DNA of 64,000 nt from Candidatus Melainabacteria bacterium 17Bon1m (GTDB lineage Bacteria > Cyanobacteriota > Vampirovibrionia > Obscuribacterales > Obscuribacteraceae): contig JAVLKG010000001.1 of the NCBI GenBank assembly GCA_032128875.1, positions 576,001 to 640,000 of the forward strand. Reading direction: 5' to 3'. The position numbers and the translations under genes were made by a program. Below the pieces are notes generated by a model. It was given only the letters and a program-made list of their open reading frames with translations, searched no databases and had not been told where the DNA came from. This document shows, piece by piece, positions 1-64,000 of this stretch (the first letter of the stretch is position 1; every line of letters begins with the position of its first letter).

Positions 1-855
1 GGGAATCAATTCGGTCAGCAGTACGGAAACGGCTATAACAATTACGGACAGCAGTTCGGTGGCGGCTTTAACCAGTTTGGCGGATATCCGAATAACGGAA
101 TGTCCAACTTCAATTCCGGCAATATGACGTCCAGTCTCAATACGCTCGACACCAACGCAGACCAGCTTTCAGGGCGAATTCAAAGATTTCTGCAATCCAC
201 CGGCCGATGGGCGCCGCAGCCGAAGGGTAATGACATGCAGGTTTGCGTAGCAATGCAAGCGCTAAAGCAGCAAATTGGGCAAGTGAAACGCAGCGCAGGC
301 GGAAATATGACTCCTCAGTTGCAAATGCAACTGACTCAGCTGCAACAGTCTGCCAACAATTTGGTCAACACGATGCAAATCGCTGGAATAGACCCGGGCA
401 CGCGAGGTCAGGCTCAAATGTTGCGTGACAATATTAGTCAAATGTTGTCGATGTCCAGCATCACCAATGGTGGCAACGCGATTAATCCTTTTTGGAACAT
501 GGGTCAACCTTATGGTGGTAGTCCGATGCTCCATGTAAATCAATCAGGGCGCGGGCAGCTCACTGTCATGGGGCAGCAATATATGCGTTTTCGTGATCTA
601 TCTGTGGAGACTATCGACCCGGTCAGTCGTAGAGTTCGCGCATCGTTTTCTGGTGGTCGAGATGGAGTCATTTTGTCTGGTCCGATTACCAATCAGACCA
701 TGAACGGAATTACCATCGCGGTTGATTCCTCCGACAAAGGTTCGGTCAATGGAGTGCTAAATATCAGCTTCGTATCCAACGGGTCTATCGGTAATGTCAG
801 CTCAACCGGGCAAATGAACGGACAGGGCTACGCTATTCAGTTCAACGGGAATTAG
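1..855 (+). CDS. Hypothetical protein, 5'-truncated by the window edge; G/N/Q/Y/F-rich low-complexity segment followed by helical and beta-rich regions
   Basis: Frame of ORF 100..855 is open back to base 1 (GNQFGQQYGNGYNNYGQQFGGGFNQFGGYPNNG-M...); ends TAG. Confidence 0.75.
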   Translation, partial: GNQFGQQYGNGYNNYGQQFGGGFNQFGGYPNNGMSNFNSGNMTSSLNTLDTNADQLSGRIQRFLQSTGRWAPQPKGNDMQVCVAMQALKQQIGQVKRSAGGNMTPQLQMQLTQLQQSANNLVNTMQIAGIDPGTRGQAQMLRDNISQMLSMSSITNGGNAINPFWNMGQPYGGSPMLHVNQSGRGQLTVMGQQYMRFRDLSVETIDPVSRRVRASFSGGRDGVILSGPITNQTMNGITIAVDSSDKGSVNGVLNISFVSNGSIGNVSSTGQMNGQGYAIQFNGN

Positions 856-922
856 TCTAAAGCTTCATGAAATCCCTTAGATGCGGGGTCCGACCACGCA
901 TTCAATCAGTTAAAATTACTGA

Positions 923-2839
923 ATGGCACTCATAAAAAATCCCCGGGCAACTGCAATCGCGAACAACTTCGCGAATAGGCTCGTGAGCAAAACTCCCGTT
1001 TTAAATAAAGCGAGTAAGTTTTTGAGCCTGGCATCTTGCATTCTTCTTTCGAGCAACATTCCGGCAATCTCTTCCGCGTACTTCGATTTGGAAAAGGAAT
1101 GGATAAAGACCTTCAACGAGGGAGTGACTGCGCTCGATTCCAATCTTTATGGCAAGTCTGAACCGTTGCTGAAAGAGGCTGTAGATCTTTCTGCGCGCTT
1201 CGGTGCTGGTGATCCGCGTTATCCGAAGAGTCTAGGCGAGCTCGGACGGCTGTACACGATTCGGCGTAGATATGCCGAAGCAGAGCCACTTTTAGAGCAG
1301 CAATTGCATTTTACGGAAGTTCAGTTGGGCAAGAATAGTGGGAAAACCATTCCTGCTCTCGGGCAATTGATAAAGTTCTACATTATGTATGGAACCGCCA
1401 GCAAAGCCGATCCGCTTGCTGAGGAGTTGCTTGGATTTATCGACGGAAAGATGCGCGAAGATGCAGAGCTGAATGCCGAGCATACCACCGCTGCTAAAGG
1501 GAAGGTGCTCACGGCCTGGGCTGGAACCGCACCACCTGCAACACACATTCCTCGTATGGATTGGGCTGTTACGTGCGATCGCCTCGGCGATTTGTATCGA
1601 TATAGAAAGAACTTCGACATGGCAGAACGCTTTTATAAAGCGGGTCTCGACATCAAAGTCACTATCATGGGCAAAGAGCACATGTCGATGGCTGTGAGCT
1701 ACGACAATCTCGGGACGCTGGCGCTCGACAAAGAAGAATACAGGGATGCGGAAGATTATTTCCGAGAGTCGCTGGAAACAACGCAGAAGATAATGGGCAA
1801 TGGCGACCCTGATACCTACGCGCGTTTGGACCGCCTCGCGAAGGCGCTGATCAAAGAGAAGAAGTTTGACGAAGCAGAGAAAACTTATTACAGAGCGCTG
1901 GAAATTTGGAAGGACGAACCGAGCGCTGCTGGTGCAAAAGCTCGTTGTTTGTATCAACTTGGTTCGATGCAGTGCGACATTGGTCGCTTCGGATCGGCTG
2001 CCGGACTGCTGAGTCAAGCGTTAAATCTTTCCGTGAAAGCGAACGGGTCTTTGTCCTATTACAATGTGCCTTACATGCGAAAGTTGGCATACGCTTTGTA
2101 TTACTGCGGTCGCCGAGGTGAATCGGACGGATTGAAGTCGCGTGCAAACTGGCTTGCTGACGGCATGGAAGAGCCGAAGCCTGCGGAAAAAACTGCAGCT
2201 AAAACCGATGTGAAAACCGCAGCGAAGCCCGCTGAGAAAACTGCCGACAAGCCTGGCGTTAAGCCCGACGATAAAACATCAGCAAGCGGAAAGTCCGCCG
2301 AAAAGCCAGGCGCAAAGCCAGGCGCAAAGCCAGGTGACAAGACTGCTACGGTGGCAAAAGATGCAGTTTCTAAAACCGGAAAACTTGCCGGCGAGAAAAC
2401 GAAAGTCTCAGATGCTTATGACCCGGATAAGAAGTTCGTCAAGCCAGGCACTGCCACTGCCCTTGAGACTATCAAGTCTATGCGCGAGCAGGGTAAGTCT
2501 GGACCAATGAAGCCCGTCGCTGAAGACGAAGATGAAAAGCCGATGAACCTCATGAAGATGATGCGTGAGGCAGAAGCGGGCTCTCGAGCGCAGAGCCAAG
2601 CACCGGCTCAGCACTCAGCGCAACCAACAGTCGCAACTCCGCAGGCTGCACCCCAGGTTGAGGCGCAGCCGCCTCAAGTTGCTCAACCGATTGAACCACA
2701 ACAATCGCCTCAGCCTGCACCTCCCCCGCAGGAGTCCTCGGTTCAGACGCAACCTGCAGATGCACAAGCCCCGCCGCCCTCCTCGATTTCCGCTCCTAAG
2801 GAGGGCGCAACTCGCGCGCCCATTCCTGGCGCGAACTGA
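923..2839 (+). CDS. Tetratricopeptide-repeat protein (TPR_12/kinesin-light-chain-like) with K/P/A- and Q/P-rich disordered C-terminus
   Basis: Repeated motifs such as SLGELGRLY..RRYAEAEPLL and SYDNLGTLAL..EEYRDAEDYF; KPGA repeats; low-complexity tail. Confidence 0.85.
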   Translation: MALIKNPRATAIANNFANRLVSKTPVLNKASKFLSLASCILLSSNIPAISSAYFDLEKEWIKTFNEGVTALDSNLYGKSEPLLKEAVDLSARFGAGDPRYPKSLGELGRLYTIRRRYAEAEPLLEQQLHFTEVQLGKNSGKTIPALGQLIKFYIMYGTASKADPLAEELLGFIDGKMREDAELNAEHTTAAKGKVLTAWAGTAPPATHIPRMDWAVTCDRLGDLYRYRKNFDMAERFYKAGLDIKVTIMGKEHMSMAVSYDNLGTLALDKEEYRDAEDYFRESLETTQKIMGNGDPDTYARLDRLAKALIKEKKFDEAEKTYYRALEIWKDEPSAAGAKARCLYQLGSMQCDIGRFGSAAGLLSQALNLSVKANGSLSYYNVPYMRKLAYALYYCGRRGESDGLKSRANWLADGMEEPKPAEKTAAKTDVKTAAKPAEKTADKPGVKPDDKTSASGKSAEKPGAKPGAKPGDKTATVAKDAVSKTGKLAGEKTKVSDAYDPDKKFVKPGTATALETIKSMREQGKSGPMKPVAEDEDEKPMNLMKMMREAEAGSRAQSQAPAQHSAQPTVATPQAAPQVEAQPPQVAQPIEPQQSPQPAPPPQESSVQTQPADAQAPPPSSISAPKEGATRAPIPGAN

Positions 2840-3066
2840 ATCTTCTGCAATCTCTATATAGTCAATAGATTGGTTCTTACTAACCTGGAATCCGGTCAGT
2901 TTCTTTCTTGACAATCTTCACTGTTCCTACCTGCGCCAGCCTGACTCCTTAACTGGTGGGCTTTTTCCGTCTTTTATCGAGCTATTAACGATTGAAAAGC
3001 TGGAAGAGCCCCCCGGGCTTGGAGTCCGCCCATTGTGATAATATGAATAACCTATCAAAGACCTAT

Positions 3067-3140
3067 CTGCCCGTAGCCCAGCTGGATAGAGCGCATGGCT
3101 ACGAACCATGAGGTCGGGAGTTCGAATCTCTCCGGGCAGG
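3067..3140 (+). tRNA. tRNA-Arg (anticodon ACG)
   Basis: Acceptor stem CTGCCCG/CGGGCAG, D-loop AGCTGGATAGA, anticodon arm CATGG-CT-ACG-AA-CCATG, T-loop GTTCGAATC; CCA not encoded. Confidence 0.97.
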
Positions 3141-3198
3141 TATATAGAACGGCTTTCTCTGAGCGGCAACGTAAAGATTGAGCCGTTTTTTATTGGGG
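3099..3198 (+). repeat. attL-side copy of the direct repeat (tRNA 3' half plus downstream hairpin)
   Basis: CTACGAACCATGAGGTCGGGAGTTCGAATCTCTCCGGGCAGGTATATAGAACGGCT...TATTGGGG, repeated at 14245. Confidence 0.93.
3148..3192 (+). terminator. Probable intrinsic terminator after tRNA-Arg
   Basis: AACGGCT...AGCCGTT stem running into a T tract. Confidence 0.55.
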
Positions 3199-3343
3199 CG
3201 GGCGATAAGCAATTATGGCCCCTATATGGACCCTTTGGCATCCAAGTTGATCAATGGAAAAATAACTCGGGGCCATAGGTTTAGCGCGAATAACCATAAG
3301 GTCGCGGAACTTGTTTTTTTACTCCAAGGCTGTGTGATCACTG

Positions 3344-3985
3344 ATGAGCACTTACGACCTAAGAACATGTAGCTACGACGAGTTTCTCGATTTCGTCTTC
3401 GAGCATCCAGTCGAGAAGGAGCATTGGTATTGGGAGTCAGGGTTAAAGGTTTTGTACGATGTAAATCGAAACGCAGAACTTCTCACGAAACTTTTTAGCA
3501 ACGCTAGGCCACTCTTGGACAGTTACACGCGCGAGCAGCTAGAACAAGGCTTTTGGGCGCTCCAGAGCGGCTGCGTTGACGGGCTTGTGGAAGATGTGAT
3601 GTTTGAGCAGTCCGTTCCATTTGAAAGACGAGCTGAATTTATTCGCTCTATGTTCCTGCTTTATCGAGATCTCTTTTCGATTGATGCTCTTGAGACGTCA
3701 AGTAACATGTGGTGGGACTGTATTTCCAGCGACTATGCAATTCGCCGCCGCTCGCAAGATACCTCGGAAGACGATAGGAATATTCAAGACGTGATGTTCG
3801 AGACACTGACTAAGATTCTCTATCTAGATTCGGAGGAGTGTCAGGGAGCCGCTCTACATGGACTTGGTCATCTCCGTCACCCAAACACGGAAAAGGTGAT
3901 TCGCGATTGGATTGCCACACAGCCGGAGCTTCCTGAAGACGATCTTGAATTTGCAGAAGCTTGTATTACCGGCGATATTATGTAG
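3344..3985 (+). CDS. Hypothetical acidic, alpha-helical protein
   Basis: 213-aa ORF with natural composition; HEAT-like C-terminal motif CQGAALHGLGHL. Confidence 0.75.
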   Translation: MSTYDLRTCSYDEFLDFVFEHPVEKEHWYWESGLKVLYDVNRNAELLTKLFSNARPLLDSYTREQLEQGFWALQSGCVDGLVEDVMFEQSVPFERRAEFIRSMFLLYRDLFSIDALETSSNMWWDCISSDYAIRRRSQDTSEDDRNIQDVMFETLTKILYLDSEECQGAALHGLGHLRHPNTEKVIRDWIATQPELPEDDLEFAEACITGDIM

Positions 3986-4754
3986 GAGCAGGCATTTCCC
4001 GCTTTCCACTGGTTGACTTGAACAAGTCGATCTTAAGCGGGAGGTCCGCATTATCAGGGGAAAGACCTACAAACCAAATCTTTTGAATATGCTTTGATGT
4101 AAGAGCATCTCTAAACTGTTCAGTTACTTCAAACAAGCTAACATGAGCAGCTTCATCCCAGTGTGCGTAGTCATCAATCACAATGCACAACCAATTGTGT
4201 TTGTTTGTCCATTCTTTCTTGACTTTCTTGCCAATTCTATCTGTGACAGCGTCCACAAGTTTAGCTTGTAGGCTAGTCACTTTTTCAAGTTCGACCGCGC
4301 AACCAGAACCTGCTTTTCGCAACCGAGCAACATCATTCCCTGTATGACCAGAGAATGAGATAACACGCCCCTTCGCAAGTTCATCAGCTACGAAATCCGT
4401 CAATAAATGGTCTTTGGTAGAAGTAATTTCCACATAGAACGATTCACTTTCCAGTATCACCTCACCGTCAGCTAGCGGTTTGTCCAAGTATCTAACCTTT
4501 ACTTGTTCATTGTCTTGCCCGAATTCTGCAGCGCAAACCTTCGCAAGTATTTCCATTTCGTGTACAAATTGTTTTCGACGGAATTTCTTGTCTTCGAGGC
4601 AATGCTCTGAACTCAAAAGGAGCGATTCTCGAACACAGGCACAATATGCGATGTAGTCGCGCACCGTGTAGGTTGCGAACCTCTTAGATTTGGATACGAT
4701 TTGATTTCTAGGTTCAATAGACATGATTGGACCATCATAACTCAGCTCGGACAT
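3978..4754 (-). CDS. Hypothetical protein, possible PD-(D/E)xK nuclease fold
   Basis: 258-aa ORF; LADGEVIL...FYVEITS and WLCIVIDD motifs resemble restriction-endonuclease-like cores. Confidence 0.55.
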   Translation of the reverse strand: MSELSYDGPIMSIEPRNQIVSKSKRFATYTVRDYIAYCACVRESLLLSSEHCLEDKKFRRKQFVHEMEILAKVCAAEFGQDNEQVKVRYLDKPLADGEVILESESFYVEITSTKDHLLTDFVADELAKGRVISFSGHTGNDVARLRKAGSGCAVELEKVTSLQAKLVDAVTDRIGKKVKKEWTNKHNWLCIVIDDYAHWDEAAHVSLFEVTEQFRDALTSKHIQKIWFVGLSPDNADLPLKIDLFKSTSGKREMPAPT

Positions 4755-4823
4755 CCTTTGCCGTATTGACGGATGCCGATATGAGACAGCCTCATTACTA
4801 AAAGCATTGACGAGAGACAGCCC

Positions 4824-5272
4824 TTATTTTTTCGTTGCGTTGCTTTCTGCTTTCAAATTTTGACCGGTGTAGCGTAAGGGTTTGCCGTCAGTGGTTTTCA
4901 TATACACATCACAAATAATTGTTCCGCCCTCATTGGGGGAGTCGCCGCCTGAGTTTGGCGATACAACAAGCATTGTCTTTGTCGTACCGACTGAATAGTG
5001 TGCGATGAATCTGGGAATGTGTCCGCCTCGTCCGCATACACCTCTGCCGCAGATTCGCCCCAATCTATAGCATCAGGAAAGCCGGTTCCGAATGTACGTA
5101 TTTTGACTTTGTCGTCGTCTTTGCGGATTGTGATTCTGTGGAGATGTCCTTTATACGTGCTGACATAGGTTGTGCACCAGTTGTCTACAGCATCAGCATT
5201 GGCAGATGGGGGCAAAGCCAGCGAATTGCAGGCAAGTGCGATTGCAGGTAATATCCAACTCTTTCTTGCCAT
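4824..5272 (-). pseudogene. Secreted hypothetical protein split by a 1-nt frameshift near 5013
   Basis: Signal peptide MARKSWILPAIALACNSLALPPSANA in ORF 4898..5272; after ...ADTFP the plausible continuation RFIAHYSVGTTKTMLVV... lies in the frame of ORF 4824..5063. Confidence 0.55.
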
Positions 5273-5946
5273 AGGTATTGCTCTCCGTGGGGCGGCGCGA
5301 ATAGCATATCAGTCTTTTACTTGCAAGGAAACGCCGGAAATCCGTAGGTGCGGAATGTTGATCTTGTTTGCTGGGTGGTACCATTTGCGGTGGCATGCCG
5401 CGTGAAAAATCCTTTGATTTCGGCAAAATTCTAGAGCGTGATGAAAACCGGCAATCGTTCATTGCAATCAAAGGCAATCAACATTTAGCAAAGGCGCTCT
5501 GTGAAATTCTTGCCGGACATAAGTTTCGGGAAATCGGGCGCCGCAAAAATGCGATAGTTGCAAATGTTGTTCGGGCTGGAGATGCGGATCTTCATACTGA
5601 TTTCTGTTGGGCACGCCGCAAAGGGCAACAGTAATCGCATGTACAGTCATTGGGCGCCTCGCGCGCTTATCCTGCCTGTCGGACCCATTGTTTTAGGCTA
5701 TTTCGACTAATTTTGGGTGCTTCTTCTAGTCTCGGGTCGATGAAAAAATGCGTCCTGCATACGAGGAATTCCCCCGCAGGCATCTGCCGTTCTGGCGGAA
5801 TACCGTCGAACTTGGGTCCTGGAGTGAAGCCTGCCAAAGGCATCCGAAGGACTTGGGCTTCGCTCCGGGAGTTAGGCGGTAGGCTGGTCGCCTGGCAGAT
5901 CGGCGGGGCTACCTCCAAAGTCACTTGGGTAATGGTCATGTAGCAA

Positions 5947-6597
5947 TCATGCGGTTGGGTCAAACGGTTCTGTGTCATCAATGTAGCTGATGTTATAAGT
6001 GGACAAGATTCCACGGAAGGTATCAATCAGTTTCGGCGACAAGAAACTATCTGACTCAAGATGCTTAAGTTTTTTGCTCGCTCTTTCGTAGAGTGCGATG
6101 CTATTGAGGTTTGGATCAATTCGAGATCGGTAGACTAACCCGTCTGCATCGCTATTTCTCCAGAAGAAAAGAGACCATCGCTGCGCAATCCGATAATTTC
6201 CAGTTGTTAGTCGCGCATCAGCACCAATCTGAGCCAATCCAGGTCCAGTTAAATCAATCAAACGTAAAGACGGGCTTATAATCTCAATCGTCGCAAGCCT
6301 GCGCCTCTCAAGTTCAGTTTTAGTAATTTCGCTGGCACTAGCAGTGTCATGCCTGTACGTCTCAAGAAAGCAGCACTGTACAGTTGGCGCAAAATAACAG
6401 GTTCCAAATTCTTTCGCAGGCGCATTGAACCTATAGTCATCACCAGTACTAAAGAATAGAGGACTGTGCTCTTTCCTGTGGCTTCTGAATAGTGCATCTT
6501 CGAAGTTTGCAAGCGTAAAAGTTAAGTCACCTAATCCTTTCGGTGGCTCAGGATGTTCGCCTGGTCCTAGCTCGTTAGATTGAACCTTGCTCGCCAT
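5947..6597 (-). CDS. RES-domain toxin (NAD+ phosphorylase / ADP-ribosyltransferase-like)
   Basis: RES motifs: YRFNAP..FGTCYFA, CFLET, DGLVYRSR, IALYER. Confidence 0.9.
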   Translation of the reverse strand: MASKVQSNELGPGEHPEPPKGLGDLTFTLANFEDALFRSHRKEHSPLFFSTGDDYRFNAPAKEFGTCYFAPTVQCCFLETYRHDTASASEITKTELERRRLATIEIISPSLRLIDLTGPGLAQIGADARLTTGNYRIAQRWSLFFWRNSDADGLVYRSRIDPNLNSIALYERASKKLKHLESDSFLSPKLIDTFRGILSTYNISYIDDTEPFDPTA

Positions 6598-7243
6598 AAA
6601 GCTTTGCGGCTCGGTTTACTGCGTTGATATCTCCGCTTCTTAAGGCCTGCAGCGGACTTCTCATTTCGAGGGCTGCATTGGGCCTCACCATGAATGAAAG
6701 TTTCATCCATGGGTCAAAATCATTCAGCGTTTGAAGAACTTTGTCCAATCCAGGTAATAACTTTCCTCTTTCAAGCTGCCACATTGGAAAAACTGGTGCA
6801 CCATTGACGGTGTCAATGCCAATTATTTTTCCGTCCTTTCTGATATCGGACAGGAGGCTTGTCGATATGTTTAACGATTTGGCAAATTCTTCTGCTGAAA
6901 GATAACCGCCTTCCAGTGACAGAAGATTTCTCTTCGCCAGATTTTCACTTCCTCTGTCAATAATGGCAGGGTGGGCGATTCCAAATGTTGCTCTAGGAAC
7001 ATCCATACAAGACAGAATTACAGAAACGCCAGTTGGCCAGTAGACTGTAGAGGGCTCTACGCTGACGGAAAAGGTTGCTATGCTCGACTCGTAATCGGGG
7101 CGTACAAAAAAATAGTTGGTGTGAACCACGGGTTTTCTATGTACAACTTGTCTGTCATTTTGCATGCATAGAGTTGCGTGCTTACCGGCGATAACTTGTA
7201 TAGGAAATCGGATCTTCTCTTTTTCAATTGTCAGTTTAGACAT
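6575..7243 (-). CDS. Antitoxin with C-terminal Xre/MbcA/ParS-like toxin-binding domain and a long N-terminal extension
   Basis: HTH-like LSAEEFAKSLNIS, FPMWQ, and C-terminal FMVRPNAALEMRSPLQALRSG; overlaps the RES start; ATG at 7243 overlaps the upstream stop. Confidence 0.8.
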   Translation of the reverse strand: MSKLTIEKEKIRFPIQVIAGKHATLCMQNDRQVVHRKPVVHTNYFFVRPDYESSIATFSVSVEPSTVYWPTGVSVILSCMDVPRATFGIAHPAIIDRGSENLAKRNLLSLEGGYLSAEEFAKSLNISTSLLSDIRKDGKIIGIDTVNGAPVFPMWQLERGKLLPGLDKVLQTLNDFDPWMKLSFMVRPNAALEMRSPLQALRSGDINAVNRAAKLYGEQGSI

Positions 7244-8078
7244 TTCTCTTTTTCCATATTTTTTGTTGCGCGTTGTCGCTCGTAATATCCTCAAATGCTT
7301 TTACTATCCAGGTTCTAGCCATATCAAACCAGTCTTTGGTAAACTCTAAAGATCTGTTTTTCGAGATGCCTCGCGCGGTTATTGTTAATTGCAAGACCGG
7401 AGCTCTATCTTCTATTCTTGCCGCGCTAAGAATTGAGATGTGAAGTCGCCCAGTTTCCTGCGGCATTACAAAAGTTGTGTTCCAGTTGAAAGTCTCTGGT
7501 GGAGGCAAGAACCGCTTTTCGGAATTGCGCCATGAAAAATCAGGTACTACAGATCCTACATCTGCATTATTGCTCCAACCTTGTTTGGCTGGAATGAGGT
7601 TAACATATGTCATCTCATACTGAGTTGGTTCTATTTCTCCCAGATTTGACGCTTTTACAAACCCGTATAGCCGGTTTAGTTGTAACTGAAACAGTTCGAA
7701 GACTTTCGCATAACGAGGATATGTTTGGTCTGAGTTGACTTTCTTCCAATTCACTAACAGTCGGTCAGGCTGAAACTGAACAATCTCAGATTCATCTTCG
7801 TTGAAAAACCATACGCGTGGAAGGGGAGGAATTTGCTTTAGCTGAATGGAGGGCTGCGGTTGAGGGGAGAATTGCTCCATTACCGGAGCCAGAGGTGGAA
7901 GCTCACGACAAAACATATATTCAGGATGAAATTGTTGCCAAAGTAAGCCGATATGCGGAGATGCCAAATTTGTGAGTTCTTTGAACTGGATGCCGCAGAC
8001 GACCTCAACTATAGGCGGAGCATCAAAGTCCGGTAAAGAACTTTTGGGGTCTATTTTTGGGGTACGCTTGGAAGGCAT
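7236..8078 (-). CDS. TIGR04255 family protein
   Basis: N-terminal PPIVEVVCGIQF, RVWF..DESEIVQFQPDRLLVNW, YPRY, YVNLI and C-terminal FEDIT..AQQKIW match this family. Confidence 0.8.
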   Translation of the reverse strand: MPSKRTPKIDPKSSLPDFDAPPIVEVVCGIQFKELTNLASPHIGLLWQQFHPEYMFCRELPPLAPVMEQFSPQPQPSIQLKQIPPLPRVWFFNEDESEIVQFQPDRLLVNWKKVNSDQTYPRYAKVFELFQLQLNRLYGFVKASNLGEIEPTQYEMTYVNLIPAKQGWSNNADVGSVVPDFSWRNSEKRFLPPPETFNWNTTFVMPQETGRLHISILSAARIEDRAPVLQLTITARGISKNRSLEFTKDWFDMARTWIVKAFEDITSDNAQQKIWKKRNV

Positions 8079-8201
8079 AAAAGCTGTCTGAATTTAAGGT
8101 TCAACCTCTAGTATAACCCGGCCGCCGGAAAAGCAGTCCGTTCATGCAATCATTCTGATTTGCACCCTCAGGAGTTCAACTCCAAGGATCTTCAAAAGAG
8201 C

Positions 8202-9188
8202 TCACCCGTTGACTTCTTGAAACCGTAGATCGAAGCGCATACGTCCCGGCTGACAATCAGCGAGAAGAGTCTGATAGAACTTCAGAAGTTTTTGAGAATC
8301 AGTGTCCGAAAGTATTGGTTCTATATCAACATGGATGTGATCAATTGGCGTGTGTGACAAAGGAATCGTGAGGCTTTGAAATAAAACCTTCATAAACTGT
8401 AGCTCTTCCTCAGTGGGTTGAAAGAGAAAGCTGAGTTCCAGAATTTTTGTCCTGCTTCCGTGCGCATATAGACATCGATCTGACAAATCCACAATGCAAG
8501 TTGCAATTGCTTCCAAAAGAGTCCGCATGAAAGTATAAATTGTTCTGTTTAAGTACATGACAGGACTTCGTCCCTTTGCACCAAGATTAGTGCGGCCAAA
8601 ATAACCATACGTCCGCTCATTCCACACGATTATTGGCACGATGCTATGAACCAGCGCGTTTCCGTGCTTAAGGTTGTTGTACATCTGCCAATGCGTTTGT
8701 AATCCAAGCCATTTACTTGCCATCCTCGCAGTTCTCACAATAACGGCGATGTTTTTTTGTCTTATATTTTCTAACGGTTCATAGAGTTCCTTTGGTAAAC
8801 TCTGTTCAACTGGGGCATAGAACATCAAGCTTCGCACTATATCCGGTGTCAAAGCCTTTAGTACATTTTGTGGTTTGATTTTCTTCCCCACATTGATGGA
8901 AAACATTTCTATGGGCTGCTGCAGGGCTGAAAGCAACGTGGCAAAATCTTCAATCAGTAAGCACAGCCGTTCGAACAATTCGAGGTAGACTCTAGCTTCC
9001 ATATCATAATTCCTTGATGCTTCTGAGGGTGAAAGAGAATCAGGGAAGGTAAGGGCTTCGAGAAAGTTTCTATGTTCATCAAGCATGAACATCCTGACGC
9101 GTACAGCGTCGTCCCTAAAACTTGTAAGCATTGCGAGTGACCACTGAAACTCGCTCGGATTTTCAAATTTCGCAGATATTTCTGGCAT
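8202..9188 (-). CDS. Hypothetical protein, HEPN-like
   Basis: 328 aa, helical; IEDF helix and YNNLKHG motif resemble a variant HEPN Rx4-6H site. Confidence 0.55.
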   Translation of the reverse strand: MPEISAKFENPSEFQWSLAMLTSFRDDAVRVRMFMLDEHRNFLEALTFPDSLSPSEASRNYDMEARVYLELFERLCLLIEDFATLLSALQQPIEMFSINVGKKIKPQNVLKALTPDIVRSLMFYAPVEQSLPKELYEPLENIRQKNIAVIVRTARMASKWLGLQTHWQMYNNLKHGNALVHSIVPIIVWNERTYGYFGRTNLGAKGRSPVMYLNRTIYTFMRTLLEAIATCIVDLSDRCLYAHGSRTKILELSFLFQPTEEELQFMKVLFQSLTIPLSHTPIDHIHVDIEPILSDTDSQKLLKFYQTLLADCQPGRMRFDLRFQEVNG

Positions 9189-9225
9189 TTAAAAGGTCCT
9201 CATTGTTTTTCTTTCGTACCGAGTT

Positions 9226-10044
9226 TCAGCATTTTTCATGCCTAACGAGGTTTGGCATGTTTTTGTCGAACTCATCGATTTCGGCTGATGTTTGCTCTCG
9301 TTCGTTTTCATCTCCGAAAATGTCAAATTGGAGGCAATACTTCATGAAGAGCGAATGTGTAAATTCAGCCGTTTTTGCCTTTTGAAGAAAAATTGTTTCA
9401 CTATAGCCTGCCATCTGCTCAGCAGACGGATCCTCTTTGAGTTCGAGGCTAAATGCGTCCTTCTGCCAGCTCTCACTGATAGTCTCGTCTATAAAGAGTG
9501 CGCGAAATTCAGACCAATCTTTATTGGCGTACAAAATGCCAAAGTCCTTTTTTTCTACTATTCGCGCAAGACCATTCGAGACAGCGCTGAGATCTATGTG
9601 AGAGGAAAGCTGATTGCGCACATACCCAAAACTCGCAGCGTTGATTGTAAACAACGTATTCAATTCTGCCAATCTTTCGGAGAGTTCCTCATCGGAAATA
9701 ATCATGTTCCACAGACTTGGAGGAGTTTTGCTCGTCCTCCTTTGCTTTCGGCATTCTTCAATTTTCTCGTTGATCGTGCTTATGCAGTCGTACAGTGCTG
9801 AATAGACGATAGCTGATTGTTGCCTAAGCAAGAATAAAGATGCGCCATCATGCCTTTTGCAGCGCAAATAATCTGTTTGTTCAACTCTTTTCAATGCATG
9901 AGACAGCACGACCAACGAATCTAAGTCATTCAATGCAGCCAATAGCCGCAGCAAATATTTACTCTGTGGTGCTGTCTTCAGCTTCTTAAGACGAACCAGT
10001 GCGAAAGATGGCCGATTTACCATTGCGCCTCTGCTCCAAGTCAC
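9226..10044 (-). CDS. HEPN-domain protein (AbiU2-like putative RNase)
   Basis: All-helical ORF with the canonical RNxxxxH motif (VRNQLSSHID). Confidence 0.65.
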   Translation of the reverse strand: MTWSRGAMVNRPSFALVRLKKLKTAPQSKYLLRLLAALNDLDSLVVLSHALKRVEQTDYLRCKRHDGASLFLLRQQSAIVYSALYDCISTINEKIEECRKQRRTSKTPPSLWNMIISDEELSERLAELNTLFTINAASFGYVRNQLSSHIDLSAVSNGLARIVEKKDFGILYANKDWSEFRALFIDETISESWQKDAFSLELKEDPSAEQMAGYSETIFLQKAKTAEFTHSLFMKYCLQFDIFGDENEREQTSAEIDEFDKNMPNLVRHEKC

Positions 10045-10062
10045 TCGCTGCTCTCTGCTGAC

Positions 10063-11382
10063 CTACCTAATTTCAAATACGGATTCTTCGTCAACAAAAA
10101 ATGGAATGTCCTTTTCGTTGAGCCCAAATCTCTCGTACATTCGTGAAAGAACTTGGTATGTCACAATGTCCGGTGTGAATTCAGTTAATCTCACAACCTC
10201 TGTGACGCTCAGATCCTCATGATTGTACATTTTAGCCTGATTTCCTATATCAAAGAATGGACTGAGCGGATGATGAGGTGCCAAGAAAACTCCCTTTAGA
10301 TGGTGATAGAAAAGCGCAATGCACCATTCCGTTTCAGAGATAGCAAAGGCTTCAATCAGTCGTCGATACATCCGGAAAAAGCTCGCTGGGAATTCAACTA
10401 CCGGGAACGGCCAAAGCAGCGGACGTGCCTTTAGCTCTTCCTCTGATTCAGAGCGGAAAAACGTTTTGCTCAACGGTGCTTCGAAGGTCATAAACCCATT
10501 TGCTAAAAGAGTTAGGGAAGCAAACTTTGGATTACCCATAGAGATTCGAGAGCCACTCTGCAGAAATGGTTCTCTATCGACTAGGCTCATATTCCAACCC
10601 GAACGTCTGTCTTCGGGCGAAGGTACTCGCAGGAAATTTGTTACAGCTGCACTCTGCAAATCCAACTGCTTAGCACTAACACGTCTAGGCCCCACACACA
10701 GGAAAAAAGAAGGCTCTGAATGCTTATTCATAAACTCCGACAAGAGCGCGTTAGCCACATCCTTTCCCTCAGTTAATTCATTTAGTGTTGTGTCGCTAAA
10801 GAAATCCACAATGTTCTGATGTAAGGGTTGCTCTCTTCGCAACAAATGTTCAATTGTGGATAGTCGCCTTTCTGTGAGGTCATTATTGAAACTATTGCGA
10901 ATCTCCAAGAATGTCATTTCTCGTTTGCCATCCTGGTATCGCTTGAGGAAGTGAGTTCCGTTTTTAAATTTCACCATGTGCGGAATTCTGGAACTTGTTG
11001 GCACTCTAACAACTACTATTTTTGCCCCATCAACCTCGCGTGCTTTGACCTCTAGCCCAGATATGCGTTCTTCAATGTGTTGAACGCAGAGATCTAAAAT
11101 CTTCTGGGTCATCTTTTCTTGGTCTTTACCGAGGGTCTGAAATCTCGCAGCTCTGCTTTGATCGTCTGCCTTGAGACCAATCACAATGTAGCCTCCGCCA
11201 GCGTTTGCCATTGAAGCAATGTCTTTGAGGACTTCAAGACTTTGCTTATCCACCTCTTTAATATCTGAAACAAACAACGGATAAGTGGTTTTGAACTCGA
11301 CATACTCATTCTCTCGTTGTCCCAGCAGGCTCCGAAGATCATCTTCTGTTAATTTATCTACGGTCTTATGTTCAAACAGCAT
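10063..11382 (-). CDS. Schlafen/AlbA_2 domain protein with uncharacterised C-terminal domain
   Basis: RENEYVEFK, LKDIASMANAGGGYIVIGL and PHMV...FLKR motifs of AlbA_2. Confidence 0.88.
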   Translation of the reverse strand: MLFEHKTVDKLTEDDLRSLLGQRENEYVEFKTTYPLFVSDIKEVDKQSLEVLKDIASMANAGGGYIVIGLKADDQSRAARFQTLGKDQEKMTQKILDLCVQHIEERISGLEVKAREVDGAKIVVVRVPTSSRIPHMVKFKNGTHFLKRYQDGKREMTFLEIRNSFNNDLTERRLSTIEHLLRREQPLHQNIVDFFSDTTLNELTEGKDVANALLSEFMNKHSEPSFFLCVGPRRVSAKQLDLQSAAVTNFLRVPSPEDRRSGWNMSLVDREPFLQSGSRISMGNPKFASLTLLANGFMTFEAPLSKTFFRSESEEELKARPLLWPFPVVEFPASFFRMYRRLIEAFAISETEWCIALFYHHLKGVFLAPHHPLSPFFDIGNQAKMYNHEDLSVTEVVRLTEFTPDIVTYQVLSRMYERFGLNEKDIPFFVDEESVFEIR

Positions 11383-11409
11383 AGGATTTTCCTGTAGGCG
11401 CGATACTGA

Positions 11410-11922
11410 TCAAAATATCCGAATGTACAACGATATGTCGGCTGTATTGTCCATGTTTCTCCACGTATGACCACGTTTGCAGAAGCCGTATCTTTCTAGG
11501 ACCTTTGCCATTCTCTTGTTGTAAGTTGTCGCAAAAAGCTCGTCTTGAAAACATTCGAGCAAGAATCTTACCATCGCCTTGGCAATACCCTCTCCCTCGT
11601 AGTGCTTGTGGACGGCGACATATCCTAATTCAGAAGTTTTATCTTCAAACTCGAATCCACTTTTCTTTGCAGTTTCGGCCGCATAATCTTTTCTAGTACG
11701 CTTGATAGCCCCTAGCCCAACTATTTCGTCGTTGTCATTTGTGACAAGTACCACTTATGGTGATACTGACAGTTCTACCGTTGCAGACTGGATGGATACG
11801 GCACCCCCGTCTTTCAAGATTTCTATGCTTGAATTTTTTTCTGCTGTGGTTATGAATTCACCTTGACCAATCAATTGAATCCATAGTCCTTCGTTGATTT
11901 GTTTTTTCGGTGTCCGTGCCAT
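11410..11922 (-). pseudogene. GNAT acetyltransferase interrupted by an in-frame TAA (11755-11757)
   Basis: ATG at 11922 reads MARTPKKQ...GGAVSIQSATVELSVSP*VVLVTNDNDEIVGLGAIK...; motif A ELGYVAVHKHYEGEGIA. Confidence 0.7.
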
Positions 11923-12118
11923 CTTGAATTCCAATCGATACAGTTTCCCGAATGCTTGCGCTTTCGATGTCTGAAGCTAATTCAGCTCGAAGAATAATCT
12001 CTTGCGCCAATTGTTACATCCCTGAAATTATAAATGGTTGATGGCTTAACTCATCAATCTGTTCAATGTAACCGATGCTTAGGAGCGAGCTATGAATAGC
12101 GATTTTGGATCACTTAGC

Positions 12119-12688
12119 TCAGTTCGCAAGGCGCCAGAACTCCAACAGCTTGTCGAAAAGACTATCAAACAGGTTCTCAGGAAGTAAATTTGCATCTTCC
12201 TTTGTCGACTTCCATATGACCGTTCTAAAGATCATTTGGGGATTTCTGCGCAGAATAACTTCATCAATGACCGAAACAGTGCAGGTTGTGCGTCCTTGAA
12301 ATGTATTGTAGTTCGCCAAAACCTCGGTCCCCTTTCTCTGATTCTGATTTACGGGCAGCAATTCAATCCCTGCTTCTTCAAATCTGTTTTGCGCGTTGTC
12401 AAAAATTTTTTTCTCCATTGCTTCATCATGGACAAGCTTTCCATTTACGGACGAGGTCACTGAGCATAGAAATCTAGCGATCTTAATGCCCTTAAGTGGT
12501 GCTGCGCGTAAGATTCGAACTGGGGGCGGCGCAGTTCCAACAATGGATGCCATTTTGTCCATATCATCAAAGAATGCCGGATCTAGCATGTCTGCGTTAG
12601 TTTGCGCAGCGGAAGCAGTTACAAATGTAATTGTCATTGCAGCTGATAGGGCACATGGTATTTGTATGGTGCCGAGTAAGTTTGTCAC
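12119..12688 (-). CDS. Hypothetical exported protein
   Basis: 189-aa ORF with signal-peptide-like N-terminus ending in ASA-A. Confidence 0.6.
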   Translation of the reverse strand: MTNLLGTIQIPCALSAAMTITFVTASAAQTNADMLDPAFFDDMDKMASIVGTAPPPVRILRAAPLKGIKIARFLCSVTSSVNGKLVHDEAMEKKIFDNAQNRFEEAGIELLPVNQNQRKGTEVLANYNTFQGRTTCTVSVIDEVILRRNPQMIFRTVIWKSTKEDANLLPENLFDSLFDKLLEFWRLAN

Positions 12689-12782
12689 GCTTTAGCAATC
12701 CTTTCGCCTGTTTGATCTATCTCGCCTTAAATAACTTCGATCGACGATTGTTAGATTCTGAGCTGTAATTGTAGCTGGTCGC

Positions 12783-14000
12783 TCATGTCGAACCAGATAT
12801 CGGCTTTTGAAACGGAACCACATTTAGACGTCGTTTGCTGCCCTTTAGAAGCGATTGTTGAGCCTTTGCCTTGGCATCACGCTCGGCGTTCTTTGCGGTG
12901 TGCGCATAGACCAGCATAGTGGTTTTAATGTCTTTGTGGTTAAGCGCTCCTTGAATGACCGATGCGTTTGCGCCACTGTTTGCCATCCATGAGGCCATAC
13001 TGCGCCGCAAGTCGTGAAGGCGTAGGTCTGTTATCTTGGCGCGCTTAAGAACTCGTGCCCACGCGCGTTTTGGATCTGCAAGATGGCCTTGATTGTGTGG
13101 ACCGGGGAATACATATTCACCCGGGGCAGCCACCATTCTTTTCTTCAAGATGGAAAGGTCAACATCTGTCAACGCGACTATATATTGATCGCCTGTCTTC
13201 GTTATTTCGCCCGGAATGGTCCAAGTACCGGTAGTGAAGTTGATGTCTTTCCAGCGCATTGCAAGCAGGTTTGACTTGCGCTCGCCGGTTAGTAAGGCGA
13301 GCATGAAAAAGTCTCGCATCACTGGATTCTCTTCCCAGTCCAGCGCGGCTTGAAGGCGTTCATACTCACCTTCATCCAGCACCCTAGAACGCGCGTTCTC
13401 CGGAAACATCGTGACGATGGTCGCAGGATTGCTGCCCTCAAAGAATCTCCATTTGATTGCTTTGTTGAACATCGCGCGCAGAATTTCAATGGCGCGATTT
13501 GCCGCGAGCGGTCCGCGAGTGTCGGCAATCTTTTGATGCAGTTCCATCACTTCGGTTGGATCAATTACAGACAGTCTTCGTGTTTTCCAGTGAGCAAAAG
13601 CTTTATCGAATGACGCGGTTATTTCGGCAACTCTTCTTCCTTTCTTCGAAAGGTGTTTCTCGACATAGTGTTCGAAGAGTTCTTCCAAAGTCATTTCTTT
13701 GTGTGATTGCCGCCGAACTTCAGCGAAGTTTTGTCCAACGGAAAGTTGCGATTGGAATTCTTGTGCTTTGGTTCTCGCCTGTTCAATTGATAAGTCTGGA
13801 AACCGGCCAATGCAAAGCCGCTCCGACTTACCTTGAAGTTTTCGCCGACAATAAAAGGTTTTTGTGCCCCCAGGCGAGACCAGGATGTAAAGTACGCGAA
13901 CCAGTTCATCAAAATAACGCACCTGTTGAGAACCAGGAGCTGGCAGTGGAAGCCGCTCGATCTCTCTTTTAGTAAAGTTGATGTAGTTGGATGCTGGCAT
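12783..14000 (-). CDS. int: Tyrosine recombinase/integrase with N-terminal arm-binding domain (P4-like)
   Basis: Catalytic R (TGERKSN), K (TKTG), HxxR (LHDLRR), H (LNHKD), Y (VYAH); N-terminal GGTKTFY...IGRFPDLSIEQAR. Confidence 0.95.
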   Translation of the reverse strand: MPASNYINFTKREIERLPLPAPGSQQVRYFDELVRVLYILVSPGGTKTFYCRRKLQGKSERLCIGRFPDLSIEQARTKAQEFQSQLSVGQNFAEVRRQSHKEMTLEELFEHYVEKHLSKKGRRVAEITASFDKAFAHWKTRRLSVIDPTEVMELHQKIADTRGPLAANRAIEILRAMFNKAIKWRFFEGSNPATIVTMFPENARSRVLDEGEYERLQAALDWEENPVMRDFFMLALLTGERKSNLLAMRWKDINFTTGTWTIPGEITKTGDQYIVALTDVDLSILKKRMVAAPGEYVFPGPHNQGHLADPKRAWARVLKRAKITDLRLHDLRRSMASWMANSGANASVIQGALNHKDIKTTMLVYAHTAKNAERDAKAKAQQSLLKGSKRRLNVVPFQKPISGST

Positions 14001-14244
14001 TTTTGGTGTACTGATCTATGGCCCCTTTGGACGGGGCAAAATTCAGAAAAGCCCCGTTCTATGGTCCGAAACCATGAAGTCCTATGGCCCCTATATGGAC
14101 CCCTTGGAATCAAGTCTTACCCCTATTGCTCAAATTTGGCAAACAACAGTGATCGCTGGAAATGCTAGTAAACATAAGCCTTTTCAACGATAATCAACGC
14201 AGAAGAAAACAGATAAAATTTGCAAAAAATGAGGCGTTCTATTT

Positions 14245-14344
14245 CTACGAACCATGAGGTCGGGAGTTCGAATCTCTCCGGGCAGGTATATAGAACGGCT
14301 TTCTCTGAGCGGCAACGCAAAGATTGAGCCGTTTTTTATTGGGG
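14245..14344 (+). repeat. attR-side copy of the direct repeat (tRNA-Arg 3' fragment plus hairpin)
   Basis: 99/100 identical to 3099-3198; lacks the tRNA 5' half. Confidence 0.93.
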
Positions 14345-14468
14345 TGGGCGCTCCCCAATTATGGGCCCTTTTGGATCAAAGTTGATCAATTGAAAAAAAC
14401 TCGGGGCCATTAACTGAGCGCGAAAAACCATAGGGTCGGTTGGCGAAAATGAATTTTGGAGATCGTGA

Positions 14469-15311
14469 ATGAACCCGAGAACGCTGCTAATTTCAGTGTT
14501 GTTCATTGTAATGAGTGTTTCAAGAGCTCATGCAGATACTGGCTGGATTTCTGATGGCGGCTCTGTGCATTTGCTTGGCGAGAATGGATCCATAAGCATG
14601 GAAAGTGAAGTTGTGAATATTCGAGTGAGCAAAAATCTCGTTGAAGCAGATTGTCTATTCAAATTCGTCAATAATGGTCCCGCATGTACAGTGCGGATGG
14701 GCTTTCCCGATCAATGTAGCGATGAGAGGGATTCAGATGACGGATCGCCTAAGGGCGCATTTCTTTCATATAAGTCATTCATTGACGGCAAAGAAGTAAA
14801 GACTGAGACGCTAAAAGGCGGCTGGGATAATGGTGCCTATACAGTCTGGCACGCTAATGATGTCAGCTTTGATGCAAACGGCCGAAGAGAAATTCGAAAC
14901 ATCTACACAGTTTGTCCGGGCTTCGCTGCAGTCTCTGAAAAAGGATATGCTGCAAAATGCGTTGCCTACACGCTGCATACTGCTTCGTCGTGGCGTGGGA
15001 AAATTCATGATGGTGTTGTCTCGTTTAATTTTGATGGAGACGTAATTCCTCTTCCTGTTGAACTAGTGGAGGAAAAAAATTCAGCAGTTGATAAAAGCGC
15101 TAGGTATGACTGGCAGCGTGCAAAACCAGGAACGCTTGTTTTCACAAGCGCTCTCTCGCCGGTTGTTGAAGGGAACTCGATTCAGTTTAAGTTTAAGAAT
15201 TTCCGGCCTTCGACGAAAGATGACATCTTCATTTTTTATGGACGAATGGGTAAGGGAGAAGCAACCAGATTTGTCAGGATGGTTGAGAAAACTTATGCCA
15301 AAAGCAAATGA
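14469..15311 (+). CDS. Secreted protein, DUF4424-like
   Basis: Signal peptide ending in AHA-D; ISMESEVVNI, FKFVNNG...MGFP, YTLHTASSWRGKI. Confidence 0.65.
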   Translation: MNPRTLLISVLFIVMSVSRAHADTGWISDGGSVHLLGENGSISMESEVVNIRVSKNLVEADCLFKFVNNGPACTVRMGFPDQCSDERDSDDGSPKGAFLSYKSFIDGKEVKTETLKGGWDNGAYTVWHANDVSFDANGRREIRNIYTVCPGFAAVSEKGYAAKCVAYTLHTASSWRGKIHDGVVSFNFDGDVIPLPVELVEEKNSAVDKSARYDWQRAKPGTLVFTSALSPVVEGNSIQFKFKNFRPSTKDDIFIFYGRMGKGEATRFVRMVEKTYAKSK

Positions 15312-15533
15312 CTATCGTCACTTGCACCGCTTGCCTTGTCCAATGGAAATTTGATCGATGGTACAAATAGAAAATTGCAGCTTGGCTCCAGCTTTGCCCA
15401 GAGTAACATTTGTTTGGTCCTAGAAGAAAAGAATGCCGTGTATACTGATCACGTTCTGTTTATGATCTGCGGTACTCGGATCCTATTCGTTCTTGAATAC
15501 AGCGTTTTGACGCCTTAAGACGACTCGGGAGTG

Positions 15534-16352
15534 CTAGTTCTGCGGCGAAGGCTCTTTCAGAAACTTGGAGATTATCGAAAACAACTCAGCTTCCGAAACA
15601 TTTGCAAATGCATGATCCGCATTCTTGAAAATGTGTTCCTGGTATTGTCCTCCTGCCCTTTTGAGTACAGCGATCAATTGGCGCTCTCGGCTCAAAGGCA
15701 CAACTCGATCGGCGCTGCCGTGTAATATCAAAACTGGCGGCATGCGTGCAATTTTGTCTGTGGGCAGAACAAAACAACCAGCCATGTCGACCACGGAGAT
15801 TACTGCTGGATTGGATGCCACCGCATGTAATGCCAGTTGAGCGCCTAAGCTGTGTCCAAGAATACTTACGCGTTTTGAATCAATGCCCGGTTGCCGCTGG
15901 ACAAACTTGATACCATCACTAATAGTTTGCAGCCACTTTCCAAAGTTTGCACCCATCTGTGCATTGTTCGCATAGGCTATACCGCTGCGATCCATGTAAT
16001 GCACTATAACTGCATTGATTCCGCAGTTAGATAAACTGGACGCCATATCTCGGAAGAATCCACCTGTTTCTTCAATACCTCCGGACCCCGGCAGAATAAT
16101 TACAGTCGGGTTGCTTGTACTCTTTGCACTGTAAAACCACTCAGTTCTAATTGAATGCCCAGCCGACATGAATGTATTGTGGTTCACTGCCTGTGTGATT
16201 TTTGTTTTGCACATGGTTGCATCAGTTGCATGCTTGTCCGCGGACCAGCAATTGGGCCCCCAGGTAATTGCGACCCAAAGTGAACTGCAAAGAACTAAGC
16301 GTAAACGTGAGACTTGCTGTACTTGGCGCATGAATTTGGAGTGCGTATCCAT
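15534..16352 (-). CDS. Alpha/beta hydrolase (dienelactone hydrolase-like), exported
   Basis: GHSLG nucleophile elbow, ILHGSADRVVP, NADHAF. Confidence 0.85.
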   Translation of the reverse strand: MDTHSKFMRQVQQVSRLRLVLCSSLWVAITWGPNCWSADKHATDATMCKTKITQAVNHNTFMSAGHSIRTEWFYSAKSTSNPTVIILPGSGGIEETGGFFRDMASSLSNCGINAVIVHYMDRSGIAYANNAQMGANFGKWLQTISDGIKFVQRQPGIDSKRVSILGHSLGAQLALHAVASNPAVISVVDMAGCFVLPTDKIARMPPVLILHGSADRVVPLSRERQLIAVLKRAGGQYQEHIFKNADHAFANVSEAELFSIISKFLKEPSPQN

Positions 16353-16431
16353 GTGTTAGTCCGGTTGTACGGCAAATTTTGCCGCTAAGCGTGAATTGTA
16401 TTGTGGTAACCATATCCTAGATGGAGGGAAA

Positions 16432-16791
16432 ATGGGCAAAACTATAGATTTGAAACAGCTGGCAGTTGCGAAGTTTCCTGAGAAGGTTGCTGCGCTGCGG
16501 ATGCTGTTTGGTTTTACCCAAGAAGAACTTGCGAGAAGTCTTGGCGTTAACGAAAAGACTATAAGGCGTTGGGAGCGCGAAGATGTTGAACCACGCGCGC
16601 AAAACAAACAAGCCGTGCAGGCACTCATAACCATTGCCGAAGCGCTCTGTGATCTGTTTGAACCAGATGTAATAAAGGTTTGGGTCGATCGTGAAAATCC
16701 GAAGTTGAATGGCGAGCGTCCCAGGGACTTTGTGAAGAGGCCTGGCGGTATCTTTATTGTGGCGAACTTACTTGGTACCGTGGGCCGCTGA
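16432..16791 (+). CDS. HTH-XRE plus Xre/MbcA/ParS C-terminal antitoxin
   Basis: GGAGG RBS; FTQEELARSLGVNEKTIRRWE HTH; WVDRENPKLNGERPRDF. Confidence 0.85.
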   Translation: MGKTIDLKQLAVAKFPEKVAALRMLFGFTQEELARSLGVNEKTIRRWEREDVEPRAQNKQAVQALITIAEALCDLFEPDVIKVWVDRENPKLNGERPRDFVKRPGGIFIVANLLGTVGR

Positions 16792-16792
16792 T

Positions 16793-16891
16793 ATGCACGT
16801 CAATCTCGCTGCGCTAAATAAGCTCCCGTCTCAAAGCATCGATGGCGAGCGACCCATGACGAAATCATGCCTAGGGATGAGGACGCAATGA
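16793..16891 (+). pseudogene. Possible N-terminal remnant of the cognate (RES-type) toxin
   Basis: ATG 1 nt after the antitoxin stop; MHVNLAALNKLPSQSIDGE... ends after 32 aa. Confidence 0.35.
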
Positions 16892-17040
16892 AGGCGTTAG
16901 AGATATTGTGGATATAGACATCCGAATATCTGATTTGTGAAGGCGCAACTAAATCCATCATTCATGCGACCAGTTATGCGTTCCGGTCAGCAGCGCCGAA
17001 TAGTCACATAAGTCAGAAGAATTAGTGAGGAGAAGACATC

Positions 17041-17592
17041 ATGAAAAGTTTAGTGATAAAGAGGCATCCAAGTCTAGTGCCACTTTCAAGAGACAACGGT
17101 GTAGGCCTTTTATGTGCGCAACGATTGCGCAAGGCTGTACGGGCATCCGCAAATGATCGCTTGCAACTGGCAGAACAAATGCGTGTAGTATTCACCGACT
17201 TGATCGGATCATTTCTGGACGATGAGTACAGAGTCTTGTCGCCTGTCATTGCCAACAACGAGTTGCGCGTTCGATTGGAGCAACACCACGAAAGTGTGCG
17301 CAGCTTACTTGCTGAGTTAGAGCAGCTCGAATCCGCACAAGATCCGGGTTTAGGCTTATTGTCGAGAATTGCTGATGTGCTCGATAATTACGTTCGCTGG
17401 GAAGAAAATACGCTTTTCCCTTGTATCCAAGAACAGCTTGACGGTTCGCAATTGGAAAAACTTTCCGAGACAACCGCTGCAATTGAAGCAAGCCGGACGC
17501 GCCCTACGCAGCAACTTCATTCTTCAGTATCTCTCGATAAGCAGTCTGGAGTGGCTGAGACCTGTGTATGCTCAAAAGCGAAAAGCGCATAG
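17041..17592 (+). CDS. Hemerythrin/HHE-domain protein (partly degenerate)
   Basis: KRHPSLVPLSRD, EQHHESVR, YVRWEENTLFP. Confidence 0.75.
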   Translation: MKSLVIKRHPSLVPLSRDNGVGLLCAQRLRKAVRASANDRLQLAEQMRVVFTDLIGSFLDDEYRVLSPVIANNELRVRLEQHHESVRSLLAELEQLESAQDPGLGLLSRIADVLDNYVRWEENTLFPCIQEQLDGSQLEKLSETTAAIEASRTRPTQQLHSSVSLDKQSGVAETCVCSKAKSA

Positions 17593-17632
17593 ATCAGTCA
17601 ATCAATAATTCCATACGATGGAGACCTAAGCC

Positions 17633-17860
17633 ATGAATATTACAATAAATACGACAGTTAAAGAAATAATCGAAGCTCGCCCTGATGCTTTGGATGTATT
17701 TTTGAAGCACGGCGTTGATGTGCCGTTGGAATGCGATGAAAGCATTCAAGATTGCGAACTGAGTCTTTGCGATAGCATGTGTCACATCGATGACGTCGCC
17801 GCTCTGATACGGGATTTGGAGAAGTTGTTCGATTCTGCCAGCATGCCTCAGGTGTCTTGA
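17633..17860 (+). CDS. Small DUF1858/ScdA-N-like protein, Cys-rich
   Basis: ITINTTVKEIIEARPDALDVFLKHGVD...C..C..C..C. Confidence 0.7.
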   Translation: MNITINTTVKEIIEARPDALDVFLKHGVDVPLECDESIQDCELSLCDSMCHIDDVAALIRDLEKLFDSASMPQVS

Positions 17861-17867
17861 TGGTATT

Positions 17868-17903
17868 CACAGTGGTGCCGCACGTGCTGCCGGGACCACT
17901 GTG
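17868..17903. terminator. Hairpin between convergent genes
   Basis: CACAGTGGT...ACCACTGTG inverted repeat. Confidence 0.45.
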
Positions 17904-17906
17904 GTC

Positions 17907-18245
17907 TTACCGCCCGGAAAACTCTTTCATGACTTGTCCGTAGCGTTTGCCGACAGAGCCGCAGACTATGTCGCACAGCTCATAAATGCTGCTGTCACAG
18001 ATGCTGTAGAAGACAAACAATCCTTGGCGTCGTTTTTGAACAATCCCCTGTTCTGCCAGCACAGACAAGTGCTTACTGACGTTTGCCTGGCTCATGCCGC
18101 TCAACTCACACAATTCCTGTACCGAACGCTCTTCCTTAAAGAGGTATTGCAATATTTGCAATCTGGAAGCGTCGGATAGCGCCCGGAAGCGGGACGCAAC
18201 GATTTCGAGCGCCGGTCGTGACAGTAATTTGTTTTTGTCTTTCAT
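17907..18245 (-). CDS. ArsR/SmtB family repressor with C-terminal CxxxC, divergent from the sulfur operon
   Basis: FRALSDASRLQIL, SQANVSKHLSVL, RRQGLFVFYSI, ELCDIVC. Confidence 0.9.
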   Translation of the reverse strand: MKDKNKLLSRPALEIVASRFRALSDASRLQILQYLFKEERSVQELCELSGMSQANVSKHLSVLAEQGIVQKRRQGLFVFYSICDSSIYELCDIVCGSVGKRYGQVMKEFSGR

Positions 18246-18286
18246 ATTGGAAAGCCCATGTTTCACTAAGTCCAGTCTACAACCCT

Positions 18287-18346
18287 TTGGTTGATTCTTC
18301 AATCAATCTTATGGTTGATTCGCTATATAACCAATTAGCGATATAG
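18287..18346. promoter_or_regulatory. Candidate ArsR operator(s) in the divergent promoter region
   Basis: Inverted repeats AATCAA-tcttatgg-TTGATT (18301-18320) and CTATAT...ATATAG (18323-18346); extra TGGTTGAT half-site near 18288. Confidence 0.5.
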
Positions 18347-18375
18347 TGAATTTGATTCCATTTGAGGGCTTCACT

Positions 18376-18951
18376 ATGTCAGAAACGTCTAAATCCTCCG
18401 TTTGCCAGCAATTGGCGCCTGCCGATCTGGCAGCAGTTGCTGGAGATATGGTGCTGCTCGATGTTCGCAGCCCGATTGAATTTGAGACGGAACACATACC
18501 TAACTCTATAAATGTTCCGCTCAACGAGCTTGAATCTCGCTGCGAGGAAGTGTCTCGGCAGGGGCAGCTCGTGGTGATATGTAGGTCCGGCAAACGAGCG
18601 GAACGTGGTGCTTACACCCTCTTAGGCAAAGGTTTTCAGCCCAAGGTGCTGGATGGTGGGTTGGTTGCCTGGCGCAAAGCCGGGCTGCCAGTCAAGGAAG
18701 GTAGAAAGATGCTTCCTATAGAACGTCAGATTCAGCTCATTGTTGGCATCGGTGTCCTGGCGGGCGTTCTCCTCGGTGTTTTCGTAAGTCCATGGTTTTT
18801 CGTCATTCCTGGATTTTTCGGAGCAGGGCTGACCTTTGCAGGTTTGTCTGGAACTTGCGCTTTAGGAATTATGTTGGGGAAGGCTCCCTGGAATGCGCTA
18901 AAAGCGCCGACCACGCAAAAGCAGAGCAACAAATCTAGTTGTTGTCCGTGA
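18376..18951 (+). CDS. Rhodanese plus DUF2892 membrane sulfurtransferase (YgaP-like)
   Basis: LLDVRSPIEF..HIP, active loop CRSGKR, LDGGLVAW; C-terminal TM hairpin GAGLTFAGLSGTC. Confidence 0.92.
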   Translation: MSETSKSSVCQQLAPADLAAVAGDMVLLDVRSPIEFETEHIPNSINVPLNELESRCEEVSRQGQLVVICRSGKRAERGAYTLLGKGFQPKVLDGGLVAWRKAGLPVKEGRKMLPIERQIQLIVGIGVLAGVLLGVFVSPWFFVIPGFFGAGLTFAGLSGTCALGIMLGKAPWNALKAPTTQKQSNKSSCCP

Positions 18952-18968
18952 CAGGCGGAGGTGATTTG

Positions 18969-19712
18969 ATGCTGGGAAGTGCAATTGCTGGACTTGCAAC
19001 CGGCACCCTGCTGGGACTTCTAGGGGGTGGCGGAACCATCATAGCAGTGCCGATTCTTGTTTATGTCCTCGGATTGGAGGCTAAGGCAGCGATAGGCACG
19101 AGCTTGATCATAGTTGGTTTGGCAAGCTTGCTCGCTGCATGGAGTCATTACCGGCATCACTCAGTAATTGTTTCCACTGCTCTTATATTCGGAGCGACGG
19201 GCGCTCTGGGTAGCTTCGCAGGCGCCAAGATTGCACAAGTCATTCCAGACGCGGTGCAACTGAGTTTGTTCGCTATTGTTATGGCATTAGTGGCTTTACT
19301 GATGCTGAAGCATAAACGGCCAACCGAGTTGGCGAGCAACGACACAAAACTCGCACTGCCAGTGGTGGTAGCTTCGGGTGTCGGCGCTGGGGTGTTGACC
19401 GGTTTGATCGGCGTCGGTGGCGGGTTCATTATTGTCCCTGTGTTCACCATACTTTTGCGCATGCCGATAAAGCAAGCAATCGGTACTTCACTGCTTGTGA
19501 TTAGCATCAATAGCATGGTAGGCGCGATTTCATACGCTTCGCGCTTGAGTTTCAATTTCTCAATCTTACCTTTTGCCGTGGGTACCCTGGCTGCTGCTCC
19601 CCTTGCGGGTCGTGTTGCCCAGTACCTCCCACAGGAAAAACTCAGGATTACCTTTGCGGTATCACTATTAATTCTGTCAGCGTGGATGCTGACCAATCAA
19701 ATTTTCCAATAG
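18969..19712 (+). CDS. Sulfite exporter TauE/SafE family permease
   Basis: GLLGGGGTIIAVP and GLIGVGGGFIIVP repeats, AIGTSL twice. Confidence 0.92.
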   Translation: MLGSAIAGLATGTLLGLLGGGGTIIAVPILVYVLGLEAKAAIGTSLIIVGLASLLAAWSHYRHHSVIVSTALIFGATGALGSFAGAKIAQVIPDAVQLSLFAIVMALVALLMLKHKRPTELASNDTKLALPVVVASGVGAGVLTGLIGVGGGFIIVPVFTILLRMPIKQAIGTSLLVISINSMVGAISYASRLSFNFSILPFAVGTLAAAPLAGRVAQYLPQEKLRITFAVSLLILSAWMLTNQIFQ

Positions 19713-19727
19713 CTACTGGAGTTACTT

Positions 19728-21125
19728 ATGTATTTCAAACAGTTTTATCTTGGATGCCTTGCTCATGGCTCTTATCTGCTCGGTTCAGAAGGAGAAGCTG
19801 TTGTCATCGATCCGCAGCGAGATGTGGACCAATACATTGAAGAAGCTAAGAAAGAACGGCTTTCCATCAAATACATAATAGAGACGCATCTGCATGCGGA
19901 TTTTGTAAGTGGGCATAGAGAGCTGGCAGAAAGAACTGGTGCTCAGATTGTTTTCGGCGAAAAGGCCGGCGCATCGTTTCCTCATATAGCAGTCAAAGAC
20001 GGAGATATCTTACAGGTTGGAACGTTGATTCTCTCCATACTTGAGACCCCAGGGCATACTCCTGAAAGCATTTGTGTTCTAGCGAAAGATGCTGCTGACG
20101 ACAAGCCAGCCATGTTGTTCTCTGGGGACACGCTTTTCATCGGGGACGTCGGTAGACCAGATCTCGTCGGCAGTAAAGGCTACAGCGACAAAGAGATGGC
20201 AGGGTTGATGTACGAAAGTCTCCATGAAAAAGTCCTCAAGCTCTCTGATGACGTTGAGGTATTCCCGGCGCACGGTGCTGGATCGCTTTGCGGCAAGCAC
20301 CTTTCGAATGAAAAATCATCCACAATTAGGGAGCAGAAGTTGTTTAACTACGCTCTCAAGCCGATGTCGAAAGAGGCATTTGTAGAGATGTTGACCGCGG
20401 ATCAGCCGGAGGTACCGGCCTACTTCCCGAAAGATGTCGAAATAAATCGCCTGGGTGCTTCGTCTTTGAATACCCTTGCTCGCCCACTACCTTTAGGTGC
20501 AGAAGCAGTGGCAAAAGAGTTGCAGCGAGGCGCAGTTGTTCTCGACATTCGTGGTGCCGCCGAATATGCAGGCGGACACATTAAAGGTTCGTTGAACATC
20601 GGTCTTGGCGGACAGTTTGCCTCATGGTCGGGCACCTTAATCGAAATCGGTACACCCGTTGTTATTGTTGCAAATGAACTTGCTCAGATCGACGAGGCGG
20701 TTATGAGGCTTGCAAGGGTGGGCATCGAAAGCGTAATCGGCTATTTGGAAAATGGAATTAGCACCTGGCATGATGCCGGTTTTGAGGTGACGCAATCAAC
20801 GACAATCTCAGTTGCTGAACTCAAACGAAAGCTTGATGCCGGCGAAGACTTGTTGGTTGTGGACGTCAGGAGATCTGGTGAATACAACTCAGGTCACGTT
20901 CCGAGCGCAATCAATATTCCCTTAGCAGAGCTGGTAGAAGGCATTTCAAATTTGCCGAGAGAGTTGCCGCTGGCAGTAATTTGTGCAAGTGGCTACCGCT
21001 CAACAATTGCGACCAGTGTTCTTGAAAAGGGCGGTCTTAAATTCCTTATGAATGTTCTTGGCGGAACAGCCGCCTGGAAGAATGCCGGTTATGCCACGCA
21101 GAATAAGGAGACAACGACAGTCTGA
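19728..21125 (+). CDS. Persulfide dioxygenase (MBL fold) fused to two rhodanese domains (CstB-like)
   Basis: ETHLHADF, TPGHTPES, GDTLFIGDVGRPDL, PAHGAGSLCG; C-terminal rhodanese ICASGYRS. Confidence 0.92.
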   Translation: MYFKQFYLGCLAHGSYLLGSEGEAVVIDPQRDVDQYIEEAKKERLSIKYIIETHLHADFVSGHRELAERTGAQIVFGEKAGASFPHIAVKDGDILQVGTLILSILETPGHTPESICVLAKDAADDKPAMLFSGDTLFIGDVGRPDLVGSKGYSDKEMAGLMYESLHEKVLKLSDDVEVFPAHGAGSLCGKHLSNEKSSTIREQKLFNYALKPMSKEAFVEMLTADQPEVPAYFPKDVEINRLGASSLNTLARPLPLGAEAVAKELQRGAVVLDIRGAAEYAGGHIKGSLNIGLGGQFASWSGTLIEIGTPVVIVANELAQIDEAVMRLARVGIESVIGYLENGISTWHDAGFEVTQSTTISVAELKRKLDAGEDLLVVDVRRSGEYNSGHVPSAINIPLAELVEGISNLPRELPLAVICASGYRSTIATSVLEKGGLKFLMNVLGGTAAWKNAGYATQNKETTTV

Positions 21126-21227
21126 TTTTGCATTGGAGTGATTTCACTACATTGAAAAGCAGCTCTCAGAGCTTGAGAAAAACTATCAACAACAGCGGTG
21201 AGAAAAAGAATATATGAGGACAGCAAT

Positions 21228-22979
21228 ATGAGAGTTACCGGTTCCACGGCAAAAAAGATTGTCATCGTAGGTGGTGTCGCAGGTGGAATGAGCGCGGCTG
21301 CTAGAGCGCGACGCCTTTCTGAGGATTCGGAAATTATCGTTCTTGAAAGAAGCGGATACGTCTCTTACGCCAATTGCGGTTTGCCATATTTTCTAGGAGG
21401 AGAGATTGAAACGCAGGAGCAATTGATAGTGGTTACGCCTGAGGCTCTGAAGGACAAACTGAATCTCGATGTTCGTGTTCATCATGAGGTCATTGAAATC
21501 GACGCGAAAGCGAAGATGGTATCGGTAAGAGAGACAACCAGCGAGCGGATCTATCAGGAGAGTTATGACGATCTGATTCTTGCTGTTGGAGCAGCTCCTG
21601 TCAGACCTGGAGTGCCTGGCATCGATCTGCCAGGGTTGTTTACGCTGCGCAGTATTGAAGATGTTGAATCGATTCAATCGTGGTTCGAGATTCAGAAGCC
21701 GCGCACTGCGGTAGTGGCAGGTGGTGGCTTCATTGGTCTGGAGATGGCAGAACAGTTAGCTCGCAGAGGAGTTGATGTCACGCTCATTGACGGCAAAGAC
21801 CACGTACTTGCACCGCTTGATATTGAAATGGCAGAACTCGTGCATAAGGAATTGCGAAAGCATGATATTAAGCTTGTGCTTGGTCGTTCGATTGAAGGTT
21901 TCCGTGCACCAGGCGAAATTGCTGGAGCTTCCGAAGATGTGCCAAAATCTTGCTGGGTTCTTGCTGAAAGACATGAGCCCATGCCGGCGGATCTTGTAAT
22001 ACTGGGGCTGGGAATCAGGCCTGAAGTAACGTTAGCGCGCAAAGCCGGATTAATCGTCGGCGAGCGGGGCGGTATTCGGGTAGACGATTATCTACAAACC
22101 AGTTCGCCTAACATATGGGCAGTCGGCGACGCAATTGAGGTGCGTAATCCGGTAAACGGCGAGTGGACACTCATTGCATTGGGAGGTCCGGCTAATCGTC
22201 AAGGACGCATTGCAGCGAACAACATCTTCGGTGCAAAACAAAACTACGATGGCACGATCGGCACCGCCATCCTTCGGGTGTTCGACCTGACTGTTGCATC
22301 GGTAGGGCTCAACGAAGCACAATTGAAATCAAGCTCTATTCCTTATGAAACCATCTTTGTTCATCCTAGCCATCACGCCAGCTATTACCCTGGCGCAGAG
22401 CGTCTTGATATGAAGATGCTCTTCCACAAGGAAGCTGGCACGCTGCTGGGCGCGCAGGTAATCGGTAAAGAAGGCGTCGATAAGCGGATAGATGTGCTCG
22501 CGACAGCGGTCAAGGCACGCATGACCATCAGCGATTTGTCCGAGCTGGAATTGGCATATGCCCCGCCCTTTGGCTCAGCGAAAGATCCAATTAATTTGGC
22601 AGGAATGTCCGGAACTAATGTGCTAGAGGGATTGGTCGAGCAAGTGCAGTGGCATCAAGTCCCAGCTTTGGCCACAAGCGGAGCCGTAATAATTGATGTT
22701 CGCTCGCGCGGCGAGCGTGCCAGAGGGTACATTGATGGCAGTGTTCACATACCACTCCCAGAGCTGAGAAAACGACTGTCAGAGGTACCAGTTGGAAAAG
22801 CGATAGTCACATATTGTCAAAGTGGTCAACGCTCCTACAATGCATCCCGATTCCTCAAACAGAATGGATTCAGTGTCAAGAATTTGTCTGGTGGGTACCT
22901 GACATGGAACTCAATGCAGCAAGGCAAGGAGGAAGGAACGGATCCTCAGAATGCACTACCTGCGGTGCTATCTAAATAA
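21228..22979 (+). CDS. CoA-disulfide/persulfide reductase with C-terminal rhodanese (CoADR-RHD/Npsr type)
   Basis: GGVAGG, SYANCG, GGGFIGLE, YAPPF; rhodanese YCQSGQRS. Confidence 0.93.
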   Translation: MRVTGSTAKKIVIVGGVAGGMSAAARARRLSEDSEIIVLERSGYVSYANCGLPYFLGGEIETQEQLIVVTPEALKDKLNLDVRVHHEVIEIDAKAKMVSVRETTSERIYQESYDDLILAVGAAPVRPGVPGIDLPGLFTLRSIEDVESIQSWFEIQKPRTAVVAGGGFIGLEMAEQLARRGVDVTLIDGKDHVLAPLDIEMAELVHKELRKHDIKLVLGRSIEGFRAPGEIAGASEDVPKSCWVLAERHEPMPADLVILGLGIRPEVTLARKAGLIVGERGGIRVDDYLQTSSPNIWAVGDAIEVRNPVNGEWTLIALGGPANRQGRIAANNIFGAKQNYDGTIGTAILRVFDLTVASVGLNEAQLKSSSIPYETIFVHPSHHASYYPGAERLDMKMLFHKEAGTLLGAQVIGKEGVDKRIDVLATAVKARMTISDLSELELAYAPPFGSAKDPINLAGMSGTNVLEGLVEQVQWHQVPALATSGAVIIDVRSRGERARGYIDGSVHIPLPELRKRLSEVPVGKAIVTYCQSGQRSYNASRFLKQNGFSVKNLSGGYLTWNSMQQGKEEGTDPQNALPAVLSK

Positions 22980-23054
22980 CAGTTTGGCACAGAGGTGAAT
23001 GTTGATATGAACGAATCGATAAAGGTATCAAAAGAAAAAGGAGGGCAAGGTCCC

Positions 23055-23243
23055 ATGGACAGCGTAATCTGGTTCGTTGGAATTGTTGTGTTCTACTTTG
23101 CGATGCAACTCTGGATATTGCCGAAGCTCGGCATACCTACTTGAATGTCACGGAGTTGCTCGGTCGGGCAGCAGAAGAAAACACCTGTTCAGCAAGAGAA
23201 ACAAGAGTCCATTAAGCATGGCGAACAAGGCAAAAGCGATTAG
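23055..23243 (+). CDS. Small single-TM candidate selenoprotein, 62 aa, Sec30 in a UxxxxC motif
   Basis: AAGGAGG RBS; MDSVIWFVGIVVFYFAMQLWILPKLGIPT-TGA(23142-23144)-MSRSCSVGQQKK...KSD-TAG; SECIS-like hairpin immediately 3'; alternative in-frame ATG at 23007. Confidence 0.72.
23155..23172 (+). promoter_or_regulatory. Bacterial SECIS-like hairpin
   Basis: GTTGCTC-GGTC-GGGCAGC; loop begins with G, 17 nt after UGA. Confidence 0.7.
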
Positions 23244-24300
23244 AGCAATCCATGTGACACTGGTGTGTTTACTGGCAGCATTGAGCTTCAGTGGCGCTGT
23301 GTGGTCTGAAGAGTGCCGGACAACTGGTGCTGCACTCTCATCCCCTCTTGGTGCGCGTTGCACTGAAGATCCCTCATGCGTTATTGTTGGAGAGACCCAC
23401 ATGCTGGAGTGGAAGAGTCCAGAACCGGCCAAAATAATTGTGGTGTGTATACACGGACTTGGGTTGTGCGCTCGAGCCTACAAACCATTAGCTAAGGAAC
23501 TTTCTGCTGCAGGGATCGACGGATTTGGTGTGAACGTGCGAGGCTTTGGTCCTGACAGGGACAGACCAGATCGCGCGAAATTGAACTGTATAGAGACCGT
23601 AGGCGACGTGAGCAAATTGCTTACTAGCATTCGTAAAGAACACCCTGGCTACAAGGTCTTTCTCATCGGTGAATCAATGGGTGGTGCACTTGCAATAAGA
23701 ATTGCTGCAGAGAATCCAAGTTTAGTGGATGGTGTCGTCTGCTCTGCTCCTGCCTGGAAATTACTCAAGATGAAGCAGACTGCTGTAAAAGGTGTCTTTG
23801 AGTTGTTTTTGTTTCCTGGAAGTCATCCAGGCCCTGCCGGTCGTGCCATGATGCATCAAGCGACGACCGACCCTGAGCTAACACAGCACTGGTTAACGGA
23901 TCCATCGCATAAGTTGAGACTATCTTTCCATGAAGCTACTTCTCTTTTGCGCTTCATCTCGAAGACAGATACCTACGCCAAACGCATAAATGGACCTGTC
24001 TTGGTTGTTCAGGGTCTTGGTGATCATCTTGTATCGCCTAAAGCAGTTGCCAAACTAGTCAGAGATATCCCTTCTGAGAACAAGACGTTTCTCATTGATG
24101 GAAAGGGAGAGCATCTTGTTCTTGAAGAGGGCAAATTTTCGCCACCGCTTGTTGAGAAGCTGATCGCTTGGATGAAAACTGAGTCCAGCGATCAATCAAG
24201 AATGGCATTCGTGACTGAAGTGGTAAATGATCAGGCGCTATCTTCGAAGGAGAAACGCAGGTTGAAGACATTGCGGCGACTGTCTAGAAATCCAAACTGA
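23218..24300 (+). CDS. Exported alpha/beta hydrolase (lysophospholipase / serine aminopeptidase S33-like)
   Basis: CIHGLG, GESMGG, VQGLGDHLVS, GEHLVL; signal peptide after ATG 23218. Confidence 0.85.
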   Translation: MANKAKAIRAIHVTLVCLLAALSFSGAVWSEECRTTGAALSSPLGARCTEDPSCVIVGETHMLEWKSPEPAKIIVVCIHGLGLCARAYKPLAKELSAAGIDGFGVNVRGFGPDRDRPDRAKLNCIETVGDVSKLLTSIRKEHPGYKVFLIGESMGGALAIRIAAENPSLVDGVVCSAPAWKLLKMKQTAVKGVFELFLFPGSHPGPAGRAMMHQATTDPELTQHWLTDPSHKLRLSFHEATSLLRFISKTDTYAKRINGPVLVVQGLGDHLVSPKAVAKLVRDIPSENKTFLIDGKGEHLVLEEGKFSPPLVEKLIAWMKTESSDQSRMAFVTEVVNDQALSSKEKRRLKTLRRLSRNPN

Positions 24301-24403
24301 CATGCAAGCTTTTTGTGTCCTTCGGGATGCACCCAGGCTAGCACATTCACTACAACGGCCCTGGACAAAGCGGAATGCCGACGCAAGTTAACTCTTAAGT
24401 TGA

Positions 24404-25483
24404 CTACTTCGGAATACCCTTTTCGTACCAACCCTTACTATGGTTTACGATTTTGACGACAGCAAGCATGACCGGAACTTCAATCAAGACACCAACCACG
24501 GTGGCAAGAGCTGCGCCGGAATTGAATCCAAACAAACTAATCGCGGTTGCAACTGCAAGTTCGAAAAAGTTACTGGCACCGATGAGTGCTGAGGGGCCGG
24601 CGACGCAGTGAGCAACACGCAACTTCTTGTTGAGCAAGTATGCAAGCGAAGAATTAAAAAACACCTGAATCAGAATTGGTACCGCCAATATTGCGATTAC
24701 GAGCGGCTGCTTGAGAATTGCTTCACCTTGAAACGCAAATAGCAGTACAAGTGTAATGAGCAAAGCCGAAAGTGAAACGGGATGGAGGAATGCTAGCGTT
24801 TTATCGAACGCGCTCTGACCCTGTTTCAACAACAGACTTCTCCACAACTGTGCAATCAATACTGGTATCACAATGTACAGACCAACCGATATTAGTAGCG
24901 TATCCCACGGGACAGTGATAGAGGATAAACCCAGCAAGAGCCCGACGATGGGCGCAAAAGCAAAGATCATGATTAAGTCATTAACTGCAACTTGCGATAA
25001 TGTGAAATAAGGATCGCCTTTGGTCAACTGGCTCCAAACGAAAACCATTGCTGTGCACGGAGCGGCTGCGAGCAGAATCAATCCTGCTACATAGCTGTCG
25101 AGCTGATCTTGCGGCAGGTACTGAGCAAAAACTACGCGAATGAATATGTAAGCTAGAAGAGCCATCGAGAACGGCTTGATCGCCCAGTTAATGAACAGTG
25201 TCACCGCGATGCCTTTCCAGTGTTGCTTTACTTGTCCTAGCGCCCCGAAGTCAATCTTCAAAAGCATGGGCACAATCATCAACCAAATCAAAATCCCTAC
25301 TGGAATATTTACTCTGGCAATTTCAAGCGAACCGATGAATTTGACCGGACCCGACAAGAGCTGACCCAGCGCAATTCCTACGCCAATACAGAGAAAAACC
25401 CAGACTGTCAGCCAACGTTCGAAGAACCCTATAGATGCCTGAGTTGCTCCGCTGTCTGACACTTCACTTTCTTGAATGCTCAT
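24404..25483 (-). CDS. acr3: Arsenite efflux transporter Acr3
   Basis: FFERWLTVWV, AAAPCTAMVFVW, GASNFFELAVA, GVLIEVPVM. Confidence 0.96.
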   Translation of the reverse strand: MSIQESEVSDSGATQASIGFFERWLTVWVFLCIGVGIALGQLLSGPVKFIGSLEIARVNIPVGILIWLMIVPMLLKIDFGALGQVKQHWKGIAVTLFINWAIKPFSMALLAYIFIRVVFAQYLPQDQLDSYVAGLILLAAAPCTAMVFVWSQLTKGDPYFTLSQVAVNDLIMIFAFAPIVGLLLGLSSITVPWDTLLISVGLYIVIPVLIAQLWRSLLLKQGQSAFDKTLAFLHPVSLSALLITLVLLFAFQGEAILKQPLVIAILAVPILIQVFFNSSLAYLLNKKLRVAHCVAGPSALIGASNFFELAVATAISLFGFNSGAALATVVGVLIEVPVMLAVVKIVNHSKGWYEKGIPK

Positions 25484-25881
25484 CTACAATCCATGGGTAC
25501 TTCAGTCTTTGCGAGTTCTTCTACTTTTGCTTTGATCTCATCGCGCACACGCCTGAACACATCGAGAGGTTGCCCTTTTGGATCGTCGATATTCCAGTTC
25601 GCCTGGGTGCCAATGAATGTAGATGGGCAGAAATCAGCGGTCTTGACCGAGCACATAGAAATCACCGCGTCATAGTCGGCAAGTCTCTCGTTGTCGATTG
25701 TTTTGGAGAATTGCTTGGATATGTCGATACCTACTTCTTCCATAACCTTCACCGCGTCTGGATTGACGCCGCTGCCGGACTTAACACCGGCGCTGTCGGA
25801 CTCAAGACCTAACTGGCGGCCAAAACCTTCGGCTATCTGGCTGCGACAAGTATTTTCTATACAGATAAACAAGACTCTCAA
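25480..25881 (-). CDS. arsC: Arsenate reductase, thioredoxin-type LMW-PTP fold
   Basis: LFICIENTCRSQIAEG P-loop, WNIDDPKG...FRRVRDEI; probable TTG start after GGAG. Confidence 0.88.
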   Translation of the reverse strand: MRVLFICIENTCRSQIAEGFGRQLGLESDSAGVKSGSGVNPDAVKVMEEVGIDISKQFSKTIDNERLADYDAVISMCSVKTADFCPSTFIGTQANWNIDDPKGQPLDVFRRVRDEIKAKVEELAKTEVPMDCR

Positions 25882-25930
25882 TTGCAGCACTCCAACTCTT
25901 CGATTTGTAATGGTTCTCCCAATCGCATAA

Positions 25931-26017
25931 ACCATTAAGGACCAACATTTTGAATACTTCCAAGCGTAATTTTTTCGCCAGAGCCGGAAATGCTCTGAAT
26001 GCGTTTTTGTTTTCCAT
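25931..26017 (-). pseudogene. arsR: Truncated arsR (first ~29 codons only)
   Basis: MENKNAFRAFPALAKKLRLEVFKMLVLNG matches ArsR helices 1-2, then similarity is lost; no HTH. Confidence 0.7.
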
Positions 26018-26039
26018 ATTTCCAATATTATCGAAATAT
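26016..26039. promoter_or_regulatory. ArsR operator-like imperfect palindrome overlapping the arsR start
   Basis: ATATTTC-caatattatc-GAAATAT. Confidence 0.6.
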
Positions 26040-26282
26040 CGAAGGAATGTCAACGTTTGTTCCAAAGGTTATTGGATCCGTTGTTCGAGACCAGAGCTCG
26101 CTGCAGTTTCTCGGAGTAGTCTCAAAGCAACTCTTGCGCCGCTCGGCGAGATTGGCTTGTTCAACAGAGGATGTCCGAAGCACGCCGGCAGTATCTTTCA
26201 GCCACAGTCCGCTCTATAATACCGTCAGGTCAAGATTTGACATCGACTATTCTGGTCCGAATCAAAAGAGAACATACTATTA

Positions 26283-26747
26283 ATGAAACCAAAAAGTAAG
26301 GCAGGTAAACCGTTTCCGCAATTGCCGCCGGACACGCCGACCAGATATGGTCCACTCAGCATCCATCAAAACGGAATTGCTGTAAAAACGCTGATGGCAA
26401 CGCCAACACCGCTGATTGGAAAGCAAAGTCACCTTGCATATTCTTTGGAAAATGTACGTTTGTCGCTGCACGTGGAGCGTTTCGACGCAACAGAACGACT
26501 GTCCTCCGACATAACTTGCGTCACCCGTTTCCCTGAATACGGTGTCGAAAGCAAACACCTGACACCATGCGAGATGCGCGTTGGGCAGACTCATGGGACG
26601 GCCGTAGTTCAATCAACTTGCATGTGTATGGATTTCGAGAACATGCAAGATACAGTTTTGGAAGTGGAATATAAGCTCGGCGACGAATCGATTTCGCTTG
26701 TGTCTATTCCCGTTAAATTTCCGGTTGCATCTCCCGAAGAACAGTAA
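26283..26747 (+). CDS. Hypothetical protein
   Basis: 154-aa ORF with ATG start, beta-rich. Confidence 0.55.
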   Translation: MKPKSKAGKPFPQLPPDTPTRYGPLSIHQNGIAVKTLMATPTPLIGKQSHLAYSLENVRLSLHVERFDATERLSSDITCVTRFPEYGVESKHLTPCEMRVGQTHGTAVVQSTCMCMDFENMQDTVLEVEYKLGDESISLVSIPVKFPVASPEEQ

Positions 26748-27228
26748 GCTCTCTGATTTCGACCGATTTGATGCGGACGCCCCAGCTGTTCGCGCGGCGG
26801 CTGAGTTCTCGTTTGAGCACGCTATTTACTTCCACCTCGCTAGTGAGAATTCTTTGTGCTGTGTACTCGCCGACAGCACTTCTGAGTACCGTGTGCATTA
26901 TTTCTACTGTGTGCGCAATCGGATCATCAACCTTCGCGATCGCCTTCGCTGCGTCTTTTATGTAAAACCGACAAAGTGCAGAGAGTTTTACTGGCACATT
27001 GTCTAAAGTGGTGGTCTCAATCAGAGACGTAACGGAAGCGGTGATTCGCGTGTCAACGATGAGCGAACGGTCGATCAGGGGGACAACCAATTGCATGCCC
27101 GGGCCTCTGTCCCCGATGATTTTTCCGAATCGAAAAATGACCAGGCGATCATGCTCTCTTACGATCTTTATTCCGGAAAGTAAAATCATGAATACAAGGA
27201 CTAGCATCCCGCCGAAGATTTCGTGCAT
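26713..27228 (-). CDS. SPFH/band 7 (stomatin-like) protein, short
   Basis: N-terminal TM; IVREHDRLVIFRFGK..GPG, TLDNVPV, LRSAVG, WGVRIKSVEI. Confidence 0.88.
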   Translation of the reverse strand: MHEIFGGMLVLVFMILLSGIKIVREHDRLVIFRFGKIIGDRGPGMQLVVPLIDRSLIVDTRITASVTSLIETTTLDNVPVKLSALCRFYIKDAAKAIAKVDDPIAHTVEIMHTVLRSAVGEYTAQRILTSEVEVNSVLKRELSRRANSWGVRIKSVEIRELTVLREMQPEI

Positions 27229-27434
27229 TGTTTTAATCCAGAAGTTTTTCCAATTCTAGCCAGTGCCACTTTCGCCTGTGACTGGGAAAAACCCTAGTTG
27301 CGCTCTCAATCAGTGGATGACCCTGTTCGTATCTTTCCGAGCATGCTCAGTTTGCAAACTGTTTTATGTCACAACAGAAACGATTCGCCTGGCGATATGT
27401 TGTGTGTGTCTGCAACTATGAGGCTTTGACCTGT

Positions 27435-27734
27435 ATGGACCGACCAACAATCAATGAAAACACTGCTGCTTGGATGGCGTTTGTGTGGATTTCTTTTGGC
27501 ATATCTGTATTTCTGATGTCGTGCGGAATTTACCAATTGCCCGCAGAACTTTGGGTGAAGGGCTACATGACGATGGGGCTATTTTTCTGTGTAGGTTCGA
27601 GTTTCACGCTTGCGAAAACAGTGCGCGATAACCATGAATCACGCAAACTGATTAATCGCGTGACGGTAGTGAAGACCGAGCGAATGTTGCAAGATTATGA
27701 GTTGAAAGAGCCCATCTATGCGGCGCCGCGCTGA
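27435..27734 (+). CDS. YiaA/YiaB two-helix inner membrane protein
   Basis: WISFGISV...GIYQLP.ELWVKGY...SSFTLAKTVRDNHE. Confidence 0.85.
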   Translation: MDRPTINENTAAWMAFVWISFGISVFLMSCGIYQLPAELWVKGYMTMGLFFCVGSSFTLAKTVRDNHESRKLINRVTVVKTERMLQDYELKEPIYAAPR

Positions 27735-28231
27735 TGCTCATCGTGCGCTTCGTTGTCTGCGAATTCGGAGACGGCATCAATAGCAGCGGCTGTTCTATCT
27801 ATGGGCTCGGCAATTCTTTGAACATCATCGAAGTCGCCACGAATGGCTTTTAGAGCGAAGATTTCCGCATCGATTTCGGAGCGCGTGCGAACTCCAAGTC
27901 GACGGAACATCGGAATTGGTGGGCACCAGCCCCTGATTGCATGATTCATGAGGAACAATGAGACCGCAAAAGGAATGGCAAGGAATTTCTTGCCGCCAAA
28001 AGCTGTAAGAATGCATCCTCCAGTTGAAATGATTGTTGCATTGAGTTGTAGTACGCGCTCAATGTCCCACTCTTCCGCCAGCTCGTTCAGTCGTTCTGAA
28101 ATTTCTTCCTCGCCGCTGCAAACAAAAGCAGCAATGTTTCGCTCAGTCTGGCGATCTATTTTTTCATTGATCTTGTCGCAAGTGTTTGCGCGCACTCTGT
28201 CTATTTTCTCGGGAACTATATCTTTCTGCAT
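27716..28231 (-). CDS. DUF2892/YgaP-like membrane protein
   Basis: EWDIERVLQLNA...HAIRGWCPPIPMFRRLGVRT..EI...ALKAIRGDF. Confidence 0.8.
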   Translation of the reverse strand: MQKDIVPEKIDRVRANTCDKINEKIDRQTERNIAAFVCSGEEEISERLNELAEEWDIERVLQLNATIISTGGCILTAFGGKKFLAIPFAVSLFLMNHAIRGWCPPIPMFRRLGVRTRSEIDAEIFALKAIRGDFDDVQRIAEPIDRTAAAIDAVSEFADNEAHDEHQRGAA

Positions 28232-28426
28232 AACCGCTGCCCTCAGTTGTTTTAGCATGAAATACCTCAACTTCAATCGAAGACCGTGCCTTGTATTGAT
28301 GGTTCCAACTTTTGGCAATGAAATAAGAAATAAAAACGTATGCTGCAAATTTTGGGTTTCTAGGGTTTTTCCTATGCGCCTGGATTGCTTTGCGAGTTAT
28401 CCTGGGAAGACTGAGAGGAAAAACCT

Positions 28427-29008
28427 GTGTCTAGCGAAACCGCCAACTCCGTCGGTCAGATTACGACGGCGAGTAAAGTTAAGCTCGTCGTTAGTGGGTC
28501 AGAACTAGAGAAGATTCACAGCCTGCCTGTGGATGAATACTTCGACTTGCTCGAAGAGGCTACTCCTGAGCAGCTTCAATTAATAATTCATTCGTTTGAG
28601 AAAGTGTCGCGCACCAAAAGTGGTGCCAGCTTGTTACAGAAAATCATTGCAGTTCCACAAGGGCGGCGTTCTCTATTTTCAATCTTAATGTGGTGGGAGT
28701 CGCGACGCCCTGTATACAACATCATTGTTGGTTTAGTCGGCTTGCCTTCTATCTTGCTGCTGTCGCTATTTGGGATGGGGCACGCCGCTGTTGTCGCGGC
28801 ATTTGTCTACGCCATCTGTGCCAACATCTGCTATTGCTTGGGGGCTCCCGCCGAAGTCGTGGCGCGCGCTTGCTACAAACAAAATGCAGAAACCTACGCT
28901 CCTGTATTGTTCACTCTCGGAACCATCTTCTCTGTTGTTTTAACCGTATTACTTGAACTTCTGGTCTTTGCCGCTCTGGTATTTGGAGCAGTCTCCGGAC
29001 GTTTCTAG
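28427..29008 (+). CDS. Hypothetical membrane protein
   Basis: Three C-terminal TM segments; WWESRRPVYN and ANICYCLG motifs. Confidence 0.75.
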   Translation: MSSETANSVGQITTASKVKLVVSGSELEKIHSLPVDEYFDLLEEATPEQLQLIIHSFEKVSRTKSGASLLQKIIAVPQGRRSLFSILMWWESRRPVYNIIVGLVGLPSILLLSLFGMGHAAVVAAFVYAICANICYCLGAPAEVVARACYKQNAETYAPVLFTLGTIFSVVLTVLLELLVFAALVFGAVSGRF

Positions 29009-29121
29009 CAACCTGCTGCCCCAGGAAAGCTCTGAAATTGGTCAAAAGCGCTGCCTGGCCGGCCTCAGTGTGGCATAAACTGAATGCTTGGATATAATGA
29101 AAGTTGTCTGGAGGCGGTCGA

Positions 29122-29737
29122 ATGAACGCAGCAGTCAATTTTTCGGTCAATCTTATCCTGGTACTTGTTCCCGGCTATTTACTGAGTTTTACGATGTTTA
29201 GAGACACTTCAATTGCTAAATTGCCCGAGCAGGGCAGCCTTCACAAGGTTGTACTTGCCGCTGGTTGATTCTGGGGGGTTGAGGCGGCGCTTCAACGAAT
29301 CGACGGAGTCAAGCACGCGACTTCCGGTTATACAGGCGGATCAACGAAAGATCCGACCTACAAAGATGTTTGCAGTGGACGGACCGGGCATGCTGAAGCA
29401 GTCCAGGTCTTGTTCGACGCGAAAGTCGTCTCTTTCAAGGACATTATCCGCTTTTACGTGAAGCAGTTCGGACCGAGCCGGCACCAGGGCGAGGAAACTT
29501 TACGTGAAGCAGTTCGGACCGAGCCGGCACCAGGGCGAGGAAACCAGCCAGTACCGAGCGGCGATATTTTACGAGAGTGAGGAGCAAAAGAAGGAAGCGG
29601 GCGAAGTGCTTGGGGAATTTGGCTTTGATAAGGCGGATACCGAGCGTTTGCTTGAGCCTGCAGCCACTTTCTTCGCTGCCGAGGTTTATCACCAGAAATA
29701 CTATGAGAAGTCCTCCATGGGGCTTTACAGACGCTAG
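29122..29737 (+). CDS. msrA: Selenocysteine-containing peptide-methionine (S)-S-oxide reductase, frameshifted by a 46-bp duplication
   Basis: GGAGG RBS; ...VVLAAG-TGA(29266-29268)-FWGVE...SGYTGG...PTYKDVCSGRTGHAEAVQV; C-terminus QYRAAIFY...FFAAEVYHQKYYEK in the shifted frame. Confidence 0.88.
29267..29301 (+). promoter_or_regulatory. Bacterial SECIS-like hairpin
   Basis: Upper stem GTTGAGGC-GGC-GCTTCAAC (29278-29296), lower stem GATTC/GAATC; loop starts with G, 17 nt after UGA. Confidence 0.75.
29453..29544 (+). repeat. Perfect 46-bp tandem duplication inside msrA
   Basis: TTTACGTGAAGCAGTTCGGACCGAGCCGGCACCAGGGCGAGGAAAC twice (29453-29498, 29499-29544). Confidence 0.97.
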
Positions 29738-29893
29738 AATTCGGAAATTTGGCAAAGGTTGAAACCTTCGTTAAGCGGGACGGATATGCTCGCCTGTTGA
29801 TGCATGATGGATAAATCTGCAAAAACTTGTCATTTGGATTAATTTGGTAACCGATTGAGTCTTGATACCTAACGAAGGCACTCAGGCTATCGT

Positions 29894-31267
29894 TTGAAAG
29901 TAGAACTCGAGAAAATAGAGAAGTATCCAGTTCTCACGCCAACGAGCATGGAGAGCACAGAGTCTGCAGGCTTGCTCTTTGTCGGTGGCCCTGTTTGTGT
30001 CTTACTTGCCTGGTTTCTTTTCTCTGCCATGGCTAAGTACTTGATCACGTGGCAGCTTCTCTCGATTTTCGTTGTTTTTGCGCACCACGCGGCCACAAGC
30101 TCGTCCGGTATTTCTTCGTCGCTTGATCTCAAAGCCAAGGGGCTCGACATTAGAGACCCGCGCATGAATGCGATTATGCCTTGGGACTGGCTAACCAAGG
30201 TTGAAATGAGACAGCGCAATTTCAGCATAATTCCCAACTACGTCTATTTCAAATTCAAAGACAACTCTGATGTGATTATCCTCTGGGATGACGTAAAAGA
30301 GACAATGGATTCGACCACTCTGATTTCTTGCGTTCGTACTTGGGCGCCTCATGCGGAGATTGTTGGTGATGCCAAATTGACAAAGTCAGAGTCCATCGCC
30401 ACTTATACAGAGCTCTGGCTTAAGGATATGAGCCTTACGAAGACGGAGCGGCGTCTGCGTCAAGATCAGACTCTGCCCCCTCAAACTGTTCTAAGTAACA
30501 GTTATAAGGTCGAGCGAATCTTGAGCGGTGGAGGTCAGGGCACCGCTTATCTTGCCTCTGTTATGCCCGGTGCTGAAGTTCCCAACATGCCATCGCAGGT
30601 GGTGATAAAGGAATTTATCCTGCCGTCTAACGATCGTGGACTTCAGAAGGCTACAGATGGACTGGTGAAAGAAGTGTCTATTCTGAGACGTATTTCTCAC
30701 CCCAAAATAGTTCGTCTCTATGACTTCTTTATTGAAGATATGCGCGGTTATCTTGTTATCGAATTCATAGATGGTGAAACATTGCGTCAGCTCGTCGCAA
30801 GAACCGGACCATTAGACGACGCGCGTGTTGCGCAAATTGGCGTCTCACTTTGTGAGTCGCTTACTTATCTGCATGAGCTCTCACCTTCAATTATTCACGG
30901 CGATGTCACTCCAGATAATATTATGTTGGAAAAGGGTGGCGCCATAAAACTAATGGATTTTGATGCCTCTCAAGAACTTACGCGCAACAAGACCAACACT
31001 GTAGTTGGTAAGCACGCATACATGTCACCAGAGCAATTCAAGGGAATTCTCGGAAGCGAGAGCGATATCTATGCGCTCGGTTGTACGTTGAACTTTTTGC
31101 TCACGGGCGTCGACCCAGAGCCAATAAGCGAGTCTCGCCCAGTTAGTCTCAGAGAGACGATTAGCGAATCAATGAACGAGGCAGTTGCCAAAGCTACCAA
31201 ATTAAACGTTGCAGAAAGATATTCCACTCTTTCCGAATTGAGAGGCGATCTTGAGCGAATCAGATAG
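29894..31267 (+). CDS. Membrane-anchored Ser/Thr protein kinase
   Basis: Two N-terminal TMs; SGGGQGTAY, VVIKE, HGDVTPDNI, DFD, YMSPEQ. Confidence 0.9.
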   Translation: MKVELEKIEKYPVLTPTSMESTESAGLLFVGGPVCVLLAWFLFSAMAKYLITWQLLSIFVVFAHHAATSSSGISSSLDLKAKGLDIRDPRMNAIMPWDWLTKVEMRQRNFSIIPNYVYFKFKDNSDVIILWDDVKETMDSTTLISCVRTWAPHAEIVGDAKLTKSESIATYTELWLKDMSLTKTERRLRQDQTLPPQTVLSNSYKVERILSGGGQGTAYLASVMPGAEVPNMPSQVVIKEFILPSNDRGLQKATDGLVKEVSILRRISHPKIVRLYDFFIEDMRGYLVIEFIDGETLRQLVARTGPLDDARVAQIGVSLCESLTYLHELSPSIIHGDVTPDNIMLEKGGAIKLMDFDASQELTRNKTNTVVGKHAYMSPEQFKGILGSESDIYALGCTLNFLLTGVDPEPISESRPVSLRETISESMNEAVAKATKLNVAERYSTLSELRGDLERIR

Positions 31268-32741
31268 TTTGAAGAAACATACCGTGGCACCTCATGTTTC
31301 TCCTGAGCAAGGTGGAGCTTTTGAGATCGCTTACACGCCGGATTTCGAAACGGGCAATCGAATAGTTTTGAAATTCACCTGGCCAATTGTCTTCTTTGCC
31401 TTGGCATATGTTTACACTGCACTTATAGGACCGTTTTCATTAGTGGGATGTATTGGCGGTGGGCTTGCCTGCGTACTTGTCGCGTCTTATCTGGTGCTGC
31501 TTACTCTTCTGTTTAAGAAGTATTTCGTGCTTCGCCAATGGGGTATCACACTGCCGGCAATGTATTTAGCTGCTGCATCAGGGCGACTTAGGTGGAGTTG
31601 GACAGATTTAAATCAGGTTGTTTTTTCGAGAAGCTCAGAAGGATTTCGCAGCGCTGATCAACTGGTGCTCCGTTTTCAGCATTCTGGTTCTTCTACGCCT
31701 GTCAACATTCATATTAGGCTACGAGACATTGATCAACTGGACTTGAAAAAGTTCGTTTATGCCATAGTCACCAATGCACCACATGCGGTGTTTGAGCCGC
31801 CGCTCGATCAAGTTGGCATAGAACTTCCAACAGTGTCTGGGATTAAGCATCTCAACTTTCACAGTTTTACAACAATGTGGGATGAAGAGTTCTCCACCCG
31901 GTACTCGCCTACGTTATTTGTTCCGATGTCTCCTGGTGATGAACTTCGAAATGGTGCGATCAAGATTTCAGAGCTGGTAGCGTGTGGCGGCTCAGCTGCT
32001 ATTTATGCAGCAAAAAACTCTAGCGGAGAACAAATTATCGTAAAAGAGGCTGTGATTCCGAAGAATTCTCCCGATGCACTGAAGGCAAAGGCGATAGAAC
32101 TGTTCAATAGAGAAGCGTTGCTTTTGAGCAAGTTGGATCATCCTCACATTGCAAAGGTTTTCGATCACTTTGTTGAGAATGAGCACCACTATGAGATTCT
32201 CGAGTACATCGACGGTTTGGACCTCCGGCGTTTTGTTAAAGAACGAGGACCACAACCTGAAGATTTCGTTCTCAACTGGGCAGAACAGATTTGCGAAATT
32301 CTTGATTATTTGCACTCGCAGCAGCCTCCCGTTATTCACCGAGATTTGACGCCGGACAACCTTGTCTTGCGTGTAGATGGTCAGCTCGTGCTGATTGACT
32401 TTGGTGCGGCAAATGCTTTCGTTGGCACCGCGACTGGCACTATGGTCGGCAAACAGTCGTACATGCCGCCAGAACAATTGCGCGGGAAATCTGTTCCGCA
32501 AAGCGACATCTATTCGCTTGGAGGTACGTGCTATTTCCTTTTGACAGGCAAGGATCCTACGCCGCTTGAAGCGTCGCAAATAAGCGAAGCCTCCGGCTTG
32601 CCGATGAGTTTGAATCCACTGCTAGCGCGATGTACCGCTGGAGAAGTGGAAGCCAGATATGCGAGTTCTCGCGAACTTTTACAGGACATACGCCGCATTC
32701 GCCAGCAGCGAATTATTGCGGCTGCGGCAGCAGAGTCTTAG
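31251..32741 (+). CDS. Membrane-anchored Ser/Thr protein kinase
   Basis: Two TMs; IVKE, HRDLTPDN, DFG, YMPPEQ, SDIYSLG. Confidence 0.92.
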   Translation: MSESDSLKKHTVAPHVSPEQGGAFEIAYTPDFETGNRIVLKFTWPIVFFALAYVYTALIGPFSLVGCIGGGLACVLVASYLVLLTLLFKKYFVLRQWGITLPAMYLAAASGRLRWSWTDLNQVVFSRSSEGFRSADQLVLRFQHSGSSTPVNIHIRLRDIDQLDLKKFVYAIVTNAPHAVFEPPLDQVGIELPTVSGIKHLNFHSFTTMWDEEFSTRYSPTLFVPMSPGDELRNGAIKISELVACGGSAAIYAAKNSSGEQIIVKEAVIPKNSPDALKAKAIELFNREALLLSKLDHPHIAKVFDHFVENEHHYEILEYIDGLDLRRFVKERGPQPEDFVLNWAEQICEILDYLHSQQPPVIHRDLTPDNLVLRVDGQLVLIDFGAANAFVGTATGTMVGKQSYMPPEQLRGKSVPQSDIYSLGGTCYFLLTGKDPTPLEASQISEASGLPMSLNPLLARCTAGEVEARYASSRELLQDIRRIRQQRIIAAAAAES

Positions 32742-32812
32742 GTATTTAAGAAGTCTGAGGAGTCTAAGAAATCTAGGGAATCCAGATTCGGTCTATACGG
32801 TAGGAGTGAAGC

Positions 32813-34684
32813 ATGTACACATTTTCAGAAGCTGAATACAAATGGTGTCCTCAATGCGCTGGAAATATAAGACTCGAAGCAGCGTATTGCCGCTTTTGCC
32901 ATAAGCCGATCGAGAATCGACTGTTGAAGACTGTTTCTCTCCCCCCATTTGTCACTGTCCGAAGTATTCGTGAGTGGCTTCCGAATTTCGCCGAGTTGAA
33001 AACAAAGCTGCCGGTCGAGTTTCTCAACAGACTTGAAACCGCTGCCGCTGCAGCTCCCAAACAAATTGGTGAATCAATTGAAGATATGCGCAGAAAGCCG
33101 GGCGGTGAAAACATATGTCCACACGAACCGCCGGAAGCAAACGTGGTCGCAATTTTGACGGATCTATTTTTGGCATTATATGCCCACGGTGAATCGATAA
33201 ATCAGTACTGCGATTATCCGCAAATGAAAGTGTTAGAAATTACTCCACAGGAAATAGCTGCTGAACTCGAGCTTCGCAACGCAGAATACGAGAAGGGACA
33301 TCGATGCAGTTATTGCCGGGAATTTATTTTGGAAAACAACGAAGAGTGTCGATTCTGCGAGGGAGCCGATGGCAAAATTCCCGTGGCGGTTGAAAACACC
33401 TGGGAAAAACCTGTCAATCCTCACCTCTTGAAGGATGTTCTTGTCTATGAGGCTGCCTGGCGAAAGATTCATGATGAAGATGCCGTACCGACGGAAATAC
33501 TTGCGTCTAACTCCTGCAGCGAAAAGGAAATTGAGCAGGAGATTTTGCGACAGCGCAATGGAAGTAGCGAGTTGCCGATGACCCGCTTCACCAGGCGCAT
33601 GATTGATTTAGGTCTCGCGACGTATTTCAGTTATGAACAGCTCTCGATGATGGCACTTTCTGAATTAGGAAGCGCACTCGACAGCAAGAAAGTTGATCGT
33701 TCGGATGAAGCTCTGATTGTTTATGAGCATGCGCTTCGCAGAACAGAGGGTAACGACGAATTGATGAGTCAGCGTGCTTCGATACTAACGAATCTTTCGA
33801 CATTCTACTCTCAAAAAAAAGACGATTCCAAATCCAAGCTTTATAGATCAATGGCGCACGAATGCAGCAAATTTGGAATGAACGACGAAATGAAAGCGAT
33901 GATGGATAAATCGAACGAGAGTTTGGAAAATATGTTCAAAGGAGACAGTCTCTTTGACATGGATCCGGAAAAACGGCTGGCCGCGCTGGAGAAAGATGCC
34001 GGAGCCGGCTTTGGTGGTCTGGGCGATATGGCAGGAAAAATCGAAGCGCTTATTCCTGGTATGGGTGATTTCTTTGCCTCTCTAACTGAGGGCATACAGG
34101 GCACGGTCAACTTGTCGCGCCTTATGCTTCAGGCTCAGGTCGCTGAAAAGAACGGTAACTTGCAGGAAGCCGAAAGTAAATATAATCAGGCTTTGCCTCT
34201 AGCCGACCAAGACCGCATAACAGGAACGACTTCGAAAATAGCCATCATGAATTCGTTGGCCGAGATAAAGAAGAAGTCGGGTGACATGCCTGCTGCGGAA
34301 AAGTTGTTGAACGAGGCGATGGAATATTCGAAGGAATACGCCGAAGCACATCCATCTCTCGGAAAGACTGCCCTGCTTCAAACGCTGGCAAATCACGCTT
34401 CCTATCTGAGGGACGTAGGGAAGTACGAAGAGTCTGAGTTGGAATTCCAACAAGCTTTAAAGGTCCATGAGGAGGTTTCTAGCGCCTTCATTAAAGAGTA
34501 TGGGGGTGACCCGGCCGATTACGCTTCTCAGGAAGCAGAAATCAAAGAGAAATATCTTCTGCTTTTAAAAGCGCAGAAGCGCGACCAGGATGCGAACAGG
34601 GTGGAAGCTGAAGTCGCACAACTGCGAAAAACCGCGGAAGCCAGAGAGGCAGAGCGAAAAGAGCGTCGAGACGGTAAAAAATAA
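32813..34684 (+). CDS. Zinc-ribbon and TPR-containing protein
   Basis: CPQC..CRFC and CSYC..CRFC pairs; C-terminal TPR-like helices. Confidence 0.8.
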   Translation: MYTFSEAEYKWCPQCAGNIRLEAAYCRFCHKPIENRLLKTVSLPPFVTVRSIREWLPNFAELKTKLPVEFLNRLETAAAAAPKQIGESIEDMRRKPGGENICPHEPPEANVVAILTDLFLALYAHGESINQYCDYPQMKVLEITPQEIAAELELRNAEYEKGHRCSYCREFILENNEECRFCEGADGKIPVAVENTWEKPVNPHLLKDVLVYEAAWRKIHDEDAVPTEILASNSCSEKEIEQEILRQRNGSSELPMTRFTRRMIDLGLATYFSYEQLSMMALSELGSALDSKKVDRSDEALIVYEHALRRTEGNDELMSQRASILTNLSTFYSQKKDDSKSKLYRSMAHECSKFGMNDEMKAMMDKSNESLENMFKGDSLFDMDPEKRLAALEKDAGAGFGGLGDMAGKIEALIPGMGDFFASLTEGIQGTVNLSRLMLQAQVAEKNGNLQEAESKYNQALPLADQDRITGTTSKIAIMNSLAEIKKKSGDMPAAEKLLNEAMEYSKEYAEAHPSLGKTALLQTLANHASYLRDVGKYEESELEFQQALKVHEEVSSAFIKEYGGDPADYASQEAEIKEKYLLLLKAQKRDQDANRVEAEVAQLRKTAEAREAERKERRDGKK

Positions 34685-34827
34685 AGAAATTTTGTTGTTT
34701 GGACAACATTTCCATTTCGTTGGTTAAAACAAAAGTATGACCCGTGAATTTCACCAGCGGATTGGCGCTCGCACGCCTTTCTTGATGGCGGCTTTTGGTT
34801 GCGTTTAAGACGTATGAGGAAACAGAT

Positions 34828-36792
34828 ATGAGTAAAACGGTTGGTATTGATTTGGGCACGACAAACTCTGTTGTCGCCGTGATGGAGGGCGGCCAGCCTA
34901 CCGTTATCGCTAACGCGGAAGGCTCACGCACTACACCCTCGGTTGTAGCGTTCACTAAGACGGGCGAGAGATTGGTCGGGCAGCTCGCAAGGCGCCAGGC
35001 CGTCGTTAATCCGCAGAACACTATCTATTCCATTAAACGCTTCATTGGACGTCGATTCGACGAGGTAGAAGCGGAAAGAGCTATCGTCTCGTACAGGCTG
35101 AAGCCTGGCGCTGAAAACAGCAGCAAAGTCGTAGTCCAAGACAAGGAATACACGCCGGAAGAAATCTCCGCAATGGTGCTCCGCAAATTGAAGGAAGATG
35201 CTGAAAAATACCTTGGCGAAAAGGTCACTGGCGCGGTCATCACCGTACCGGCATATTTTAATGACTCGCAGCGCCAATCGACGAAAAACGCAGGAGCAAT
35301 CGCAGGTCTGGACGTTCTGAGAATCATCAACGAACCGACGGCCGCCGCTCTTGCATACGGCATCGACAAGAAGAATAACGAGACGGTTCTCGTTTTTGAC
35401 CTTGGTGGCGGAACATTTGACGTGTCGATTCTGGAAGTCGGCGACGGCGTTTTCGAAGTGAAATCGACATCGGGTGATACTCACCTTGGTGGCGACGACT
35501 TCGACCACGCGATTGTTGATTGGGCTGCCAGTGAGTTCCAAAAGCTTGAAGGTGTAGACCTACGTAAAGACAAACAAGCTCTCCAACGTTTGATTGAAGC
35601 TTCGGAAAAGGCAAAAATCGAGTTATCTTCCGTTTCGGAAACTACCATTTCCCTTCCGTTTGTCACCGCAAACGAAACTGGACCTAAGCACCTCGATATG
35701 CGAATCTCTAAGGCTAAGTTCAACGAGTTGACCCGTAGTTTGGTAGAACGTTGCCGTAAGCCAGTTGAGCAAGCGATTCAAGACGCTGGACTCAAGGCTT
35801 CCGATATTGACGAAGTCGTTTTGGTTGGTGGTTCTACCCGTATACCTGCGGTTCAAGAACTGGTGAAAACAATCACCGGTAAAGAACCAAATCAAGGCGT
35901 AAATCCGGACGAAGTAGTAGCAATTGGTGCAGCTATTCAATCCGGAGTACTCGCCGGCGAAGTCAAAGATGTTGTGCTTCTCGATGTAACCCCGCTTTCG
36001 CTGGGCATCGAAACCATGGGCGGAGTATTCACCAAGCTTGTCGAGCGCAACACCACAATCCCGACTCACAAGTCGCAAACATTCTCCACCGCTGACGATA
36101 ATCAGCCGGGAGTCGATGTTTACGTCTACCAGGGCGAGCGTCCGATGGCACGCGACAATAAAATGTTGGGCAACTTCCGTCTCGACGGAATCGCGCCAGC
36201 ACCACGTGGTTTGCCAAAGATCGAAGTGTCATTCGATATCGATGCCAATGGTATCGTGAGCGTCAAAGCGCGCGACGAAGCCACCAATAAAGAGCAGAAG
36301 ATCACCATCACCGCCAGCACTAATTTGAGCAAGGCTGACGTAGAACGGCTCATTAAGGAAGCTTCCGAGCACGCAGATGAAGATCGCGAACTCAGAGAAG
36401 CCGCCGACGTTCGAAACGAAGCAGACCAAATGTGCTACATGGTCGAGCGTCAGTTGAACGAACTTGGTGCTGCCGTCAATGAGCAAAACAAAGCGAAGGC
36501 AAAATTGCTCGTGGACGAACTGCGTAAGAAAGTTGAGGAGAAAGCCACCACCGCTGCCCTCAAATCTACGATGGATGAGTTGCGTGGAGCGCTTGTTATT
36601 CTGCAGCAAGATGCTGCCTCTGCTCAGGCTGCAGCCGCTCAATCTTCTGCTAACGCTGGAGGACAAAGCGCCGGGTTCGGTGGTTCGCAACACTTCGGAA
36701 ACGGAGGCTCAAACGGTAACTCTAACGGAAACGCTAAGGGAAGCTCACACAACGACGATGACATCGTAGATGTCGAAGTCAGCGCCGCATAG
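34828..36792 (+). CDS. dnaK: Chaperone DnaK (Hsp70)
   Basis: [37 protein letters not shown]. Confidence 0.98.
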
Positions 36793-36819
36793 AAAGACCT
36801 GAATCTCCTTTGTGACGCA

Positions 36820-36854
36820 ACAAAAAACGCCTCTAGTCTCTAGGGGCGTTTTTC
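36820..36854. terminator. Bidirectional intrinsic terminator
   Basis: AAAAAACGCCTCTAG-TCT-CTAGGGGCGTTTTTC between convergent genes. Confidence 0.85.
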
Positions 36855-36871
36855 TTCATCCGCCGAACTCT

Positions 36872-37441
36872 TCAAACTCTTAACGACCCACGAAAACCCC
36901 TGACCGCATAGTATGACGATGCGCCGTTGTGATAGAGAAAGACAGTGTCATAGCGTCGATCGCAATAGAGGGCACCGCCGAGTTTTCTGATTGAAGCCGG
37001 TGTTTGCACCCAGCTTGAAGTCTTTAAATCAAACTTTCCAAGCTTTTGCAGTTCGCGATATTCATCTTCGGTCAGTATTTCTATACCCATCGCAGCAGCC
37101 ATGTCCATGGCGTTACCTGCAGGTTTGTGCTCTTTTCTAGAATCAAGCGCTTCTTTGTCAAAACATATGCTTCTGCGCTCTTTAGGTGTTTCAGCAGAGC
37201 AATCGTAAAAGATGACTTCGCCGGTCTTCTTATCGAGTCCAACTACATCGGGTTCGCCGCCGGTTCTTTCCATCTCGCTTAGCGACCAGAGTTTATCGGT
37301 TTTGCTTTCCAACCGGCTCTGCACCTTGTCCCATTCAATACCTTTGTGGCGTCCGGCATTTTTCTCAAAACGCGCTTTTAGCGTTTTGAACAATTCCTTT
37401 TGCTGTTCTGACGAAACTTTTTTACTGGTCGCTGTTTTCAT
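36872..37441 (-). CDS. DUF4256 domain protein
   Basis: LWSLSEMERTGGEPDVV, RRSICFD, KTSSW, DRRYDTVFLYHNGASSYYAVRGFRG. Confidence 0.88.
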   Translation of the reverse strand: MKTATSKKVSSEQQKELFKTLKARFEKNAGRHKGIEWDKVQSRLESKTDKLWSLSEMERTGGEPDVVGLDKKTGEVIFYDCSAETPKERRSICFDKEALDSRKEHKPAGNAMDMAAAMGIEILTEDEYRELQKLGKFDLKTSSWVQTPASIRKLGGALYCDRRYDTVFLYHNGASSYYAVRGFRGSLRV

Positions 37442-37529
37442 GTCGCATCCTAAGGAAACTATGTGGACTGCAAACTGCTCTGTCGTCCGGAACTAAAAGA
37501 ACTCTCGCTGAGCAGCGAAAATGATAACT

Positions 37530-38282
37530 TTACTTCCGAAGTTCTTCAAGTTTTTGCTTGGCTGAGGTCCACATTGTATGCAGATCAACGCCGGCAGCGA
37601 CCAAAGTAAATCCGGCATCTATGTAGCCTTTGGCTTGTTCGGGAAGTAGAGCAAAAATACCCGCCGCAACTTTGTGTTTTTTGCAAGCCGCCAGAACGGT
37701 CTTTATCGCATTCTGAACTTCAGGATCACCCACCTTTCCGAGTTTTCCAAAGCTTCCAGACAAATCGTATGGTCCTATGATGATGCCATCGACGCCATCT
37801 ACGGAGATAATTTGTTCTATGTTTTTCACCGCGTCTTGATCTTCTATTTGCACTACAACACAAGTCAGGTCATTGGCATTTTCGTGGTGCGTCGCGTTTA
37901 GTCCATATGTGTGGGCACGTCCTGCGCCAAAGCTACGTTCTCCGAACGGCGGATACTTAGCCGATTTCACCGCCCGCAAGGCATCCTCTTTGTTGCTGAC
38001 ATGAGGCACGATTATGCCATCGGCTCCAATGTCGAGCACTCGTTTGATCCATTCGTCGGCATTTGTTGGAACGCGCACAAGACCGGCGCAGTCAGGTTGT
38101 TTTGCTGACAATATAGCTTGAACCTGTTCAAGTGAAAGTGGCGAATGCTCAAGATCAATCCAAAGCCAGTCGTAACCCAGATTCGACAAGCACTCAGTCA
38201 CCGCAGGTGGTGACAACGAGACGATGGTTCCGATTTGCGCTTTTCCGGATTTGATTTTTTCTCTGAACTTCGCGAATTTCAC
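37530..38282 (-). CDS. HpcH/HpaI aldolase family protein
   Basis: WIDLEHSP, IKRVLDIGADGIIVP, QIED, IGPYDLSGS. Confidence 0.92.
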   Translation of the reverse strand: MKFAKFREKIKSGKAQIGTIVSLSPPAVTECLSNLGYDWLWIDLEHSPLSLEQVQAILSAKQPDCAGLVRVPTNADEWIKRVLDIGADGIIVPHVSNKEDALRAVKSAKYPPFGERSFGAGRAHTYGLNATHHENANDLTCVVVQIEDQDAVKNIEQIISVDGVDGIIIGPYDLSGSFGKLGKVGDPEVQNAIKTVLAACKKHKVAAGIFALLPEQAKGYIDAGFTLVAAGVDLHTMWTSAKQKLEELRK

Positions 38283-38335
38283 TGCTTGTGCTCCAGGTTA
38301 GCTTGGGGAGGTTTGAGGTTTTACATTCTTCATTG

Positions 38336-39727
38336 CTATTGTTCAAAAAGCAGGTTGACCTCTATCGTATCGTTTGGAGAGTTCGGGACCAATGGATAAG
38401 GCTCTGCCCTCATGCATGCATTCACGACTGAATTGTCAAAAGTTTTATCCTTGCCTGAATCAACTATTACGAGGTGGGCTATTCGTCCATTATTTCGGAT
38501 GCCTAACACTACCTCGGTTTTGCCATGTCCTTCGGCTTTCCACGCAGCATGTGCTTTCTGGCTCACAGAAACAATCCACGGTTCTAGATTTGGGTCAATA
38601 GTCTCGGGTGAGGCCTTCTTATCCTTTGCCAGATCCCGCATCATTTCTTCAGGAGAAGGTTCCTCCAACGGTTGAAGCCAATCTGATTGGCGGGCATCAG
38701 GTTCTATGAATGGCACCACAGTACCATCAGATCGGAAGCTCAGAGCTACAGGAATTTTCACTACTGATTTGTTCTTTCGAAGTTTTTCTGGTGCAGGCGG
38801 AAGTGGTAAAGCGGAAAGAAAAACGTTTAACGCTTGTTCGTCAAACTCTTCGTTGGAAGAAGGTTGGAATATTCGGTAGTTGAAGATGTTGCCACTTGAA
38901 TCGACGAGACAACTGATGCAGCACTCTAGGGCCGGTCTGTTAGCAGTTTTAAGACTTTGTCTAGGTATTTTTGCAACGATTGCTCTTGTGAACAAATCAT
39001 AGTCTTCATTAGATAAAATCACCCGACTGAACGGACCAGCTAACTCGTCTTTTGGCTTGCTCGCGACTTTTAGAATCGTCTCCGGTGGCTTGAAGTCGTA
39101 CAACTTTCGAATGGTTTTAACATCTCTTTCTGATAGCGTTTGCTGCTGAGAAAGATAGGGAAACATTACATCGTGCGGATCCAGGCTGTGATTCACGAGA
39201 CCGAGTGCGTGACCAATTTCATGCAAACATATGGCACGCAAGAGTTCGTCTGTCAGCGGTGCGATCTGGTTTGTCGTTCTGATGAAAATATCGGCAGAAT
39301 TCATATGATGTGGGCTTGTCTGATAGTTGGTTACTCCGGCAACGGATGGTTTCAGTTTTGGCAAGTCCGCAACAAACTCGCATGTGATATCTGCCGGTGG
39401 TTCTTTCACGAACTGAAATTTGATCTTGGAGTTTGAATTCTCGCTCCATGTCTGAAAGGCTTCTCGCAAAATCTGGTCGAACTTTGGCTTGAATTTGGGA
39501 ACGCCCGCCCCGGGTTTAACCAAGACTCGAATTGCCATGTCTGTGTCGAACCATCTGAAGGGATGACCCTTCGTTACTTGTTGAAAATAGTCCTCTTTGG
39601 GTGCTTCGAATGTTCGTGTTTTGGGTGAAGGAGATACTGCTTGTGCGAAGCCAGGACGCTCAAAAGTGAGTTGTGCTGATAGCGCAACAACCATTGCTGT
39701 AAAGATAATTTTTTGAGGACTGGTCAT
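38336..39727 (-). CDS. Exported matrixin (M10) zinc metalloprotease with two TonB-C-like domains
   Basis: HEIGHALGLVNH plus Met-turn VMFP; PSSNEEFDEQAL...LPLPPAP and SGKDKTFDNSVV...AEPYP. Confidence 0.85.
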   Translation of the reverse strand: MTSPQKIIFTAMVVALSAQLTFERPGFAQAVSPSPKTRTFEAPKEDYFQQVTKGHPFRWFDTDMAIRVLVKPGAGVPKFKPKFDQILREAFQTWSENSNSKIKFQFVKEPPADITCEFVADLPKLKPSVAGVTNYQTSPHHMNSADIFIRTTNQIAPLTDELLRAICLHEIGHALGLVNHSLDPHDVMFPYLSQQQTLSERDVKTIRKLYDFKPPETILKVASKPKDELAGPFSRVILSNEDYDLFTRAIVAKIPRQSLKTANRPALECCISCLVDSSGNIFNYRIFQPSSNEEFDEQALNVFLSALPLPPAPEKLRKNKSVVKIPVALSFRSDGTVVPFIEPDARQSDWLQPLEEPSPEEMMRDLAKDKKASPETIDPNLEPWIVSVSQKAHAAWKAEGHGKTEVVLGIRNNGRIAHLVIVDSGKDKTFDNSVVNACMRAEPYPLVPNSPNDTIEVNLLFEQ

Positions 39728-39839
39728 AACGACCTAGATCATAAATGTAAATTTCCGAAATCTTGATGGCACTTTGACAACAAAACCCCGGTCAACCCCT
39801 AAACACGTCATGAAATCACAACATTAAGGAGATAGTTTA

Positions 39840-40154
39840 ATGTTCAAGTCATTAACATCAATGCTCTCGCTGGTTGCTGTTTTGGGGCTTTTGGCTGCAC
39901 CTTCCTTTGCGAAGGATTCAGCTGAAATTCAAGCAGAGGCTGACAAAAAGGCCGCTGAAGCCGCGGCAGTAGGTGCTGAGGCGTCCGCTGAGTCAACCGA
40001 GTCGGCTGTTGCCCAAGTCAAGGGTAAAGAAGGTCGTGCGGCAAAACACGCCAAAGAGGCAGCAAGGCAGTCGAGAAAAGCTGACAAAATCCAGGAAGAT
40101 GCTGACGACTTGCAGCGCAAGGCTGACAAGAAATTGCGCAAGGAACTTAAATAG
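39840..40154 (+). CDS. Small secreted Ala/Lys-rich helical protein
   Basis: AGGAG RBS; signal peptide ending in SFA-K. Confidence 0.75.
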   Translation: MFKSLTSMLSLVAVLGLLAAPSFAKDSAEIQAEADKKAAEAAAVGAEASAESTESAVAQVKGKEGRAAKHAKEAARQSRKADKIQEDADDLQRKADKKLRKELK

Positions 40155-40235
40155 TCAGGAGCGAATCATTCAGCCCTTCCGAAAAGACACTGTGAGTTTC
40201 AAACTTACAGGTTGACCGCTTTGGTGTGAGTGCCT

Positions 40236-41204
40236 TCATTTCTTCAGCGAACTCGGTTCGGAGGCAGAAGGCACTTTGCCGTGCGAACTTGCGCTATCGA
40301 GCATTGTATTTAAGCACTTTTTGAAAAACGTGATATCGCTGTCGCTAATACCGCGCGCCGCGTAGTTGAGAACTTTTCGTGCAATTGGAGGGATTATCTC
40401 GATGAGATCGTCGCCTTGTTCTGTAAGCCAAACTCTAAAGCATCGTTTGTCTTTTTCGTCTTGCTCTCTGCGAATTAGTCCGTTTTCTTCCATGCGCTCA
40501 AGCACGCCGGTAAGTGAGCCGCCGACTTGCTCCAGGTAAGTACCTATTTCTGACACCGGAATACCGTCGTCTTGCCATAGTTTGAAAAGAACCAATGTAT
40601 GACTGGCACTGAGTTTATATTCTTCGAGTGTGTCGTTGAACCTGCGAGTGAGCATTAGCTGCAGAAGTTTTAAGCGATAGCCGGTGGAGCGTGGCGGCAA
40701 AATGAGTTGGTATTTCGGAGCCACGCTTACTGCGGCTTCCGGCAAGCATACCGAGTACTCCGGCTCGCAGTTATGAATCATGCGTTCTAGAATGTCGGCG
40801 AATTTTTTCAAATCAGATTCTGAAATGTTTTGCCACGCCTGGTGCCATATGCGGTGCACAATTGGAGGCAAGACTTTGCTGAGCGCGAGACTTTCTTCCG
40901 TTAGATAAACCCGAAGAATTCTTCTGTCTTTGCGGTCGCGTCTGCGCTTTATGAGCTTGCGTTTTTCCATCCGCGACAGGAGGTCGGAAACTGTTCCTCC
41001 TATGTGCTGCAATTGGCTCGACAAGTACATGACGGGTAAGCCATCTTTTTGCCAGAGGCATGACAGTACAACCCAGTGACTGAGCGTGATGTCGTGTTCG
41101 CCAAGGGCTTCGTTTAGTCGTTTTGACATCAGGGCGGCAGTGCGACGCACGAGAAAACCGATTGTTTGACGCGCAAACATGTCGGCGTACTCGGTTCTAA
41201 TCAT
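40236..41204 (-). CDS. Tandem double-MarR transcriptional regulator
   Basis: Two MarR domains (LWQKDG...RMEKRKLIKR..DRRILRVYLT; LWQDDG...RMEENGLIRR..DKRCFRVWLT); divergent from the RND operon. Confidence 0.9.
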   Translation of the reverse strand: MIRTEYADMFARQTIGFLVRRTAALMSKRLNEALGEHDITLSHWVVLSCLWQKDGLPVMYLSSQLQHIGGTVSDLLSRMEKRKLIKRRRDRKDRRILRVYLTEESLALSKVLPPIVHRIWHQAWQNISESDLKKFADILERMIHNCEPEYSVCLPEAAVSVAPKYQLILPPRSTGYRLKLLQLMLTRRFNDTLEEYKLSASHTLVLFKLWQDDGIPVSEIGTYLEQVGGSLTGVLERMEENGLIRREQDEKDKRCFRVWLTEQGDDLIEIIPPIARKVLNYAARGISDSDITFFKKCLNTMLDSASSHGKVPSASEPSSLKK

Positions 41205-41382
41205 CTCGTGCTGCTTCACTTCGGTATTTTTGAAGACGATCACAAATCCATCACATTTTAGCAGTTTGTGAAGCCCCATAGATGCTGCAATATAGGCTGT
41301 TTTCAAGCGAAACATTAATTATGGTTGCTGCGAATAGTTCGTATCAACTATAATTGGAAAAAGCCGTCACCTTGGTCATTTC

Positions 41383-44300
41383 ATGTGGATCGTAAAGCTG
41401 GCGCTTCGGCGACCTTATACATTTGTAGTTGTTTCCCTGCTTATTTCTATACTGGGAATTGTCAGCATCACTCGGATGCCGACGGATATTTTTCCGACCA
41501 TAAACATTCCGGTCGTCAGTGTCATCTGGAGTTATAACGGACTGCCCGCTGAGGAGATGGAGAATCGCATCACGACCATTTGTGAGCGAGCGATCACAAC
41601 AGTCACGAGTGACATCGAACACATTGAGTCATCGTCACTAGACGGCATATCCGTAATCAAGGTCTATTTGCAGCAAGGCGCAGATGTCGGCAGAGGCGTC
41701 GGAACCATCGCCTCCCTTTGCCAAACTCTTTTGCGTATCTATCCGCAAGGGACGACACCACCACTTATAACTTCCTTCAGCGCATCGGATGTTCCTGTCC
41801 TTCAGCTCGGCGTCGGCAGCAAGACTCTGTCCGAACAAGAGCTTTTCGACTATGGAATGAACTTCATCCGGACCGGATTATCCGGCGTTGAGGGTGCCTC
41901 GATTCCGTTGCCTTATGGCGGTAAAAGCAGGCAGGTGATGGTCGACCTTGACCCTGAGGCTTTGCAGTCCAAAGGTCTGTCAGCGACCGACGTGTCTGTG
42001 GCGCTGGCAGCGCAAAACGTCATTTTGCCGAGCGGAAAAGCAAAGATTGGTTCGCAGCAAATAGCCGTTCAATTGAATAGTACGCCCGAGACCATCGAGG
42101 CTTTCAATAACTTACCAATCAAGCAGATTAATGGCTCAACGGTTTATTTGCGCGATGTCGCGCACGTGCGGGACGGCTTTGCTGTGCAGACCAATATTGT
42201 CCATCAAAACGGACGCCGCTCTACATTATTGAATGTGCTGCGCAATGGTAGTGCCTCCACCATCGCTGTCGTCGAGCGTGTTCGTAAGGCATTGCCTCAG
42301 GTTCTTGCAACTGTTCCTAAGGAAATCGATGTGCAACTGCTGGCGGACCAGTCGGTTTTTGTCAAAGGAGCTATTAGTGGAGTGGTCCGCGAAGCAGCAA
42401 TTGCCGCTGGTCTAACCGCGCTTTTAATTTTGGTTTTGCTCGGCAGTTGGCGCAGTACAGTTGTGGTCGCTATCTCCATTCCGCTTTCGATACTCGCTGC
42501 CATTTCGTGCATGTTCGCAATGCACCAGACTCTCAACATCATGACGCTGGGTGGCCTGGCGCTCGCTGTCGGTATGTTGGTGGACGATGCGACTGTGGAG
42601 GTTGAGAACATCCACCGCAACCTCTCGCTCGGCAAGCCGATTGTCACTGCCATTCTCGACGGGGCTCAGCAGATTGCGACCCCGGCTTTTGTTTCAACGC
42701 TGGCAATTTGTATTGTATTCGTGCCTGTCATTTTGCTTTCCGAGCCTGCTCGATCTCTATTCGTTCCGCTGGGAATGGCTGTTGTTTTTTCCATGATGTT
42801 CTCTTACTTCCTCTCCCGCACCTTGGTACCCGTCATGTGCCTGTACCTGCTGAAAGGGCATGAGAGCGAAGCGGACAGCCAGACTGTCGGTGTTTTCGCA
42901 GCAGTTCATTTGTTCGTCATTTCGATTTTTGATGGCGTGCGCGATAAGTATGCGCAAGTATTGCGATATTTCATCGCGCATAAAGGCCTTACTGCGACAT
43001 TCTTTGCTTGCTTCTTCGGTCTCTCGGCGATGTTGATTCCATTTCTCGGCATGGACTATTTCCCGCAAGTGGATGCTGGACAAATGCGCATGCACTTGCG
43101 CGCGCCAACTGGTACGAGGTTGGAGGAGACCGAACGTCTCTTTCTGCGGATTGAAGAGGAGATAAAAGCGCTTTTGGCGCCGGGCGACCTCGAATCGATT
43201 CTCGACAATATCGGTCTGCCTGCCAGTGGTATCAGTCTTGCGTATGGTGACAACATTACGACCAGTGAATTTGATGGAGAAATTTTGATTTCACTGCACG
43301 AACACCACAAGGTCTCAACCTTTGAATATTCGAAGAAGATACGCGAGATGTTGCGCAAGAAATTCCCGCAAGTCACCTGCTTCTTCCAGCCTGCAGACAT
43401 TGTCAGTCAAATATTGAATGCTGGTTTGCCTGCACCAATCGACATTCAAGTGACGGGACGCAATAAGAAAGCAAACTATCTGATTGCTCAAAAACTTCGC
43501 GATAAAGTCGCCGCTGTTCGTGGTGCAACCGACGTGACTCTGCAGCAGATTACAAACGCGCCCCAAATGCGTTTGACGGTGGATAGAACCAAAGCGAGCC
43601 AGCTTGGTTTGTCACAAAGAGATATTGCATCGTCCTTGCTCATCAGTTTGAGTTCTAGCTTTCAAACCGCACCAGGCTTTTGGGTGAATCCCGAAAATGG
43701 TGTCAACTATCCGGTTGCTGTGCAAACTCCTGAACATCGAATGGGTGGATTGGACGAAATCATGCAGACGCCGATCACTGGTCCTGCTGCTTCGAAGCCT
43801 CAACTGATGCAAAACCTTGCCACTGCCAATCGCGGAATGACCGCAACCGTTGTGAATCATTACAAGATTCAGCCTGTGTATGACGTCTTCGCAAATGTAC
43901 AAGGTCGCGACCTCGGCGGCGTGATGGCCGACGTTGAGAAAATCGTCGCCGGTGTAAAGAAAGACCTTCCTCGTGGCAGCACTTGCATAATTCGTGGTCA
44001 AGCTCAGAGTATGACGTCAGCGTTTGTAGGGTTGGCTAGCGGATTGGTTTTTGCGCTATTGCTGGTTTATCTTCTGCTTGTCGTCAACTTCCAATCTTGG
44101 ACAGATCCGTTGATTATTTTGATGGCACTTCCAGGCGCCGCGTCCGGCATTTTGTGGGCATTATTTGCCACTCAGACGACGTTTAGCGTGCCGGCACTGA
44201 TGGGCGCAATCGTGTCTATTGGCGTAGCGTCGGCGAATAGTATCTTGTTGATTACATTTGCTAACGATCAAATCAAAGATGGCTCGACAGCAGAAGAAGC

Positions 44301-44571
44301 TGCGTTAAACGCTGGATTTACGAGATTCCGTCCAGTAATTATGACCGCTGCTGCCATGATAATCGGTATGTTGCCGATGGCTCTGGGATTCGGCGAAGGC
44401 GGTGCTCAGAACGCGCCCCTCGGTCGAGCTGTAATAGGTGGTTTGAGTGTAGCGACCTTCGCCACTCTGCTTTTCGTTCCGTGTGTTTTTGCACTGGTGC
44501 GTAAGAAAACAAAAGCATTTTCGGTCAATCAAGAAGTAGAAATGTTAGTAGGAGGTTACTCCAATGATTGA
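41383..44571 (+). CDS. RND efflux permease (AcrB/AcrD/AcrF family)
   Basis: MWIVKLALRRP, GMLVDDATVEVENI, TRFRPVIMT. Confidence 0.96.
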   Translation: MWIVKLALRRPYTFVVVSLLISILGIVSITRMPTDIFPTINIPVVSVIWSYNGLPAEEMENRITTICERAITTVTSDIEHIESSSLDGISVIKVYLQQGADVGRGVGTIASLCQTLLRIYPQGTTPPLITSFSASDVPVLQLGVGSKTLSEQELFDYGMNFIRTGLSGVEGASIPLPYGGKSRQVMVDLDPEALQSKGLSATDVSVALAAQNVILPSGKAKIGSQQIAVQLNSTPETIEAFNNLPIKQINGSTVYLRDVAHVRDGFAVQTNIVHQNGRRSTLLNVLRNGSASTIAVVERVRKALPQVLATVPKEIDVQLLADQSVFVKGAISGVVREAAIAAGLTALLILVLLGSWRSTVVVAISIPLSILAAISCMFAMHQTLNIMTLGGLALAVGMLVDDATVEVENIHRNLSLGKPIVTAILDGAQQIATPAFVSTLAICIVFVPVILLSEPARSLFVPLGMAVVFSMMFSYFLSRTLVPVMCLYLLKGHESEADSQTVGVFAAVHLFVISIFDGVRDKYAQVLRYFIAHKGLTATFFACFFGLSAMLIPFLGMDYFPQVDAGQMRMHLRAPTGTRLEETERLFLRIEEEIKALLAPGDLESILDNIGLPASGISLAYGDNITTSEFDGEILISLHEHHKVSTFEYSKKIREMLRKKFPQVTCFFQPADIVSQILNAGLPAPIDIQVTGRNKKANYLIAQKLRDKVAAVRGATDVTLQQITNAPQMRLTVDRTKASQLGLSQRDIASSLLISLSSSFQTAPGFWVNPENGVNYPVAVQTPEHRMGGLDEIMQTPITGPAASKPQLMQNLATANRGMTATVVNHYKIQPVYDVFANVQGRDLGGVMADVEKIVAGVKKDLPRGSTCIIRGQAQSMTSAFVGLASGLVFALLLVYLLLVVNFQSWTDPLIILMALPGAASGILWALFATQTTFSVPALMGAIVSIGVASANSILLITFANDQIKDGSTAEEAALNAGFTRFRPVIMTAAAMIIGMLPMALGFGEGGAQNAPLGRAVIGGLSVATFATLLFVPCVFALVRKKTKAFSVNQEVEMLVGGYSND

Positions 44572-46024
44572 GCCTTCGAGCGGTTGTGCAACTAGAGAGC
44601 AAGATATTAAGGGGACTGAAATGGTCCGAGAAGAAATGCAACATCAAAAGGACCAGAAAGATTCATTTACTATGCACGAACGCTCTGATGCCAATAGAGT
44701 AAGCGGCCGTCCGCCCCTCGCCGTGATTGCTCTGTTGGTTGCGACCTTTGTTGCTTTTGCAGGCATCTTCGCTTACGGCATGTTTGCGCGTGCTGCTCGC
44801 GAGAAAGAGTCCGATGCCATGGAGCAGATAAAGATTGCGACGCCATCATATACGGTGTCGCCAGTAAAAATTGCCGCGAAAACGGTTGAGCTTAAACTGC
44901 CGGCAAATATTCAAGCGATTCAAGAATTCAGTATTTACTCTCGCTGTGACGGTTATCTGAAACGCCGCTTAGTTGATATTGGCGATCACGTGAGAAAAGG
45001 ACAATTGCTGGTTGAGATAGATGCCCCTGAGTTGGAGAAACAGCTCAAGCGTGAGGTTGCTGATTACAAGCAAGCAGAAGCTCAGGTGAAGAGCGCGGAA
45101 GCTGATCTTGCGCAAGCGATGTCGATGGTTCAAAACAACAAGGCGGCGGTAAAACGTCTGGAAGCGCAAATCAATTTTTCTGCTCTTGAAGTTCAGCGCT
45201 ACAAAGATTTGGAACGCCAGGGAGCGGTCAGCAGCGAACAGCGCGATGAGAAAGTCAGAGACGTAAGCACTGACAGAGCATCACTCGAAGCTGCTCAAGC
45301 TGCGGTTGCAGCCGCTAAGGCGCAAGCTGCTGCGTATCGCGAGAAGATAGCAGCAGCTAGAGCAAATGTCGATGCGGCGAATGCGAGTGTGGAAGAATTA
45401 GAAACCACCACAGCATTTCAAAAAGTTCTTGCTCCTTGTGACGGTGTAATCACTGCTCGTAATGTTGACGCTGGTGCCCTCGTTTCGAAAGGGAGCAGCA
45501 CCAATAATCAGGAATTGTTGAAGATGGCGCGCACGGACATGTTGCGCGTTTTTGTTTATATACCGCAGACGGATTATCAGGGTGTGACAGTTGGAATGCC
45601 CGCGAAAGTCACGGTGGCGGAATTGCCGAATCAAGCCTTCGATGCGCGTATCACGCATATATCTGGCGGTCTAGATCCTACTTCTCGCACCCTGCTTGCA
45701 GAGATTCAAATTCCCAATACGAATCGAAAGCTCATGCCGGGTATGTTCGCACAAGTAAGCATGATTGCACAACGGCAACATCCGCCGGTAATTGCGCCTG
45801 ATTCTGCGATTGTTGTAAAACCAGAAGGACAATTTGTCGTTGTTTATGACAATGGTTCGGTTCATTATCAAAAGGTGACCTTAGGCAGAGACTTCGGCAA
45901 GCAGAGCGAAGTAACCGGTGGGCTCCAGCCTGGCGATCAAGTACTATTGCAGCCAACCACAGACCTAACAGAAGGGCAAAAAATCAATCCTGATTTTGTT
46001 CAGGCCGGTCCAGCTAAGTCGTGA
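44564..46024 (+). CDS. RND periplasmic adaptor (membrane fusion protein)
   Basis: TM anchor, VDIGDHVRKGQLL, coiled coil, APCDGVIT, LMPGMFA. Confidence 0.93.
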   Translation: MIEPSSGCATREQDIKGTEMVREEMQHQKDQKDSFTMHERSDANRVSGRPPLAVIALLVATFVAFAGIFAYGMFARAAREKESDAMEQIKIATPSYTVSPVKIAAKTVELKLPANIQAIQEFSIYSRCDGYLKRRLVDIGDHVRKGQLLVEIDAPELEKQLKREVADYKQAEAQVKSAEADLAQAMSMVQNNKAAVKRLEAQINFSALEVQRYKDLERQGAVSSEQRDEKVRDVSTDRASLEAAQAAVAAAKAQAAAYREKIAAARANVDAANASVEELETTTAFQKVLAPCDGVITARNVDAGALVSKGSSTNNQELLKMARTDMLRVFVYIPQTDYQGVTVGMPAKVTVAELPNQAFDARITHISGGLDPTSRTLLAEIQIPNTNRKLMPGMFAQVSMIAQRQHPPVIAPDSAIVVKPEGQFVVVYDNGSVHYQKVTLGRDFGKQSEVTGGLQPGDQVLLQPTTDLTEGQKINPDFVQAGPAKS

Positions 46025-46054
46025 TTCGACTTGTTTTGTAAATCAGAAGTGGAA

Positions 46055-48634
46055 TTATTTCGCACTGCGTGGCTGAGAGCACGGAACAGCTAAGACAGGA
46101 TCGCCACCAGTCCATGTCTTGTTGTAGAGACTTGGTGTTTGCACAGCCCCTCTGTCGCTGAGCACTTCAGCGCTAACTGACGAGCGCAGCTTGTTAAATG
46201 CTTCGGTGAGTGTCGTGTCTTTGCCTTTGCATTGCAATGCTTCGATCAATTTTCTCGTGAAGATGCTATTCGGGTAATTTTTCGATTCCCATGAAACTTG
46301 ATCTGCCAGGCTGGAGCACAGCACTACTTGCCCGCTTCCAATGTTCAGTCCGCCTGCATCCATTTTTACGCGCTGCAAACCTTTTGCTGCACCGTCGGTG
46401 GTGATGGCGTCTTCGTCTTCATCAGCATCTGATTTTTTCGAGTCTTCGCCCGCAGAACCACTGTGGCAAACATCAAGAATAACAACAACGCGTTTGCTAT
46501 GAACTTGCTCTTGAACTATTTTTGTCAGCCATTGCATCGGAATGCCGGTCGATACCAATTTGAATTTATCGGTGTCGTGGGCAACTAAGAAGTTGACGCC
46601 CACATCTTCTAGCGAAGCACTTCCGTGGCTTGACACGAAAATAACTACCAAGTCGTCCGGTTGCGCTCGTTTGCCTAGCCATCCTTGTCCTAGTTTTGAT
46701 GCAATTTCTTCTTTTGATGCATTGCCATCGGTAAGAAGCTTTACGTGATCTGACTTAAAGTTGCCTTGGGTGACCAGAAAGTTTGCGAAGTCCGTCGCAT
46801 CTTTTGCAGCGTACTTCAGGTTGATTGATTGATCTTTGAAGTTACTGATTCCCACGACCAGTGCCCATTTGTCAGCGACTTTCTTGTCCTGTGCGGAGCT
46901 TGCAAGGGCAGCTGCAGTATAGCTTTGTGCATCCGTTGCGCCTGGCAACGATGCGGTAATTTCTCTCGATTGTTTAAGAAGCGGACCTGCGAGATCCATT
47001 TTCTTCTGCTTCGTATATAGGTCAGCTAGTGCTTCAAGATCTCTGGCAGCCTGTGGACTCTTTTCGCCAAACAGTTTTTGATCGGCGGTCAAAATGCGCT
47101 TGAGTAGCGGCTCTGCTTCGTCGTACTTCTGTTGAACAGTCAACAACTCACTCAAATCTCTAACGATATTGATTGCTTGCAAACTGTCCGGACCCAATGT
47201 TTTTTCTACAAGTTGAAGTGAACTTCTAAACATAGGATCGGCTTTTGCATAGTCTTTTTGCGACAGATAGATTTCTGCCAAACTGCGGGTTGTAAGCGCG
47301 ATATCCGGGTGTTCGGCTCCGAGTTTTTCCTTGCTGATTTTCAAAGCTTTGTTCAACGTTGTTTCTGCTTCAGCAAATTTACGTTCATCAGCAAGAATCG
47401 TTCCCAGCTCAACAAGATCGTGCGCAACTGCCGGATGATCCGCTGTCACCAGTTTTTCATCTAACTCCAATGCTTTTCTTGCGAGCTCCTCAGCTTCGCT
47501 GTAGCGTCCCTGATATCTCGCAATGGACGCTTGAGTAATCCAGCACTTCGAGATTTCTACGTTGTTTTGTCCAAGCGAAGCTTCGATGATTTTGATCGCT
47601 TGTCTGCAGAGTTGTTCTGCTTTTGCATAACGTCCTTCGTCACGATAAAGCAATGCTAGGTCGAGCAGAGCCTTTCCGTAGTCCGGATGCTCTTTGGTGA
47701 GAGCCGCTTCTCGAATTTTGCGAACCTGCTGAAAAGTTTTTCTCGCCTCTTCGTATCGTCCTTGCTTTCTATACAAGTCGCCTAACGGTTCCAAGATAAT
47801 TGCGATGTGTTCATGTTCGAATCCAATCAACGATTGCAGACCAAGTAGTGTCGCTTTGTACAGCGCTTCGGCTTCTTTGTACTTTCCTTTCTCGTTGAGA
47901 ATTTGGGCCAGGTTAAATGCGGTGTACGCGTACAACCAATTTTGCTTGGATGCCGGTGTGCTGAAAAGAGCCAGAGTCCTATCATTGACAGTTTTCGCTT
48001 CGCTTAGCTTGCCCCATTTCAGATACAGTCGCGTCAAACCATTCAGAGGCAGCGCTAGGTTGTAATTGTTTGGGCCAACTTTCTTTGTTCCGATTGCAAT
48101 CGAACGATTGAGAATTTGTTCGCACTCTTGAAAGCGACTTTGGTCTAAATAAAGAACAGACAAATCGCTCATCATTGTGGGGACGAGATCGCTTGCTCTT
48201 TTTTTGCCGGCTTTGTATTTCTTGTTGAGGTGTTTTTTGTCTGATTCTTCAGCTTCGGCGATTGCGCTCTTGAAAAGAGTCTCTGCGTCATTGTATCGGC
48301 CGATTGAGCGATAGGACTCCGCCAACCCAAGGCTAATCTGGGCAGCCTGGTAATCAGATTTTTCGCTGGATTGCTGAGCCTTTTCAAAGAGCTGAATAGC
48401 ATCTTTGTAACGCCCGTGCTGGTAGTTGTTTTGCGCGTTGACGATCAAACTTTCAAGTTTGAAGGGTGCTTCAATTGCCTCCGCGCCGCTGCGTGGGTCG
48501 CGCGCAACAGGCGCTGCGGCGGGTGACTCAGTCGCCTGTACCGATTCGAACATAAGCCCGAAATAGAGTCCAAATAGAATAGTTAGAAGGCGTTTTGATG
48601 ACATTGAATACCTTTCGCAAGCGAAAACGAACAC
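46055..48634 (-). CDS. TPR-repeat protein fused to a C-terminal caspase-like (peptidase C14) domain
   Basis: Many TPR_12-type repeats; KWALVVGIS, SSHGS, ILDVCHSG (His/Cys dyad), SIFTRKLIEAL; signal-like N-terminus. Confidence 0.9.
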   Translation of the reverse strand: MFVFACERYSMSSKRLLTILFGLYFGLMFESVQATESPAAAPVARDPRSGAEAIEAPFKLESLIVNAQNNYQHGRYKDAIQLFEKAQQSSEKSDYQAAQISLGLAESYRSIGRYNDAETLFKSAIAEAEESDKKHLNKKYKAGKKRASDLVPTMMSDLSVLYLDQSRFQECEQILNRSIAIGTKKVGPNNYNLALPLNGLTRLYLKWGKLSEAKTVNDRTLALFSTPASKQNWLYAYTAFNLAQILNEKGKYKEAEALYKATLLGLQSLIGFEHEHIAIILEPLGDLYRKQGRYEEARKTFQQVRKIREAALTKEHPDYGKALLDLALLYRDEGRYAKAEQLCRQAIKIIEASLGQNNVEISKCWITQASIARYQGRYSEAEELARKALELDEKLVTADHPAVAHDLVELGTILADERKFAEAETTLNKALKISKEKLGAEHPDIALTTRSLAEIYLSQKDYAKADPMFRSSLQLVEKTLGPDSLQAINIVRDLSELLTVQQKYDEAEPLLKRILTADQKLFGEKSPQAARDLEALADLYTKQKKMDLAGPLLKQSREITASLPGATDAQSYTAAALASSAQDKKVADKWALVVGISNFKDQSINLKYAAKDATDFANFLVTQGNFKSDHVKLLTDGNASKEEIASKLGQGWLGKRAQPDDLVVIFVSSHGSASLEDVGVNFLVAHDTDKFKLVSTGIPMQWLTKIVQEQVHSKRVVVILDVCHSGSAGEDSKKSDADEDEDAITTDGAAKGLQRVKMDAGGLNIGSGQVVLCSSLADQVSWESKNYPNSIFTRKLIEALQCKGKDTTLTEAFNKLRSSVSAEVLSDRGAVQTPSLYNKTWTGGDPVLAVPCSQPRSAK

Positions 48635-48801
48635 TGGGTCAGGAAAGAGATTCTATCGCGAAACCAAGAAGAGAATATTTAATGTTTGAACCTCCTGGCA
48701 TCAAGCGCTGGTGCGGCTTTCGCAGTTGTGCCGCCCCGTTTTCAAAAGTGCATGTGGGTATGTAATATGTACGACCTGCAAACTGATCGAGGGGGAAGGG
48801 A

Positions 48802-49236
48802 ATGATTCGAGCACTTTTCAATGGCTTCGTTGGCGCGGTTGCGCTCACTACTGCTCATCAGGCCCTTCGCAGAGCGTTGCCGGATGCCCCGCAACTGGAC
48901 CGCATGGGCATGAAAGGTGTGGCAAAGGTCTGCAACGCAGTTGGCAGGAGACCGCCAACTGGTTCAGCGCTTTTCCTCTTTGCATTGTTGGGCGATATTT
49001 TGACCAATACCTTCTATTTCAGCCAGGTTGGCTCGAAGCCAGGACTGGGCAGTCTTGGAAAAGGACTTTCGCTGGGCTTGAGTGCCGGGCTCGGCGCAGC
49101 AGCCCTGCCTGTTGTTATGAGTCTAGACAGCGGCGCCAGAAGAAGAACAAGGCGCACCGGTGCTCTCACCGTAGGTCTTTTCTTGTGTGGTGGACTAGCA
49201 GCCGCTATGGCGGCTCAGTGCGCGCCGCGCAGATAA
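48802..49236 (+). CDS. Hypothetical membrane protein
   Basis: GAVALTTAHQALRR..PDAPQLDRMG, GDILTNTFYFS; several TMs. Confidence 0.75.
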   Translation: MIRALFNGFVGAVALTTAHQALRRALPDAPQLDRMGMKGVAKVCNAVGRRPPTGSALFLFALLGDILTNTFYFSQVGSKPGLGSLGKGLSLGLSAGLGAAALPVVMSLDSGARRRTRRTGALTVGLFLCGGLAAAMAAQCAPRR

Positions 49237-49312
49237 ATACGTTAACCGAAAAGTGCTAAGTTGTATGGGGAGTGTCGACCCTGTCCAGCTCAACTTGAGG
49301 TGTTTCAATCAA

Positions 49313-50602
49313 ATGGCAGAGCCCGTCGGTTCTAAACCTCAGGTGTCAAAACCGACCGCGACCAATGTTGTCGACGGTGAATGTCAGGATTGCTTTCGTC
49401 CCGTAGCGGAAGAGGGCACTGTACAGAAAACTCAATGGTTTTCGCTCTGTCGCTGCGACCGCCCCTTCTCGCCTAGTTCTTCTTTTTCAATTGATATTTG
49501 TGCCGCTTGCAATAGGCGTATTGCCGCCAATGTTGCACCGGGACCGAAGCACGTTGATCTTTGCAGTTGCATGGTGCGCAAACCTGTAAAAGTTCCGATG
49601 CATCTCAAGCCTAACGAAAGTGATGCCATATCATTGGACCTTTCGACTGTTGGATTATCACCTGGCACTTTTCCTGCCGAGAGATACGCGCCTCTCGCAC
49701 TTTTAGGTTTTAGCAAACGAGCAACGACAGTTCTTGCAAGAGACAGACAGCGCGGGACAAAAGTTGCTGTGAAGTGTTTCAAGAAAATTCCGCCTGAATT
49801 GCAGGCGACTTTCCAAAGCGAAGTGAAGAAGAATCAGCAGCTCACTCATACAAATATTCTCAAAATTGCCGACTGTGGTGTACACAATGGAAAAGCACCG
49901 TATGTGGTGACAGACTATAAAGATGGCTTTAACGTAGAGCAGTGCGCGGCGCTTTATGGTTTTCCAAGTTTTGATGTTGCCGTCAAAGTCATGCTTGGAA
50001 TGTGCGAAACCTTATTGTATGCGCAGAAGCAAGGTGTTTCACACAAAGACATCAGACCCGGCAACATCATTTTCTTTGACGATATGAATTCAGATCCATC
50101 CGTCTTTGTGACTGATTTCGCTCTACCGAAAATCAAAGCAAGCGAGGGACTTGTCGATACGAGTGATGCAATTTGGATGTCCGGTGATGAAGCGCGTAAT
50201 ATGGAATACACAGAAAGGTCGGAAGTCTATTCGATAGGTGCTATTGGCTTTCTTCTTTTGACTGGCCGTCCTGCTTTTCGAGACGGCGACATGCAGGAAA
50301 TCAAAAATATGCATGCGCTCAAACTGCCTCCCAAAATCTCTGACTTGAACTTTGACAAGAGACGCCCCAAAGATCTCGAGGAGATTATTGTGAGGTGTTT
50401 AGAGAAAGATCCGCAATACCGTTTTGAAACCGTGGAAAAGCTAAAAGAGCGCCTGGAGGTTTTTCCTCGCAGAATCCAGATGCAAATCAATGCCGTCATT
50501 GCAGCGAGAAAGCGCAAGAAGATAATGCTGATCGCGTCTATCGCTGCCGCCGCAATTTCGGTCATTGGCGCAATTGGATTCTTTGTTCTTCGCGGTCATT
50601 AA
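49313..50602 (+). CDS. Ser/Thr kinase-like protein with Cys-rich N-terminus and C-terminal TM
   Basis: VAVK, HKDIRPGNI, DFA, EVYSIG, CLEKDPQYRF. Confidence 0.85.
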   Translation: MAEPVGSKPQVSKPTATNVVDGECQDCFRPVAEEGTVQKTQWFSLCRCDRPFSPSSSFSIDICAACNRRIAANVAPGPKHVDLCSCMVRKPVKVPMHLKPNESDAISLDLSTVGLSPGTFPAERYAPLALLGFSKRATTVLARDRQRGTKVAVKCFKKIPPELQATFQSEVKKNQQLTHTNILKIADCGVHNGKAPYVVTDYKDGFNVEQCAALYGFPSFDVAVKVMLGMCETLLYAQKQGVSHKDIRPGNIIFFDDMNSDPSVFVTDFALPKIKASEGLVDTSDAIWMSGDEARNMEYTERSEVYSIGAIGFLLLTGRPAFRDGDMQEIKNMHALKLPPKISDLNFDKRRPKDLEEIIVRCLEKDPQYRFETVEKLKERLEVFPRRIQMQINAVIAARKRKKIMLIASIAAAAISVIGAIGFFVLRGH

Positions 50603-50613
50603 AGTTTGCACTC

Positions 50614-50967
50614 ATGAGCAATAGCGCTTCGATTGACATTGATGAGATTGTTGATAATGCCACTGATGCGCAGGCGCAAAAGAAAGTGCGCTGTAAGAGC
50701 TGCGAGCACGAGATAACAAGTCCGTCGCTGGCAATTCAACCGCACGAACATACTTTTCGTAATCCAGCCGGTTACTCATTTCACGTGCTCTGCTACAGCG
50801 ACGCACCCGGCGCCGCCAATGTTGGCGATGCGTCGACTGAGGCGAGCTGGTTTGCGAATTATGCATGGACTTTTGCAATCTGCGCTCAGTGCCACAATCA
50901 TCTAGGATGGTGGTACGAGGGAAAAGATCGTTTTGCCGGGCTCATCGCGACTCGTTTGATTCGCTAA
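50614..50967 (+). CDS. Cereblon-like (CULT) zinc-binding protein
   Basis: CKSC, FRNPAG, SWFANYAW, CAQC..HLGW. Confidence 0.88.
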   Translation: MSNSASIDIDEIVDNATDAQAQKKVRCKSCEHEITSPSLAIQPHEHTFRNPAGYSFHVLCYSDAPGAANVGDASTEASWFANYAWTFAICAQCHNHLGWWYEGKDRFAGLIATRLIR

Positions 50968-51206
50968 TGATGGAAACCAATCCGCGCCTTTTTCTATGTT
51001 TTTAACTACACGAAAAATAGAAGATCTCGGTAGCCCCTTAGGGCGATGCACATCCGGAAAGTCATGTCTTTATTAGCTCGGCGGATTTTGGTTCAGTACA
51101 TTAAATTACAATTTTTCACACTTCATCCGTTACCGCGAGAAAAAGCGAAGGAAAGATTCCTATATGGGCCGAGCTGTAAAATTTTAGGAGACCGGAGGCT
51201 AGATTG

Positions 51207-51734
51207 ATGCGAGTCCGAAAAGTTGAGGTGCTGGCAGTGCCAGTGCTCGAATCGCATATTGAGGCAATGCGCCTTATTGCCGAACAGCGCATGATTTCAA
51301 TTGATAGATTAGCGTCAGAGATGATTGCTAAAGAAACACAACGGCAGCGTAAGCTGCTTGGTGGTGGCGCTGGGGTTGCAGCAGGCGATGCTGCAGGCGG
51401 GTCAAAACCTCTGAGTAAGCCGGCGAAGAAGCGAGCTGAGTCAGTCTCGGAAGAAGATATTCTCTTGCGAAACATCGGAAAGCAGATTAGGCTGCGCCGC
51501 CTTTTGATGGGAATGAGCCAAGCGGAGCTAAGCAAGAAAGCCGGTTTTAGCCGCGCATTCATTGTGGATGTTGAAAGCGGCAACAGAAGTATAGGCTTAG
51601 ACAACCTATACCACCTCGCGTCGATGCTGGATATTGAAGGCTCACACCTTGTTCATCTTGCAGAACAGATGTCTGTAGGCGCTGAAGCGAAGCACGAAGT
51701 AATCGATTGCGGAACTACAGATCCGCAAGAGTGA
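51207..51734 (+). CDS. XRE-family HTH transcriptional regulator
   Basis: IGKQIRLRRLLMGMSQAELSKKAGFSRAFIVDVESGNRSIGLDNL. Confidence 0.82.
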   Translation: MRVRKVEVLAVPVLESHIEAMRLIAEQRMISIDRLASEMIAKETQRQRKLLGGGAGVAAGDAAGGSKPLSKPAKKRAESVSEEDILLRNIGKQIRLRRLLMGMSQAELSKKAGFSRAFIVDVESGNRSIGLDNLYHLASMLDIEGSHLVHLAEQMSVGAEAKHEVIDCGTTDPQE

Positions 51735-51789
51735 CCGATATACTCAGAGTCATTTAGCTGTTTAGCGGGCGTAACGAATTTAGGACCTG

Positions 51790-52671
51790 CTAGCGCATCG
51801 CTGGCTCTAGGCGGGAATTCAATTCGGCGACTTTGTTTCCATTAAGATAGGTGCCGAACTGATCGAGCGAAAACTGAACGCCCGAATAGAAGTCGCCGAA
51901 TACACCGTATTTCGAGCTGGCTTCGTCGAAACGCATTTCGTAAATCAGCTTTTTGAATACGAGCGGATCGTCTGCGTACAGGTCGACGCCCCATTCGAAG
52001 TTGTCGTATCCGATTGAGCCGGAGATGACTTGAGTCACAAGTCCGTGGTAGGTTCTGCCGATTTTGCCGTGGTCGAGCATCAAGCGCGCCCGTTCGGCAA
52101 AAGGCAGTGTGTACCAGTTAACCGTTTCGCCACGTTTCTTGTCCATTGGGTAGAAGCAGACATAGCGGCGTTGCGGGATGCGCGCCCAGAGTCGCCCTGC
52201 GTGGTGTGGAACCTTTTCTTGCTCTTTGAGAAGCTCATCGAAAGCCTTAATCCACTCCTCAGAATGGGGCTTCAGTCCCTTCTCCGCTAGTGCAGCGTGG
52301 ATTTTGCCAGTGGCGTCGTAGAGCCCGAGCTCCAGAATAGAAACGTAAGACGCTTGTGGTGAGATAAACTCTGAAATTGCCAGCCTGTCGACGACGGTCT
52401 GTGCATGCGCCAGACCTTCGTAATTTTTGCTGTAGTGCGTCAGCATTAGGTCGGCTTTATGTCCGACCATTTGAGCCAGCCCGATATCTGTGTCGTCAGC
52501 GTTTTTCAGTTCATTGAGCGCTGCTGTCGCTTGCTCGATAATTTGGGTCTTCTCTTCCTGGGCGACCTGGTCCCATGCCAGACGATCGAAGGCGAACATG
52601 CGGTGGAGTATCCACCAGCTGTCTAGGGATTCGGGGACTTCAGGATGACGCATAGTCCGGCTCCTTGGCAA
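51790..52671 (-). CDS. chdC: Coproheme decarboxylase / chlorite dismutase family (HemQ/ChdC)
   Basis: CFYPMDKKR..NWYTLP..ERARLM.DHG.IGR.Y, GSIG.D.FEWGV.L.ADD, YEMRFDEASS.YG. Confidence 0.85.
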   Translation of the reverse strand: MPRSRTMRHPEVPESLDSWWILHRMFAFDRLAWDQVAQEEKTQIIEQATAALNELKNADDTDIGLAQMVGHKADLMLTHYSKNYEGLAHAQTVVDRLAISEFISPQASYVSILELGLYDATGKIHAALAEKGLKPHSEEWIKAFDELLKEQEKVPHHAGRLWARIPQRRYVCFYPMDKKRGETVNWYTLPFAERARLMLDHGKIGRTYHGLVTQVISGSIGYDNFEWGVDLYADDPLVFKKLIYEMRFDEASSKYGVFGDFYSGVQFSLDQFGTYLNGNKVAELNSRLEPAMR

Positions 52672-52804
52672 GGCGTATATAACGGATTAAAGCCTAATCT
52701 ATAAAGGCTCGCCAATAGCCGGATGCTAAGCAAGTCTTTGCATTCGATGTAACGCCAAACGCCCGCCTGTTGAGATTTGAGGCCGGAGGCGGAAGCCCAA
52801 GGCG

Positions 52805-53296
52805 TCAGATTCTTTGGAATTTCCAGGACACGAGCTTGCCGTCCTTAAAGGGCGCGATGCCATGAAACATCTTGGGTGAGTCGTCAAAAACCATGTCTAG
52901 CCACAAGCGGTCGCTTTCCCAAAGATTGAGATCAGCGATTTTCTCTACCTCAATCCACTCTAGAACGCCTTCCACATTGCCTTTGTGCGCCTCACCCGAG
53001 TAAGCATCAACCCTGAAAATGAACCCGAACCAAGCTTCGTCATTCTTTCCGAAGCCGGGCCAGCTGATGGTTCCGCGCAGTTTTATATCCGTCGGAGTGA
53101 GTCCGGATTCTTCCTCAATCTCTCTGACTAAGCCCGAAATAATGTCCTCGGCGTCCGATAGTTTCCCGCCCAAACCGTTGTATTTGCCGTAATGTAGGTC
53201 GTCCGGCCTGGTATTCCGGTGAATCATAAGCACGGATTTTTTGTCCGGTGAAAGTATGTAGGCGAGAGTTGCCAAAATCGGAGTGTACGCTTTCAT
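52805..53296 (-). CDS. NUDIX hydrolase (8-oxo-dGTP diphosphatase-like)
   Basis: GKYNGLGGK...REIEEESGL Nudix box. Confidence 0.88.
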   Translation of the reverse strand: MKAYTPILATLAYILSPDKKSVLMIHRNTRPDDLHYGKYNGLGGKLSDAEDIISGLVREIEEESGLTPTDIKLRGTISWPGFGKNDEAWFGFIFRVDAYSGEAHKGNVEGVLEWIEVEKIADLNLWESDRLWLDMVFDDSPKMFHGIAPFKDGKLVSWKFQRI

Positions 53297-53564
53297 GGCG
53301 TCGGGGAATCCTTCCTGTATAAAGACCGAACGATATTACCTCAAATGACGCGTGTATTGGATTTCGCGTATCGTGCGGGCGAATTTTCGCAGGCGCCGTA
53401 AGAGCTTGTCTTCAATATGTGTCACCCAGTCCACCCGTGCACACCGAATATGGTGCGCTAACGGCTCGGTTACCTGATGGTTACAAAAATCACGAGATTG
53501 GGTGATTGCAGCGTTAAGTCCCTGCTGTACGATTGCCTTAAGTCGATAGTCATAACTAAAAAGG

Positions 53565-53969
53565 TTGAGCTTTACTCTTCCGACTCTGGAGGGCGAGGTG
53601 CACATAATTATTGCGCGCGAAATTGAAAGAATGCGCAGCTTCTCCTGCCGCTGCCAGGAGCGCAACGACTTTCTAACCTCTTACTGGAGTCTCAGGCAGG
53701 TTTTGGATATTGCCGACAAGAATTCGCTCGGTAGCGAGACTTATGCGGACATTCTTGTGGAGCTTGGTCTGGTCTGTACGACACTCAACAAAGTCGCCGA
53801 AGGTAAGTCACATTTCGTAAATGCGTTGTGTTTGTATAGGGAAATTTATCCAGAGGACGGCTTTCCAGTTCAGGAATGCCTCAAACGCATTGAGGGGGCA
53901 GAGGCGGTCATGTCGCTGCAGCCTGCGTCTAGTTTACGTAACCGATATTCAAATATAAGGGCGACTTAA
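53565..53969 (+). CDS. Hypothetical TPR-like protein
   Basis: YADILVELGLVC...AEGKSHFVNALCLYREI. Confidence 0.55.
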   Translation: MSFTLPTLEGEVHIIIAREIERMRSFSCRCQERNDFLTSYWSLRQVLDIADKNSLGSETYADILVELGLVCTTLNKVAEGKSHFVNALCLYREIYPEDGFPVQECLKRIEGAEAVMSLQPASSLRNRYSNIRAT

Positions 53970-54317
53970 AATACGCGACACCATGCTGCATCCGACCTTT
54001 GCTTCCTTAAAGTGAACCGAGGCATAGGGGCCGTTTCATCGTGTCAATGAGGCTATAATCGCACGCTCTTTCAGGGTGATCAGGTTTGTTTGATGAAATA
54101 AGACATCACTAGATCACCATACCTCGGTATTGATTTTCCCCTTGGCTATCGAGCAAAAGAGGCATAACCTGGACAAATCCAGCGTTTTTCCTCATCATGG
54201 AATACAGGCGGTGACTAACATCAGTAGTAAGAGCGATGGCGATGCGTCCTGCCCTAGGTGCTCGCGCTCTCCATTAGCTCTGTATATATCCGTCTAATTC
54301 GATGATTGGAATGTGAA

Positions 54318-54749
54318 ATGCCAGTATTACTAGTGGTTGAAGCCGAATCTGTTCAACGCGACATAATTTCGGCTTTACTTGAAAAATATGAATACTCTGC
54401 CGTTTTCGTAGAAACGGCGGCCGATGCGCTTGACGCAATCAAAAATAGCGATACGTCGTTTGATGGAATCCTCATGGATTTGCAGTTGCCTCATTCGTCT
54501 GAAACTGAGACAGCTAGAGCAATACGTCAGCTGGAGATTGATAAAGGGCGAAAGACTCCCTTGATTGCAGTAACAACAAATGCCTCTGAGCGTGAGCGCA
54601 TTGATGCCTACGGCGTGGGTGCTGACGATTGTTTGAAGAAGCCATTTGATCCGGAGGATCTGAGGCGTATTCTTCTGAAGTGGACTTACAACCCAGCGAG
54701 GCCCAATTTGAGGATTCTTCCTCCGAGCAGATCGTTGGAAAGCGCTTAG
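54318..54749 (+). CDS. Single-domain response regulator (CheY-like)
   Basis: ILMDLQLP, PLIAVT, GADDCLKKPF. Confidence 0.88.
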   Translation: MPVLLVVEAESVQRDIISALLEKYEYSAVFVETAADALDAIKNSDTSFDGILMDLQLPHSSETETARAIRQLEIDKGRKTPLIAVTTNASERERIDAYGVGADDCLKKPFDPEDLRRILLKWTYNPARPNLRILPPSRSLESA

Positions 54750-54760
54750 CGGGTTAAAGT

Positions 54761-56683
54761 TTAGTCTTTCAGAGTGGAGACTTTGATCCAAACTAAGTAA
54801 GCCACAAGTGCTAGGACGAGAAACGCGCAGCCGATGTATTTGCACAGGATGAGACCACTGCTCGGCGGACCGTTTTGTGCAATTGCTATTCTGACATTGG
54901 CGAATCTGTCCGCGATAGTCTTATCTTCGGCGCGTTTGGTCTTTCCTCTCTCAAGCGCGAGAACAAGCGGCTTGTTTGAATTGGGACACATGATCATTTC
55001 ACCTTTACTGTCATACGCATGAAGATAGGCGAACTGAGATTCAATCGGAGCATTAGGTAATTCAACACGCCCATTTGGTTTGTTGATGACCGAAAGCATA
55101 GCTACCGTGCCTGGCTCAGGTGAGGTTTCCTGTTCAAAGCTTTCGCCGCGCAGCATACGGTCATCCAGTTTTTTGTCTTTTATTTTGGTATCAGGCGAAT
55201 ACGTATTGAACGAATACGTCTTCACAGGTTCGAGCTTATTCGTGACTGGGTTGCGGTAGGAAAAGAGGGTTTTGGCTTCGTTGGCGATCGGGTATCGATG
55301 GTTGTTTTGGTAAAACGATTGCGCACCGGCCGCGACACTACCCATTGCTCGGGCAGTATTGATTTCTGGCGATGCATCATCCCAAAGTTTTAGACCTGAT
55401 GTGTCTTGCAATCCGTGCTCGATTGGTGTTAACCACTCACAATTGTTGTACTCGCCTTTGAGCAAGCGCATTTCATCTGAGAATGAGCCTCTCCAGATTA
55501 CCGGATGAGCATTATTCTTCAATCCAGAGCCAGTCAGAGCAAAACCCTTTCTGCTTATACCAAGTGAAACAGAACCGTCTATAGTGGCATACGTTTTACC
55601 GACGAGAGCCTGAACGTACGGTGGATATTCCTTGGACGACGGCTCGTTGACCAATGAGGTTATGAAAAGACCGAACACCACGGCAATTGCTGCAAGGGGA
55701 GACAATCTTATGAGTCTTGTCTTCCAAGAATTTTCTTCCTCGATTGTTTTGTCGAGTTCTGCGGTCGCTTGAGTTTTGAAATAGGTGCGCGCGATGCCGG
55801 TAGTTGATGACTGTGTATGAACTGGAAAATCCGACCAATCAACACCCGTATTGTTTTCGTTGGTCAGTTTGTTCGGTGCAAGTGGAAGGGTTGCTCGCGC
55901 ACTGGCTCGAGGATCGGGTCCGAGCTTGTGCAGTCCGCCAGCTACGCCGTCTTGGTTATCCCTACCGGTCTCTTGCTTTGGTGGCGAAAAATCTTCATCC
56001 GCGCTACCCTGATTGCCCGTTTCAAGCTCGTTCGAAAGCATGTCTGCGGGCGACGCATCGGGCGCAAAAGATTGCCTTGATTGAATAGACTGTTGTACTT
56101 TGGGTGGTTGGTGGCTTCCTGTTCGCCGTGGGGAGGCGCGATTTATGCGCGAAACTAATACTGCCTGTGTTGACGGCTGCTTATTATCTTCGGCGTCTGA
56201 TTCAGTTTTTCCTGTGCCAAGTGTTTCTCTCATCTCCTGTTTCAAACCGAGGAGAGTAGACTTATCTCCATTTGTTTTTATCAACCAGGCGGCATAATTG
56301 CCGATTACAGATTTCCGAATGACATGATGCAGTGGCAACAGAGAGGTCGCCAACTTGTGCGCGATTTTGAATTCTACTTCTGCCTGAGCTTGCTGTTCGC
56401 ATTGGTCGTGAGCTTTTGCTAGTTTTAAATACGAGACGATTTTGTCTGCATCGCGACTGCCGCTTTCATCTTGCAGTTTGAGCAAAGTCTCGTACGTTAC
56501 GAGCGATTCCTTGTATAAGGTCGCACGCTGCTGGCTGGCTCCCAGCTTCTTCAGAATTTCGATTCTCTGGGCACTTGCAGAAGTGTCGAGCTGGCTTAGC
56601 AGTTTGCCATACATTTGGCATGCTTCATCAAAGTTGCCTGCCTTAAACTCTAGATCCGCATCTGTTTCTACTTCAGATAACAT
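54761..56683 (-). CDS. TPR-containing membrane protein
   Basis: N-terminal TPRs, disordered linker, TM, extracytoplasmic domain, C-terminal TM. Confidence 0.75.
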   Translation of the reverse strand: MLSEVETDADLEFKAGNFDEACQMYGKLLSQLDTSASAQRIEILKKLGASQQRATLYKESLVTYETLLKLQDESGSRDADKIVSYLKLAKAHDQCEQQAQAEVEFKIAHKLATSLLPLHHVIRKSVIGNYAAWLIKTNGDKSTLLGLKQEMRETLGTGKTESDAEDNKQPSTQAVLVSRINRASPRRTGSHQPPKVQQSIQSRQSFAPDASPADMLSNELETGNQGSADEDFSPPKQETGRDNQDGVAGGLHKLGPDPRASARATLPLAPNKLTNENNTGVDWSDFPVHTQSSTTGIARTYFKTQATAELDKTIEEENSWKTRLIRLSPLAAIAVVFGLFITSLVNEPSSKEYPPYVQALVGKTYATIDGSVSLGISRKGFALTGSGLKNNAHPVIWRGSFSDEMRLLKGEYNNCEWLTPIEHGLQDTSGLKLWDDASPEINTARAMGSVAAGAQSFYQNNHRYPIANEAKTLFSYRNPVTNKLEPVKTYSFNTYSPDTKIKDKKLDDRMLRGESFEQETSPEPGTVAMLSVINKPNGRVELPNAPIESQFAYLHAYDSKGEMIMCPNSNKPLVLALERGKTKRAEDKTIADRFANVRIAIAQNGPPSSGLILCKYIGCAFLVLALVAYLVWIKVSTLKD

Positions 56684-56794
56684 TGATACTCTCTTGCCTT
56701 AGTGCGTGCGAAGACGACGAAACTCACACGAATTTCGCCTGCTAACCCCGGGTAATGTTTACATTATGGCAAGTGCCTGCCTGTTAGACATCAC

Positions 56795-56862
56795 ACCAAA
56801 AGGTTATTACGCCAAACCAAAAGGTTATTACTCCAAACCAAAGGGTTATTACGCCAAACCAA
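56795..56862 (+). repeat. 21-bp intergenic tandem repeat, about 3.2 copies
   Basis: ACCAAAAGGTTATTACGCCAA / ACCAAAAGGTTATTACTCCAA / ACCAAAGGGTTATTACGCCAA / ACCAA. Confidence 0.92.
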
Positions 56863-56901
56863 GAACCTATTCCGTAGAACCAGAAACCAATTGAATGTCA
56901 A

Positions 56902-57345
56902 TTACATTCTGAATTTCATCATTTTTCCGGAAATTCTTTGTTGAAGCAGGTTGAGGCGTGTGATGGCCTGAAACAAATTGTTTGCTGATTCTGGCTGCGC
57001 GTTTATGACTACAGTGTCAATAGTATGTTGAATGTGCTTTGCGACTGTGGCTATTTCTTCAATTTCAGACTGGCAAGCAGAAGTAAAAACGTCCGCGAAT
57101 TTCTTTTCAAGCGAATCCAGCAATTTTATTTGTTGATTCAATATCACAGGCACCATCGAGGTTTGCTGCATAACTAGCTGCTTTACTGAATCAGTGTTAT
57201 CGACACTAAGTGAAGTCTTCAATTGCTCATGCGCCTTTTCTATCCCCATGGCCGCATGGCGCATTTGCTCAACGAGGTTGCTTGAAAGATTTTGGGGCGC
57301 GTGGGTCGTGATTTCCATAAACGTATGATTGCACAAATTAGTCAA
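56902..57345 (-). CDS. Hypothetical helical protein
   Basis: 147-aa ORF coupled to the upstream ATL gene. Confidence 0.6.
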   Translation of the reverse strand: MTNLCNHTFMEITTHAPQNLSSNLVEQMRHAAMGIEKAHEQLKTSLSVDNTDSVKQLVMQQTSMVPVILNQQIKLLDSLEKKFADVFTSACQSEIEEIATVAKHIQHTIDTVVINAQPESANNLFQAITRLNLLQQRISGKMMKFRM

Positions 57346-57724
57346 TCCAGAGATAAACCGCTAAATCAATACTTTCATCATTTCGAAAGCGAACACCTTC
57401 TTGTTCTAGGAGCACACGCTGAAGTCTTAGAGGGCGTCCATCATCGGATAGTTGCGCGGACTCTTGATGGGTGCTGAGTTTGCCTTTCGAGTTAATTACA
57501 CGGTGCCAAGGCACTGTATTCGAATTGTATTCGCTCTCATTCTTGTCGCTTCCAAGAGCATTCATTGCCCAACCTACCGCCGCTGCACTTAAGCGTTTGT
57601 TCATGCGAGCTGAGATATCACCGTAGGTCGAAACTTTGCCGCGCGGAATTTTTCGAACAATCTCATATACGTGCTCGAACGGGCTGAGCTCTTTGGTTTG
57701 TTTGGTTTTCTTAGAAGTCGTCAT
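57338..57724 (-). CDS. Alkyltransferase-like protein (ATL, MGMT family)
   Basis: IPRGKVSTYGDI, AVGWAM, PWHRVINSKG (Trp replaces the catalytic Cys). Confidence 0.88.
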   Translation of the reverse strand: MTTSKKTKQTKELSPFEHVYEIVRKIPRGKVSTYGDISARMNKRLSAAAVGWAMNALGSDKNESEYNSNTVPWHRVINSKGKLSTHQESAQLSDDGRPLRLQRVLLEQEGVRFRNDESIDLAVYLWID

Positions 57725-57831
57725 TTGTTGATGAGCTGAGCTGTAACTGCCAATGGGCGCCGCTATAATAGCAAAGTGCTCGTGTGCGTATACAATTGGG
57801 CACTGGGGAAATCTACAAAAGGGGTTGTGCA

Positions 57832-58344
57832 ATGAGAGCACCCTTTCGCGCGCTAAAAGTCGTCCAAGCGGTACTTCTGGTATCTATCGTCTCCGTTGTT
57901 TTGTTCGCTGCTACTGGCTGTTCTAAAGACGAGCAAGTTGACGACCTTGCGGTTGCTAAGATACCCGTGGAAGAACTACAAGCGACTGGTTTTTTGCCGC
58001 TGAACGCGGATAAGCCCGGCACATTTGTTGAAGTAGAGAAATACCTGGTTCCTGGAAAATATACTCTGGTCGCTTATTTTAGCCCTTACGACGGTGTTTA
58101 TGCCGGACTAGAACCCAGACTAATTCAGCTTTCGCAGGTTCGTCCCGAAATTGCCATCCGTACAGTAAACATAAATCGCCCAGACATTCAGGGCATCGAT
58201 TGGCAGTCTCCTGTACTCGGCGATTTAGGCATTACAAAACTTCCTCACTTCCAAATCTTTGATGCATCCCGCAGCTTGAGAGCACAAGCAAGACCCGCTA
58301 TGGAACAAGTAACTCAGTGGGTGCAGTCTCTGCCGCCAAACTAA
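57832..58344 (+). CDS. Thioredoxin-fold lipoprotein lacking CxxC
   Basis: Lipobox ATG-C; YTLVAYFSPYDGVY in place of WCxxC; cis-Pro motif KLPHF. Confidence 0.65.
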   Translation: MRAPFRALKVVQAVLLVSIVSVVLFAATGCSKDEQVDDLAVAKIPVEELQATGFLPLNADKPGTFVEVEKYLVPGKYTLVAYFSPYDGVYAGLEPRLIQLSQVRPEIAIRTVNINRPDIQGIDWQSPVLGDLGITKLPHFQIFDASRSLRAQARPAMEQVTQWVQSLPPN

Positions 58345-59654
58345 TGTTTTGTTGACTGCTTGTGCGGTTGTTGATGTTGCGCTTCTTTGTGTTTCACTTC
58401 TTGGTGTTTCACTTCTTGGTGTTGCGCATGCAGTGGCTGTTTAACTTGCTGTTGCTCGCGCGCGATTTTCATACCTTTAGCCATGTTGGCGAGCCCGGTC
58501 CGCATTGCCGGCGTATCATCGAGTCGCAAACATTCATCTTCGATTTTTTTCGCCTCTGCATCTTTGCCTGCACCGACATAAGTTCCATAAAGCAAAAGGA
58601 CCATACTCGGCAACGGATCAAAGTCTTTTGAAATCTCAGTGTTTGGTTTTGGTTTTTTCAGCGCTTCGGCTTCTTGATAGATTTCTTTCAGCCTGTCTAG
58701 AGGATTTACGTACAGATAGTTCGCTGCGTCAGACCAACGGTTCTCAGAGAACAAAACATTTTCGAGCGACTTGAAATGTTTTTGAATAACATCACGTTGC
58801 TGTGGATCAGATTTTATTTTGTCGAACCAGGCAACTGTGCGTCCGTTTTCGCTAAGCATTCCATTCAATAAAATCCAGTCTGCGCGCTTGTCTTGCTTGT
58901 CGGCAATTTCTCTTAATTCGATAAACTTCGCTCTTGCCGGTGGATAAATCGTCAACAACTTTTTTGACTCAAAGGGAATCAACCCTCTTCTCAATTCCTT
59001 TTCTGTTTCATCCGTGGTGCTCAAATTGTTCCACAACCAAACGTACTCTACGAGCGCTTCTTCGTTTCTACCCTCGGTTGCCGCCTCACGTGCTTTGTTT
59101 ATGTGAGACCAGATGTCGGCACTACTCGAATTGGAATTGCCTGCCCTTTGAGTACTTGAATTCGCATTGCTCGGACTTGCACTCTCTGTCTGTTTGCCGT
59201 CAGAGCTACTATCTTCTTTCCTCGAATCACTGCCACTCTTCGCCGATTTCATCCAGCGAAGCAGATCGGGCGCGCTCATATATCCGACTTGTCGTCCGAA
59301 CTCTTTGGTGCTTTTCGGCGTAAAGAGAATTACGGTCGGCATTGCTTCGATGCGCATCGACTCCGAAGCCTTTTCTTCTTTATCGACATCGAATTGGACT
59401 GCTATTGCGTTGTCCCTGATCCAATTTCTGACCTCTTCATCGACCCATGTCGTGGACTCCATCCTTCTGCAAGGCGGGCACCATGATGCTGTGAAATCCA
59501 TCAATAGAAGCTTGTCTTCTTTCTGAGCCTGCTCTTTAGCTTGTTCTAAAGTAAATTTTGAAAAGATGCTGGACTCGGCCAACGCGCCCGAAGCGCATGA
59601 AAGGACCAGAATGCTTGACAAAGATACTTTTTTCCAGAGTTTTGAGAACATCAT
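58341..59654 (-). CDS. Exported thioredoxin-family protein with helical C-terminal domain
   Basis: Signal peptide ending in ALA-E; DFTASWCPPCRRM; AMPT. Confidence 0.88.
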   Translation of the reverse strand: MMFSKLWKKVSLSSILVLSCASGALAESSIFSKFTLEQAKEQAQKEDKLLLMDFTASWCPPCRRMESTTWVDEEVRNWIRDNAIAVQFDVDKEEKASESMRIEAMPTVILFTPKSTKEFGRQVGYMSAPDLLRWMKSAKSGSDSRKEDSSSDGKQTESASPSNANSSTQRAGNSNSSSADIWSHINKAREAATEGRNEEALVEYVWLWNNLSTTDETEKELRRGLIPFESKKLLTIYPPARAKFIELREIADKQDKRADWILLNGMLSENGRTVAWFDKIKSDPQQRDVIQKHFKSLENVLFSENRWSDAANYLYVNPLDRLKEIYQEAEALKKPKPNTEISKDFDPLPSMVLLLYGTYVGAGKDAEAKKIEDECLRLDDTPAMRTGLANMAKGMKIAREQQQVKQPLHAQHQEVKHQEVKHKEAQHQQPHKQSTKH

Positions 59655-59721
59655 TGGTCTCCGATTGCAGCATGGCTCGAAGAGCAAATATATCACCGAT
59701 CTACTTATGCAGCATCGCCCA

Positions 59722-60435
59722 TTAAGCGAGGCTCAATAACCAACCGAACAAACCTTCTTCCTCGAGTCCCATTGTCAAAGACTCGTGGTCTACTCCTTCG
59801 TATTCAGTCACTTTCGGCTGCGCTCCGAGCTTGCGTAGCTCTGTTATGAGATCTCGAGTTTCTTCAATCGGACAAGGTTCGTCGTATGTTCCTTGCAAAA
59901 ACCAAATGGGCGTGTCGACTATTTTTTTTGCGATGTTTTCCGGTCTGTTTTCAGCAACGAACATCGCCTCGAACATTTCTTTGTCCTCAAGCGGCAAGTG
60001 CGCAGGAGGTTCTTCGCCCATCCATGTAATTCCTGGAGCGATACAGGCTATACCGTGAAACTTGTGCGGGTGTTTTGCCGCAAGCCAAAGGCAACTGGAG
60101 CCGCCCATTGAATAACCAGTTAGCAACAATTTGTCGCAAGAAGCGCCCAGTTGCTCAGCTGTGACATCGATGCAGCGTAGGGCGCGCTTCTCCATCTCGC
60201 CGTAGAACGCTCGATGGTTGAGGTCGCACTGTGGGACTACGATTACCGCTGGCAGTTGGAGATTTTCGAAAACGTGTGCGTTGCCTTTGAGTGGAAGACC
60301 CGGATCCCAGCCTCGTTCGCCCGATCCGTGGAGAAAAACCACAATTGGCGCACTACTCAGGCTTTCATAATTGTCGGGAGTGAATACGACAAACTCGTAT
60401 TGATTTTCTTCGTCTTTCAGCAATTGAAAGGGCAT
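59722..60435 (-). CDS. Alpha/beta hydrolase (predicted esterase/peptidase)
   Basis: FLHGSGERG, TGYSMGG, QGTYD, EYEGVDH. Confidence 0.85.
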   Translation of the reverse strand: MPFQLLKDEENQYEFVVFTPDNYESLSSAPIVVFLHGSGERGWDPGLPLKGNAHVFENLQLPAVIVVPQCDLNHRAFYGEMEKRALRCIDVTAEQLGASCDKLLLTGYSMGGSSCLWLAAKHPHKFHGIACIAPGITWMGEEPPAHLPLEDKEMFEAMFVAENRPENIAKKIVDTPIWFLQGTYDEPCPIEETRDLITELRKLGAQPKVTEYEGVDHESLTMGLEEEGLFGWLLSLA

Positions 60436-60613
60436 TGCGGTCTCCAGGGCTTCCGGTATTCACACGACCTATCTTCTTCCCGTGAAAACTGAATGTCAAT
60501 TGTATATTGCTGCACAGCAATGAATAGATTATGGAACGGAATAATTCCATACATGGAAGCAATTCTATCCCTAGGCCAGTTTTGTTATGATACTAAATCT
60601 GGTGGCGCAGTAT

Positions 60614-60919
60614 TCAATCTTGCTTGGCTGCGGTTTGCGGAACTTTCTGTTTGTGAAAACAAGTATGGCAAAAAACTGGGCGCAATCCGGTAGGTTTGAA
60701 CGGCACGCGGGTGATTTCTCCACAAGTGTGACAAGGTACGTCCGCCCCATCATCGGCTGCTTTTCCCTTCTTGAACAGTTTTAATGAAGTACGGCAATTT
60801 GGGCAGCGAACAGGCATGTTCTTCAGTCCTTTGAGCGCAAAAAACTCTTGTTCTCCAACAGAGAAAACAAAAGGTGTTTCGCATGTGCGACAAGTTATTG
60901 TTTTGTCCTCAAGGACCAT
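60614..60919 (-). CDS. Zinc-ribbon protein with CxxC-x17-CxxC domain
   Basis: DKTITCRTC..FVFSVGEQEFF..KGL...P.RCPNC; CHTCG...VPFKP...RPVFCHTCF. Confidence 0.9.
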   Translation of the reverse strand: MVLEDKTITCRTCETPFVFSVGEQEFFALKGLKNMPVRCPNCRTSLKLFKKGKAADDGADVPCHTCGEITRVPFKPTGLRPVFCHTCFHKQKVPQTAAKQD

Positions 60920-61087
60920 ATTTCCTCAAATGTCTTTCCAGTGGGCCCACTTCTTCTTATTCTGTGGTTAGAACAGGTATGCCCGGGAAGGCCCAAACGG
61001 TCACAATTGTTTGCGTTATGTAATCAATAAAATTGTAGCCGTTTGGTGAAAAGTTTGTCGGTAAAAGAGAAAGATGGCAAAAAGCAA

Positions 61088-61118
61088 ATGCGGAACTCGC
61101 TTTTGGCGAATTCCGCAT
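61088..61118 (-). terminator. Intrinsic terminator for the gene at 61150-61947
   Basis: ATGCGGAACTCGC-TTTTG-GCGAATTCCGCAT, followed on the minus strand by a T-rich tract. Confidence 0.7.
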
Positions 61119-61149
61119 CTGGTTCCGGCTGGGTTTCCCCTGATTAAAC

Positions 61150-61947
61150 TTACTTTTTCGCTTGTTCTAGCGGCACATCCTCGCCTTTCGTGGTGAAGGC
61201 CCAGGCAGAACCGTTTCGTCCTCTAAACTCGAGGTTATTCGACTGCGCGTTATAATCGAAGTCGCCGTGCCACACTGCTCCTGAGTCTTTGTTTTTCCAA
61301 GACACCTGCCCGTTTTCTTCAACGCGGTCCCAGTGTCCCAAGTTGCCGTCAATCCCGACGAGTTGTCCGTTTTCATACTGATATTTTCTGACACGTCCAT
61401 TTCCGGACGGCGCCTCGATAACATTCCCGCCCTTGTCAGTGACGATTCTGCCATTAACGTTGTCTTGAAGAACGAACGAGCCGTCCACGTTGAATTCAAC
61501 GTGAAGACCATCTGGATGTCCGGAGACGTCGTATTGAATATTGCCAACTGCGTCGACTTTGACGTTTTCGACGGTTTGCATAATCTCGCCTTTGTCATTG
61601 CGTACGACAAATTTGCCATCCGCTTGTCTTTCCATCTTGACGCCTGCTTCGTTTGTAATCGATGTGATTTCGCCCTGGTCGTTGATGCTCACGTCAAGCG
61701 GACCGCGCTTTTCATGGGTGTCCGGTCTGCACATCTGCGGTTCGGTTGAATCTGCCGGTTTGTCGCTGAGCTGTTTCAGCAACAGCTCATCCGGAGCTAG
61801 AAAACATGCATTTTGATTGGGTTTGGTAAGGCAATACACTTCATTGAACTTCGGATCGATCATTGGAGTACTTTCCAGCGGACACGAATTTGCGGCCGCC
61901 TGCGCTGAAGTACTGTCATTAAACTGATAAACGTCTGGATAACCCAT
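61150..61947 (-). CDS. Hypothetical protein with beta-hairpin (YD/RHS-like) repeats
   Basis: GGAGGA RBS before ATG 61947; repeated NDQGEITSI / NDKGEIM / DKGGNVIE / YENGQLVGI units. Confidence 0.7.
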   Translation of the reverse strand: MGYPDVYQFNDSTSAQAAANSCPLESTPMIDPKFNEVYCLTKPNQNACFLAPDELLLKQLSDKPADSTEPQMCRPDTHEKRGPLDVSINDQGEITSITNEAGVKMERQADGKFVVRNDKGEIMQTVENVKVDAVGNIQYDVSGHPDGLHVEFNVDGSFVLQDNVNGRIVTDKGGNVIEAPSGNGRVRKYQYENGQLVGIDGNLGHWDRVEENGQVSWKNKDSGAVWHGDFDYNAQSNNLEFRGRNGSAWAFTTKGEDVPLEQAKK

Positions 61948-62219
61948 AAAATCGTCCTCCCACCGCGCCATCGCGTCATTGGTTGATGCGTAGAACGATA
62001 CTGGCGACTTGTATCCAATTTGTTTATGCGCCGGAAATTCTTTGGCGGAAACAAAAAACGCCAAGGGGTGACGGCGCGACCTCGCTCCTTGCCGGTCAAA
62101 ACCCTGCTCACCGTCGAAGATTAAACGCTGGATTGTAAGCCAGGTGGGCGTTTAACGGCTTTAGCTTAGGTGGTCCCCGTTTTGGGCACATATATGGATA
62201 AGATCATATGGTATCCCGT

Positions 62220-64000
62220 ATGCCGCCTGACCAGATTACTGCGAAGAGTGAGCCGAACAACGTTGAGCGCCCGGACTCTGAAAAAACAGAGCAGTCCGGC
62301 GCGCATAACAGTTTCATCAGAGAACTGGCCAATTCGGTTGTCTTTTCGGCTATCGAGCAGCCGTCGCTTGGCGTTGCGCAGTTCATCAGCAACGACGCCA
62401 TGGGCAGCGTTAAAAACTTCTTTTCAAAGGGCGGAATAGAGGCGCCGGAGCCGGCGAAGTTCAATTCCGCTAATTGGTATGCCCAGACGTTTGGAAGCGC
62501 CGTAGGCATGATTTTGCCCTTCGCACTCACGAAAAAAGGGCTCGGGAAATTGGGTGCTTTTGGTGAAACAGCGGCAGTGGAAACCAGTGCCCTGTCGCGC
62601 CAAGCGGCGATTGGCATGAGTGTCAAAGAGTCCGCCATTACAGGTGGGGTTTACGGAACCCTATTCACCCCGAGCGACCAGGCGGCCCGGAATGCCGGCT
62701 GGTTATCCTTTCTAGGAGACAGAGCCGTAAGTGGAGGGGGCAGCGCCCTAACTTTTGCGACATTGACCGCAGGGAGTTTGGGAGTCGGACGGTTAGCCGA
62801 AACCAGCGTAGCCTCCCGATTTGGCTTGGCTCCTATACTAAACAGTCCAATCACTTCCGGTACTTTCGGTGGCTTGCCGGGCGGTTATGTCGCTGCCCAG
62901 TACGATTCGCTGGCGAGACATCGGCGCCCGGCTACTGCTGAGGAAATTACGGAGTCCATGTTCGGTATGGCTGTAGTGGGCGGCGCATTCGGTTCTGCCG
63001 CGTATTTAGGGCGTCTGAAATCAGGCACAGGCGATCTGCAGGTAAGACCAGGAGAACAAGAAAAGCCTTACAGTCAAACTGTCGGAAGAGCTGAGGGCAA
63101 TTCCAATGTTGTGGCACTGAATACGGTGCCGATCGAACCAGGAAGAACTATTGCTACTGGTGAAACTCGCGGCGTAACGAACGAAACTCGTGGTGTGACC
63201 AACGAAACTCGCAATATTGAAAGCGAAACGCGACCGACAACTGTTGCAGAAGTCCAACCACCTAAATCAATTAATCCCAATGAGTTTAAGACAGGGCAAG
63301 GCGTTGACCAATCGCTGCGAGTCGAGTTGACTGCTCAAGAGCAAAGTCTGTGGCGTCAGACACAGCAGGCGAAAACTATCGAAGAATGGAGACAACTCAC
63401 CGAACAAATTGATGAGCTTCCTCTAGATAAGAGATCTTGGTTTAGCGAAACATTAGATCGCCAGGGCAAGAATTTGACTGAGGTTGAGTTGAATGCGCTC
63501 TGGCCAAAACTGTTGCAGGAAGATCCGCACCAGGGCTATCGAATCGCCAAGCTTATTGGACCAGAACGTACTACTCAAGTTTGGGAGCAGCAACTGAAGT
63601 CTGTTCAGGCGTTTGAGAATCCTGCTCTGGCAGAGCAATTGGCGAAGACTATGGTCTTTCTCGAACCTTCAAAACAGATGGCAGCTTTGGAGTCGCTTCT
63701 AAACCTAGATAAAAGACCATCCTATGTCGACATGGCTTCGGTTATGTTGGCTAAGGAAAATCAGCTGCCTGCTGCAAAACTTCTCGAATCGCGTGGCATC
63801 ACACCGCAGATTGAAACTGGCTCCGTTGCGCCGTCTGTTTGGGCCGACTGGGCTCTGTCTCTAAAACAAGGCGAGATCCGGGATGGCGTTCTTGACCAGG
63901 TTCGCAAAAAGCTATCCGGTTCTAAACAAAATCCGGCTGAAGAATTGAATTCAGTTTTCAAACTCGCAAAAGATAGGCTAGAACCGAAAGAGTATGAGCT
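62220..64000 (+). CDS. Large hypothetical protein, 3'-truncated by the window edge (absent from the ORF track)
   Basis: ATG at 62220: MPPDQITAKSEP...WYAQTFGSAVGMILPF...; Gly/Ala-rich hydrophobic helices, ETRGVTN repeats near 63160-63235; no stop seen in the stretches translated. Confidence 0.75.
   Translation, partial: MPPDQITAKSEPNNVERPDSEKTEQSGAHNSFIRELANSVVFSAIEQPSLGVAQFISNDAMGSVKNFFSKGGIEAPEPAKFNSANWYAQTFGSAVGMILPFALTKKGLGKLGAFGETAAVETSALSRQAAIGMSVKESAITGGVYGTLFTPSDQAARNAGWLSFLGDRAVSGGGSALTFATLTAGSLGVGRLAETSVASRFGLAPILNSPITSGTFGGLPGGYVAAQYDSLARHRRPATAEEITESMFGMAVVGGAFGSAAYLGRLKSGTGDLQVRPGEQEKPYSQTVGRAEGNSNVVALNTVPIEPGRTIATGETRGVTNETRGVTNETRNIESETRPTTVAEVQPPKSINPNEFKTGQGVDQSLRVELTAQEQSLWRQTQQAKTIEEWRQLTEQIDELPLDKRSWFSETLDRQGKNLTEVELNALWPKLLQEDPHQGYRIAKLIGPERTTQVWEQQLKSVQAFENPALAEQLAKTMVFLEPSKQMAALESLLNLDKRPSYVDMASVMLAKENQLPAAKLLESRGITPQIETGSVAPSVWADWALSLKQGEIRDGVLDQVRKKLSGSKQNPAEELNSVFKLAKDRLEPKEYE

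Follow-up and report, generated by a model that had tools for sequence, protein, structure and literature searches.

Bacterial selenoprotein genes of the SelB/SECIS type, of which Escherichia coli fdhF is the archetype, carry an in-frame UGA that is followed by a short hairpin with a G-rich loop within the coding region. The SECIS of fdhF has a GGUC loop ~11 nt downstream. In the bacterial SECIS consensus, the apical loop is located 16–37 nt from the UGA and has G in its first positions (PMC13188914). Among eukaryotic proteins, SELENOS and SELENOK combine an N-terminal single helix with a disordered cytosolic tail that carries Sec, and have a nearby Cys for a putative selenenylsulfide; SelS is a transmembrane protein of 189 aa with Sec188 and Cys174 (PMC3628699). 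TsoA (the LULAxC-motif protein, NF045695) and other small selenoproteins in PMC13188914 were found by genomics, have a short Sec...Cys motif and sulfur- or rhodanese-related neighbours, and are of unknown function. Annotation routinely misses selenoprotein genes, and most selenoprotein families consist mainly of Cys forms. To our knowledge, no small membrane selenoprotein belongs to the described persulfide or RSS detoxification operons, which are under CstR/BigR-type repressors, and none was found in such operons in the literature that we searched.

The window, by which we mean the whole stretch of 64,000 nt that was analysed, comes from Candidatus Melainabacteria bacterium 17Bon1m. We conclude that its positions 23055–23243 very likely encode a real selenoprotein, in which the UGA at codon 30 is read as Sec. 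The evidence is comparative, and there are no experimental data on selenium incorporation, translation or transcription.

The ORF comprises 62 codons when TGA is translated as U, and a strong Shine–Dalgarno sequence (AAGGAGG, 23038–23044), read directly in the sequence, lies 10 nt 5' of its ATG at 23055. A hydrophobic stretch contains a single membrane helix (residues 4–22; 23064–23120), in which Y14, F15, A16, Q18, W20 and L22 show little or no variation in our alignment A1. It is followed by PKLGIPT, by the in-frame TGA (23142–23144), a position that holds either TGA or a Cys codon in motif matches, and by MSRSC. The family signature derived from alignment A1, W-I-L-P-K-L-G-I-x-T-U-M-S-x-S-C, extends from W20 to C35 (23112–23159). 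Cys35 (23157–23159), the likely partner of Sec30 in a U-x4-C arrangement, is invariant in position in both alignments A1 and A4. The remainder (23160–23240) is a variable tail, hydrophilic and with many S, K, E and Q residues, which is predicted to be disordered from its composition, length and low pLDDT and is closed by a TAG stop at 23241–23243. The last 23 nt of the tail (26 nt with the stop) overlap the downstream hydrolase gene, the likely start of which is ATG 23218. Within the coding region, a SECIS-like hairpin, GTTGCTC/GGTC/GGGCAGC (23155–23172), is formed by a 5' arm at 23155–23161, a GGUC loop at 23162–23165 and a 3' arm at 23166–23172; it has 7 bp, the inner 6 of which are the conserved core, and its stem and loop start 10 and 17 nt from the UGA, respectively. 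All of these features are on the + strand. An earlier note, made from the sequence alone, had described the ribosome-binding site, the start codon, one transmembrane helix, PKLGIPT, the TGA, MSRSC, a charged tail, the TAG and the hairpin, and each was confirmed at the position it gave, as was its placement of the gene between a CoA-persulfide reductase and a hydrolase.

The invariant columns of alignment A1 are Q18, W20, L22, P23, G26, T29, U30 and C35, and in 61 Cys forms of the protein, L22, P23, G26, T29, C30 and C35 are likewise all invariant. Basic residues (K + R) flank the helix unequally, at 0.19 on its N-terminal side vs 3.0 on its C-terminal side. An AlphaFold2 model of the Cys-form homolog P0002 has a helix at residues 2–25 (pLDDT ~90) and low confidence elsewhere (pLDDT 52–68). 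Across the forms of the family, the tail extends for a median of 32 codons after U. The product, of ~60 residues, has only a very short stretch ahead of its single, highly conserved membrane helix; the signature comes next, and a charged tail, variable and disordered, completes the chain. The signature core, L-P-x-x-G-x-x-T-U-M-S-x-x-C, would be placed where the helix exits the membrane, and the flank charges lead us to infer an N-out/C-in orientation, in which both the U-x4-C site and the tail would face the cytoplasm.

The position of the UGA is conserved among homologs. Specifically, when the host genome and 60 relatives were searched, all 35 strong matches (E ≤ 2.2e-6), which fall in 23 of the 61 genomes, have one in-frame TGA, and their alignments continue past it. 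Among 78 motif matches from species genomes (80 loci), 76 have TGA, one has TGT (locus L051) and one has TGC (L111). An in-frame TGA is also present in 29 of the 30 matches found in 301 Planctomycetota genomes, and a motif search confirmed TGA at the Sec position in 25 Planctomycetota loci. At the protein level (the DNA of these sequences was not covered), Cys occupies the Sec position in 91 of the best 150 representatives, 24 end exactly at that position, and others have W (18), R (4), S (3), G (2) or L (1). The truncated proteins P0003–P0007 all stop at ...GI(P/S)T, which bears out the expectation of the earlier note that standard gene callers would truncate or miss the gene. The M-S-x-S-C stretch is conserved among homologs, and a Cys is present within 8 codons after the UGA in 77 of 79 distinct TGA forms. 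Because the downstream Cys is absent from two members from Verrucomicrobiales (L126 and L128), the U-x4-C arrangement is not universal.

The hairpin, like the UGA, is conserved in its place. The codons that follow the Cys are frozen, with TCG used for 63 of 72 Ser residues (background of 17.7 per cent) and GTC for 63 of 64 Val residues (28.7 per cent). Across the alignment, 78.9 per cent of cells are paired, vs 29–51 per cent when the partner columns are slid. Wobble-position pairs covary: at pair 30–39, 58 sequences have C-G and 8 have U-A, and a second pair is C-G in 50, U-A in 6, U-G in 5 and G-C in 1. Between the two paralogs of the host genome, one pair is changed in both of its partners (TGC..GGG vs TGT..GAA). 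In verrucomicrobial, Pirellulaceae and other Planctomycetota members, the same place is taken by different hairpins. In 102 of 103 distinct TGA forms, a hairpin loop is located 10–28 nt after the UGA (median of 17), and in 95 of those 102, G occurs within the first two bases of the loop; the positions of the family hairpins and their loop G agree with the bacterial SECIS consensus (PMC13188914), and the loop in the window, at 17 nt, is within the 16–37 nt range. Of the two DNA-level Cys forms, which serve as natural controls, L111 keeps C-S-V with the codons AGC GTG and has lost the hairpin, and selA was not found in its genome; L051 alone among the sequences has GTT in its loop.

The window hairpin taken singly is not better than chance. 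Its minimum free energy fold over 39 nt (−9.6 kcal/mol, z = −1.37) is equalled by 20 of 200 shuffles, and when the 64 nt after the UGA are folded, another fold is preferred (z = +0.44). The feature stands out beyond chance because of the comparison with 100+ homologous loci, not because of the window alone. Synonymous resampling placed only 32 of 79 hairpins within the best 5 per cent. RNAalifold returned no consensus structure for the mixed alignment of all 78 sequences, because clades use different hairpins. In an Rfam cmscan of 22000–24500 at E ≤ 10, there was no SECIS family and only an unrelated miRNA match (E = 5.2). The locus differs from fdhF in that its hairpin is a plain stem of 6–7 bp without a bulge and has no Rfam match, and in that the protein is unrelated to formate dehydrogenase. 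The comparison indicates that UGA codon 30 is very probably decoded as selenocysteine by the SelB pathway, under the direction of the short hairpin, which starts at the Cys35 codon and whose G-rich apical loop is GGUC in the window.

The machinery that such decoding requires is present in the host genome, as in other SelB/SECIS systems: selA (496.8 bits), selB (285.8 bits), selD (370.2 bits) and tRNA-Sec (67.5 bits) all score above curated cut-offs. Among the relatives, selA is above its cut-off in 21 of the 23 genomes with a TGA form vs 11 of the 38 without one; in the two remaining TGA-form genomes, both 82–84 per cent complete MAGs, selA was not found. In Planctomycetota, selA is present in 27 of the 29 TGA-form genomes vs 221 of all 301, and it was not found in the other two, the quality of which is unknown. 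The reading of the gene as a selenoprotein, which the earlier note had put forward, is thus supported. Homologs have TGA or Cys at the same codon, together with conserved MSxxC and hairpin, and none of the outcomes that would have refuted that reading, namely homologs ending at the motif without conservation past the UGA, absence of Cys-containing orthologs, or a genome lacking selA, selB or tRNA-Sec, was encountered.

The window gene is very likely a member of a widespread, unnamed family that is missed or truncated in annotation. As the earlier note had suspected, no named family could be recognized. A Pfam-A scan of the Sec form at E ≤ 10 returned 0 families, an NCBIfam scan at E ≤ 1 returned only a chance-level archaellum match (E = 0.16), and scans of ten Cys forms gave no Pfam family and no relevant NCBIfam match. 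The protein atlas contained an unnamed cluster only, and the names of the protein clusters are all 'hypothetical protein'. No U-x4-C motif is listed among the 119 families or subfamilies in Table 1 of a 2026 review (PMC13188914), and no paper on the family was found in the literature searched, which did not cover the deep-Sep and BSepDB supplementary family tables, where the family may be held. Resemblances to known small proteins do not extend to sequence. The motif, U-x4-C after G-x-x-T, is unlike the L-U-L-A-x-C of TsoA, and the NCBIfam models of TsoA/TsoY, GOS_B/C, OS_HP3, KCU-star and other selenoproteins gave no match. SELENOS and SELENOK, for which Pfam includes models (SelS and SelK), have the same general layout but no sequence relationship with the window protein, as judged by the absence of Pfam families at E ≤ 10; moreover, the window protein is a third of the size, carries its Sec at the membrane boundary rather than at the C-terminal end and has a bacterial SECIS within the coding region. 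Kinship with the YgaP membrane domain (PF11127, DUF2892), which is also small, has a conserved Cys and is encoded in the same operon, was rejected, since comparison with the YgaP domain of the window itself gave an hhalign probability of 0.3 per cent and there was no Pfam match.

In the window, the gene lies at the end of a sulfur-stress operon, the genes of which are all on the + strand. The operon encodes a rhodanese fused to a YgaP-like membrane domain with a Cys-Cys-Pro C-terminus (18346–18951; PF00581, PF11127), a TauE/SafE-type sulfite exporter (18939–19712; PF01925, E = 8e-50), a persulfide-dioxygenase-like protein of the metallo-beta-lactamase fold with rhodanese domains (19728–21125; PF00753, PF00581) and, directly upstream of the Sec gene, a CoA-disulfide-reductase-type flavoprotein with a C-terminal rhodanese (CoADR-RHD; 21198–22979, assigned by Pfam). 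Two of these assignments fall below NCBIfam cut-offs: the dioxygenase-like protein matches the bifunctional sulfur transferase/dioxygenase Blh at 61 vs 625 bits, and CoADR-RHD matches TIGR03385 at 483.5 bits, under the cut-off of 578.8 bits. Directly downstream is an alpha/beta hydrolase (23218–24300; PF12146, E = 1.7e-36), the N-terminus of which possibly resembles a signal peptide, as read by eye only and without a tool. The recurrent gene order is ArsR< Rhd-YgaP> TauE> PDO> CoADR> Sec-gene> hydrolase>, in which the ArsR-family regulator of homologous loci is divergent and has only a weak, below-cut-off match to BigR (42 bits). This arrangement resembles the persulfide and RSS detoxification operons under CstR/BigR-type repressors in its rhodanese-YgaP, TauE, dioxygenase-rhodanese and CoADR-rhodanese genes.

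The linkage to rhodanese, TauE, PDO and CoADR genes was seen in Obscuribacterales and not in other clades. A rhodanese-domain ORF is located within 2.5 kb in 26 of 77 loci, and the whole 7.55-Mb host genome has only 10 such ORFs. In 15 of the 77 loci, a similar hydrolase is encoded within 2.5 kb, and in 10 it is the next downstream gene. Akkermansiaceae copies follow argG and a truncated globin. The suggestion of the earlier note that the protein works with the rhodanese, the persulfide dioxygenase and CoADR-RHD consequently remains an inference, since these are its neighbours in one clade only (the 26 loci above) and other contexts are found elsewhere. A complex prediction between a Cys-form homolog and the window's Rhd-YgaP gave a score of 0.00 ('no answer'), which, in the absence of controls, is neutral either way. 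Four RNA-labelled runs, from one sample of one study, contain the stretch as contigs of 15–150 kb identical to the window; they are no evidence of transcription because the contigs may be DNA or the window's own source.

We infer that Sec30 and Cys35 form a redox pair, a reading that the balance of the evidence slightly favours. The pair would cycle between the selenol/thiol and selenenylsulfide states at the membrane surface. The selenolate might attack or carry sulfane sulfur (persulfides, polysulfides or membrane-dissolved sulfur) and pass it to the rhodanese domains of Rhd-YgaP, PDO-Rhd and CoADR-RHD, which are encoded upstream. That sulfane sulfur is the substrate is inferred only, and we hold it as a tentative proposal that falls a little short of being the likelier outcome.

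The alternative that survives best accepts the selenoprotein and assigns it a job other than sulfane sulfur chemistry, either general redox activity at the membrane surface, for example, the reduction of lipid or organic hydroperoxides with recycling by thioredoxin, or the binding of soft metals and metalloids (As, Hg, Te or Se) via the Sec/Cys pair. In its favour, 51 of the 77 loci lack a rhodanese-domain ORF within 2.5 kb, no recurrent neighbour was found within 1.5 kb of the Planctomycetota copies, the second copy in the host genome sits among unrelated genes, and one representative, P0115, is a Cys form joined to a thioredoxin domain. Additionally, arsenic genes (ACR3, ArsC-like, ArsA and ArsD) are convergent just downstream in the window and are found in 7 of the 77 loci, because of which a metalloid role is not excluded. 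Against it, in the conserved operon the gene is co-oriented with the rhodanese, TauE, PDO and CoADR genes, whereas the arsenic genes are on the other strand, and no peroxidase or metal-transport gene recurs as a neighbour. We regard this alternative, too, as plausible without being probable.

A second alternative holds that the gene stops at the UGA and yields a membrane peptide of 29 residues, with the downstream conservation reflecting a regulatory RNA or a terminator. In its support, UGA serves as an ordinary stop codon in the host genome, gene callers terminate the protein at this UGA, and the nucleotide sequence of the hairpin region is itself conserved. Because Sec insertion competes with termination, a 29-residue product probably arises to some extent under either reading. 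However, the residues 3' of the UGA stay conserved while their codons change synonymously, with switches between TCN and AGY codons among the changes: Ser at U+2 is encoded by all six codons (TCG 22, AGC 18, TCC 14, TCT 10, AGT 5 and TCA 4), and Ser at C−1 also varies in codon. The reading frame stays open for at least 16 codons after the UGA (median of 32) in all 79 distinct forms, and the other two frames are closed within 15 codons in 26 and 36 of the 79. Insertions after the UGA are in frame, consist of 1–2 whole codons and retain the Cys. Moreover, the forms with Cys in place of Sec (two loci at the DNA level and the 91 protein representatives) give one continuous protein, and the TGC form retains C-S-V in other codons and without a hairpin. 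We therefore consider termination at the UGA as the sole outcome to be very unlikely.

Two further alternatives are regarded as still less likely. The first envisages two tiny genes, one for the 29-residue membrane peptide and one for a hydrophilic peptide of 32 residues re-initiated at the ATG after the TGA; translation with table 11 indeed gives two ORFs for the region, one of 49 aa that ends at 23144 and one of 32 aa (23145–23243), and ATG directly follows TGA in 73 of the 79 distinct forms, but in the other six that codon specifies Leu or Ala, the second ORF lacks a ribosome-binding site of its own, and the Cys forms are single proteins. Because most of these Cys forms retain Met or Leu after the Cys (C-M-S-G-x-C), the residue at that position is a feature of the protein. 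The second, in which a changed code or near-cognate read-through would place a standard amino acid (Trp or Gly) at the UGA instead of selenocysteine, could draw on the W and G forms among the best 150 representatives, but these are likely, as the simplest reading, TGA translated under tables 4 or 25 (their DNA is unchecked), TGA terminates 901 of 3546 long ORFs (25 per cent) in the host genome, selA and selB are free of internal stops, the alternation at the DNA level is with Cys rather than Trp, and a SECIS-like hairpin and full Sec machinery exist.

Returning to the selenoprotein reading, the gene brings a membrane-anchored protein into the bacterial selenoproteome, gives Melainabacteria a selenoprotein family and supplies bacterial persulfide-stress operons with a new, testable component. 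At ~60 residues, the protein can be synthesized and could serve as a model for selenenylsulfide chemistry at a membrane surface. A bolder reading, which as a joint claim is possible but unlikely, is that the family is unrecognized, strongly dominated by Sec and among the smallest known, with members of ~50–80 residues and one helix; that its membrane-surface selenolate opens either sulfane sulfur dissolved in the membrane (S8, polysulfides) or lipid hydroperoxides; and that it ranges over Planctomycetota, Verrucomicrobiota, Melainabacteria and other lineages. If this were true, the family would be a bacterial, convergent counterpart of SelK/SelS and of GPx4 chemistry, and perhaps one reason why these lineages retain Sec machinery. 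The dominance of Sec in genomes (76 of 78 motif matches and 29 of 30 Planctomycetota matches) is unusual, because most selenoprotein families are mainly of the Cys form. At E ≤ 0.001, the family is spread over 515 clusters at 50 per cent identity, and about 1 in 10 of the sampled Planctomycetota genomes has a member.

The candidate gene at positions 23055–23243 of the forward strand is very likely a real, conserved selenoprotein gene that is read by ordinary bacterial Sec decoding, a conclusion that rests on comparative evidence, with no experimental proof of selenium insertion. An earlier note had described this 62-codon ORF from the sequence alone, and that description held for every feature, all of them on the forward strand. 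The AAGGAGG ribosome-binding site (23038–23044) lies 10 nt upstream of the ATG at 23055. The hydrophobic stretch (residues 4–22) is followed by PKLGIPT, the in-frame TGA (codon 30, 23142–23144), MSRSC with its Cys35 codon (23157–23159), and a hydrophilic tail, as read from the sequence, that ends at the TAG at 23241–23243. The hairpin GTTGCTC/GGTC/GGGCAGC (23155–23172) has a stem that begins 10 nt, and a loop that begins 17 nt, after the UGA. Under translation table 11, the same region is read as a 49-aa ORF that stops at the TGA and a separate 32-aa ORF beyond it.

The source organism is equipped to make selenoproteins, as all four components score over their cut-offs in its 7.55-Mb genome: selA (496.8 bits), selB (285.8 bits), selD (370.2 bits), and tRNA-Sec (67.5 bits; gathering score, 47). 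TGA also serves as a regular stop codon in this genome, terminating 901 of 3546 open frames of at least 300 codons. Of 61 related genomes, 23 carry a family member with an in-frame TGA at the Sec position (hereafter, TGA form), and selA is over the cut-off in 21 of them, versus 11 of the remaining 38; the two exceptions among the TGA-form relatives are MAGs, 82 and 84 per cent complete. The corresponding contrast in Planctomycetota is consistent but weak (selA in 27 of 29 TGA-form genomes vs 221 of 301 sampled genomes overall, at E ≤ 1e-30). Given the latter count, Sec machinery is very common in Planctomycetota.

To assess conservation of the UGA, we used the 62-residue read-through protein as the query against the genomes of the organism itself and of 60 relatives, with stops read through. 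All 35 matches (E ≤ 2.2e-6, in 23 genomes) contain exactly one in-frame TGA, and in all of them the alignment extends past it. A pattern scan of one genome per species yielded 107 relatives, from which 80 loci were kept, 77 of them with the signature motif; the Sec codon is TGA in 76 of the 78 motif matches, TGT in one (locus L051), and TGC in one (locus L111). A profile built only from family members with Cys in place of Sec30 (Cys forms) matched 30 of 301 Planctomycetota genomes, with an in-frame TGA in 29 of the 30. By motif search, 25 Planctomycetota loci have TGA at the Sec position; four loci fall outside the motif pattern, and one weak match has TGG. The organism's own genome also holds a second copy of the gene (1048535–1048717 of contig G000:C1; locus L129, 7535–7717, forward strand), which is one of the 35 matches. 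This copy has a GTG start, shares the motif and the GGUC hairpin, and sits among unrelated genes of unknown function (DUF1444, DUF1643), outside any sulfur operon.

Comparative evidence also makes it very likely that the sequence 3′ of the UGA is translated. The Ser at the second position after Sec is spelled with all six Ser codons (TCG 22, AGC 18, TCC 14, TCT 10, AGT 5, and TCA 4; n = 77), and the codon of the Ser before Cys35 is likewise variable. In all 79 distinct forms, the frame after the UGA remains open for at least 16 codons (median 32); of the other two frames, one is shut within 15 codons in 26 of these forms and the other in 36. Insertions between the UGA and Cys are whole codons, and Cys35 is invariant in both the Sec-form and the Cys-form alignments. 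Two loci from Verrucomicrobiales MAGs (L126 and L128) have the TGA and the hairpin but no Cys within eight codons after the TGA, and therefore the U-x4-C pair is not universal.

The hairpin, which the earlier note had likened to the SECIS element of Escherichia coli fdhF, is likely under selection of its own, apart from protein coding, although the support is comparative and the window hairpin by itself is unremarkable (−9.6 kcal/mol, z = −1.37; 20 of 200 shuffles fold equally well). When a longer piece after the UGA in the window is folded, a different structure wins. Across TGA forms, the two codons that follow Cys35 are near-frozen, the first being TCG in 63 of 72 Ser (vs 17.7 per cent in flanking genes) and the second GTC in 63 of 64 Val (vs 28.7 per cent); between them, the two codons form the loop and the upper end of the stem. 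In the named seven-pair structure, 78.9 per cent of cells are paired, as compared with 29–51 per cent when partner columns are slid. Two pairs at wobble positions covary (C-G 58 and U-A 8 in the first; C-G 50, U-A 6, U-G 5, and G-C 1 in the second). Conservation does not extend to the outermost pair (16 of 78), which leaves a core of 6 bp. The two paralogs in the organism's own genome show a compensatory difference at one pair, with both of its sides changed (window, TGC...GGG; second copy, TGT...GAA). Akkermansiaceae, Pirellulaceae, and GC-rich Planctomycetota have different sequences with a hairpin at the same place, and the loops are GGA or GUC in GC-rich Planctomycetota.

In 102 of 103 distinct TGA forms, the loop of the MFE hairpin begins 10–28 nt 3′ of the UGA, with a median of 17 nt, and in 95 of these hairpins G is among the first two loop bases; both properties agree with the bacterial SECIS consensus quoted in a 2026 review (PMC13188914). 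The median fold energy of TGA forms is −11.3 kcal/mol, versus −8.9 kcal/mol for in-frame coding fragments drawn at random from those loci (Mann–Whitney test; P-value = 5.6e-11, which overstates the evidence because the sequences are related and not independent). With synonymous-codon resampling, only 32 of 79 hairpins fall in the best 5 per cent. RNAalifold found no single consensus structure across mixed clades, and no Rfam model matched the hairpin region. The two motif matches with Cys codons serve as natural controls. In the TGC form (L111), Cys-Ser-Val is kept after the motif but spelled AGC GTG, so the hairpin is gone, and selA was not found in that genome. Uniquely among the sequences, the TGT form (L051) has GTT in place of the loop GTC, and its genome has selA.

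Within the literature and models searched, the protein family is undescribed, whereas its decoding mechanism is already known. Neither the Sec form nor the Cys forms match any Pfam or NCBIfam model, all library members carry the source name 'hypothetical protein', and the protein atlas offers only an unnamed cluster. The review cited above lists, in its section 7 tables, 119 prokaryotic selenoprotein families or subfamilies with motifs and model identifiers; the U-x4-C motif is absent from all 119, and none of their models matched our gene product. No such protein appears in the deep-Sep and BSepDB passages or the literature searched, but the supplementary tables of those papers could list it.

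A profile search of 1.84 billion representatives returned 515 proteins at E ≤ 0.001. Among the best 150, the residue at the Sec position is Cys in 91, W in 18, G in 2, R in 4, S in 3, and L in 1; a further 24 terminate right at this position, and 7 did not fit the motif pattern. The W and G residues are likely TGA codons that the depositors' pipelines read with genetic code 4 or 25, as judged from protein entries without their DNA; the Arg, Ser, and Leu residues are each one base from TGA and are unexplained. A word-based search retrieved one full-length Cys form and five calls that stop at ...GI(P/S)T, from which we conclude that gene callers cut the protein, as the earlier note had expected. 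TGA forms strongly predominate in the genomes searched, and Cys forms are over-represented in protein libraries because TGA forms are truncated. In one library protein (P0115, 208 aa), a Cys form runs on into a thioredoxin domain (PF00085, E = 3e-26), possibly a true fusion and possibly two adjacent genes called as one.

L22, P23, G26, T29, C30, and C35 are invariant across 61 Cys forms. An AlphaFold2 model of a Cys-form homolog (P0002; 61-row alignment) has one helix (residues 2–25, pLDDT about 90), and the rest is of low confidence (pLDDT 52–68). Lys and Arg average 0.19 in the five residues before the helix versus 3.0 in the 19 residues after it; applying the positive-inside rule, we infer a cytoplasmic orientation for the tail and the U-x4-C site. 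The membrane helix shows unusually high conservation, a mid-helix Gln included, which suggests self-association or binding of a partner inside the membrane.

Upstream of the gene and co-directional with it are genes for a rhodanese fused to a YgaP-like membrane domain (Rhd-YgaP; 18346–18951), a TauE exporter (18939–19712), and a metallo-beta-lactamase-fold dioxygenase with rhodanese domains (19728–21125). A CoA-disulfide-reductase-type (CoADR-type) flavoprotein with a rhodanese domain (21198–22979) lies just upstream, and an alpha/beta hydrolase, also on the forward strand, lies just downstream, with a likely start at ATG 23218 that overlaps the selenoprotein tail. We counted neighbors at 77 distinct loci, each with at most 6 kb of flank per side. 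Within 2.5 kb, a rhodanese-domain ORF occurs at 26 loci, a hydrolase at 15, a CoADR-type gene at 11, and a dioxygenase at 8; within the flank, an ArsR-family regulator occurs at 16, a methyltransferase at 12, and TauE at 8. Run against the entire 7.55-Mb genome of the source organism, the rhodanese query used for these counts returns only 10 ORFs. Three arrangements recur: ArsR< Rhd-YgaP> TauE> dioxygenase> CoADR> selenoprotein> hydrolase>; ArsR-rhodanese< methyltransferase> selenoprotein>; and TauE< selenoprotein>. All three occur in the Obscuribacterales-type subgroup. Akkermansiaceae copies come after argG and a truncated globin, and no recurrent neighbor was found for Planctomycetota copies. 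At L065, L066, L068, L069, L074, and similar loci, a small unit recurs in which the regulator, an ArsR-rhodanese fusion, is divergent from an operon of the selenoprotein gene and a SAM-methyltransferase without specific family assignment.

Sec and Cys of the protein likely form a redox pair on the membrane surface, an inference without functional data. Sulfane-sulfur handling in this operon, close to what the earlier note had proposed, is our best single guess for its function, inferred from context and again without functional data, and we would not be surprised to see it fail. The serious rival is a general redox or metalloid role. The Rhd-YgaP proteins of these operons (18346–18951, forward strand, in the window; homologs at L050–L076) all end in a conserved Cys-Cys-x (...SSCCP in the window), with C189 invariant and C190 nearly so across 41 sequences; this tail, a vicinal dithiol, may be a redox partner of the selenoprotein.

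Just downstream of the sulfur operon and convergent to it is an arsenic cluster on the reverse strand (24404–26025), with an ACR3 arsenite efflux gene (24404–25483; 375 bits, over the cut-off) and an ArsC-like reductase below the cut-off; other loci have ArsA, ArsD, ArsC, and ArsR at this position. Four RNA-Seq-labelled runs, which share a single plankton sample as their source, contain positions 16500–25600 without any difference, inside contigs of up to 156 kb; these likely represent DNA or the assembly's own source rather than transcripts. Just 5′ of the sulfur operon lies a gene for a hemerythrin-domain protein (PF01814; 17041–17592, forward strand), which, like the truncated globin before the Akkermansiaceae copies, is a small gas- or ligand-binding protein.
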